64,000 nt of DNA from Paraspadella gotoi (taxonomy: Eukaryota > Animalia > Chaetognatha). The stretch's first letter is position 1. Every line of letters begins with the position of its first letter. Under the pieces are notes generated by a model. That model was not told the DNA's origin and made no database searches. It was given only the letters and a program-made list of their open reading frames with translations. Both the position numbers and the translations under genes were made by a program. Below, one piece after another: positions 1 through 64,000 of this stretch. The DNA is taken from positions 17,300,502-17,364,501 of the forward strand of contig CM119268.1 in the NCBI GenBank assembly GCA_051294375.1, written 5' to 3'.

Positions 1-976
1 GAAGCCGCCGCTGCTTGTCAGCGTGCGATTCCCAGTACTATTGCTTATCGTTATAACTGTACGACCGCTTGTTTGCTTCCTAAGTAATAGTAGTGATACA
101 GATGCGAAAAAGAAAAAGAAACGCACCGCTCTAAGGCTAAAATTGTTTTTATCTTATTTGCATCAAACTTTTAATGACTTTTTAATAACAAATATTCTTC
201 CTCCTTGCCCCTAAAAAAAATCATCATGATCTTCAATATAACTATACGCTATTGATAGTATTTTGTGATTTTTAAATCTCGTTTAAACGAAGCCTCCTTT
301 TCGCATTTATCATTTTTCACGCTGGCCAACGGATTTTTCCAGTTCTTCATTTTCCTCTATTTATATCCCATTTAATGTTCCTTTCCTTTCCTCATCGCCT
401 CCCCCGCGCCTCCCCCTCCTGATCCCTTCTTCTTTTTCATCTCCTCAACTGATCCCTTCTCCCTTTCCTTCCTTCCCACTGATCTCCTCTTCCTTTCATC
501 TTCGCCAGCTTCGTTTTATTTGATCTCTATCCAGTCGTTTCCCTGTTTTTTTTTTTCTTTTCCTCCTTTTTTTTCCGTTTCCTCCTTTTTTTTTTCCATT
601 TGCCTTTTTTTTTTTTGAGTCGTAGGTCGTAGTTTGAGCGCGCAAAAATTGGTAATATATATATATATTCTGGGGGCTTGATACACCTGCGATGATATTT
701 TTTAATGAGGTATTTAAATTTATGATTGTTCGAAAATACTCACTTTGATCCGTTTTTGAGCAAGTAGTTAAAAACTTTTTCTGACCCTGGAGAACAATAG
801 TAAATAACAAATTAACTTAGTGAAAGAAAAAAAAAGATTCACTTTAAAATAGGAAAGTACTTTATCGTAAATATCTCGTGTCTCATGGAATTATTTGAAA
901 AAAAAAAGTAATTCTTCTTTTTCCATTGCGTTTCCAATCTTTTTTCTGTCTCGGATGAAAAGAAAGAGGATAAAGC

Positions 977-1097
<121 letters not shown>

Positions 1098-1745
1098 GAG
1101 CTTATTAAGCCGGGCCCCATAAGCCGAGACCCATATAAGCCGGGCGTCGACCGCTCTAAGAAGCTTTTTTTTTGTTTCGTACCCAAAGCCTTTGATTCCT
1201 TTGGGTTCGTTCGTTGAAAGGCTTTGAAAGAGGAAAGCTAAAGCGAGGAGACTGAGGAGTCCCCCTGACTCTGCATATCTGCCCGATTTACTGCATCAGT
1301 AAAAGTTGTTTCGACCAGAGAGGAGACGACAGAGGACGTCGTGGTGAAAAAACGGCGACGAAACAGCGACGAAACAGTGACGAAAAAGACGGGAAAACGG
1401 CAGCGAATCAGCGGCGACAAGGCGACGAAACGGCGTCCGGCGATGTGGTTCACTGGAATTGAGCGAATGATGCAAAACGAAACAAAGAAAAAACAGATGA
1501 TCCGAGAGAGAGACCTAGAAAGCGCCTTGCCTCCCGTTTTCAGATCGTATTAGCAATTGCTTAGTGGCCAAAATCAGAAAGAAAAGTCAACTATAAAAAA
1601 AAATATTGAAAAAAGTCATGTTACGATTTCATCTACGTTTTACAACATGACGGCAAAGCTGTGGAGGGACGAAAACTTTTAACCTATGCAATTAATTCAA
1701 ATATGATTTATTATAATTTATTGAGATATGCACACGAATCAAATC

Positions 1746-1799
<54 letters not shown>

Positions 1800-2516
1800 T
1801 TAATTTTCGCGGCGTCACGTTTTCGCTCCGATGGCGTGAGTTGCGCCACCGGCGACAAAATTGAACCCAATGAAAAAACAAAACTAATTCGTTTTTTTTT
1901 CTTGACGTCGAAACAAATTTAAAAAAAACATTACCAAAGGATAAAACATTTTTTCTCATTTTGACGAATTTGAGGCTTTTGGAATTAGAATAAAAATCGA
2001 ATCAAAATAAAACGCAGACGAAACAGAAAAAAAAAGGAGTCCAAGAACGGCGTGAGACGTACACACGACGACGACGACGACGACGACGACCACGAAGACG
2101 ACGTCGACGACGACGACGTTGCATCTTAGCGACGACTCCTCTCGTCACAGGCGTTAATCCATCGGCGGCTCTGGATTTTTTGGGGCGGGCTGCTGGAGCG
2201 AAAGCGAAAGCGGAAAAGCCGGCGGTGATGCTGCGGCTGTGGCGGAGACTGAAGCGGCTGCGTTGGCGGCGTCGCGCCACGATTTTCGTCGGGCGCCAAT
2301 GAACGATCGACTCTCGCGCGCGCAACACGTTACACAGAGTCGTTTCGGCGACGACGACGATGGCGACGTCGACGAACGAAACGACTACGAAGACGACGTG
2401 CGCGCGACGTCGGTTTTTAACCAGCGGCGTCAGCAGCGGCGGAGCGGTACAGTCACCAGCAGAACTCCCGGAGAACGTGCACGGAAGCCTGGCACTTTTT
2501 TTTTTTTTAACAATCT

Positions 2517-2603
<87 letters not shown>

Positions 2604-3244
2604 TTAACCCGTGAACTCCGTGGAATGTTGAAGTTCCCATTCGGGAACGAAAGCGAAGAAACGGGGAAAAATTGGTCTTGGAAGGTCGATCGGTAATTCG
2701 GTATCGCGTGGTTGAGTAAAAGCGGCAAGAAACTTAATACAGATTTAAATTCGATACAGGTTGGGGATGAAAACTGGGAATGTTTAATGTGCAACATTCG
2801 ATTATTAGAACAATCAGAATAACCCAATATTCAGGATTAAGTATCGTAATAGGATTGAATTTAGTGTAGAAGTCCTCATTCATAATGGAACATCGGAAAA
2901 TCCATTTCATCTGAAATATCGGGTTGCGGAAAGATTTTCTTTTACATCGTCAATCGTACATAGAATGTAAATTTTTTAAATCTACGCTGACGGCGTAAAC
3001 AAATGTGACTGCAGCCAATAAATTATTAATCTTGTTTGAGTCGTTAGCAAGAGATTTACATGGAAATTACCCTTGAAGATGAGATGCATCGTTGTTATTC
3101 GAAAAAAAACAAAAAACATTTCCCTTTTAATTCGTTTAAGACTTTAAGTTCTTCAAGTTGATACGAGGAATAGTAAACCAGGCTTTCACCTTGTGGACAT
3201 CCCCGAGGCCCTCGCATGATCCCACACGTTTGCTTGACCAGTTA

Positions 3245-3520
3245 CACTGACTTGTTCCCCTGACCCGTTCGCTTGATCCGTTCTCCTGACCCGCTCGCCT
3301 GTCCCGTTCTCGGTGTTAACTTACCTGACCCGTTTTCCAGATCCATTTGCCAGACCAGTTTGGCTGACAGGTTCGACTGACCCGTTCCCCTGACCCATTC
3401 TCCATGCCAACTTACCTGACCCGTTCTCCAGATCCGTTTGCCAGACCAGTTTGACTGACCCGTTCGCCTGACCCCATTTCCCGACCCGTTCGCCTGACTC
3501 GTTCGCCTGACTCGTTCGTC
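3245..3520 (+). repeat. Degenerate ~13-bp minisatellite (CCTGACCCGTTCN)
   Basis: About 20 variable units of the CTGACCCGTTC core. Confidence 0.8.
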
Positions 3521-4116
3521 CACACGAAAGACCTCATTTTCCGACGGAGACGTTGATTGCATCGAAGCGGGAAATTACTCTCGGTGATTAAGGACACTCG
3601 TGTCTCTCTCTTCTCTCCTCTATCATCTCTCTCTCCTCTCTTCTCTCTCTCTTCTCTCTCTCTCTCTCTCTCTCCTTTTCCCTCTTGAGATTAGAATGCT
3701 GGTGACGGGACGAGGTGTCGCCAACGCAGCCGAGTCTACGCAGCGCGATTTCCATCCCCACGAATCCTTTGGTGCGACATTCTTAGTCGCTGATGTAGTT
3801 GGAATTACGTTACTAAGTAACTAATTCAGTTACCAACACTTTGTTCTTGTTTTTGTAATTTTATTTGCTCTTCTGTTTGTTTTTTTAGTTGATAATTTGT
3901 TTATTATTTGTACAAGTTGATAATTTGTTAAAATTTGTAGTTGACAATTTGTTGTTGTTGGTTTTGTTGGTTCTGGTTGTTCTTAGTATAGTTGTTGTTA
4001 AATTTGTCTTCGTTGTTGTTGTTGTCGTTATCGTTGCCGACGTTACATTTACGTTGTCATCGTCATCATCATCATCATCATCATCATAATGATCATTATA
4101 ATCATTTTTATTATTA

Positions 4117-4217
<101 letters not shown>

Positions 4218-5353
4218 TTTATATCAAAGGCTTGTTAGCTAAAAATGATTCTGACAAAGGTTTCGCATGCGCAATGAGCATAATAGGGTTAATCGAGACT
4301 TCCCCGAAAAAAAAGCGACAATTCCACCCCCAGACTTTTCGAGTAACGAGTCGCGAATACATTATGCTACCTGAGGATTCGTTACCGAATTGGGTTCTAA
4401 AACGATTTCAATCTGCCATTATCTCCATTATCATCATCCACATTTATCCTCTCCATCGTCAGTTTAATGTTTTTCTAAGATATTTTGTATCCATTAATTC
4501 ATTTTCATCATTACGACGACGACGACTTTGAATCTACGTTGTCTCTTCCAACCATTTCGTTGGCATCTCGATAGACCAACCATCGGCGCTGAATTTCTTG
4601 TTCGCGAGAGAGAAAAGTAAGGAAAGCGAGATCAGAATCGGGTACGAATGTGGGGGGAAAAAGAAGGGATTTCAAAGGGGCCTTGGGATTTTGGGAAAGG
4701 GGGTGAAGAGGAAAGGGGGAAGGAAAAGGGCGGGTCTTCCTTCGTTTCTTCGTTTCATTAAAAAGTCAAAACAGGATTCAAAGAAAGGGGGAGGAGTGGG
4801 AAAAAAAAGAAAGGGAGGAAGAGAAGAAAAGGAAGAAAATAAAAAAAGACCGGTTGAGGCAAAGGGATATATATAGAGAACAAAAAAGAAAAAAAAATCA
4901 AAAGAATCATCAAACAAATGTAGTATGAAGGAAAAAATAAAACACATATATTTACTAAAAGAAAAAATAGTTAATAATAGAGGAGAGGGAGAACCGTTCC
5001 ATAGAAATCGGGGCCAGCGGGAGAAGGGCCAGCAGCGGCAGAAGCGTCAGAAAGAAACGGAAGCGATGGTAGCAGCTGCTGCGGCTGGCGACTCCTGCTG
5101 CGTCGCACTGTTGCATGAGCATGCGAGGAATCATTTGGCGCAATACGACGACGACGACGACGATAACGACAAAGACGCAAATGACGATGACGACGACGAC
5201 GTCGTTCAAGACTGAGCAGGTGAAGAGACAGAAAATGATTTTTGGACTGACAAAAAAAATTAATCTCGCTCCCCCCAAACGACAAAAAAAAAAAAAAGAC
5301 GTCAAGACGATTTGAAAGACGATGATAATAAAGACGAAGAAGTTAACAAGAAA

Positions 5354-5386
<33 letters not shown>

Positions 5387-5920
5387 AGGAGCGTTCTGAT
5401 AAGAATGACGTGGATGACAACTTTGAACGTTAATGTCTCCCTGGAGACTTCATTAATGTTGTTATTGTGATTCAGAAGAAGAAGAAAGAAGAAAAAAAAT
5501 ATGATTCTGTTGCTGACGATGTCATTCGTTTGTGATTCAATATTCGATATTCAACGTAATTGGTTAGGAAAAATGTTATAATACGAGTTTGCGACGTTTT
5601 GTGTCTAATTCAATACATTTTAGTCGTAGACGGTAAAGGGACGCGGATGAGCCTTAAACTTTCGGCTAGTACTAAAATTGTGGACTGATTGTAAATAGTA
5701 AAGAAACCTTGAAATATATTACAATGATTAATAATTTGTTTGTTCGTGACCTTATTTCAAATTTCAGTCTTTTCTTCCCCCTCCTCTTTCAACTCCCAAG
5801 CTTTCCAAAAACGCGACTGAACTCATCTCGTCCGTTCGCGGATCTTCATGGACTTACGGACAGGGATACTTCTCCGTCTATCCCATCGGGGGATGTTCCA
5901 TGGACTGGGCCAAGAGGGAC

Positions 5921-6035
<115 letters not shown>

Positions 6036-7526
6036 ATTAAAAAGTTTGAGACAATTTGATGTTTTGTTTCAGGCATTAAGTATTCCTACACTGTGGAACT
6101 TCCTCCGGGGTCCAACACATCTTTTCCCTTTGGATTCGTTCGCCCATTCACGGACATCATACCAGCAGGAGAAGAGGTGCATTTTTAGGCAGATTTTTAG
6201 CTATTGCTTTAGCTTTATATACGATGAATTTGAATATTTCCATATATCACTCTTTATACAACTACATTTATATCTTTAGAATAAAAAAAGTTAATATAGT
6301 AAATCAAATAAGCTACGTAGTTCTATAAACTAACATATATTTGATTCGATTAAAGGTTTAGTATTTCTTCTGTTAAGTATTTGCAACTATTTAATTAGTT
6401 AACTAATTATTAATCGTCATTATTTTTGTGGGAAGTTGCTCTTTTTAGTTCGTTGAGTGATTCACCTTTGAACTACTGTCTCGATTTTGATTCAGGTCTG
6501 GCCGGGCGTCGTCCTTCTCGCAGAAACCGTTTTGAAAGAATGGAAAGAAGAAGAAAGAATGAAAGAGAAAGTGAAAGTCGCAAGCGAAGACTAACGTTGC
6601 TATACGTATTATCGGGTCATGCTATGGTAGCCTAAGAAGTTTATTACATGATGAATCTTAGCTGATATTAATAATCAAATGTAAATAAACATATTCATAT
6701 TTTCTTCATGACAAAAAGATTAACAAAAAGTACGTTAGGCAGGTCCCCCTTTTTTTTCAATTCTTCATAAATATCATTAAACAAATAACTTTGCAATCTT
6801 AATATCATTTAAATTTATGGCAAAAATATTTTTAAATATAAATTTTTAAAGAATTTATATTGTTTTCAAGTAAACAACGTTCATAAGCTCAAAAAAAAAT
6901 AAAAGAATGGATCTTTAACTACCTTATTAAATAAAATAAAAAGTGAGAAAAAATGAAAGGAGCTTCGGTCATGGTTAATCGAAATGCCTCGGTTCGATCC
7001 GGTCTAAACCGGTTATCGGGTGATGTTTTTCGAGCTCCGTCCATTCGACCTTTCGTTGTCCTCCGCCCGCCTTAAAACTTTTTTTATTGCTAAAATAATT
7101 ACACGGTTGCTTTTTTTAAAAATTTATTGGCCTTCATTTGATATTGAGTAATTAATCCTTATTCATATTGAAATTTTATAATTATAAACTTCAATACGAT
7201 TTTTAAAAAAAAAAATTAATAGTGGACTTAAATATTTTAAATGATATAGCGGTAGTATTTCAGTTAAAGTGTCTTCGATTTACGTAGCTAGAGAGAATTT
7301 AAAAAATTAAAAATAATAGAAAAAATTAATGATTGTAAACCAATTTTAATTTATTGATCTTTTATTTCAATTTATTTAGTTGAATTTTCACACTTCCATT
7401 TGAGAAGATTACGAACTACAATCGGTTCGATCCAATGAGTCAATTATTTGATTCGCGCTGCTTCAATTGATTTGCTATCCAGGGTACATTAACCTTGATC
7501 AATTTCTTTCTGTCTCTGATTAACCT

Positions 7527-7570
<44 letters not shown>

Positions 7571-8120
7571 TCATCCAAATCGGTTTTATCCACTCTCATT
7601 AAGATTTAAGCGTTCGATACCTTTGATAGGAAGACGTGAGTATAAAGCTTATATAAGCTATTTATAATTCTGTATTTGAACATGTTTCATGTTCTCAATG
7701 ACCCTTCAAGTTTAGTTAAAGTTTTTTAATTGATTTAAAATATTTTTCTTAGTGAAGTAGAATACTTGAGTGACATACTAATCGCCAATATGTTGGCTAA
7801 ACTTATGAAATTGGTACAACCAATATAATTTCTGTGCAGATTTTCTACTTTTTAATTATGCTGTTGTTTTAAAATCGGATTATTTAATTCACGAATAAAA
7901 AAAATTATATAATGTTATCAAAGACACAAAGAAAATCTAATATAAACAATTGACCTCAGGAAAGCGGATCCACTGACCACTGAGCGGTTACCATTGACTC
8001 GTGACCATTGATGATCCGTTTTCTATTTCTTATTTAATCCAATTAAAAAACTTTTTTCTCGTTCCTTTAAAAGTTATAACATACTGTACAACACATTCAC
8101 TATCGCCACCCGCCAGCGCC

Positions 8121-8272
8121 CATCAGCGCAGCCTCGGTGGCGTAAGAGTAAGAATTCTCTCTTCTCCCCAAGCTGTTTTGGGTTCGCGCCCCATTGGTGT
8201 AAGCGGGACGGGACGTCTGACCCACCTGTAGAGGCGGACTACTAATAATTAACAGGCGGTAATGTAGTCCTA
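8121..8272 (+). mobile_element. Diverged tRNA-derived SINE-like relative of the twister-bearing repeat
   Basis: A-box-like TGGCGTAAGAGT and B-box-like GGTTCGCGCCC, followed by 8201-8230, which matches 40988-41017 at 24/30 nt. Confidence 0.45.
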
Positions 8273-9828
8273 TCTTGTGGCACTAAAATACTTTGGTTAT
8301 TTAAGTGATTTTGTTTTGGTAAATCTATAAAAAAAAATTTTACGATCTTATGAATAAAGTTATTAAACAGATAACTCTTCAACAGATATATATTGCGAAG
8401 TTTGACAAATTTATGGAAATTTATAACTATTGGATCATCATAATTTTGTTAAAGATTATACGTCATTCGACCCGTGACCTTCTCTGACATATTTTTAATA
8501 CTGAGATGAACCTAACATTAAAGACGAATAGCAGGATGTTTTTCATTGAGGATGTGAAAAGTTCGCAATAACGCGTGACACGCCGGAATGTGACCTCATC
8601 CATGGTTCAACGACCAGACCATTCTTAATGATCCGCCCAGAGTTTATTGGTCGATAGATCGAACTCAAATTAGATTTACTCATCAAAATGTGTTAGGTGG
8701 AAAAACCGCGGATCTACGTATAAATTTGAATTACTTCGCAACTAAACTTATTTCGTTATTTGGCGTCACAACGATTCGAAAAGTTGAAATTTAAAAAGAA
8801 AAAGGAAGAAAAAAAAAAAAGAGAAAAAATTACTGACAACGATTTCCAACTTTTTAGCGACAGGAAAATTTTGAAAACTTTACTTAAATCTAATTAAACT
8901 TTTCGCGGTCGTCTAAAAATTGTGACGAAGTCAGCGAATCCACTTATCCTTCGTCCTATTATTGTTAAACTGCTCACATTCGAAGCAGGTAAACAATGGG
9001 GAAGAAAATAATTACGTCAATTAAATGCTATGATACAGCTAAATTAAAAATTACCAAATCAGCGAATCTAAAATTCGTTCCCAAAAGTCGTTTTTGAGAC
9101 TAGACGCGACGTAATATAGTCAAAATTTAATGTCATATAATAAAGAACATATAATAACATGAGTTTTACTAAGCGAAGCATGAGTCTAATTCCTTTTCGA
9201 CAGTTATTGTGCGCCTCGAGTTTTTGATCGACTTTTTCGCGACGTCGACCGAAATTTTGAAGTCGAAAAATGGTTAAGAGCCTCAGTTTGAGAATCTTAC
9301 CTGCGAGAAGTCTTTGAACAAGTCAAAAAAAGAAGCAATGAAATTCTTTGGGGGATGTTTTGCGACAGAAAATACGAATACGTCGATTAAAGTCATTTCT
9401 GCGAGGATCATGAACAAATCCTTTTTGACAAACCTATGACAAAAAAAATTTCTGTCGCAAAAAATTAAAAAAGAATTCCTACAATAACTTTTGTGAAGTC
9501 GTAAATCTATATAATTATAAATTATTAATTCGCAATTTGCTCTTCCTCGAAACAGCGAGTACATTTCGTTCCGGCCCCGAAGTTTTCATTTTTTCGGTTC
9601 GCCTCTTCAAATCGACTCAATTGTACTTCACCTCGGAGGGTTAAAGGTCTTTACTTTTTCTTTTTAGGATTTTTTTTTCTACTGCGAACGTATAAAAGAG
9701 ATCGAACGGAATTTCTTCGCATATTTACCGCTTTAACCAATCTTCTGCATCGCCGATTTAAAAAAAAAAGGAAAAAACTACCGTGTAAAGACGGAACTTA
9801 ACTCGACTGTGCGAAAACTGAAGAAAAA

Positions 9829-11800
9829 ATGTCCGTGGAAAGACCTATCGAAAACGTTTGTCGGCCACCGGCATCGCCGAGTCTGTCGGCCGGGATGCCG
9901 ACGAAGCCTTTGCCGGAATCGATCCTGCGTCGGAAGACTCGTCCAGAGAATCTCGAGGAATTGGTGGAGGTCAGTTTCAGTTATTTATTGGGGGAGTTAC
10001 AGATTTTTATATATTTTTTTAATGTTTTGTGATGAGAAAATTTTTTTTCTATCCTATATACATGACCATAACCACTTTACTATGGCAACGAGGGGACAGG
10101 GTTGAGACTTGGGGGGGGTAGGCTTCTCCCGACAGCCGGCTTTGTACCTGCAGTGACCATCCCGTATCACCGGCGTGATTATGATATTAGCATCACACTT
10201 AACTTTACCGTGAGGGATTTGAACCTGAACTCACGGTTTTTAAACGAGTACTTCGCATTCTACGCTATTGAGACGAGATAAGCTGGGAGTCGAATTAAGA
10301 ATTCGCCACAGTACCAATTAAATCATTACCCCCCCCCTACAATAACAGGGCCTGCACGAACTCTTCAGCGATGAAATGGTGGACATCGATTTGGTCACGT
10401 CATGGATGGAATCTTATCCTGGACTCAAATCCGATTGGAAGAAATTCGAAAAAGTCGACAAGTACAGGTTAATTAAAAGTGGAAAAGATAAGGGATGGTG
10501 TGGGAAAATAATAAAATTAAGTAAAAATACAAATAGTCAGCGTTAACAGGTTTGCAACACAAATATGATAATGGAGCGATATTTTGAAAAAAAAAGAAAA
10601 AGAAAAACGCCCAGCTTAATTTTTTTTTTGGTAATATTCCGACAGACAGGAATATTCCATTCAGACAGACAGGTTTGCGGAATGAAACTCTTTTAGAAAA
10701 TTGAGGCGACTTAACTCGGCCCTGTGTCTTCTCCTGTCTCGTGCCAATCGGTCACCACGGTCAAATCAGCCTCCTTCGGCCTTGACCTCAGATTGACAAA
10801 AGATTGACAAAAGGGGCCGAGGAGACCGCGATGTCAAATCGCTTCTGGATGTCGTATTGTGAGAAAAGGAAAGGAGCTCATCTCAGATCCTTCAGCTTTT
10901 TGTTGTTAGTTTTTGTTCGACTTGTGTTTTAATTGAAAGCCACCTCTTTCAGGTACACTCGGAACCTCGTCGACGCTGGAAACGGGAAGTTCAATTTGAT
11001 TCTGATGTCGTGGGGTGAGGGAATGGGCAGCGGCATTCACGACCACGCAGACTCTCACTGTTTCATGAAGATTTTGGACGGGGAACTCAAGGTGATTTAT
11101 GGAATGGGTCGCGTGAAAGGATAGGGTCAGTTTGAAAGTGAAATGAGCGATTAGCTTGAGAGAATCTTTATGTGGGCCAGTGATTAGTACGTATAAGTTC
11201 TCTCGCCTGTCACTTACATATTCATGACATATATTTGACACATTCCATATAACAGAAAAAAACCCGTCCTCTTTTCAGGAAACCCTGTATGATTGGCCCG
11301 ACGAAACAAAGGACGAAGAAGTCCCTGTAGAAGCAGACGAAACGAAACTTCGAAAAAAAGGGACGACGATTTACGAATTTCCAAAAGTGGCCTACATCAA
11401 CGATTCCATCGGTCAGGAAATGGGAGGGGTGTGGTTGACGTTGTTGTTGTTGTTGTCGTTATTTTATGCTTTTTGCTGTCGTCGCCGTTGGTTGTTCTTG
11501 TATCTTGTTGTAGTTGGTTTTTATTGTGGTCAGTTGTTGTATAAACTTCAACTTCACCTCACCTTCAACGCCCCGACGACAACCCTTCCCGCCTTCCCAG
11601 GTCTCCACCGCGTGGAGAACAACAGCGACGCCTCCCGCGCTGTCTCCCTCCACGTCTACTCTCCGCCCTTCGACACGTGTCGCTGTTTCGACGAGAGAAG
11701 CGGAAAGGCCAACTCCATCAGCATCACCTTCTACAGCAAATTCGGGAAGCGGACGCACGGGGAAGTTCGGTCCGCCGTCAGGCAGAGGGAGAACAATTGA
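9829..11800 (+). CDS. CDO1: Cysteine dioxygenase type 1 (cupin, 3-His non-heme iron enzyme), multi-exon gene
   Basis: Exons with GT-AG boundaries and consistent phases: 9829-9969, 10349-10467, 10953-11091, 11279-11411, and 11601-11764 or read-through to TGA at 11800. An alternative last exon is 12084-12125 (VCHRVLATLGRCF*). The joined protein has [44 protein letters not shown]...[14 protein letters not shown]...[11 protein letters not shown]...FYSKFGKRT. This includes the CDO HDH...H iron ligands, the cross-link Cys and Tyr, and the S-H-Y triad. Confidence 0.95.
10190..10274 (-). mobile_element. tRNA-derived SINE head remnant in CDO intron 1
   Basis: On the minus strand, A-box-like TAGCGTAGAATG (10267-10256) and B-box GGTTCAAATCC (10225-10215) at tRNA-like spacing. 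No full cloverleaf. Confidence 0.45.
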
Positions 11801-11890
11801 TGGAGATGGGAGAAAGGCTTGGAGAACAATTGATGGAGAAGGGAGGAAAGGCTGGGAGAGCAATTGATGGAGAAGGGAGAAAGACTGGGA
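11788..11890 (+). repeat. ~33-bp tandem repeat, 3 copies, at the 3' end of CDO
   Basis: GGAGAACAATTGATGGAGA.. at 11788, 11821 and 11855. The first copy supplies the read-through stop at 11798-11800. Confidence 0.85.
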
Positions 11891-12787
11891 GTTGCAACAG
11901 GCGCGGGGTTCGAAATTGGGAGTGCAAAGAGCATAGGAAGCGAAATCTTCAAACGTCGTGCAATGATTTTAAATTTTCATATTCTTTGCCCATGAATTTT
12001 GAAATTTCTTAAACTAGTTTATTTCGGAAATGACTTGGATTTAAATTTTTTTTCTCTTCGAGGTCTTTTGTTTTTTTCTTTAGGTTTGTCATCGAGTGCT
12101 AGCGACACTAGGGAGATGTTTTTGAAAACTCTTTATGCTTTTGTTTGTTCTCCTACTGTTGATTAGCTTGATATAATGAATCGAATATTTTGTTTGTTAT
12201 TATATATGAAATGTAAAAAAAATGAATTTCATTTTCTTAAATGCGATTCTTTTTAATATCTCAAAAATAAACTGAAAATGGTAGAATTTATGAAAACGAA
12301 TCCGATAAAAACTTAGTAATATGATGTACATGTGTACTTTTATTGAAGTATAACGATAAAAAATACATATAAATCCTGGGCCTTATTCTGGTTCAATTCC
12401 CTATTTAAGTCCCTCCCTTCCCTCTCGGATTTTGTCCGATCTCCATGTGTCACAGAATCCAGAGTTTTCCCTCGTCCTTGAGGGATTGGGAGGGTCAAAG
12501 GTCTAACGTCCGCCATGGACCGCTGGCTGAGGGTCAAGCGATTCGTTCCAAGGTCAAAGGTCAAACGGTCCGCACTTGGCCGGCAAATGGGGACGAGCAA
12601 AGGCGATTAATTCCACGACATTAATTGAAGATAGGCCTGAAATAAATGCGGGTTCTGCCGAATGAAAAAGAAAATAATTACCCAGACTGACTTCCCACCG
12701 CCCCGTCCGTGGATTCGTTTCTCCTCGCGAAAGACCTCGAGTCGTCTTCCTCGCGTCGAGGTCACGCTGAGGAAACCGAGGCGCTCT

Positions 12788-12849
<62 letters not shown>

Positions 12850-13240
12850 ATCTCACACTATCTCTCGGATATACATACAAAATACAACCTGGGGAGCATA
12901 GAGGCTATTTCCTTTTCTCTATTTGTGTACGTAGACGAACTCAAAGTCCTAGGATAATCTTCAATTTCATTCTTTTAAAAGTATTAATAATAAAATAGAT
13001 GTTGTAATTTACACAAACGCGGTCTTGTGGGAAATTTTGAGTGAGACCCAGCGTGAGAAATAGAAAGAGAGAGAGAGAGAAAGAGAAAGCAACTGTTTAT
13101 TAAAATACTGGTAAAAAATTGTTTACGACCAAGCTCCAAAAAATGGTCTGTGCTTAAAATGTTCCAATTCATACTATTAAAAAAATGAGCGGGAGAAAAA
13201 AAGAAAAAAGAAAGAAAGAAAAAAAGAAAGAAAGAAAGAT

Positions 13241-13342
<102 letters not shown>

Positions 13343-13637
13343 TGTTGGGAGGTGCAGAAAGAGACTCGGGACTCGCAATCTGGGTCCCGGCCAAAATCGG
13401 TTGCCTCGCTCGTCTCTTTAAAGTTAATGGAATTTAAAGCAGCAGTTAAAATTTAAATCGGAACTGAGCTCAACTCATTAGCACTCATTCCCGGCCGGTG
13501 GTTAGGAGCGATGTCCCCGATTGTAAAACAGCGCCACCTTAATTCCTCAATTAAAAGATTGAAATTGAAACAGTTCTGACCGTTTTTAATAAAAAATATT
13601 ATTCCTGATTTGGAAAATTGAAAAGGGGAGACGGTTT

Positions 13638-13673
<36 letters not shown>

Positions 13674-13725
13674 TATTTCTTTTTTTCTTTTTTTCTTTTT
13701 TTCTTTTTTTCTTTTTTTCTTTTTT

Positions 13726-13863
<138 letters not shown>

Positions 13864-14957
13864 CGTTTTTTACTTTTTTTTTCTCTTTTCCATTTTTTGT
13901 CTTTTAGCTTGTTTGATTGCCCGGTTTAAAAAAAAATTTCTAGAATCTTTTTTGTGATTAATTTTGCTTGTGCGGAAGCGGAACTCACTCTTCCCTTCGT
14001 GAAAGTAGAAAGTGAGAATAAAGAATGAATTTGACAAAGGAGAGAGAATATGAGAGAAAGGGAGAGAGAGAGAGAAAAATAGCGAAAGATTGAAAGTGAA
14101 AATAGAAGGAAAAGGAAGGTAGGAGAATGAAATTGAAAGGAAACAACCTTAGGGAAAGAAGGAAAACCAAGTGAGAGAAAATATAGAGAAACATAGAATA
14201 GACTTAAAGGAATTACATCCGGGGGGAAAGAAATCAAACAGTATGCGAAAGAAAGGAAAAGAAACAAAAAAAGAAAAAAAAAGGTGGGGGGAGTGAGGAG
14301 CATCAAGGTAATGATTAAAAGACTGTGATGAATGACGAGCGACTTAAGTGAGGTAAGGTCTTTTCTAATTCGGAGAGGAAAGGTCTTCTCGGGGGGGAGG
14401 GTGCAAGAAGGGGTGAGGCGAGGGGGAACGGATGATGATTAAGAATTCGAACAAAATTCGAAAGGAGACTTTTTTTAGTCCCCGCGCAATCTCGTCGCGA
14501 CGTGAATATTCTTAGGTTGAATCATAGTTTTTATTAAACCGAGGGAGAGTTGACCTAAGAAGGGTTGGGCATTGATAGAGAATGAGTGATATTAATACAT
14601 AATGAAATGTTAGGTAAGAACATATCTCGATTTGCGGTATAAAACGTGGAAGCCTCCACTGGAGCTTCAAATGGTCTAATGTTTTAAGGGGAAAAGGCCG
14701 CGACTACTAATTGGAAATTAGCCAGAGCACTAGATTTTATTCAAATTCCGAATCGGGTCTGTGAATTGAGGTAATTTTCATGTTTTGTGTCGCTGCGAAT
14801 TACTCTCGAAGATTTGAAATTGTTTATTTAATTTTTTTTTAAACTGAGAAAATATTTTTATATGACTTTTCATAAATAGGACCCAAGTGCTCATAAATAA
14901 TATCAAGGTTTCACAACCGCCTTGGTTCATTTATAAATATAAATTCTGATTTCTCTC

Positions 14958-15039
<82 letters not shown>

Positions 15040-15195
15040 GCCTTTCAACAGATTTCTAACCGAAATCCATATATCATAATATTTTTGAAGCGATGTTTTT
15101 CCAGGAGATTTGTGCGTTCCGGGCCAAGATCATAGACCTATAGATGGATTGAGGAACAGACGAATGGATGGTTTGATTGATTTGAGTCAGTTAGA

Positions 15196-15305
<110 letters not shown>

Positions 15306-15321
15306 AGAGGGAGGACGGAGA

Positions 15322-15364
<43 letters not shown>

Positions 15365-16246
15365 AATTAGGGGACAGATGATGAAAGCTGGAAGACGAAA
15401 ATAATAAAGTTTAATACGTGATCTATTTTTAAATTGATTTTACCATAAAGTAGTTAAGTATAATAACGGTCAAAGCCAAATATAGTATCCTACACGTTTT
15501 CTAAAACATGGCCATCATTTTTTTGTTAGTCACGCATGAAATCTATTTTATAACTTTAATATCATTGTCGACCCTGTGGTAATAAATATTGTATTAAAGG
15601 CCAGATCGGCCGCCACCGCCACCGCCGCCGGCATCGCCCGTCTCCTTCGCCCAGTTCCGCGTTCGACGCCTTATTACCATTTTATGGCCACTTTACTGCC
15701 TTCCGTCGCCGGGAAGACGTTCGCTTCATTTTTCCCATTTTCGGTCTCTTTTTTTGACATTTTTTTTTTACCATCGCCTGTTTATCATTTTTTTTTGTCG
15801 ACTCGTAAAAAACTGACAACGATTCTTGAATTAATAAAAAAAATGGAGATATAAGCATGATGTGGTTTTGGAAACTTCGCTAAATTTTATGTTATTGTTT
15901 GTGAGCTATCAATAATTCGTCAATGATTTTAAACTAATATTTTTTTAAAACTAAAAAATCAAAACTTCCTCAACTTTCTCCAATCTGAAATCCGCTCCTA
16001 ATTGCCTGTTGTGATGTCAGTATTCTTAAACAATAACAACAAAACCAACCGTATTATCATAAGAACAACCAAAACAACAACATACTTTATACTTAATCGG
16101 GAACAACAAAAACCACATAATCAGCACATGAGAGACCAGTGGCTTAATAATAACGACGGCGACGACGACTAAAAAGATAACGATAACGACGACAACGACT
16201 ACGCCGGCGACTAAGACAACAACTACGCCGGCGACGACGAAGACGC

Positions 16247-16278
<32 letters not shown>

Positions 16279-16756
16279 CCGGCGACGACAAGGTAGATTA
16301 AGAAACAGGGGGGGGGAACTGGGAAACCTGGAAGGAAGAAAGGAAGTCGAGGGTCGTTGCGGCGTCGTAGCTGCTGCTGTTTCTAATGTTGCTGCTGCTG
16401 CCGCTGCACATTCACGGCGATTAGCGTCTGCCTGGAAATTATCCCATTTGACTCGCGTCGAATGAATTGGCGAAGACGAGACGACGTTTAGCGCGAGAAT
16501 CGAACAGACGTCGGGATTCCAAAGACGACGACAACAACAACGACGACGACAACAAAAACTGGGAGACGCCGCTCGTTGGTGAGAGGGATATAACTTATCT
16601 GTTACTAAAACATAACTAAACGTTTTAACATGAATCACAGTATGACATTATTAATATAAGTTGAAAAAAAAAGTTGAAACAAAATAAAACTAAGACGAAA
16701 TATCAAACGATCTGACGAAAAAAAATATTAAGTGGATATAAAGAAGCGGATATAAA

Positions 16757-16852
16757 GGAGCGGACGTAGGAACGGGCGTCGAAGCGAGCGTTGGAGCGGG
16801 CATAAGATCGGGCGTAGGAGCGGGCGTTGAAGCGAGCGTTGGAGCGGGCATA
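16757..16852 (+). repeat. 12-bp-subunit / 48-bp higher-order GAGCGGGCGT-type tandem repeat
   Basis: GAAGCGAGCGTTGGAGCGGGCATA occurs twice, 48 bp apart, and is built from related 12-mers. Confidence 0.7.
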
Positions 16853-18242
16853 GAATTGGAGCAGGTGGAAGTGAGGAGAGTGAATGGGAAATGAAGCGAA
16901 AACTCAGATGTCGTTTAAGTAAAGAAATTATCTCTGTCATCCCCGTTATTTTCCGCGAGAAAAGTCATTCAATTTCTTTTGAGTCTCGTTGATTATTGGC
17001 CGTTGGCGCATTTCTGTTTCTTGTTGGCTGTTGCTGACATTGCTACGATATTTCTTTGTTCGATTCGAGAACGAGCTGCGTTTTGATGAGATTTCTCGTG
17101 AGTTGGGCGTAAGAGTAAAGAAGAGGGCCTGATTGCAAAGATAGCTATTCGAATTCATTTTTTAAACTCATTAATTTAGTCATTCGTTTATTCGCTCGTT
17201 CGTTCATTCATTCATTCTTTTATTCATTCGTTCATTCATTCATTCATTCATTCATTCTTTTATTCATTCANNNNNNNNNNNNNNNNNNNNNNCATTCATT
17301 CATTCATTCATTCATTCATTCATTCATTAAAATCAGTTTCTATTTGCGGTCAATTTATAGTTCAAGCTAAACACCACTTTAGTCCATTTCGGCATTTTCT
17401 CCCTCCTTTTTGGCGATCAACAAAACCTTTACGTCACGCGCGAAAGCCTTCTGTCGCGCCGCCTGTTTTCCAAACTCTCCCAATCTGATTGTTATTGATT
17501 GCGCGAACTCGCTGGGTCCATTCCCCCTCCTCGCCCCATGGTCCGGCGCCATAAATTCGTCCCATAAATTCGAACCAAAAAAATGTTTCAAAATTCAAAA
17601 TCACCAACTTTCCGAGCAACTTCGTAGAATTTAATGCGATCGTCTTCACAGACTGTTCAGCCGTTGGTCTGACTGATAATAAAATTGATTTCTCATATTA
17701 AAAGTAATCACTAAAAATGCTAACTTAGTATGTCACAAAGCTCCAAAAAAATGTTTTGCATCAATCATTCTTATTTTTTCTTTCGAATGTTTTTCCCCGA
17801 GCTCTGGAGTTTCCCGCGGCCATCTTTCCTACGGATTTTCTTTCCCTTTTTCCTTTTTCTACCTTTCTTTCCCTTTTTCCATAAAATTCAAATCCATGCG
17901 ACATCGCTCACTCCATTCTCTTTTCTTTCCTTACAAATCCGCTTTTCCGAAAATCCTTTCTTTTTCTCACCTCATTATCCTATTATTGCGTCTTCCTCCG
18001 CAAAAATTCCCTTTTCTCTCTTTTTCTTCCCTATTATTTATTTCTTGCTTTAGTTTTTTTTTATTTCCATTCTTTCTTCATCATTTCTTTCTTGCTTTCT
18101 TTTTGCTTTGCTTTATTTCTGTTTTTCTTTCTTACTTTCGATTTTTCTTTCAATCTTTCCTTCTTTCTTTCTTTTTTTTCTATCATTCTTTCTTTTTTTC
18201 TTTCTTTCTTTCTTTCTTTCTTTCTTTTTTTCTTTCTTTCCT

Positions 18243-18321
<79 letters not shown>

Positions 18322-19065
18322 CTCTCTCTCTCTCCCAAAAAAGAAGAGAACGATCGTCGACGACAGAAAAGTCATTTTCCATTTATGAGAGTAAAAACAG
18401 TTCGAGGCCCTGACTAAAGCGACTGCAGAACCTCCACCTAATCTCTCTTCTTCCTTATCTCCTTCCCCATCTCTTTCCCCCTCTCCTTCACCATCTCTTT
18501 CCCCATCTCTATCCCCGTCTCCTTCACCATCTCTTTCTCAATTTCTTTCCTCATCTCTTCCCGATCTCCTTCGATTTCCTGGTGGCCAATGACCTCCTAA
18601 GCAACGTCGAATTTCGCCCGTCCATGAATGTCTGCTGACGACGACGATGAAGACGACGACGATGAAGACGACGTCGACGACGACGATAATGGAGATTTTT
18701 TTTCCCCTCTGGCAAAATAGCAGGAAGTTGCGTCGGGTCCGGACGAATCTTAATCAGTTTAAATATACGATAATGGTTATTGTTGTTATCGTAATAAAAT
18801 CGTTTTAGGGTTTGTTTACGATGACTTAGACGAATATTTTACCGATTTTACTACAGTATCATCTCAATTTCGATTTTCGTTTTGTTAGTTAAATTGACTC
18901 AAAATTTAAAATAAAGTATTAAAACTGCGTGATATTTCAGTCTCATGTTCAGCTGGCAAACAATACAAATAGTGAGGAAACAATAAAAGGCTGTTTTGTT
19001 TGGACGAATACGGAATAACACGGTTAAAAATTCACTATTAATTCTTACGCGGGAAGTTAAAGCGT

Positions 19066-19187
19066 TATGGTGGACTAAAATCAACCAACCGTTCATCAGC
19101 GGCCATTGGTGCCCGAGGAGAGTCATTCGCCTTTCAACCCAAAGGTCCGAGGTTCTAGCCCTGTGGCCGCCGAGCAGTTAAGAGGGA
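19066..19187 (+). mobile_element. Third, 3'-truncated copy of the same repeat with the best-preserved tRNA-like head
   Basis: GCGGCCA(19099-19105)...TGGCCGC(19164-19170) forms a 7-bp acceptor-like stem spanning exactly 72 nt, with B-box-like GGTTCTAGCC. Similarity ends after AGCAGTTAAGAGGGA. Confidence 0.8.
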
Positions 19188-19624
19188 ATTGGAACTCCGA
19201 TATGGGCAGTCGGACGTTGAACCTTTTCTCACGGACGCCACGAGTGCCAACATAATATTAAATGAATAAATAACTTAATTTCCTTCATTCTCATATTCAT
19301 TTCTTCCGAGAAAAACGGCGAGCGAGAGAGAGTATTATATGGGAATGATAACCATTTTTGCTTAATTCATCCACAATTCAAAATGACTTTTTTAGTATTT
19401 CAAATAAATAAGTGATATATGTATAGTTTGGCTCTCCGGGTAGTAGGGGTCCACACTTGACTTATTTTTCAAGATTTTAAATCAATTAACGCGAACATTT
19501 GTCTTAAAAATACTAATGCAACGATGCAAAATAAAGAATTTTTTTTATAATAATCACCACAATTATCGCTGAATCACCACTGAATTATCAACGAATTTTC
19601 ACTGGTAGAAAATCTGAATAATAA

Positions 19625-19659
<35 letters not shown>

Positions 19660-19820
19660 GTCTCGGTCGTCGTGACTACCGTCACGATCCTGCTTTCTGG
19701 TCGTCGCACGTGATCGTTGTCGTCGTCGTCGTCGTCGTCGTCGTCAGCGTCGCGCGTAGTCGTTCTCTCCGCTCCTGTTTCCGTTTGCGCGTCTTCAGAC
19801 TCCGTCGCGATGCCTTTTAA

Positions 19821-19887
<67 letters not shown>

Positions 19888-20071
19888 TTTTTAATGCACC
19901 CACACAAAGGTAATTTTAAGATACTTTTCCGCTTGGCTGCTGCGTAACTTTATTTTTTATTTAATCCCATGATTGTTTTCTAATTTCGATTTGAATTTTA
20001 ATTCAATTTGCTAGTTTTTAAAATTATCAAACATAGATTTATACTGCGATGATTAAAAATAAATAAAAAAA

Positions 20072-20162
<91 letters not shown>

Positions 20163-20927
20163 ATGAATGAATGAATGAATGAATGAATGAATGAATGAAT
20201 GAATGGCGAACCGATTTTAAGATTTCGTGGATTTTCGACTTTTACCTTTAATCGAAACCATAAAAGGATAAAAAAACTAAAAATTGTCGATTAATAAAAT
20301 ACGACTAATATAAAAACAAAAATTAAAGTGCAAACTTGAAGCGACGCGAGATAGGCGGGCAGAGGAAGGAGCAGGGCGTTAACCTGGAAGCCCTTTTTCA
20401 AAATATAACATTGCGCGACGTCGTTCCGACTTTTCAATTTGCAAACAAAGGATGAAAAAGGCGAGGAAAGTCACTACACTTACTTAAGGAGGCCTTTTAT
20501 GACCTTTTCCTCGTCGGCGATACTCGTCGTCAGTGCGGTCGTTTCTTACGTCGTCGTCGTTGTCGTCGTCGTCCTCTTTGTTGTTGCTGTTGCTTTTTTT
20601 TTTTGTTGTTGTTGGTTGTTTTTCACCTCGTTTTAGTTTTACTTACTGTCATCCTTTCGACCTCGGGGAAAAGATAGAGGGATTTCTCGCAGCTGATGTG
20701 CAGTCGTTGTTTTTGCGTTGATTCGTTTCCCTTTTGTTTTTTTTATCCTGTTGATGTTTTCCTCGAGGAAATAAAAGGCTCCAAAGTGCTACAAACGGCC
20801 GTTACTTCCTCAGAACAGAAGAGTCTTCAACTCCGTTTGCATTGAGCGCATCAAACTTTTGAAACTGGTTGTTTTGAAATTGTATTTTCTAACTTTAATT
20901 GTCGTTCAAAGACCGCGATGGGTGAGA

Positions 20928-21029
<102 letters not shown>

Positions 21030-22163
21030 AGAGAAGAGAGAGTGTGTGTGTGTGTGTATGCGGAGGCAGTGAAATATACTAATGAAGAAGAAAGAAGAAA
21101 CAAGATCGGTTCATCCAATGTATTGAGCAGTTTGCGCCGTTTTCACGTTTAGTTCCCGTGTATTTATGATACGCAATGCATCGGAATTCCGTCTTTTATT
21201 CTTTATAGTTTTAGGATTTCCTAATGGCGGCGCTTGCAGTTTCTTAGATTTGAGTTATTTTCATGTCTTAACAAAGGAGCAACTAACTATAGGCGAGGTA
21301 TGAGCATTTTTAACATAAGTGGGACAGACAGACGGACAGACATAACGTCCGACTTATAAATATAAAAATAACAAACGCTCGAAAAATAAAACTCATTTTT
21401 AAGTATACCAAAGCCGCCAAATTTTTGTTTTCCCTTAAATTCCATTGGTGCATACTTCATTTGTTTTCGTGCAAATTGGTATCCTATTCCATTTTAGATG
21501 ATTTATGATGACTAAGACTGTCAAAAATGTTGAAAACGAATATTTCGTGCTTGTTTGTTAAACACCGAAATTTTTAAGAATCACATATTCTTTTATTTTT
21601 ACGTAAGACGCTTAAGCTACTGCAGAGGATGCCACTTAAGCTGCTGCAGAAGCTGCTGAAGAGGCTGCCGCTGAGCTAGCCGTCGTTCCCACATCACTGG
21701 AGAGCCCAGTTTTTACTCCCTTTTGGAGAGCGGCGGCGGCGGATCGAAGATCCCTCGTATCATTGACGATCGGCCGTTGAGGCGTTTCTCATCTGATTCC
21801 TTATGCATTGGATTTTCCTTCCTCTTTTGCCAGAGACAAGGAAGGCACCGGATTCCAGAAAAGTTCTTTTTCTCTCAAGATTAAACAGGGTGTTGTTGTA
21901 ATTTTTTAAACTTATTTGTTGCTTTATTTTAAATACTAAATATCAACTGAATATTATTATAAATTTCTATATTCATTGTTCACAAAAATGATTAAATTTA
22001 AAAAAAGATAAACAATATACCAAATATTTTAAAACTTGTTAGATTTGATAAAAAAAAACATCAAAATTCAAAAGAAATTCGGTTGAAAAAAAAAAGGTTT
22101 TCCAGCATTCAATCTGTAGCGGACTTCTCCCTGATGAAAATCAGACAAAGCTTAAACACATTC

Positions 22164-22195
<32 letters not shown>

Positions 22196-22384
22196 CCAAC
22201 TATGTCTTTTAGAGATCCGGTTAATCGCGACTAAAAAAAAAAGATGATTATCCCTTTTTTGCTTGGGTTGAAATACCCTGTAGAGGCGCGGCCTCTTCCC
22301 AACAGACGTCGTTTAAGGGTCATCTCAACGGGATTGAGACGAGGAAGGGGGAAGAAGGCAGTTAGGGCTAATGAAAGGCGGGAA

Positions 22385-22464
<80 letters not shown>

Positions 22465-22903
22465 CATGATCATGAAGATGATGATGATCATGATGATGAT
22501 AATGATGGTGATGATGATTACGATGAACATTACTGAGAGGAGAAAGATAATTACGACGATGATTACGATATTGATGATGATAAAAGCATAAAACTTAATA
22601 AATTCCCAAAGTCAATTAATTATCATCCTCTAATATATATAAGAAATATATAAATGAAAAGACTTTTTTTTTGCTCCAGCGTCGTTTGTTCATTTGTTTT
22701 TCACGGTGAACGACACAAGTTCCGAGTCGATCTTTTTAATTTTAGTCGCGTTCTCTATTATTATCCTCTTCTTCTTCTCGCCATTTTTTTCTTTCTCTCT
22801 TCTTATTATCTTCTTCTTTTGCTTCTTTTGAACTATCTCCTTCCTCCTCTCATGCATTTTTAGTTTTCTCTCTCTCTCTCCTTTCCGTTCATCATTCGCT
22901 TTT

Positions 22904-23025
<122 letters not shown>

Positions 23026-25128
23026 ATTTTTTGCGTATTCGACGTTGACGACGGCGACGACGACGACGCCGACGTCAAATAAACACTCGTTCGTCGAATC
23101 TGAAAAAATCGGAAAAAAGCTAAAACGAAAAATAAAAATGGCCGCCAATATTTGATTATAGTAATATGTATATAAATATATAATACTTTTTTAAGGCATC
23201 TAAATTATCTTCCCCTTTTCCTCTTTCGCAGGTTAAAAAACTGTTCGACACACGCGAAGGTCTAAAAACAGTTTTTCTTGTTATTTTTTCTTTTATTTTT
23301 CTTCTTTTTTTTTCTTGTCTTAAAATCTCCCTTTTGTTTTTTCTTCTTTCGTCGCGTCTCTTTTTCTTCGGCTTCTTTCGCCGCCTGGAGACGCCCATGA
23401 CGACGCCGAGAGAAGCTTCGAAAATCGTGATTCTAGGAAACAAATGAAAATAAAAAAAAAACATAAACAAATAAAAAAAGAAAAGAAGGACGAAAATTTA
23501 AATACGACATCGTCGACTTTTCTTTTTTTTTTTACTTTTCTAAAAATGGCACCAAATTAAAAAAAAAAAATAACTTTCCGACACTATGATTTTACTTAAT
23601 CCAAAGTACAATGAATAAAAAAATAAACTAAATTTCTACCCTATATTTTCCTATTGAAATTTTTTTTTAATTTTGCACACGTTGAATTTCGACACAACAC
23701 AACAACAACAACAACAACAGCCTTCTAAAGTTCCTCAGTTTCCAATTTACGAAAATAAAGGAAGAAAATCTTGGTAAAAATAACAAATCCAAATCCTAAT
23801 CTAAATCCAAATATAAATCTTAATCCTAAAATAAAATCCAAATTTAACGCACAAAAAAATCAATTAAAAAAAATAGATATAGAAAAATAGCGACATTTTT
23901 GTGATCCATCAAATTAATCTGTGAATCAAGAAGATAACATCGAAATGCGGTGAAACGAAATGAATCCATATCAAGCTTCGATCACCCAACATGAAACGAC
24001 GACCGTCCATTCGGAGAATCTCCAAGACAATCCCTACAATAGCAACAGCAACTACAGCAACTACAGCAACGTCAAACTCAGTCTCCGTTCGCTGGAAGAA
24101 AAAACCGTTTGAAAATTCCGCGTGGATTCGATTTCTTTCGACGGAAATCATCGCGTTTTCCTCCAAAAATAAAGAGCGTCGTAACAAAAACTCTCGTGGG
24201 TCCGTGAATGAAATAAATCCTCCCAGTAGTGGAGCGGTGTATGAAATACGCAATTCTTCCCAGTAGTGGAGCGTTAAACGTTTTCCGTAACCTGACAGTG
24301 AATGAAATAAATAATCTCAGTCGTAGAGCGAAGAATTTAATCAATTTTTCCCCTAGAAAAGAAGTGAATGAAATCTTCCCGGAAGTGAAATTGTAGTTCT
24401 GCTCGCGAAGTTAAAATTTATAATAAAACGTAAATCTGAGAGTTAATATTAGGCCCAATTTTTTAAATTTTTTTTCACGAAATGTTTTTCGCGTCGTTGG
24501 GAGGAGGAGATTCGAAATATAAAAAAAAAGTCACTCGCGGGAATTTCTAAGAAAAGCTCGAATCGAGACGAAGAAGCCGAAAATAGCGACGATCACCGCA
24601 TAAACAAGCGAATAAAAAAAATAACACACATTCGGAATACTCTTGCCGCGACACCTCGTGAAGCCTGATCGTAAAGGAAAAAAAATAAATAAAAAATTGA
24701 GGGAGAGAAAAATGAAAGAAAAGAAAAAAGAAAAAGAAAAAAAAATAACCGTAGCGGAATATTTTATCTTCCCGACACGCCCGGGAGGAAAATGGGATAA
24801 ATACGCAATAAAATAAATAAATATATGAATGAATAAACGAGTGAATAAATCGTCCGGATTATAGATCGCACTAACGCGGATAGAAGCAGAAACGGGACGA
24901 CGACCTTTTTTTTTTCACTCATCGGATTTTTTCGTCGTCAAATTCGAACGAAATCGTGAAAAGAGAGAGAGAGAAAAAAATCTCAATATTCACGAATCAC
25001 GAAAAAAAAGGCGATCGGATTTAGCGAGTGAGAGAGATAGAGAGAGAAATCTCGATATATTCCCCTCACAGAATCGTCACACTCACTCGGCCGTCAAAGC
25101 GAGAGTCCGTAGAGGCGTCAAAGAGTGA

Positions 25129-25230
<102 letters not shown>

Positions 25231-25499
25231 CCGTATGATAGAAAGATCCTCCGGCTGTCAAACGGGGCGAAAGCGTCAAAAGCCGTCCCGTTTCTCTGTC
25301 GAGATCCGAAGAAAACATCAATAACAACAACAACTTCAATAACAACAATAACAACGAGGACGGGAGCCCATCTTTCGATCCCGTCATTCGAATCTCGAAT
25401 TCTTCTCTCCTCCGCATGATTCGACGACGACCCCGCGATCTGATTCCCCGCCCCCCTCTCTCCCGTTCCGCCCCCTCCAAGAAATCTCGCCCATACGCC

Positions 25500-25784
25500 C
25501 CCCTGCTCTACTCTCTCACCCCCTCACACCCCCACGATTTCACGCCCCACGCGAGTGAGTAGGGGTAAGCGAACCAAACTTCGCCCACACATTTCGGGTT
25601 TCTCTCTAAACCCTCCTCGCTCCCCTCGCACCGAATACGCGCGCACGTGATCGGCGCGTGCGACCCGAAAATGCACGCGGCTCGAGTCACGTCGTTCGCG
25701 CACCAAAGACGACAACCGACGACGGCGCAACAAAATGGCGGACAACCGGAGGCGGCGAAGAGGAAGGTGCAGCGGAGGGTGAGT
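25500..25784 (+). promoter_or_regulatory. CpG-rich promoter-like island with a probable first exon ending at a GTGAGT donor (25779)
   Basis: CpG-dense, with E-box CACGTGA (~25644) and YY1-like AAAATGGCGG (25732), whose ATG at 25735 would give MADNRRRRRGRCSG. A consensus donor GG|GTGAGT follows, then G/T-rich intron-like sequence. Confidence 0.45.
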
Positions 25785-26702
25785 TCGGACTTTGGAGGGT
25801 TGGGGGAGGTGGGTGAGTTTTAAGAATTTTGGGGCTGTGGGTTGGGGAGAGGGTCCGGATTAAGGAGGAAAGTTCGAAAAAAAAAGGATGGAGTTCGAAA
25901 AACGCGTTGAATATTTGTTGTGATGTTGTTTTTAAATGCTTGGTTGCGTGCTTGTTTTTTGTTTTGTTTTATTTTTGTTGTTGTTTTTTTATTAAAGTTT
26001 ATTTGCCGTTTCTCTCGAAATGACGTGGGTGTATGATGTGGACTACATTGTGGAGCATAAGACGATTAGAAAATAAAATTGTTCATTCAAATACGATATA
26101 TTGGCGCTGTTTTTAGAGAGTGGTTTAATGGTGGTTTAAGGCCTCCATCTCTCTTACAAATGACCAATGACCATACAAGACTCCCACACAGTCCAGTTTA
26201 TTAACTCCTTGAATACATGGCTTCCCTGTCAATGGAACAGTTTAATATTTTATGATCTATTTCAATTGTACAAAAGGATCACTCCCTCATGATATAAAGA
26301 CTGGAGTCAACCCAGAACGTCTTCTCGACGGAAAAGGCTCGAGTTCCCGTGATTCATTCGATCCGTGAAGACGACGAAAATAAAGAGGGAAGAAAAAAAA
26401 AAAGAAGGATTAATAAAGGCGCCATGTCGGGAAAAGGAGATGATGGACGGGAAAAGAGGAAGTTAGTCAACGCAGAGGGAAACGTGAACGCCGGGGGCGA
26501 CGACGACGATGAGAAAGACGATGATGACGACGACGATGAGAATGAGAGAGTCTCGCTGAAGGGCGCCGACGTGATCGACTCTATCATGGGGAAAGATGTG
26601 AGAATTTTGGAAGAGAGAGGAGAGGTAGACAAAGAGAGAACGAGAGAGGGAGAATAGAGAGAAGAGAGAGAGAGAGAGAGAGATGACAGAGAGAGCAAGG
26701 GA

Positions 26703-26748
<46 letters not shown>

Positions 26749-26882
26749 TATGACTTATGACTGTTAACGGTTGCTTCTTCCTGAATGGCGATTCTTCCAC
26801 TCCCGCCAATCGCCAGCAGCGACGCCCGTGTTTACGTCGTCAGCCAGTAAATCTTGGCGATCGGCCGCGCGTTTGTGCGAAC

Positions 26883-26953
<71 letters not shown>

Positions 26954-28374
26954 TCTCTCTCTCTCTCGTACTCTTTTATGTCTTTAGTACGTGTCAACTT
27001 TAATCCCGCGATATGATCGCTACTATATTTATTTCTAGTCAATTGTCTCTATTAAATATTTGACCGGTTTAATTAATAAAAGAATATTTTCAGTTTAAAA
27101 AAAATATGTCTTTGCTTTTTTTTTAATCATCACAAATCATTAACGCAAAAAATGTTCTTTTCCTTTGTCCTTTTTTTTGGGGGAGGGCATTATTTTTTTT
27201 ATTTCTTAACTATTAGTAGTTTTAGTATTTTATTCACTACTATTTTACATTTTAATCACATTCAAATTCAGCTTCTACCCTATTCTTTCACAAGAAGACA
27301 TAATATGTTAAAGTGTGACATTCAGAAATCTTTAGTTCACATTTACGGGAGGAGCAAATCAAACAAGTCCCGGTGAATATGAGAAATCGGTGCGAAGACA
27401 AGAACAGATTCACGTATACTTATTGAACAACCCAAATTTCTCTTTCATCAAATCGATACGATAGCGACAATACGCTGTCGATAACAACAACGACACAAAC
27501 GACAACAACGACTACGACGATGACCAAAAGTTGTGACAGCTAAACGATGACAAATTTCTTTCCTATCGACGTTTTTATCCGGTGCCACCGAGAAGCTCGG
27601 CCTCTTTAATCACGGGATTATTTTTTTAAAGCCTCTGCGCAATTTATGCCTCGTGTAACTTTTGACATTGAATGATCCAAGGTTTTTCTCGATGCGTCTC
27701 TGCGGAACTTTTCGGTTCAATGTACATATTTGCCTTAATGAACAGTCAATATGATTGCTCATGATTTTAAGTTTTCTTAAAAATTGAAAGACAGATAAGG
27801 ACAGATACTAAGTACTGTACTTTCGGCGCAATGTGACAAGACAGAGAAACTCACAGAGAAACGAACCATCAGCTCGCTTCGACTAATAAACCACATTCAA
27901 TTATTTTTGCGTAGGTTTTTATTGACTCATAAAAAATCTTATATCTCAGCCTGGCGGTTTTTTTTCTCTTTTTTTTATCGAGGCTTCAGATTGCGGTGAA
28001 ACACGGAGATTCGAAAACCTACAAAATCCGGCTAGTGATTAGGTGCGTGATTAGATACGTATTCTTCAGATCATGAGAAATCCCTCACAAAATAACAAAT
28101 CGTAACTAAACAAAGAGATAATCGAAATAAATAATCGAAATAATAATAATAAATAATAATAAAATATAAATATAATATAAAAATAAATAATAATAATCGA
28201 AATAAACGGGTAGTTATAGACAACTGACAAGCTAAAGTCTAAAACGGTATAAGAATAGGAATAGAAAGAATAAATATAGCAAAAAGAGAAACTCACTGCA
28301 CCGAATAATACGACAAAAAATGAGTGAGACTGAAAATGACTGAAAGACGAAAGGCGGAGCGGAAATGGTGTGGA

Positions 28375-28465
<91 letters not shown>

Positions 28466-28877
28466 CCTTCGCTCCATTTCGGATAAAAAGGTCATAGGAA
28501 GACGACCAACCAAAACTGCAAAGACGTCTTAAGGTTTGGAAGGGTGCCATGGGGAGGCCAAAGGTTCGTAGAGAGTTGGAAGATGGCGGCAAACGTCGCG
28601 GTTGTTAAATCGTACTCGATTTTTGTCAATATTTCATTTCTCGATTAGAATGACTGAGTCAACGAACTTGTCATGATGGCGTCGTCTTATTCCCTGTCAT
28701 GTGAAGACGTGATGTGACGAGTCGATAAGACGAAGAACTTCATGGGCATTAGTAGGGCATTTTGTGAGGCCAAGGTCGTCGTTTCAACGCTGTCACCATG
28801 GCGACGGAAAATGACGCCGAGGGCGTTAATGACACCGGCTTTGATTTGCTCGACAAATTGATTAATTTTTTTTTTAA

Positions 28878-28915
<38 letters not shown>

Positions 28916-28923
28916 TATCTATC

Positions 28924-28976
<53 letters not shown>

Positions 28977-30519
28977 ATAATTCAACCTAATCTATCTGTA
29001 TTTCTGTTCCATCACATCACATTTCTTTCTTTTCAAGTTTCAAGTTTCACTGAGTCACCATTTTTCTCTTAATTCTTCTAACCGTCGTTACGTACTTTCC
29101 GATCCGTTGCCAGATGGCGCCAACGGACGCCAGCGCCACGTTCTCATTTGCCAGTAGGCTCGATCTGTCGTGCGACCGAAATGGCAGCGAACCGATGATG
29201 AATAGATGGGAAAAGAGACTGAAAAACAGATGTCTGCTTAATTGAATATGGCTGGTTCTTGGTTCTTGACAAAATGCGTTCAAAACCACAAACAGAATTC
29301 GCCACCGAAGTATACCTCACAATCCCAATATAGATTTCGGCATCACATTCTTTAGCAATTACGTTGTAAAGAAGTTATCGTAATTGAATATTATTTTAAA
29401 ATTTGACGTCGAACACAGAAGAAAAATATAGACGCTGAGGAAAAAAGGAAGAGGCGAGAAAAACGGAGTCGCTTTAATCAGAAACGAAGCGAAACGAAAA
29501 AAACGCGAAACTCAGACGACTGATTAAAAACGAATGTTTATCAGACAGTCGCGATGATGACGACGACAACGACGACGATGACGACGACGATGATGATAAT
29601 GACGACCACGACCCCTCGAATGACGGCGTAAAACAAACGACAAAAGAAAATAGCGTCAAAATGACGATGGCAGACGGAGTGAATCGAGAGTCACGAAAAA
29701 GGGCGATAGAGGGTAGGATAGGGTAGGATATGATTTGGTAGGATAGAGTAGGATATGATTTGGTAGGATAGGGGAGGCCTTGTAGACGAAAACGAGGCTG
29801 ACGACCACTCAAAAGACTGTACAGCGAACATCAGCGAACAACAGCCTGTTTACGATCGAGGAATGAACTGTAAACAAGTAACAAAACAGAAACAAAACAT
29901 CAGAACAAAAAGGAAAACGAAAACAAAAAAAGGAGCGAGAGAAAAGGAAAACCGCTAAAATGGAAACGCGAAAACGTTAATTACTTGATTCCAAATCGGA
30001 ATTCGGATTTAAAAAAAAAGGAACAAAGTCCAAAGATGCGACCTTTCTTTTTTTTCATTTATCAAAAGATCTTGAAAAATAGCTTTTTAAGTACAGTATT
30101 AAAAGAAAAAAAACTCTTTAGCTATCGACTCATGAATATATTAAAGATATTTAAAAAATGATATTTACAAGGATGCATCGCCGCACGAGAAAGAGTCAGA
30201 CGGAAAAAGAAGGAACGAGCACTATGAGAAGTGAAAAAAGGAATTCAGAAAAAAGGAGAACTGAGAAAAGAATATTCATTATTCGCTTTCCTTGTCATTG
30301 AGTTTTTATTTGATTCGTCGACTAGCTTTTCAAGTGCAAAGATATAATTAATGTTGAGGCTTTAATTAGTGGGACTATTTAAGGAATTATTTGTTTCATA
30401 AGGCCTGAGTGGTGAGTAACTACACTTTAAAATAATAGTAAGAGAGGCCATTTTCGTTTCCACACTCGAATTTTGAATTCGCTTTTTTAGTTCCCTCATT
30501 GGTTCCGCATCTCGTAATT

Positions 30520-30830
30520 CTCGTTTCCCTTTCTCATTTCCGCTTCTCGTTTCCGTTTCTCATTTCCGCTTCTCGTTTCCGTTTCTCATTTCCGCTTATC
30601 ATTTCCGTTTCTCATTTCCGCTTCTCGTTTCCGCTTCCAACAAGTATTCGCCTCCTTTGGTTCCTTTCGACTTAAGTCAAGGAAAATCTCCAATTCAAAT
30701 GGGGGCTTCGCGAAAAGGCCCGAGAAGCCGCGAAATGCTGCTAGAGTGGAGAAAAGAGGCCTTAGATGCCGCGAAATGCTGCGAGAGGGAAAACTGAAGC
30801 CCGAGATGCCGCGAAATGCTGCAAGAGTAG
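30520..30830 (+). repeat. Two adjacent minisatellites: 13-bp TTCTCRTTTCCGY array (~30520-30637) and ~40-bp GCCGCGAAATGCTGC array (~30722-30830)
   Basis: Direct tandem units visible in the sequence. Confidence 0.75.
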
Positions 30831-31016
30831 AGGAGAAATGCCACGAGATATTATGAAATATCCTGCTAGACCGAATCTGTAAAAATGCTGGTTCTTAGAT
30901 AGCAAAAAAATTAGATATTGTCAACACTAATCCAAAAATCATGGGTGCAAGGCGAACAAAGACATTTGCAGGACCCCCTCTTCCCCGGCGCCGTCTTCTC
31001 TGGCACCGACATTCAC

Positions 31017-31073
31017 CCTGGCGCCGCAAAGTTGGTCCGTTTCCAATCCGGTCGTTCATCCCGGGTGCCGTCC
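31017..31073 (-). CDS. Possible 57-nt exon of an unidentified minus-strand gene
   Basis: Strong pyrimidine tract TTCTCCCTTTCTTCAATTTCAG and donor GG|GTGAAT. Length is a multiple of 3, with open frames DGTRDERPDWKRTNFAAPG or TAPGMNDRIGNGPTLRRQ. Confidence 0.3.
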
Positions 31074-31141
31074 CTGAAATTGAAGAAAGGGAGAATGGCT
31101 CCGTCCCAAGACTGAGATTCGATAGGGTAAAACGTTTAATG

Positions 31142-31252
<111 letters not shown>

Positions 31253-31573
31253 GAGGAAAATCCTCAGCGAACCGGCGACACTCGGGAAAGAGTTTCTGGA
31301 TGAATAATCCTTTCGTTCGCTCCTCAGAGTCGCTTCTCTATTTATGGAACCTGAGAACAATAAACAACCTTGAAGCTGCTTTTTTTCCCTTTGCTGCGAT
31401 TTGAAAAAAAAAGGAAAGTTAGGAGGGAAGATGAGGGGAGAAAAGTGGGGATGTGGCAAAAATAACTGTATTGAAATTAAAAGAAGGAATAGTACTGAAA
31501 TGCAGTGATGGGGAGAGAAAAAGGAAGGGAAAATAAAGGGAGGGAAATAAGGAAATAATGGAAAGAAACTCGG

Positions 31574-31640
<67 letters not shown>

Positions 31641-32392
31641 AAGGATCGATCTTGGGAGAGAAGTGAAATAATATTTTTATTATTTATTATTTTTATTTAT
31701 TTATTAATTATTATTTTTATTATTTTTATTTTTCTCGTGAAAATTTAGCCGACTTCCGAACTCCGACAGTCAATTTACAAACGTCACGTGTTATTTGTTT
31801 TCATTTCACTCAATTTTTTTTCAATAGAACCCCGGGTCACGTCACTCAACGTAGCATTGCATCAGCGAGATGCTGCCTTTCGTGACGTAGCGACGCAGCC
31901 TGTTACGCCTGGTTACGCTACGTCGTTCCTCTTTTACACTCTAGTTGAAAGTCTTAACTTTACGTTTTTCTTTTCTTTCTTAACTTTCTTCTTAATCTTA
32001 ATTTTTATATATCCTTCATTGTCTATTATTTTGTCCCTTCTTTCTTCCTTATTTCCCTTCATTCCTTCATTCTTCCTTTAGTCCTTCCTACTTTCCTTCT
32101 TTCTTTCCATCAAACCTTCCTTGTTTCCTTTCTTTCTTCCTTCATTCCTTCCTATCGTCCTTTCTTCCTTCCTTCCTTTTTTCTTTCACTTCTCCAACTT
32201 TCCTCCCACTTTTTCCACCAACTCCTTCCCCCCCCAAGACTCCTCTGCTCTCACGCGCAGCCGAAACGTCGAGTCAAAGAGTGCGTGACTGAGTTCAACT
32301 CCTTCGGAAAGATAAGCGAGCGTGCCCAGCCGCGGAGTTCCAATGACTGGCCTAATTAAATATATCTATTCTAATGTGTACGGACCCGTGTT

Positions 32393-32516
<124 letters not shown>

Positions 32517-33034
32517 TATCGTCAATCACGGCAGATTATAATTATACTTACATCATTATTTTCTCAATCAGTAAACCACTAACACCCTCATCATTTTCAG
32601 TCGCACTACTTTTAACCACAACGCGCTGTGGGGAACCACATTCGCTCGACCACAGTTAGTCTCCGTCGCCCCGAAATGACCCCCGGATGACCTCATTCGC
32701 TCGGAGCCAAAATCGCCATCGCGACTGAATTTTCTTTTTTTTTCTTTTTTTTTTTACGCCGGAAATAAAAACGAATCGAAGGGAAGAGAGAATCGTTTTC
32801 TTTTGGCTTCGGATCGAATGAGTTGAGTTCGTTAAAAATTAGTGTTCCAAAGTTTGTTGATATTAAATTTCGTAAAAAATACAAATCAACTAAATCTGAT
32901 TTGATGATATTTTACTGATTGTTAGGTAGATCCGGATTTAAATTTTGCTAAGAACGTGACTGATTTATATCCGGTTTCTGACCTAAATCAAATTAAGTTA
33001 CCCATAATTTAGCTTAATGATCCGAATAACATCC

Positions 33035-33274
33035 GGATTTCAAATGGGAGTGAAATGAAGAAAGTTGTTATAACTCTTAACTGACTGACTATGATTAATA
33101 TTTGTTCATTTCATTCGTTGGAAAAGTCCCTGACTCTTATATTTCTATAAAGCAAATTGATAATATTTTACATCATAGCAACTTTCCTTCCAGCAGCTTT
33201 CTTTGCCAAATAATTTAGCCACAGTATTTATTAAATACTATTTAATCCTTTCATTTCACTCCCATTTGAAATCC
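33035..33274. mobile_element. Short MITE-like element with 25-bp terminal inverted repeats
   Basis: GGATTTCAAATGGGAGTGAAATGAA at 33035 and its exact reverse complement ending at 33274, around an AT-rich interior. No clear TSD. Confidence 0.6.
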
Positions 33275-34978
33275 TTGTGTATCTCCATATATTATTTCAA
33301 TGAAATAAGAGTTTTCAGCTCTTCATCCACCAGTGAATCGAGTTCATCATAAATGGAAGACGAGTTCAACTCGAACGATGAAGAGAGAAAAAACTGGGTT
33401 AAGTTAACAAAGAATTTTCGTCTCTTTTGCTGAAAAACGAAGATGAAGACGAAACCTAAGAATAAAACGTTTGTCTTTTGTTTGGGATAAATCAAGAAAA
33501 GGCAAGTTTATTATTTTATTGAAAACAAGTAAACTTAATAATTGTCAAAAAAGTTTTATTATTCAGTTACTTTTTAAGATACTTAACAGGACATCCGCTT
33601 CCGGTGTTTTTAACCTTAAAAGAAAAAAAGAGGAAGAAAAAGAAAATTAATTTCTTTTGGCGAGAAAAGAGTTTGTGCCTCCGAATAAAAATGAAAAAAA
33701 AGGCAGGGAAGATTCCAAAACAGAAAACTAAGTTTGGGAGATGAATTCTGTGTCTCCCTGGTTTTCGTCGTCAGCCTTGATATCTCCTTAATATTTATTA
33801 TTATTTTAGTCTTTTTTGTTAGTTTTTTGTGGGTTTTTGAAAATAGACGTTATATTTTCATCGTCGTCGTCGTTGTCGTCATCGGATTCGTCGCTGTTCC
33901 AGTTGTCAGCAAAGTTGTTGTCTTCTACGACAACTTCATTGTTGTTGATGAGAGAATGAATCAGACTCGATGGAATCGTTCATCGAGAAAGAAATGGGCG
34001 AGACTGAAAAATCAGAGCGACCAATGAGGAACGACGACGTGAACGACGAGTCACTCAACTTGACTCCCGCCAGTTGAAATTATTAAATAGATTGTATGTA
34101 TGTATATATGTATTTTATATGTTAAATAAAATAACTAAAACTTGTAAAAAAGGGACGAATGAGAAGAGAAATTTTATCGTCAACGTAGCAGCGGACGCGA
34201 CGCGCTTGTTGACACTTGTACACGAGGGAGAATTTCATCTCAACGACGCGTGAGGACGCAACTCTGGCGCGAATGGGGTTGGACGGGGCTGCGGCAAGAA
34301 AGGGTAAGGAAGGGAGGGTGAGGAAAGGATGAAGGAAAACGAAATCAGATAGGATAAGTTAGACGAAAAAGTGAGTTAAAAGAATTGTGTTTAGTGGGTC
34401 GGAGGTGAAAAGGCGAAATTAAAATGAATCTAAAACAAAGTTGGAAATCACATTGGAAAATTCACTTTGAGCACAGATTAACATTATTAGAGAGGAGATG
34501 AGAATTAATAAAATTAAACCTATGATAAAAAGTGGAGCCCAGTTGAAATTTGAGCTGTGATGAAGGGTGAACGCATATGAATTATGAGCAGAGATGAGGT
34601 TCACGCAAAGATGAAACTCAAAGAAATCGTGATCGACGCGGCGCAAATGAAATTGGAGCAAATATGAAGAAGAATCGAGAGCAAACTGGGATCTTGTGAT
34701 GTTTAAACGACGGCGCTTCCTCCGGTTAAACGTCCGCCGTCACATGTCGTGAATCATATAAAGGAAAAAAAGGAGGGATTTTTTTTTTTATGCAAACTTT
34801 ATCGGAAAAAGAAATAGAGAGAGACAAAAATAACTATAAAGAACTATATGACGGTATGCAGTGTGCGTGTGAAAAGAGGGTGTTGTTAATTGCGAAAGTG
34901 AAAGATCAATGGATTCCCCCCCCCCAAAAAAATGGTGTCTCTCCTGTGAATGACGACACCGCCGCCGCCACCGCCGCC

Positions 34979-35009
<31 letters not shown>

Positions 35010-35154
35010 CTGCCGCCGCTGCCTTTCGTTTTGCCATCGATTTCGATTAAGGAGGAGCGGAACTATCGAGTCCCTGGGGAAAGGGAAGATATCGAACAAT
35101 AAGCAGGAGGAAGAGCAGCACGTGACGAGAGAGAGAGAGAGAGAGGAGAGAGAG

Positions 35155-35375
<221 letters not shown>

Positions 35376-36152
35376 AAGAGCATAAATAACAAATTGCTTC
35401 TCTCGAAACGAAAGCAGAAAAAAAAAAACAACTCAGGGGAAAAAATGGGAGTGAAAGAATTGGCGAAGTCGGTGACAACTCACTCTGTTGATTTGATCGG
35501 GAAAAGAAAAGACGAATTTATCAGTAGATCTATGACACTGATTCGTACTTTTTAGAATTCATATACTTTCATCATCATCATCGTACCATAATTTTTATAG
35601 TTTTTTCTAATTTCAACCAATAAAACAAAAATTTAGAAATCCTGTAGTAATATTTTTGATTTATTTTTTCAAGCTCTGATTTTGAAGCTTTGATTTTGAA
35701 AAAACATTTTTTCACGATTTATAGTAATACAATAAGCTTTAAATGCTTCTATGTTATTAACTATACATAAAATCTTAAATTTTTTTGTAATTTCGTTATC
35801 CCACAGGGATGCTCTAACACTATTTATATTACACAATTCTTAGTTTTTATTTTGGTCCGCCTTAATATATATATATATATCTCTCTCTCTTTGCCTCCCT
35901 AAATGAATAGACCGCGGTAGCGTGATAATTTTCTGAGTGTTTTCTCTTGTTTTGGCCTCGCCAGTCTGTTTGCGAGCCTCAAAGAAAAATGATTGAGTAA
36001 GAAAAGAATCTAAATTAAAAAGCGACTGAGAAAAGTAAATTAAAAAACGGGTTGGAACTGAAAATGTGAAGAAAAAAAACTTTTTCATTTGACTGCTATT
36101 GTGTTTTTTTCACGAACGCCTCCATGAAGACTTGAGGACTTTTTTCTTTTTT

Positions 36153-36244
<92 letters not shown>

Positions 36245-37938
36245 TATTTTTTTTCGTTTTATTTCATGTTTTTCCTCCTTTTTTCTTTTTTTCCTTTTTT
36301 TCTCCCCTTTTTCTATCTTTCTTTCTTCATTCGTTTTCCTTTCGTGTCTTTCTATTTTTCTCTCTTTCCTTCCTTCTCACATCTCTTAAAACTCCCAAGG
36401 TGCCTCTAAATCCCGAAGGCACCCGAATATGAGAAATTAAAAGGCGAGAGAAACCAATCAAGTTAGAGTCGGAGTCAAACCTTTTTTTGATTGACGCCGA
36501 ACGACGACGACGACGACGAAGACGACGACGACAAAGATGGAGCCGAGACTCTATATTGCCTCACAGATGATGGTGATGGCGAGAAGTAGTGACAGCTGAG
36601 ATACATTTAACCACAAAGAGAGATGGAGATTTTATAACGGCTTAATGAAGAATGATTTGAAGGCATCTATGATGAGGGTTACATATTATGTATATCAACT
36701 TAAAAGATAATTTATCGGTAAAAATAAAATTTAACATTCATTCATTCATTCATTCATTCATTCATTCATTCATTCATTCATTCATTCATTCATTCATTCA
36801 TTCAATCATTTAAAAAATAACATTTTTTTAGATTTACCGATCAACTATCTTTTCCCGACAATTGTACTAAGATGGCGTTTGCTCAGTATATTAAATAAAA
36901 ACTAAATAACAATAAAACTAACATTAATAAAGTATTGGTAAACGAAGGAAACAATTCGCTCTGACTCGTAAATTTATTTTTTCCTTCAAACGTCAAATCG
37001 AAAGCGAGGCTACTAAGGAAAATGAGTCCGGATGTAATTGAGATTCAAAGGCGACGAGGAAAACGAGGCGGAGATTGACAACGACCACGACAACGACGAC
37101 AGCCGACGATAAAATAGAAACGTTACACCGACGTTTACGATCGTTCGTTGACGTTCACCCGGTGAACTGATTGCATATGTTGCCGACTGGATTGTGGACG
37201 TTCGAGTGACGATGCGAGTGCACGCCCCATAGATAAACTTGCCATTCGCTGCGGACACAAGGGAAGCATTAACGGTTACAGCATGTAACATTTTACATTC
37301 CCAATGAATTCCTATAATAACCAATATTACAAGTTAAAAAATTCAATCCCTTTCAAGAATGTAGTAGTAAATCTAAGAAAGTAAAAGAAATGCCGAGGAG
37401 CGTTTGAAGTACGCAATAAAGTGAATAAGAACTTGTCCTTGGTTTCGGCTTAAGTGCAAAATGGCGAAATACTAGCAGCAAAAATACCTGCGGACTAATT
37501 AACCAAGGACAAACGAGACGACGAGGATGCCGACGATAAAGACGACGAAAAAGACGACGACGACGAAAACGACAAAAGCGAGTTTCGAAAATTAAAGGTC
37601 GCACAAAAAAAAAGTTGTTTTTTTTTCTCTTCTTGTGGTCGCGGCTTCACGTAGCTAATTAGCAGCGGTTAAAATCGCAGTAGCTTTCTATATATATGTA
37701 CTGATTGAAAAGAAGCTTTGCTAATTCTTCTTTGAATTTTAATGATATTTGTCGTAGTTAAAATATTATACAAATGTCGTCTTCATCCAGTCCCATTGAC
37801 GATGGATAATACACGTCCTCTGTCATCACTACAAACTTTTTAATGACCAAAAAGACAATGACAAAGTTCATCGTTGTGCAAGTATTTTTTCCTGTCGATC
37901 ATTTTGCTTAAGTTGTGAAAAGCTTTTGTGTTGATGCA

Positions 37939-37995
<57 letters not shown>

Positions 37996-37999
37996 CCTC

Positions 38000-38065
<66 letters not shown>

Positions 38066-38168
38066 TCAAAGTCAATTACAATTTGTAAATATTCTTGAGA
38101 AATAGGTAGCTTTTAAAGGCCCTCAAGGTGCCTAAAGCCGCAAGTAATTAATATTGTCTATTGTCTAT

Positions 38169-38207
<39 letters not shown>

Positions 38208-39353
38208 GCGACATTTTCCCGAAAACAATCTCAGTTTTCCCCTCTGTCTCAACTCTCAACCCAGTTTTTTTCCACAGTGCGCCATCAAGCGGTTTCAATT
38301 ATTTCTTCCCTTTCGCAGCTGCTTTCCGCTCGACTAGTATTTTTCCAGACTACCAAGGAATAAAAGCACTGTGCTCAATGATTTTGTATTGCTTTCTTTG
38401 TCATCCACATTCTCATTTGCTACATTTTTTTGCATTGAATTATAAATTCTTGTGAACTACAGCAGAATTTTACCTGTACCTAATAATATTTCAGTTTTAC
38501 ATAAAAAAGAGAGAGCGAGTCTTTTTTTTTTCTTTTTTATCTTTTCGCCTTTCTTCCTTTTTTAACCTTTTTCCTGTCTATTCACGACTACTCCAAAATT
38601 CATCCGCCACTTTTTCTTTTTTCCCAGTTTCTTATCATTTTAATTTTCTCCGCTTTCCCCCGTCAACATTCCCATCCTCTCCTTTCGGCTCCCTTTTCCG
38701 GTTTATCTCATCTGCTTTCTCGTTTTTCTCGCGCCTAAGGTCGCGGGTTCAAAACCGCAACTTCTGGGTTGATCCACTCCTCTCGGCCAAAGGAGCAATC
38801 TCGGTCGCCACTGGAATAACAAATCTCGCAGATGCATGAAGAAATTCTCTTTTCTTATTCTTCTTCTTTTCTTTCTTGGGTTTTAAAAGGGTCGGTGTGA
38901 CTAGTAAGGCTTTGCACAAGGGAATCAGGGCATCGCCCGTTTCGTACTTCCTTATAAATATCTCCTTAATATATATGTAGAAAACGAAATGTATCCGACA
39001 TACTGATAATAGTTAATCTGCATTCCAAATTTGGTTTAGTTTCGTAACAAATACCATCACCGATTGGTTAGTAGACGAGCAACTACTGTTAACATCCGAG
39101 TCTCACCTTTTCTACCCTCGTCTTTCAATTTTCTTTCCCATCTCTTAGCCTTTCCTGTGAAAATTAAAAGTTTTAAAAAAATTGTTTGCTTGTTTAATTA
39201 ATAAAAAAAATCGTCAATGAAACAAATAAATATTCGGAACGAGGAATTTAAATTTTAGGTGGTTACAACAATATTATGCCGTCAATCGTGAAAGGACCTC
39301 AATTTTGTAACAGATATATTATAACATATACATATATTTATATAATCCCAGCC

Positions 39354-42300
39354 TCAGTTTTTAATCTCAGACTGAGGTCTAAGCAACGGCGTCCTTTCCT
39401 CGTACGTCGTCTCTCTCACCGTCGACAATTTCGATCGTTCGTTTTCGGCGTCAACCGTCACAGACGCCACCTTTCGTTTCCAGTAGACGATTCTGCAGGG
39501 GGCGCGTCTCGTCTCTTCCGCTAGACGTCGCATGTCCGTCAGCGATTGCGGCAATGGTCGACCCTGTAATGGTTTTGAATATTACTAAGGATTTTCGGTA
39601 ATTAAAAAATTCCCACCTTAGTCTCCGGAACGAAGATCACAATCGCAGCCCCGAGCAAATTGGCACAGGCCAGCGTCGTCTCCACCGCCAGGGGCGCCCT
39701 CGTCTGAAAGTAGGACAAGTAGCTGGCGGCGATGGCGGAGAAACGCCCGAAAAGCATCGCGATGAGGAAAGCACGGGCCCGAATGAGAGTAGGGAACGCC
39801 TCCTGTAGCGAAGAAGAGGGGAAGGGGAAGTTTCTGTTATGGTGGACTATAATCCACCAACCGTTCATCAGTGGCCATTGGTGCCGGAGGCAAGTCATTC
39901 GCCTCCCAACCCGAAGGTTCGGGGTTCTTTCCCGCTGGTCGCCTAGCCTGTAACACGGTGTTACAGCCTGATCCGAAGCTCAGGGACTGCTTATATTGAA
40001 CGGTTCTGTCGCTAACACATAACAATCATTACTGTCTCTTCACTGCAAATCATTTTGTAGGTCCTGGCTTTTACTAAATAACTAATCATCAAATCCTCAT
40101 AAAATAAACATCCTTTGTTGATGGTCTGCAGTTCTTTTCTGAATGGTTTCCTGCTTCACATTTTCAAATGGATTTTCTCTTTGAAATACCAATAAATAGT
40201 ATTGTAACTATTATATTGCTATGTACTATGGAGTTCATCCCTCTTCCTAATGTCCTCGCCTGAATCCAAAGTCCATAAGGCCGACTCCCGATGGCACCGA
40301 GGATGTTGATGGAGATGTTGATGATTCGGCGGAAAAGCGGCGCTACTTTGTCGACGTCGCCGACGACGCCGCGAACGACGGCAACGCTCAGAAATCCGGC
40401 GCCGGCGATCGAGCTGCCGATAATCATCGCCGGACGCCGGTAGAGGAAGCGGCAGGCGAGGAAGCCGATCGCCTGAGAAGGCAAGAGGCTGAGTTGCAGC
40501 AGAGAAAAGTTGAGGAAACGATTCCCGGCCAAAGTTCCGTAAGTGAAGTTGAGGCCGATGTCGTTGAGGTTGGTTTTGGCCCAAGTCAGTCCGCCGACGA
40601 TCAAGCTGACGACGACGAGACGAGATCTCATCGCCTGGCGAAAATTCTCCTCGTTTTCGTTGTTGTCGTCGTCGTTGTCGTTGTTTCTGTTGTCTCCGCC
40701 ATCCGACTCATCTTCCAAAACCCTGGTAAAAATTAATTAGCCTAAACATTGGGTATTTATAACAAGTTTTGAAATGAAAAAAAGGTTTTTTTCATTGATT
40801 TATTATCAGCTAAAAACGATTAGCAATGTATTTTGTCGATTTGACATATGTTTTTGACCAATAAAATCTAACATTGTATCATTGTATGGTGGACTAAAAT
40901 CCACCAATCGTTCATCAGCGGCCATTGGTGCCGGAGGTAAGTCAACCCAAAGGTCCGGGGTTCTAGCCCGGTGGTCGCCTAGCAGTTAAGAGGGACGGGG
41001 CGCTTAACCCGCCTGTAACATGGTGTTACAGCCTGATCCGAAGCTCAGGAACTGCTTATATTGAACGGTTCTGTCACTAACACATAACAATAATTACTGT
41101 CTCTTCAATTGTAACATTTTTCATAATTAACATGATAATTTTTTGAATAAAATAGATCTACGCACGATGCACAAACCTCGACATTACATTCTCGTCGATA
41201 GTCATCCTTCGAGATTTCGCCACGCGTCCCAGCACCTTTGCCGCCTCCGCTGCGCGACCCTTTTTGATCAACCAGGGCGGAGTCTCGGGGACAATCCACG
41301 TCGCTGGGATCACGAGGAAGTTGATGCCGTAGAGAATGAGCAGCAGGGTGCGCCAGCTGGAGAGGGCGTAGCTGGCGGTGCGGGGTGGGGAAACAAGTAC
41401 AATTGGATCGATGATTACTGATCATTGATCAAAGACGGCAGACGAAGACAATTATATTAAGCTAAGGTCAAAGTATAAACTTACGACATCCAAGGAATAG
41501 TCGCGCCGGCCCAAATCCACGTTGGATCCAAAACCATCGGAATAATTCGATGCTTCGACGAAAAAGTTTCACACTGAGTGAAAAGTGGGAATCGCGATTA
41601 ATTCGATTTTATGATTAAAAATACTCAAATGAGGTTTATATCGACTTAAAAAGACTTACTCATTCTTAGTACTCTAGGTCGCGTTATTTGAAATGTTATT
41701 AATAAAGCTTACTCGGTAAGTTTCCAAAGAATAATAGCCGACGTAGCCGATACCAAGAAAAAACCTGCAAATAACATAAAAATGAACAATATGTCAAAAA
41801 ATTGATTTTTAAGAATATTTATTTAATTGATTAAATAACTACATAATTATATAAATACTTGAATAATTTACGGAATAAATTAGAATTCATAGTAACCTAA
41901 ACAATACAAAAAGACGAACCGAACGGCGATGTAGAGATAGACGTGATCGATCCACGCCACCTGCATTCCAGCCGCGAAACAAATCGCCGCCGACGCCATG
42001 ACGACTCGACGACGCCCGAACTTGTCGCTCAAATATCCGCAGAAGAGGCAGGCCGACAAGTTGCCGACATAGAAGAAGGTTTCTGTCATGTTAAGAAGGT
42101 ATTCTTGGTCGCAAACGAGGCCCCACTCGGACGCCATGGAATGCTCCGTCGGCTCCTCGAAACTCCAGTTGGACCCGGGACAACCGATGGAGCAAATGTC
42201 CACTTTGCTCAGGTTGACGAGACGTTCGGGGAAAGGAGAGTTCGCATCTTGATCGACTTGATCGTCGTCGTCGGAGGAGTTGAAATAAACGCTGAGATCG

Positions 42301-42458
42301 CTGCACCAGAATCGAGGCTGGTACGTTGCCATGGAGTTGCCGAAGTAGAGAAAGCAAGAACAGGCGTTGGCCAGCATGTGGACGATCCAGATGCCCATGG
42401 GAAACCAACCGCAGACACCCAAGGAGATGTAGAGAGCGTCGAGCTCCTTGGCACCCAT
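39354..42458 (-). CDS. SLC22 / organic cation transporter-like MFS transporter, 7 coding exons
   Basis: Exons on the minus strand: 42458-41920, 41764-41713, 41573-41485, 41371-41177, 40722-40260, 39802-39617, 39563-39354, with phases that join in frame. SLC22 motifs present: large Cys-containing first loop, SMASEWGLVCD, GYLSDKFGRRRV, RFFLG, VPETPPWLIKKGR, QEAFPTLIRARA, VPETKGRPLPQS. Confidence 0.93.
39838..40042 (+). mobile_element. Second copy of the same repeat (intron 5 of the SLC22 gene), internally deleted across the ribozyme cleavage site
   Basis: Aligns to the 40885 copy but jumps from ..GTCGCCTAGC directly to CTGTAAC.., a deletion at a GC microhomology. Keeps P3, P4 and the 3' tail. 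Confidence 0.85.
40885..41107 (+). mobile_element. tRNA-head / twister-like SINE-type repeat, copy with complete ribozyme part (intron 4 of the SLC22 gene, antisense to it)
   Basis: Shares TATGGTGGACTAAAATCCACC..GTTCATCAGCGGCCATTGGTGCC..GGTTCTAGCCC.. with the 19066 and 39838 copies, and the 3' end ..TGAACGGTTCTGTC..ACTGTCTCTTCA with the 39838 copy. Has a short deletion in the anticodon region. Confidence 0.85.
40981..41056 (+). ncRNA. Candidate twister self-cleaving ribozyme, P5-type circular permutation
   Basis: Ordered elements: P5 AGCAGTT(40981-87)/AACTGCT(41050-56); GA(40994-95) then CGG(40996-98); U^AA(41005-07); CCC; GC(41011-12); P3 CTGTAAC/GTTACAG; P4 CCTGA/TCAGG enclosing loop T-CCG-AA-GC. 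T1 pseudoknot is CCG/CGG and T2 is GC/GC. P2 needs a bulge and P1 is only ~2 bp. Confidence 0.6.
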
Positions 42459-43211
42459 GGTCGCATTGGTCACTGGACGTGGAGATTGACGAGGACAGGT
42501 CCTAGAACATTTTTGAATCAAGTCGTTTTAGTTTTTTTTTTTTTTTTTGAAGAAGAAGAAGATAAAAACCGGTTTTTATAAAAGAAACTCGTTTTAATTC
42601 ACTTCAAAAAGAGATAAAGAGGAATCAGATGGGAAAAAAAATTCTGAAGTAGTTTCAGTTTAGTCTGAAGTAACTTAAAATGAAATTACGTTTCGTTACA
42701 CCTCCCGAAGATAATAAAGAAATTTTTATGTAAGAGTTCGAAGGTTATCGATCAAATACAGTAATCATGTTTTTTTTTTAAGTTTCAATGTTTTTTCAAT
42801 CGTGTTACGTACTTTTAAATGGTTAACGAAATGAAATGAACTGTATGTAAAAATAATGAAAGAAAAAAAGAAACTAATCAAGAAAGAAAGATATAAAATT
42901 TTACAACTAAACCACGATAATATTTCCACGAAGAATTTTATCTAATTTTAAGTTGATCGAACTAATTTATAAAGGAAGATTAAAAAAACTAAAAAAACTT
43001 AAAAAAAAAAGATTATTCCAAATTTCTATGTGATTTCGATCTTGCCGCCTGCAAATCCCAACGTCCCTTTCTCGACTTTCTCTGGCTAAAATTTGTCGAG
43101 GGATTCGATGCTTCTTAGCCTTTGACCGTCAGAGGGAGCAAAGGGTCAAGCGGGATAGACCGACGACGACTGAGACTGAGGCTGAAACGGAGAGGACGAG
43201 AGACGATCGAG

Positions 43212-43295
<84 letters not shown>

Positions 43296-44322
43296 TTACC
43301 CTAAAAATTTTAAACTCATTATTTTCTCTCTTGTCTTGACTAACAGGCCGGGTCAAGAATCCCCTGACGACTTTTCTTTCACGCGCCTGATGAGTTTCCT
43401 TTTTGGATGTTTTCGCTTTCGCGTCTCATCGTTCGGTTCTCGTTAGTGAGACGAGGCCTTTTGTTTTTCGCGATTTCTCGAGGAGGCTAAGGTGGCGCTG
43501 ATCACGTGATTAACCATTTGCCTTGTCTAAGCTAAGTTAAATTAGTAATTTAGTATGTATTTGTCTTTTAGTTGCGCCGCTAAAACTCTTCGGAGCTACA
43601 CGTGACATTTCGGTCGGTCAGTTGGTCGCTTGGTATGTCTGTCTATCCGTCGGTCTGTCCTACTTACATTTTTAATGCTTATAAGTTATAACTCGTGGAA
43701 AACTACACTTGTATACACGTTTGTTAGTCACGTTATCATTCGAAGATGCATCGACGAAAGAAATTCATTGTTAACTTTTAAACTATTACACGTTTTTGGC
43801 AAAACGAACAGTACACACTGCTAAAACGTTTTCGCAAAATTTTCTTTTTTCCCCCCGTTTTTTGATTCTTCCTTTATACTTCCTCTTGGCCAATGACCGG
43901 TCGAGTTTCCACCGTTAAAGCTTCGAGCTTTTTTTGTTTCTACGCTTTCAACATCCAACTCAATCTTTCTTTTGCGATTGAAAAGTTTTTTTTGCTCTCA
44001 AAGAAAATCTTTTTCCTCAAATCTCTAACTAAACCGACTGTTTCAAATGCTAAGATTAAAGCCCGACTGCTACTTTGTACTCTGAACATAATCTTTCTTC
44101 GTCGTCGTACAAACAGTTTGCTGCCCTATCCCTGGTCCTAAGCAATCGCTTGGCAAGCGCGCGATTTGTATTTTCTCTCCGTTTAAAAACGGAAAAAGAG
44201 CTATTCTGTAGAGCATACTGACGTCACCAAGCAATTTTGCGTTTCATGCGAAATCCCGATTTAAAAAGAAAATCCGAGCGAAGATTGGAAAAAAAAATTG
44301 TCTCAGAAGTTTTGAGGGAGAA

Positions 44323-44465
44323 TGGGTGTGGCATAGTGAGGTTCTGTGTGGTAGTGTGACGATATAAAGATTGGGTGTGGCTAGTGAGGTTCTGTGTGGC
44401 AGTGTGACGATATAAAGATTGGGTGTGGCTAGTGAGGTTCTGTGTGGCAGTGTGACGATATAAAG
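44323..44465 (+). repeat. 48-bp minisatellite, ~3 copies
   Basis: TTGGGTGTGGCTAGTGAGGTTCTGTGTGGCAGTGTGACGATATAAAGA repeated in tandem. Confidence 0.9.
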
Positions 44466-45020
44466 TGGTGCGAGGATTCCGTGCGATGGCTCAGGCGAGA
44501 GTGAGTCGAGGATGGATTGGGTTTCGAAGAGAGTGGCGGCGTTGAAGCAAGTTATGGGTGACATTATTGAAATGAAAATGTGGGTGACGGTATTGAAAAG
44601 TATGTCACATTTTTAGTGGATGACATTTACTCAAAAACTTGTTCAATTTTTGAAAAATCAGAATGTTTCAGAATCTATATTAAATATTTTTTTCAGTAGC
44701 TTCGTTCTATTTTTTTCGTAGGTCAAATTATTTAAAAGTTAGAGGCAAAAAAATATCACTACCTCAAGTTAAAAANNNNNNNNNNTTCTTTCTATTTTTT
44801 TCGTAGGTCAAATTATTTAAAAGTTACAGGCAAAAAAATATCACTACCTCAAGTTAAAAATGAAAAAAAAACCAACTAATTTAGCGATGACGCGAAAATA
44901 TAAATCAGAGCCACAGAGAGAGATACGGACGGAATGTTTTTCAACATTACGTTCGTATGTTGTCTTTGGGTGTAAATTGGGGAGAAGAGATTTTAGGGAG
45001 ATATTAGGAGAGAGGAAGAG

Positions 45021-53931
<8,911 letters not shown>

Positions 53932-54973
53932 GCTACCAAACAAAAAAACAAACAAACGAAAACAAACGAACGAAAATGTTGAAAAAACATCCGTTCCGTG
54001 ATGTTACCTTTATCAGCGTTTAGGTATTTTAATATTATTTTTAGTATGTATTTAAGTTTAATGCCTAATTAATAACTCACCTCGCTCTCTAGTAGACACA
54101 AGCGCAATTGACCTGGAATGACGTGAGTGCGCGAAAACCTCACGGCCCTCTTTGGCGCCAATCTGGGCACGTGAGACGCGCACGATCCCGCGCCAAATGT
54201 GAAGTGTCGGCCTCGTTTTCGCCTCCATTTTATCAAGAGGAGCTGAAGGAATGACAACAACGACGACGACGAAAACTTCAGCAAGAACAACTAGGAATAT
54301 CCTTGGAACGACTTTGAGAATGAATGCAACAAGGAGAACAACCTCGGTAACAACCCATTTAGAGATTGCCAAAAAATTTACGTTCTCCTAGATTTTCTCG
54401 GGTTCTCCACTTCTAGTGGAAATGCCTATTAACACGCGGCTTTCCCGATTCTGAGAAAAAGAAGGACGATGAAAAATGGGAGGCGAGTTGGGTGGATGGG
54501 TGGAAGTCGAGGGTGGGAAAAGGGGGAAACTGGGTGGGGTAGAATCACGGGTGGCGTTGTAAGAAAAAAGGTGGGTAAAAGTAGGGAGAGGAGGGAAGGA
54601 AGAATTCAACGCTTTGTGAAGGAAAGAAAAAAAAGTTAGTTCGTTTACTTGCGAGTGAAAAATTGCACAGAATGAAATGAAGCATCTGGAAAGAAAAAAA
54701 AAGAATTGGGGAAAAAAATGAAAAAAGTTATACATACTAAAAAAGAGACATGATATAAAGTTTTTATAAACACACAAACATTTTAGTTAGTTACTCTATT
54801 TGAAATTAAAGCAACCTAATAAAAAGAATGAAACTAAAACGGCGATAAACGAAAAAAGGAGGAGAAAATTGCCTTACAAAAAAAGTTTAAGCGAAGGGGA
54901 AAAAAATTTTTCGATTTTCATATCCTGACTGGAGATTATCTAACTCTGTTCCTTCTCTTTTTAGCATGAGACA

Positions 54974-55109
<136 letters not shown>

Positions 55110-56160
55110 TGCAAAGCTAAAAACCGGAATGTTTTGAGGAAAACTGTTGTTGTTTTGGTTTTTTCTGGAATCAAGTCCCCGAATCGTCGAACCGAAAAAA
55201 ATTTTGAGTTTTTTGAAAACTCGCATCGAGTTTTGTCCTTTTGGTTTTTAAAAGTGGAACATCTGGATTGGACCAATCATTGGACCAATCATTGGTATAT
55301 TCTTTACGGTAAACCGACGCACTGGATCGCGTGATTAAGAGATTAGGAGACGTGCGAGGATTAACTTTATAATTTTAACTTGTTGAATTTGTTTATTTCG
55401 AATATATCAAACCCTCCATTGAGCTATCGAAAAATACGAAGATTTTTCTCCCCTTGATCCATAGTGAATTCATCTAACTCCAACATAAACTCATAATCCG
55501 GCCTCTGTCCTTTTTTTATAGATCAAAAGTTGAATGACCCTCGCTAATCTCTTTGTACTAAATTTGTTTTTGGCCTCTTTATCTTTCGGCCACCCAAAGT
55601 CGGATCAAACCGAAGATCAAACGATCGAAAAATTCATTCATTCATTCATTCATTCATTCATTCATCTCGAAACCAAATGTTGATCTTATCCAAATTTTAT
55701 CGACACTCTTTCTTGTAATACTTTATTTTCGTTAAATTTTTTTTCGATGTTGACACGATGACTTGCGTAACTCTTCCGTACGTGAATCTTCAAAAAATAA
55801 TTTTCTCTAAACACATTTGCCCCTTCGTTAATTTTTATTTTCGAACGAAAGATATTTTAATCTTTTGTTTTTTAGTTCTTAAAAAAAATTGAATATCGTT
55901 CTTTCACGTGAAATGGCTCCACTCGCGCAAGGATTGCAGAATGAATTGAAAATGGCCTCCGCAAGCATTTCGCCTTTTTATTTGCCCAAGGAGGCAACGT
56001 GATTCGGCTACAACAACAACGACAATGATGAAGACGTCAACCGAGAAAGCGAACTTCCGAAAACATGATCGTGTTGAGGCCCAGGAACAGAATCCATCAT
56101 GAAGATGTTTTCACGGTATTTTTCCCTCGAATGTTTCTCTAATCATCTCTCTCTCTCTCG

Positions 56161-56269
<109 letters not shown>

Positions 56270-56778
56270 CGTAAAAAGCAAAAGGAACATACGTAGGTTT
56301 TTTCCGCCGTTGAATGCCTTAATCGCTCATGAAAAATATTCGATCTTCAATTCTTCTTAAAACCATTTTTTTTCTCTATTCTTCATTGTCACGACGTCTG
56401 TTTATCTTTCATTATAACTCACTTCGCCTGATTTCAAATTAGAAAAAAAAAGCTTTCAAGAAAATGAGTTTTTTTTTCCGCAATTTGAAAAAAAAAAAAG
56501 AATAAAAAAGAAATCGGCTCACATCGTAATTAAAGAATTGGTCTGAGATCGTAGACAATTCTCTCGACCGTGATTTTTTTTCTTATTCTTAATTTTTTCT
56601 CTCTTTTCCATTTTGTTTTTTATTCCCCTTTTTATTCCTTTTTTTTATATTTTTTCCCTTTTTCTTTTCCTTTGTCAAAACTTTTTTTTCTTATTTTCCT
56701 TCTTGCCTTATTTCTTCACATTTTCCAATCTTGCCGGATATGGATTTCTGCTGTACAATCGCCTGATTAAAAATTCTA

Positions 56779-56903
<125 letters not shown>

Positions 56904-58263
56904 GCAATCGGCCTCGATGGCTTCTGTCTCGATTCAGCCAAGAATTTAATTTTCAAATTTTTAACTTTCGAGAGAAACTTTTCTCTCTTATTTCGAAGCC
57001 TCTGATCAATTTTGTTCGTCGTTTTCGCAAAAACTCAGTTGGCATGGTCATCTCACAATATTTAATTCTATACGAAATTACGAATTACACTCCATGAAAA
57101 TGCAATAATAAAGACGAAATTAAAAAAAAAGGTTCCCAATCTAAAATTCAGTTGCGACCTTCTGGCTAAAAATCGGATTACATATAATCCCAAGTTTTAG
57201 TAGAATTACTACAATGAACGTTTTTCGTAGCGAGAAACATGACTCATAGAAACATAGAAAGCTAAATCATGGTTTGTGTTTCATTAACCAAGTAAAATCA
57301 CATGGCCGACCGATGTTTTAAAAGTCTATGTATTCCGGCCTTTCTCTCTCTTTCACTTTCCCTCTCTCTCTCTTTCTCTCTCTCCCTTTCTCTGTCTCAT
57401 ATCGATTGCACGATTCCCGGTCATTTGTTTCCATGGCAACCCATCGTAACCTGCATTTCCTTGACAACCGGTCGGGCCTTACGTCAGGACGAAATAACGG
57501 ATAAGGCGAGCCGAGTACAGTTTTCAACGCGTCTCCATCTCTGTCTGTCTGGCGCTCTCTCTCCATGTTTTTTTTTTCTCTTTTTCTGTCGGCACCTTTA
57601 ATGTTTTTGTAAGCGCAGGTTGAAGCTTTTTTTTTTTAATCTATGTCCCCATCTCGATTTCTATTCATTCTATAAATAATTTAATAGAAAAAGAACAAAG
57701 GAGTCGCGCGATTTCTCTCTCTCTCTTTTTCTCTCTTTCTCTCTCCCCATCATTTTCTCTATTTGTTTCTTCCTCTCTCTCTTTTTCCATTTCTCTCTTT
57801 CCCCCTTCTTCTCTTCATTGTTTCTCTTTCTTTCTTTCTCTTTTTCTCTCTCCCACTTTTTTTCTTTTTCTCTTTCTTTCTCTCAATTCTCTTTCGTGTT
57901 ATGAAATCTCGCTGTTTTAATTTGCATAATAAAGAGGTCCCTTCTGGAAGACGTCTTGAAATTTGTGATTATTAGATTTCGCGACGATGTTGAATGTCGA
58001 TTCATTGCCTTTCTTTTTTTTTTCTTCTTTCTTTGAATATTTCGCTATTCATTTCGTTGACAGACGAATTTTTTTGGAATCTTTACACAATTTTTTTTTA
58101 TTTCATGAATTTTTAAACTTTTGAAAGTCTAAAACTGTATATTTCACTCCCCCCTCCCAAATAAACTTTCTATCCTTCATCTAAAATCGTCGTCGCCATC
58201 TTTGATCCCATTTTTAAATATCTCGACTTCTGACAGACGCTGTTCCTTTTTTTTTTCTTCCTT

Positions 58264-58356
<93 letters not shown>

Positions 58357-58665
58357 ACTTTAAATAAGAAGCTCGTCGGCTGATCTCGTATTAAGTTTGA
58401 TTGGTTGGCATTGCCACTCGACGCCACTCGACGCCACTCGATCCATTAAAAATGAAAGAAACTTAATCCTCGGAGATTCGGAGGAAAGGAGATTGCATGA
58501 TGACGCGAATGATTTCGGGTTTTGGTGAAATGGGAGGAATCAAGGAGAAGAAAAAAAGAAGAAAAAATTAGGAATGAAAAGAAGGACGAAGTAAAAAGGA
58601 ATTAAAGAGACCTCACATTATTTCATTCACTAACTTTCTCACTTTCCGCTTCCTTTACACAACAG

Positions 58666-59212
58666 GGGACTCTCCAACGACCGACCTACGAGCCGAACAA
58701 CTACGGAACCGACACCCGGAAGCAGCATCCGCGATCCTCGGCGCTGGCGGCCGTCGGCGGCGGCGTCGGCGGCGTCGGCAGCGGCGGCCAGCGTCTGCAG
58801 TTGACCGGCGTCGTTGACGACCTCGGCGACGGCGACTTCGGCGGCGCGGATTTATCCGACGTCAGCGGCGTCGGCGACGCTGGCGGCGCCGCTGCCGACT
58901 CCCGCGTTCACCAAATCCCTGCGGCGGCGGCGCCGTCGTCGAAACCTTCGTCGCCCGCCGACGCTCGGTCAGCGCTCCGGTCCGACGGCGTCGGCTCGAG
59001 GAAGCCTTCCTACCTCAACGGACCCCTGCAGCAGAATCAGCTGCAGCAGCTGCAGCAGCAGCGTCATTCGCAGCTTCAGCTCCGGCACGCGCATTCCGCC
59101 CGCTCCACGCGCAGCGCCGCCTCCTCGCACAAGCGAAGCATCTGGGAGCGCGTCCCGCATTTGAGAACCATAATCGCCTTCTTCTCCTTGGGGGCTGTGA
59201 TCACCGTGGCGG
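58666..59212 (+). CDS. Internal coding exon of an unidentified protein (Gly/Ala/Gln/Ser-rich disordered region followed by the start of a hydrophobic, TM-like segment)
   Basis: GC-rich island with a strong acceptor (branch-like cactaac, pyrimidine tract, acag at 58665) and donor G|GTGAGA at 59213. The frame is open: GTLQRPTYEPNNYG...QQNQLQQLQQQ...SIWERVPHLRTIIAFFSLGAVITVAG. The other exons were not identified. Confidence 0.7.
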
Positions 59213-59367
59213 GTGAGAAAAGGGAAATGGGGTTGGTGATTATGTGAGGCTGTGATCACCGTGGCGGGTGAGAAAAGGGAAATGGGGTTGGTGATTATGT
59301 TAGGCTGTAATCACCGTGGCGGTTGAGAAAGGGGAAAAGGGGTGGGTGATTCTGTGGGGCTGTAAGT
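59193..59367 (+). repeat. 55-bp tandem repeat (3 copies plus a partial) spanning an exon/intron junction
   Basis: Unit GGCTGTGATCACCGTGGCGGGTGAGAAAAGGGAAATGGGGTTGGTGATTATGTGA starts at 59193, 59248 and 59303, with a partial copy at 59358. Confidence 0.9.
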
Positions 59368-59399
59368 TACTTAAGCTCTGAATGATGAGAAAATGATGA

Positions 59400-60720
59400 G
59401 TAATAAGTTAAGTACTAAAGTTAAATAAATTAAAACAAAGTCAGTAAAAATAGGAGGAAATGGCGATGTATCAGTTTACATAAACTTGAGGAAAGACGAG
59501 GAAAGAATGATAAAATTTTCAGCGGAGAAGAAAAAGAGGAAAAAGAGATAAAGATAAAAAAAACTGTGGTACATAGATAGGATAAAATTAAAATGAAAAG
59601 TAAAGATTCAATTGAACGAAAGAAATTGGCGATTGAAGAAGTTTAAAAGGAATATTTTTAGAATCAAGTATTAAGTAGAAAGACATCAGAGGAAGATTGA
59701 ATAACTATTTGAAAAAATCTTTATTGAAAGGAATTTGAGAAAAGAGAATGAGGGACGAAATTTCTTGGTTACAATGATGAGGAAAGAAGGTAAAAGGAAA
59801 GCGATGGAGAAAAAAATAATAGTAACTAGGATTACGATCTCTCGTTTGGGTCCAACCAAATGGGGTCAATGAGGAAACCTTGGAACCAGTATCGCAAGTG
59901 GAACCTGAGATGCGATTAGGATGAAAGGGGGAATTTTCCAAGGTGGAAAGCGAGAATGCTAAACCATCCAAACTTTAGGGTAGGAAAAGCGGATTTGAGA
60001 AAAGGGAGATGGAGAATTCGTTTAGGGAAGCCGAGACGGGGGCGCATGCTAATTAGCACTAAAATAAAAAAACGCCCATCAGTAGAGCTTTTTTGTTTTA
60101 TAAGGAAAAATGGGGGGGGAAAATTCAAGTGTGAAAGGAGTTTCATTGTCGGATGAGGTGAAACGGTTTGAATAAATAGCTTTGTAATTACTAGAGTGAG
60201 AATGTCGGAGTTTTTACAATGATATGGAATGGAGCCTGAAAAATAGTACATGACAAAGAACTAACTCTAGTAAATGCGAAATAAAGAGTAACCTAGGCTT
60301 GGGCAGTAAAAAGGCTAAGAGAACGGTAATATATATCGTCTCCTACAGCTGAAAGTAAAACAGTTTCAGGTGTTGAAAAAGAAAATTTTTTTTCATCGCT
60401 TTTGCCTTCCGTATAATTAACGCCAAAAAAAAAGACCCCTGAATTTGGGTGGAGAAGTTGAGTCAGTAAAAGAAATAGGAAAAGAAAGAAGTACACTGTG
60501 TGGTCTTAAAGAGTGACAAGCGAACAAAGAGAAAAAAGGAAGAAATAAAATGAGTTAAAGAAACCACATCTGGTGAAAACCCAGATTTTTCGGAAAAGAG
60601 TCGTGATGGGGGAGAGCAGAGGGAGGGCGGGAAAGTAACGAGAAATGTGTTCATTCGGAATTTTGATATCAAAGTGATTCCGCGTTGGAACCGAGGTGAA
60701 GGACGTGAGGACTCACGCAA
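59400..60720 (-). mobile_element. Highly degenerate non-LTR retrotransposon (LINE) reverse-transcriptase 3' fragment
   Basis: Strong strand skew. Minus-strand fragments appear in RT order: RGITLISKFRMNTFLVTFP (cf. QGSVLSPLLFNIYVNDLP), LSLFKTTQC (cf. LNxxKT), VTLYFAFTR (cf. LTLYxAxIRS), LLSHLNFPP. Stops and frameshifts are present. Matches were judged by eye only. Confidence 0.4.
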
Positions 60721-60903
60721 AATATGTAGTTTCCATAAAGAACAACAATCACAACAACAACATAGATCCGGCTCAAACCCGAACCCGTTAAAAGGAAAAT
60801 ATTATTAAGCATTTTCTCAATATTATCTACAATATTAGACTTCTCTTATCTACAATATTAGAATTCTCAGCCCTATCATCTATTTTCCACTATACTTGAC
60901 CAG

Positions 60904-61534
60904 TAAGGCGTAGTAAAATTCTTAAGTTTAACTTTAATTAAAATTCTAAAGGTAAAGAACGAACAACATTATACTCATGAACATTTATGTAATAAAAAAA
61001 TTTATAATAAATTTTACAATTTACGCAGTAGGCCTAAATGAATAATAGTTAAAATTTCAAAACAGTTTTTTCTAAGATTTTTTTGCAGATTTGGATTCGT
61101 CATAAAAAGTTGATAAAAAGAAATACAACTCTTTTTGAAAAATTCCTTCATTAAGTGGGTCAAAAATTAGAAAAAGCTATATTTTAAACTGAAAATCAAC
61201 TTTTTATATATTAAAATTAATTTAAATTTTAATTTTAATTTTAATTTAAATACAGTTTTTTAAATTTTTAACCTACTTAATGAAAGAATTTTTTAAAATG
61301 ATTTATATTTTCTTTTATCAACTTTTAACGAGGAATTCAAATCTGCAATAAAAATTAAGAAAAGCCTATTTTGAAATTTTTTGATTTTATAAGGATAGTA
61401 CTATATATAAATATAGCCTACTGCGAAAATTAAAAAACATAAAATTAATTTTTTTTACAAATTAATGTTCACTGATGGTATGTTGTTCATAATTGACTTT
61501 TAGAATTTTTGTATGTAACTTTCACTACGCCTTA
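60904..61534. mobile_element. Fold-back MITE (non-autonomous DNA transposon, hAT-like ends) with 8-bp TSD
   Basis: Ends TAAGGCGTAGT.../...ACTACGCCTTA. The two halves are imperfect reverse complements around ~61220. Flanked by the exact direct repeat TTGACCAG (60896-60903 and 61535-61542). A partial second copy starts at 63556, inside the inverted duplication. Confidence 0.8.
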
Positions 61535-61776
61535 TTGACCAGTCAATGACCACGACCCTTTTTTTTAACATTGACTCCAACCTGTACCACCAAATTGACC
61601 CTGACCACTTACCCACTCTCCCTCCCCACCTGACCTTACTTAATCCTCCCCCCATCAACTCGCGACTCCAGTCTCTAACAAGGTCGAATCGCCGAACTAA
61701 AAACTCGCGTTCGACCAAGACGAGTTATATCGCCTTACACGTGACCCTGAACGCAAAAGACCCCGGATTATGAGTG

Positions 61777-61858
<82 letters not shown>

Positions 61859-62060
61859 TCAAACCAGTCCTTGCTCTTAGAGAAACCTTTCAAATGATAG
61901 ACAGAGAGCGAGAAAGTGAAAGCAACCGAGAAAGAAGGAGAGAGAGCGAGATATCGTCTCTTCAACAATCGTCCTTTTGAATTGGAGCAGCGAAGTTGCA
62001 AGAGGTGACGCCTTTCTTTTATTCCGTAGTGACGGGAGTCTCATTTCACTTGCTTCTTCT

Positions 62061-62129
<69 letters not shown>

Positions 62130-62940
62130 CCTCCCTTTCAACCTCTTTTCCAATTATCGACCACGAATACCAGAAAAGGACTTTTTATCCTCGTTTTACT
62201 TTCCGAAGCGATTGACGATTATTCGAAGAACACACCGAACGAGAAAGCTAATTTATTTATTATTATATTTGTTTATTTATCAATTATTGCACTATTTAAA
62301 ACTGTTATTATTTTATAATTAAGAATAAAAAAATTAACTACTACTATCTTTATAAAAACAAACAAAACATCATAACGAAGATATTCAACTTTACCAAATC
62401 CTCTAAACCCCTTTTTTTTCAANNNNNNNNNNNNNNNNNNNNNNNNNGTTGTCGCCTCGGAACAGTTGGCGGCCGCAAGAAGGGTGACGTTGGTTATCAC
62501 AGAATTGAGAGTCGAAGTGGCGGTGGTGGCGTAGGCGTCGGCGAAGTTAAGCCAATCACGCAGAGGATGCCGCCTGAGGGGGGAGGGGGGGTGAGGGGTG
62601 GAGTGGGGGGCGGTGAGTGGGAGGGGGGCGTGGTGCGAGTTACGAGCGATGGTATTTGAAAAAAAAGGGGTTTAAGGATTTGGTAAAGTTGAATATCTTC
62701 GTTATGATGTTTTGTTTGTTTTATATAAGAATAGTAGTAGTTAATTTTTTATTCTTAATTATAAAAATAATAACAGTTTTAAATAGTGCAATAATTGATA
62801 AATAAACAAATATAATAATAAATAAATTAGCTTCTCGTTCGGTGTGTTTTCGAATAATCGTCAATCGCTTCGGAAAGTAAAACGAGGATAAAAAGTCCTT
62901 TTCTGGTATTCGTGGTCGATAATTGGAAAAGAGTTGAAGG

Positions 62941-63018
<78 letters not shown>

Positions 63019-63248
63019 AGAGAGAGAGAGAGAAGAAAGAAGAAGCGAGTGAAATGAGACTCCCGTCACTACGGAATAAAAGAAAGGCGTCACCTCTTGC
63101 AACTTCGCTGCTCCAATCAAAAGGCGATGTGTTGAAGAGACGATATCTCGCTCTCTCTCCTTCTTTCTCGGTTGCTTTCACTTTCTCGCTCTCTGTCTAT
63201 CATTTGAAAGGTTCTCTCTAAGAGCAAGACGGTTTTGACCCCTCTCCC

Positions 63249-63317
<69 letters not shown>

Positions 63318-64000
63318 CACTCATATCCGGGGTCTTTTGCGTTCAGGGTCACGTGTAAGGCGATATAACTCGTCTTGGTCGAACGCGAGTTTTTAGTTCG
63401 GCGATTCGACCTTGTTAGAGACTGGAGTCGCGAGTTGATGGGAAGTTAAAGGTAAGGTCAGGTGGGGAGGGAGAGTGGGTAAGTGGTCAGGGTCAATTTG
63501 GTGTACAGGTGGAGTCAAATGTTAAAAAAAAGGGTCGTGGTCATTGACTGGTCAATAAGGCGTAGTGAAAGTTACATACAAAAATTCTAAAAGTCAATTA
63601 TGAACAACATACCATCAGTGAACATTAATTTGTAAAAAAAATTAATTTTATGTTTTTTAATTTTCGCAGTAGGCTATATTTATATATAGTACTATCCTTA
63701 TAAAATCAAAAAATTTCAAAATAGGCTTTTCTTAATTTTATTGCAGATTTGAATTCCTCGTTAAAAGTTGATAAAAGAAAATATAAATCATTTTAAAAAA
63801 TTCTTTCATTAAGTAGGTAAAATTTAAAAAACGGTATTTAAATTAAAATTAAAATTAAAATTTAAATTAATTTTAATATATAAAAAGTTGATTTTCAGTT
63901 TAAAATATAGCTTTTTCTAATTTTTGACCCACTTAATGAAGGAATTTTCAAAAAGAGAGTTGTATTTCTTTTTATCAACTTTTATGACGAATCCAAATCT
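61087..64000. repeat. Near-palindromic inverted duplication: arms 61087-62422 and 62656-64000 (runs off the window)
   Basis: The window end is the reverse complement of sequence from 61087. The inner ends are CCCCTTTTTTTTCAA (62422) and TTGAAAAAAAAGGGG (62656). The spacer is an N gap plus ~210 GC-rich nt. Confidence 0.92.

What the first reader, a model, noticed from the sequence alone, without database searches (positions are those of the whole stretch)
40885..41107. Dispersed element joining a tRNA-like Pol III head to a twister-like ribozyme: candidate ribozyme-carrying SINE family
Seen in the sequence: three related copies within 22 kb (19066, 39838, 40885). The architecture is a 5' hairpin (GGTGGA-CTAAAA-TCCACC), an enclosing stem (CCGTTCA...TGAACGG), a 72-nt tRNA-like module (acceptor-like GCGGCCA/TGGYCGC, T-arm CCGGG-GTTCTAG-CCCGG, Gly/Glu-like anticodon region), the twister-like domain, and a shared 3' tail. 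Established knowledge: small self-cleaving ribozymes (hammerhead, HDV-like, twister) occur in animal retroelements and non-autonomous retrozymes. Inference: this is a non-autonomous retroelement whose RNA is processed by self-cleavage. A tRNA module and a P5-permuted twister nested in one multibranch fold is an architecture I do not recognise from described families. The conserved ~30 nt upstream of the tRNA part is atypical for an ordinary SINE.
Basis: partly seen in the sequence, partly recalled or inferred. Interest (0 to 1): 0.9.

Follow-up and report, generated by a model that had tools for sequence, protein, structure and literature searches.

The report
tRNA-promoter repeat carrying a twister ribozyme
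A short, very abundant animal repeat joins a tRNA-derived segment to a predicted self-cutting twister RNA; it is likely the leftover end repeat (solo LTR) of a small jumping element rather than a SINE, and its RNA would cut itself to set its own ends.

Summary
The repeat is real. Window 40885-41107 is one copy of a very high-copy dispersed family with fixed ends TA...CA, no poly-A or microsatellite tail and a 4-bp target duplication. It holds a decayed tRNA-like segment with A- and B-box-like motifs 33 bp inside the unit, then a P5-permuted twister motif with the catalytic residues and both pseudoknots in place. Rfam misses it; a model built from five phage twisters ranks it first in the window (E 0.027). 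Activity is untested and a competing hairpin folds better. Only one of the three window copies keeps the whole motif. The ends, leader and duplication fit a solo LTR of a Helenus-type Pol III mini-retrotransposon better than a SINE, but no internal region, PBS or PPT was found. Two published wasp Helenus LTRs carry, read by eye, an unremarked hammerhead in the same position. Best reading: an animal Pol III LTR retrozyme using twister (0.45). New variant of known kinds.

The parts
40885..41107 (+). Copy A, whole unit (putative solo LTR), ends TA...CA; lacks 11 nt of the tRNA-like part found in most copies
   Evidence: loose ends of contigs pile at 40885 and 41107 in 4 of 4 runs
40881..40884 (.). 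Left target-site duplication ATTG of copy A
41108..41111 (.). Right target-site duplication ATTG of copy A
40887..40906 (+). 5' hairpin in the 33-bp leader upstream of the tRNA-like part
   Evidence: pairing 0.98
40906..40914 (+). 5' strand of the 9-bp enclosing stem
   Evidence: 0.93
40918..40978 (+). tRNA-derived segment (Glu/Gly-like in the other copies); A-box-like 40926-40937, B-box-like 40959-40969; inferred Pol III promoter
40981..41056 (+). P5-permuted twister-like motif: P5 40981-87/41050-56; P2 40991-93/41008-10; general base G40994; T1 40995-98/41038-41; 6-nt linker in place of P1 40999-41004; T2 41011-12/41043-44; P3 41013-31; P4 41032-49
41005..41006 (+). Predicted cleavage site U/A (A41006 general acid, A41007 conserved)
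   Evidence: consensus
40993..41013 (+). Competing 6-bp hairpin that would block T1, P2 and T2
41062..41070 (+). 3' strand of the enclosing stem
41071..41107 (+). Unstructured 3' tail ending in CA (U5-like end, inferred)
39838..40042 (+). Copy B: whole tRNA-like part (39871-39943), 29-nt deletion of the twister core; flanks CTGT / CTGC (3 of 4 match)
19066..19187 (+). Copy C: leader and tRNA-like part (19099-19171, pseudo tRNA-Glu), then unrelated sequence
40723..41176 (-). Host intron (GT-AG) of an MFS/SLC22-like transporter gene that holds copy A in antisense
   Evidence: spliced contig in run X9; Pfam Sugar_tr on exon 41922-42458
39803..40259 (-). Host intron (GC-AG) that holds copy B in antisense

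Best explanation
The unit is a very high-copy dispersed repeat with fixed ends, a tRNA-derived segment and a twister-type motif, and it is likely the solo LTR of a small non-autonomous LTR retrotransposon (Helenus/TRIMp3 type) whose RNA would be made by RNA polymerase III and is predicted to cut itself at U41005/A41006. Shown: fixed ends TA...CA, 4-bp duplication at copy A, tRNA-like segment, twister residues and helices. Inferred: a two-LTR master exists elsewhere in the genome; Pol III starts near 40918 in the 5' LTR and reads through, since no T run follows the tRNA part; the twister sets the RNA end in the 3' LTR in place of the T-run terminator seen in ordinary Helenus LTRs. If both LTR ribozymes cut, the monomer would be closed into a circle as in plant retrozymes; if only the 3' one cuts (its leader and enclosing stem are transcribed only there), the RNA would stay linear with about 100 nt of terminal repeat. 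A Gypsy-type reverse transcriptase and integrase would copy and insert it; solo units would arise by LTR-LTR recombination or short reverse transcripts.
For: Ends: of 24 loose-end rows shown (677 in all), piles lie at 40885 (121, 89, 52, 28 contigs) and 41107 (159, 102, 71, 31) in 4 of 4 runs, with unrelated flanks (agreement 0.41-0.47) and no tail. Duplication ATTG/ATTG at A, CTGT/CTGC at B; one contig joins two units head to tail across 4 letters, CTAG (table 5c); flank consensus next to the ends reads xTAx in most rows. Animal Helenus: tRNA-like part inside the LTR behind a leader, 4-bp duplication, many solo LTRs (PMC10886601); TA...CA ends occur in 5 wasp Helenus LTRs seen in supplement parts 8-9. 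Helenus-2_SyJa and -2_SyUm (full elements, 4-bp duplication) carry, read by eye, a complete type III hammerhead just 3' of the tRNA part. Twister: G40994, U41005-A41006-A41007, L4 U-CCG-A-A-GC, T1 3 Watson-Crick pairs plus A.A, T2 2 pairs; T1 differs from the Rfam consensus on both sides and still pairs, as in 4 phage loci that Rfam calls Twister-P5, 2 of them with a 3-nt P2. Descriptor: 1 hit in the window, 0 of 20000 local shuffles, 1 of 1500 shuffled windows when P3 is required. Model R1 from 5 phage twisters ranks 40990-41048 first of 7 matches (18.6 bits, E 0.027). P1 loss and P2 mismatches are tolerated (PMC11662667 section 32). P5 pairing is 0.97 with the leader and 0.51 or 0.03 without. 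Copy A has no TTT (5.9% of shuffles have none).
Against: No internal region, PBS, PPT, two-LTR copy or partner element was found; no genome is held. The duplication is exact in 1 of 2 complete copies. Rfam gives no hit; the R1 score is below all 28 phage matches listed (21-104 bits). The pair closing L4 is A-U, whereas the review calls it an essentially invariant G-C and 19 of 20 structured cores among 314 phage loci have G-C; none of the 41 loci fetched for A-U passed the helix filter. The competing hairpin is 7.7 kcal/mol below the twister-compatible fold before pseudoknots are counted, against 1.6-5.7 in 9 of 10 phage examples (12.9 in the tenth), and it forms first during transcription. 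No double-sided compensatory change among copies is visible. The loose descriptor alone hits 15 of 300 shuffled windows and was written after seeing the element. The wasp hammerhead was read by eye only. Lack of a T4 run is not itself significant (56% of shuffles).
Confidence: 0.45

Rival explanations
1. Solo LTR of a Helenus-type element, but the twister-like domain is inactive or vestigial; the RNA is a plain multibranch fold and the element transposes as an ordinary TRIM.
For: All LTR-type evidence above; A-U in place of G-C, P1 gone, competing hairpin at 0.99 predicted pairing; Rfam blank; loose ends suggest sibling variants with other middles.
Against: Every catalytic and pseudoknot position is intact and nearly invariant across the family: in 40990-41012 and 41037-41044 only two CpG-site changes reach 3%. 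A double change that keeps T1 paired is hard to get without function.
Confidence: 0.22
2. tRNA-headed SINE with an internal twister, mobilised by a LINE through target-primed reverse transcription.
For: tRNA-like segment with A- and B-box-like motifs, 223-234 bp, very high copy, intronic. P3 resembles that of the Perere-3 (RTE) twisters printed in PMC8501958, and RTE 5' parts do enter SINE bodies.
Against: Sharp 3' end without tail, sharp 5' end 33 bp upstream of the tRNA part, 4-bp duplication; cleavage would remove the head; RTE twisters are P1-type and sit at the 5' end next to the duplication.
Confidence: 0.13
3. Non-LTR retrozyme like the Schistosoma Pol III-hammerhead repeats: tandem arrays give multimers that the ribozyme cuts to monomers, moved by a Penelope-like or LINE enzyme.
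For: Promoter followed by ribozyme is the layout of those repeats; one head-to-tail junction was seen.
Against: Copies are dispersed monomers whose ends are fixed and unrelated to the cleavage site; only 1 of 15 joints shown (50 in all) goes from end to start, in one contig at single-copy depth; animal non-LTR retrozymes have duplications longer than 4 bp.
Confidence: 0.1
4. Non-autonomous DNA-type element (Crypton-like or MITE) that happens to carry these modules.
For: Fixed ends; starts with TATGG, as most oomycete CryptonS elements do.
Against: No terminal inverted repeat, TATGG is not repeated at the 3' end, animal Cryptons have no terminal repeats; RNA-level modules point to an RNA intermediate.
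Confidence: 0.05

Closest known systems
Helenus (TRIMp3: TRIMs with tRNA-derived LTRs; PMC10886601)
   Same: tRNA-like part inside a 120-320 bp unit behind a leader; GGTTC box B; ends in CA; 4-bp duplication in animals; many solo units; TA...CA ends occur.
   Different: No match to published consensuses by 5 motif terms from the element; box A reads TGGTG, not TRGCY; no T run after the tRNA part; carries a twister motif, a word the paper never uses; two-LTR form not seen here.
Helenus-2_SyJa / Helenus-2_SyUm (Synergus wasps, supplement of PMC10886601)
   Same: tRNA-derived part followed directly by a self-cleaving ribozyme motif in the LTR, no T4 run between them (read by eye).
   Different: Type III hammerhead, not twister; TG...CA ends; full elements with PBS and PPT are known; no sequence similarity seen by eye; the ribozyme is not remarked in the paper's main text.
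Plant LTR retrozymes (PMC4918200)
   Same: Ribozyme inside the LTR, 4-bp duplication, solo LTRs, non-coding, Gypsy-dependent.
   Different: Plants; hammerhead; LTRs of 300-400 bp; no tRNA-derived promoter in the passages read; circular RNA shown there, untested here.
Schistosoma SINE-like Pol III-hammerhead repeats and animal non-LTR retrozymes (PMC6765202, PMC7229834)
   Same: Pol III-type promoter followed by a ribozyme in a short animal repeat.
   Different: Tandem arrays, type I hammerhead, no LTR-type ends, longer duplications.
Twister ribozyme type P5 (Rfam RF02684) and Perere-3/RTE twisters (PMC8501958)
   Same: Order P2'-GAnGG-P1-UAA-P2-GC-P3-P4-L4-P4', catalytic G and A, T1 and T2; P3 sequence like the Perere-3 one.
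   Different: A-U closes L4, P1 cut to a 6-nt linker, P2 with two Watson-Crick pairs and a C.A; sits mid-element behind a tRNA-like part, not at the 5' end of a LINE.

Membership tests
Twister ribozyme, type P5 | Catalytic G (general base) and U/A-A at the cleavage site | tested here: met
   G40994; U41005, A41006, A41007
Twister ribozyme, type P5 | Pseudoknots T1 (3 pairs + A.A) and T2 (2 pairs) | tested here: met
   same T1 variant in 4 Rfam-called phage loci
Twister ribozyme, type P5 | Stems P2 and P4 (P3, P5 optional) | tested here: met
   P4 5 bp, P3 7 bp, P5 7 bp, P2 2 pairs + C.A
Twister ribozyme, type P5 | Stem P1 (conserved, but dispensable for cleavage) | tested here: not met
   6-nt linker, at most one G.U pair; dispensable
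Twister ribozyme, type P5 | Essentially invariant G-C pair closing L4 | tested here: not met
   A41036-U41045; still a Watson-Crick pair; 19 of 20 phage cores G-C
Twister ribozyme, type P5 | Score above the Rfam RF02684 threshold | tested here: not met
   0 matches at E<=10 on 40860-41130; own model E 0.027
Twister ribozyme, type P5 | Self-cleavage at U/A | not testable with these tools
   only contigs are served; they cannot show RNA ends
Helenus / TRIMp3 | tRNA-derived sequence with boxes A and B inside the unit, behind a leader | tested here: met
   box A departs from TRGCY
Helenus / TRIMp3 | 4-bp target duplication (animals) | tested here: inconclusive
   exact at copy A, 3 of 4 at copy B, 4-letter spacer at one tandem junction; no empty site seen
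Helenus / TRIMp3 | LTR-type termini (TG...CA, TA...CA in some) | tested here: met
   TA...CA; TA starts in 5 wasp Helenus LTRs
Helenus / TRIMp3 | Two LTRs around an internal part with PBS and PPT | not testable with these tools
   no genome held; none in the window; contig letters beyond the ends are not printed
LTR retrozyme | Self-cleaving ribozyme in each LTR; circular RNA between the two cleavage sites | not testable with these tools
   motif present; cleavage, two-LTR form and circles untested
SINE2 (tRNA-derived SINE) | tRNA-derived head at the 5' end | tested here: not met
   33 conserved bp precede it; 5' ends pile at 40885
SINE2 (tRNA-derived SINE) | Poly-A or short-repeat tail of variable length | tested here: not met
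   3' ends pile at 41107, flanks unrelated
SINE2 (tRNA-derived SINE) | 3' end shared with a partner LINE | not testable with these tools
   no genome or repeat library held
Crypton (CryptonS) | Short direct repeat (TATGG) at both termini | tested here: not met
   TATGG at the 5' end only

The most novel reading that the evidence does not exclude
Animals have LTR retrozymes driven by Pol III: tRNA-promoter LTRs have captured self-cleaving ribozymes at least twice (twister here, hammerhead in Synergus wasp Helenus), the ribozyme replacing the T-run terminator as the maker of the RNA end, with the leader-closed multibranch fold acting as a switch that turns the twister on only in the 3' LTR.
Probability: 0.35. 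Interest if true: 0.8.

Novelty: new variant of a known kind. Interest (0 to 1): 0.66.

Why it matters
LTR retrozymes are described from plants and use hammerheads; twisters in mobile elements are described at the 5' end of RTE-type LINEs; Helenus is described without ribozymes. A twister inside a tRNA-promoter LTR would join these three lines, give the twister class a second natural role, and with thousands of copies give a ready system to ask how a Pol III retroelement makes the ends it needs for reverse transcription. The unremarked hammerhead in published wasp Helenus LTRs makes the general claim testable at once on named genomes. It also shows a twister variant (A-U closure, no P1, with P3) that Rfam models miss.

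Tried and rejected
Rfam on the window (16 matches at E<=1, none in the element; mostly microsatellite hits to miRNA models) and on the element (0). Head motif in viral contigs: 0. P4-L4 motif in metagenome contigs: 1 match, inside a bacterial reading frame, chance. Earlier findings of this scan: nothing in 4 look-ups. No RNA holder listed on record; run X9, guessed RNA, is spliced and holds the element, but contigs cannot show level, strand or ends. The X9/DNA depth ratio dips near 41000-41029 (0.087-0.095 against 0.11-0.16 in most bins) but dips as far at 40920-40939, so it is not used. No joint skipping copy A or B in DNA runs X5, X7, X8 among 15 of 43 joints shown: no empty site, so no direct proof of duplication length. 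A 6-bp duplication with a TG start fits copy A but was rejected because contig ends pile at 40885, not 40887. The purine tract before copy B is the host intron's pyrimidine tract, not a PPT. MAFFT alignment A2 of 12 phage twisters was out of register and not used; R1 rests on 5. Two energy figures for copy A are not comparable and were set aside: 2.5 (P2 not enforced) and 14.8 (wrong register). 8190-8270 gets no sense-strand R1 support. Host lineage: a transporter exon found no homolog; cysteine dioxygenase best named hits are 65-67% to molluscs and vertebrates, closer hits carry no organism; the atlas gives animal clusters only: an animal, phylum not settled. The original twister paper was not held. 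Repbase and Dfam could not be searched, so the family may already be deposited without the ribozyme noted.

Full report
1. What is there. Three related copies start at 19066, 39838 and 40885. Copy A (40885-41107) and copy B (39838-40042) share both ends and are 181/194 identical; copy C matches only the first half. A and B lie in antisense in two introns of an MFS/SLC22-like transporter gene (Pfam on the first exon); a contig of run X9 splices both introns out. No whole genome is held, so the family was studied through contigs of public runs of the same organism (9 listed; 4 laid, 4, 6 different runs in all).

2. The family. On 271 bases around copy A, 11953, 2930, 2103 and 976 contigs were laid in the four runs, most 90-99% alike. 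Summed depth over the element is four orders of magnitude above the single-copy flanks; this is no copy number, but 3 copies per 64 kb over 103-137 million contig letters would give roughly 5000-6000 (my arithmetic). Contigs leave the reference at 40885 and at 41107 in all four runs, into unrelated flanks, with no poly-A or repeat tail (24 of 677 rows shown). Copy A is flanked by ATTG on both sides, copy B by CTGT and CTGC; one contig joins two units across CTAG; flank consensus next to the ends mostly reads xTAx. No empty site was seen in three other DNA runs (15 of 43 joints shown). Most copies carry 11 nt in the tRNA-like part that copy A lacks.

3. The tRNA-like part. It starts 33 bp inside the unit. 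ARAGORN finds nothing at default; at lowered thresholds it calls pseudo tRNA-Glu in C (2 of 1000 shuffles), Gly/Trp-like in B (18 of 1000) and an unconvincing call in A (135 of 1000). A-box-like and B-box-like motifs are present. It is best read as a Pol III promoter relic; transcription by Pol III is inferred. Three family-level variants in the acceptor-like stem and at the base of P5 (40975, 40978, 40981) all keep pairing through G.U; three of three is weak evidence.

4. The twister motif. Against the consensus printed by Rfam and two papers, 40981-41056 has the P5-permuted order, the general base G40994, the U/A-A site, L4, and both pseudoknots, with a double change that keeps T1 paired. 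A descriptor finds this one place in the window, 0 of 20000 local shuffles, 15 of 300 shuffled windows in loose form and 1 of 1500 with P3 required; it was written after seeing the element. As an independent check I fetched phage loci by pattern; 20 distinct cores among 314 loci passed a helix filter; of 7 sent to Rfam, 4 pass the Twister-P5 threshold, all with the same T1 variant, 2 with a 3-nt P2. A model from 5 phage twisters ranks 40990-41048 first in the window (18.6 bits, E 0.027) and copy B's remnant second; 28 of 38 phage loci score 21-104 bits. Against: Rfam is blank on the element; L4 is closed by A-U where 19 of 20 phage cores have G-C; P1 is gone; P2 has a mismatch; a competing hairpin is favoured by 7.7 kcal/mol before pseudoknots are counted (1.6-5.7 in 9 of 10 phage examples) and forms first. 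A large assay of natural P1-type twisters found P1, P2 and most P4 imperfections tolerated, and the catalytic residues, L1 and the pseudoknots sensitive (PMC11662667, section 32 read whole); the sensitive parts are the intact ones here. Across the family the core shows only two CpG-site changes at 3% or more, and no double-sided change is visible. I put twister ancestry at about 0.9 and measurable cleavage at about 0.65.

5. How it likely works. A SINE cannot keep 33 bp upstream of its own Pol III start, normally has a tail, and would be beheaded by an internal ribozyme (PMC5786205, passage). An LTR explains all three points: its ends are set by priming sites, not by the transcript. Helenus TRIMs have this layout, 4-bp duplications in animals and many solo LTRs (PMC10886601, main text parts 1-4 of 6); 5 wasp LTRs seen in supplement parts 8-9 start with TA. 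Most Helenus LTRs I read (supplement parts 7-9 of 11) have a T run right after the tRNA part; this unit has none. Two wasp families, Helenus-2_SyJa and -2_SyUm, full elements with 4-bp duplications, have instead what reads by eye as a complete type III hammerhead there (GUC site, 7-bp helix I, CUGAUGA, helix II, GAAA, helix III, 12-nt loop-loop complementarity); the main text names hammerheads only in a reference. The inferred cycle is that of plant LTR retrozymes (PMC4918200, passages): transcription, cleavage in the LTRs, closing of the monomer by a host ligase, tRNA-primed reverse transcription and integration by a Gypsy partner. A variant is suggested by folding: P5 pairs at 0.97 when the leader closes the enclosing stem and at 0.51 or 0.03 when the RNA starts at the tRNA part, so the twister might fire mainly in the 3' LTR and leave a linear RNA with a terminal repeat. 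The two-LTR master, PBS, PPT, partner, cleavage and circles are all unseen.

6. What is known. Nine literature searches listed no paper on a twister in an LTR, TRIM or SINE, nor on ribozymes in Helenus; I saw listings and abstract starts for most. Passages only were read of PMC8501958, PMC5408937, PMC5786205, PMC4918200, PMC7761336, PMC7229834, PMC6765202, PMC3212892 and bioRxiv 10.64898/2026.07.22.740005. Their supplements were not read and may list this organism's twisters (notably PMC8501958 and PMC11662667); Helenus supplement parts 1-6 and 10-11 were seen only through term searches. Subscription journals, Repbase and Dfam are outside the tools. Precedents for each pairing exist: promoter plus hammerhead in Schistosoma repeats, ribozyme in LTRs in plants, tRNA in LTRs in Helenus, twister in RTE LINEs. 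The triple combination was not found.

7. Verdict. Observation partly confirmed; SINE label not favoured; works like a retrozyme (likely), membership of Helenus open for want of the two-LTR form, membership of Rfam Twister-P5 not met by score. New variant of a known kind; interest 0.66.

Noticed in passing
Supplement of PMC10886601, Helenus-2_SyJa-LTR and Helenus-2_SyUm-LTR: A complete type III hammerhead motif, read by eye, lies just 3' of the tRNA-derived part; the paper's main text does not remark on it. These would be animal LTR retrozymes in named genomes.
   Followed up: partly
run X5, table 8 record 23 (window 40971-41108): A 1262-nt contig at depth 295 (single-copy contigs about 10-15) holds the 3' half of the unit and runs on 1.1 kb: possible internal region of a full element, or a larger repeat carrying a copy. 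Letters not shown.
   Followed up: no
loose ends before 41059 and behind 39928: Sibling variants seem to share the head or the tail but have other middles; one, seen in X5, X7 and X8, has a B-box-like motif and a T4 run directly before the shared tail, with no twister, like an ordinary Helenus LTR.
   Followed up: no
window 19188-19250: Copy C continues into about 60 GC-rich bases unrelated to the twister half; truncation or another subfamily body.
   Followed up: partly
window 8190-8270: Weak match (25 of 31) to the twister 5' part, 40987-41017; no L4 motif, no model support; possibly a decayed relative.
   Followed up: partly
window 45014-47923 with 53937-51084, and 61087-62422 with 64000-62656: Two long inverted duplications (87% over 3 kb; 95% over 1.4 kb).
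   Followed up: no
window 39803-40259: The host intron holding copy B has a GC donor; run X8 shows a 28-bp deletion in it at 40166.
   Followed up: partly
window 11228-11800: Cysteine dioxygenase exon; closest relatives are unnamed 250-aa proteins at 73-79%.
   Followed up: partly
L283-L315 (viral contigs): A group of P5-permuted twisters that also carry P3, in large phage contigs; the Rfam P5 consensus has no P3.
   Followed up: partly
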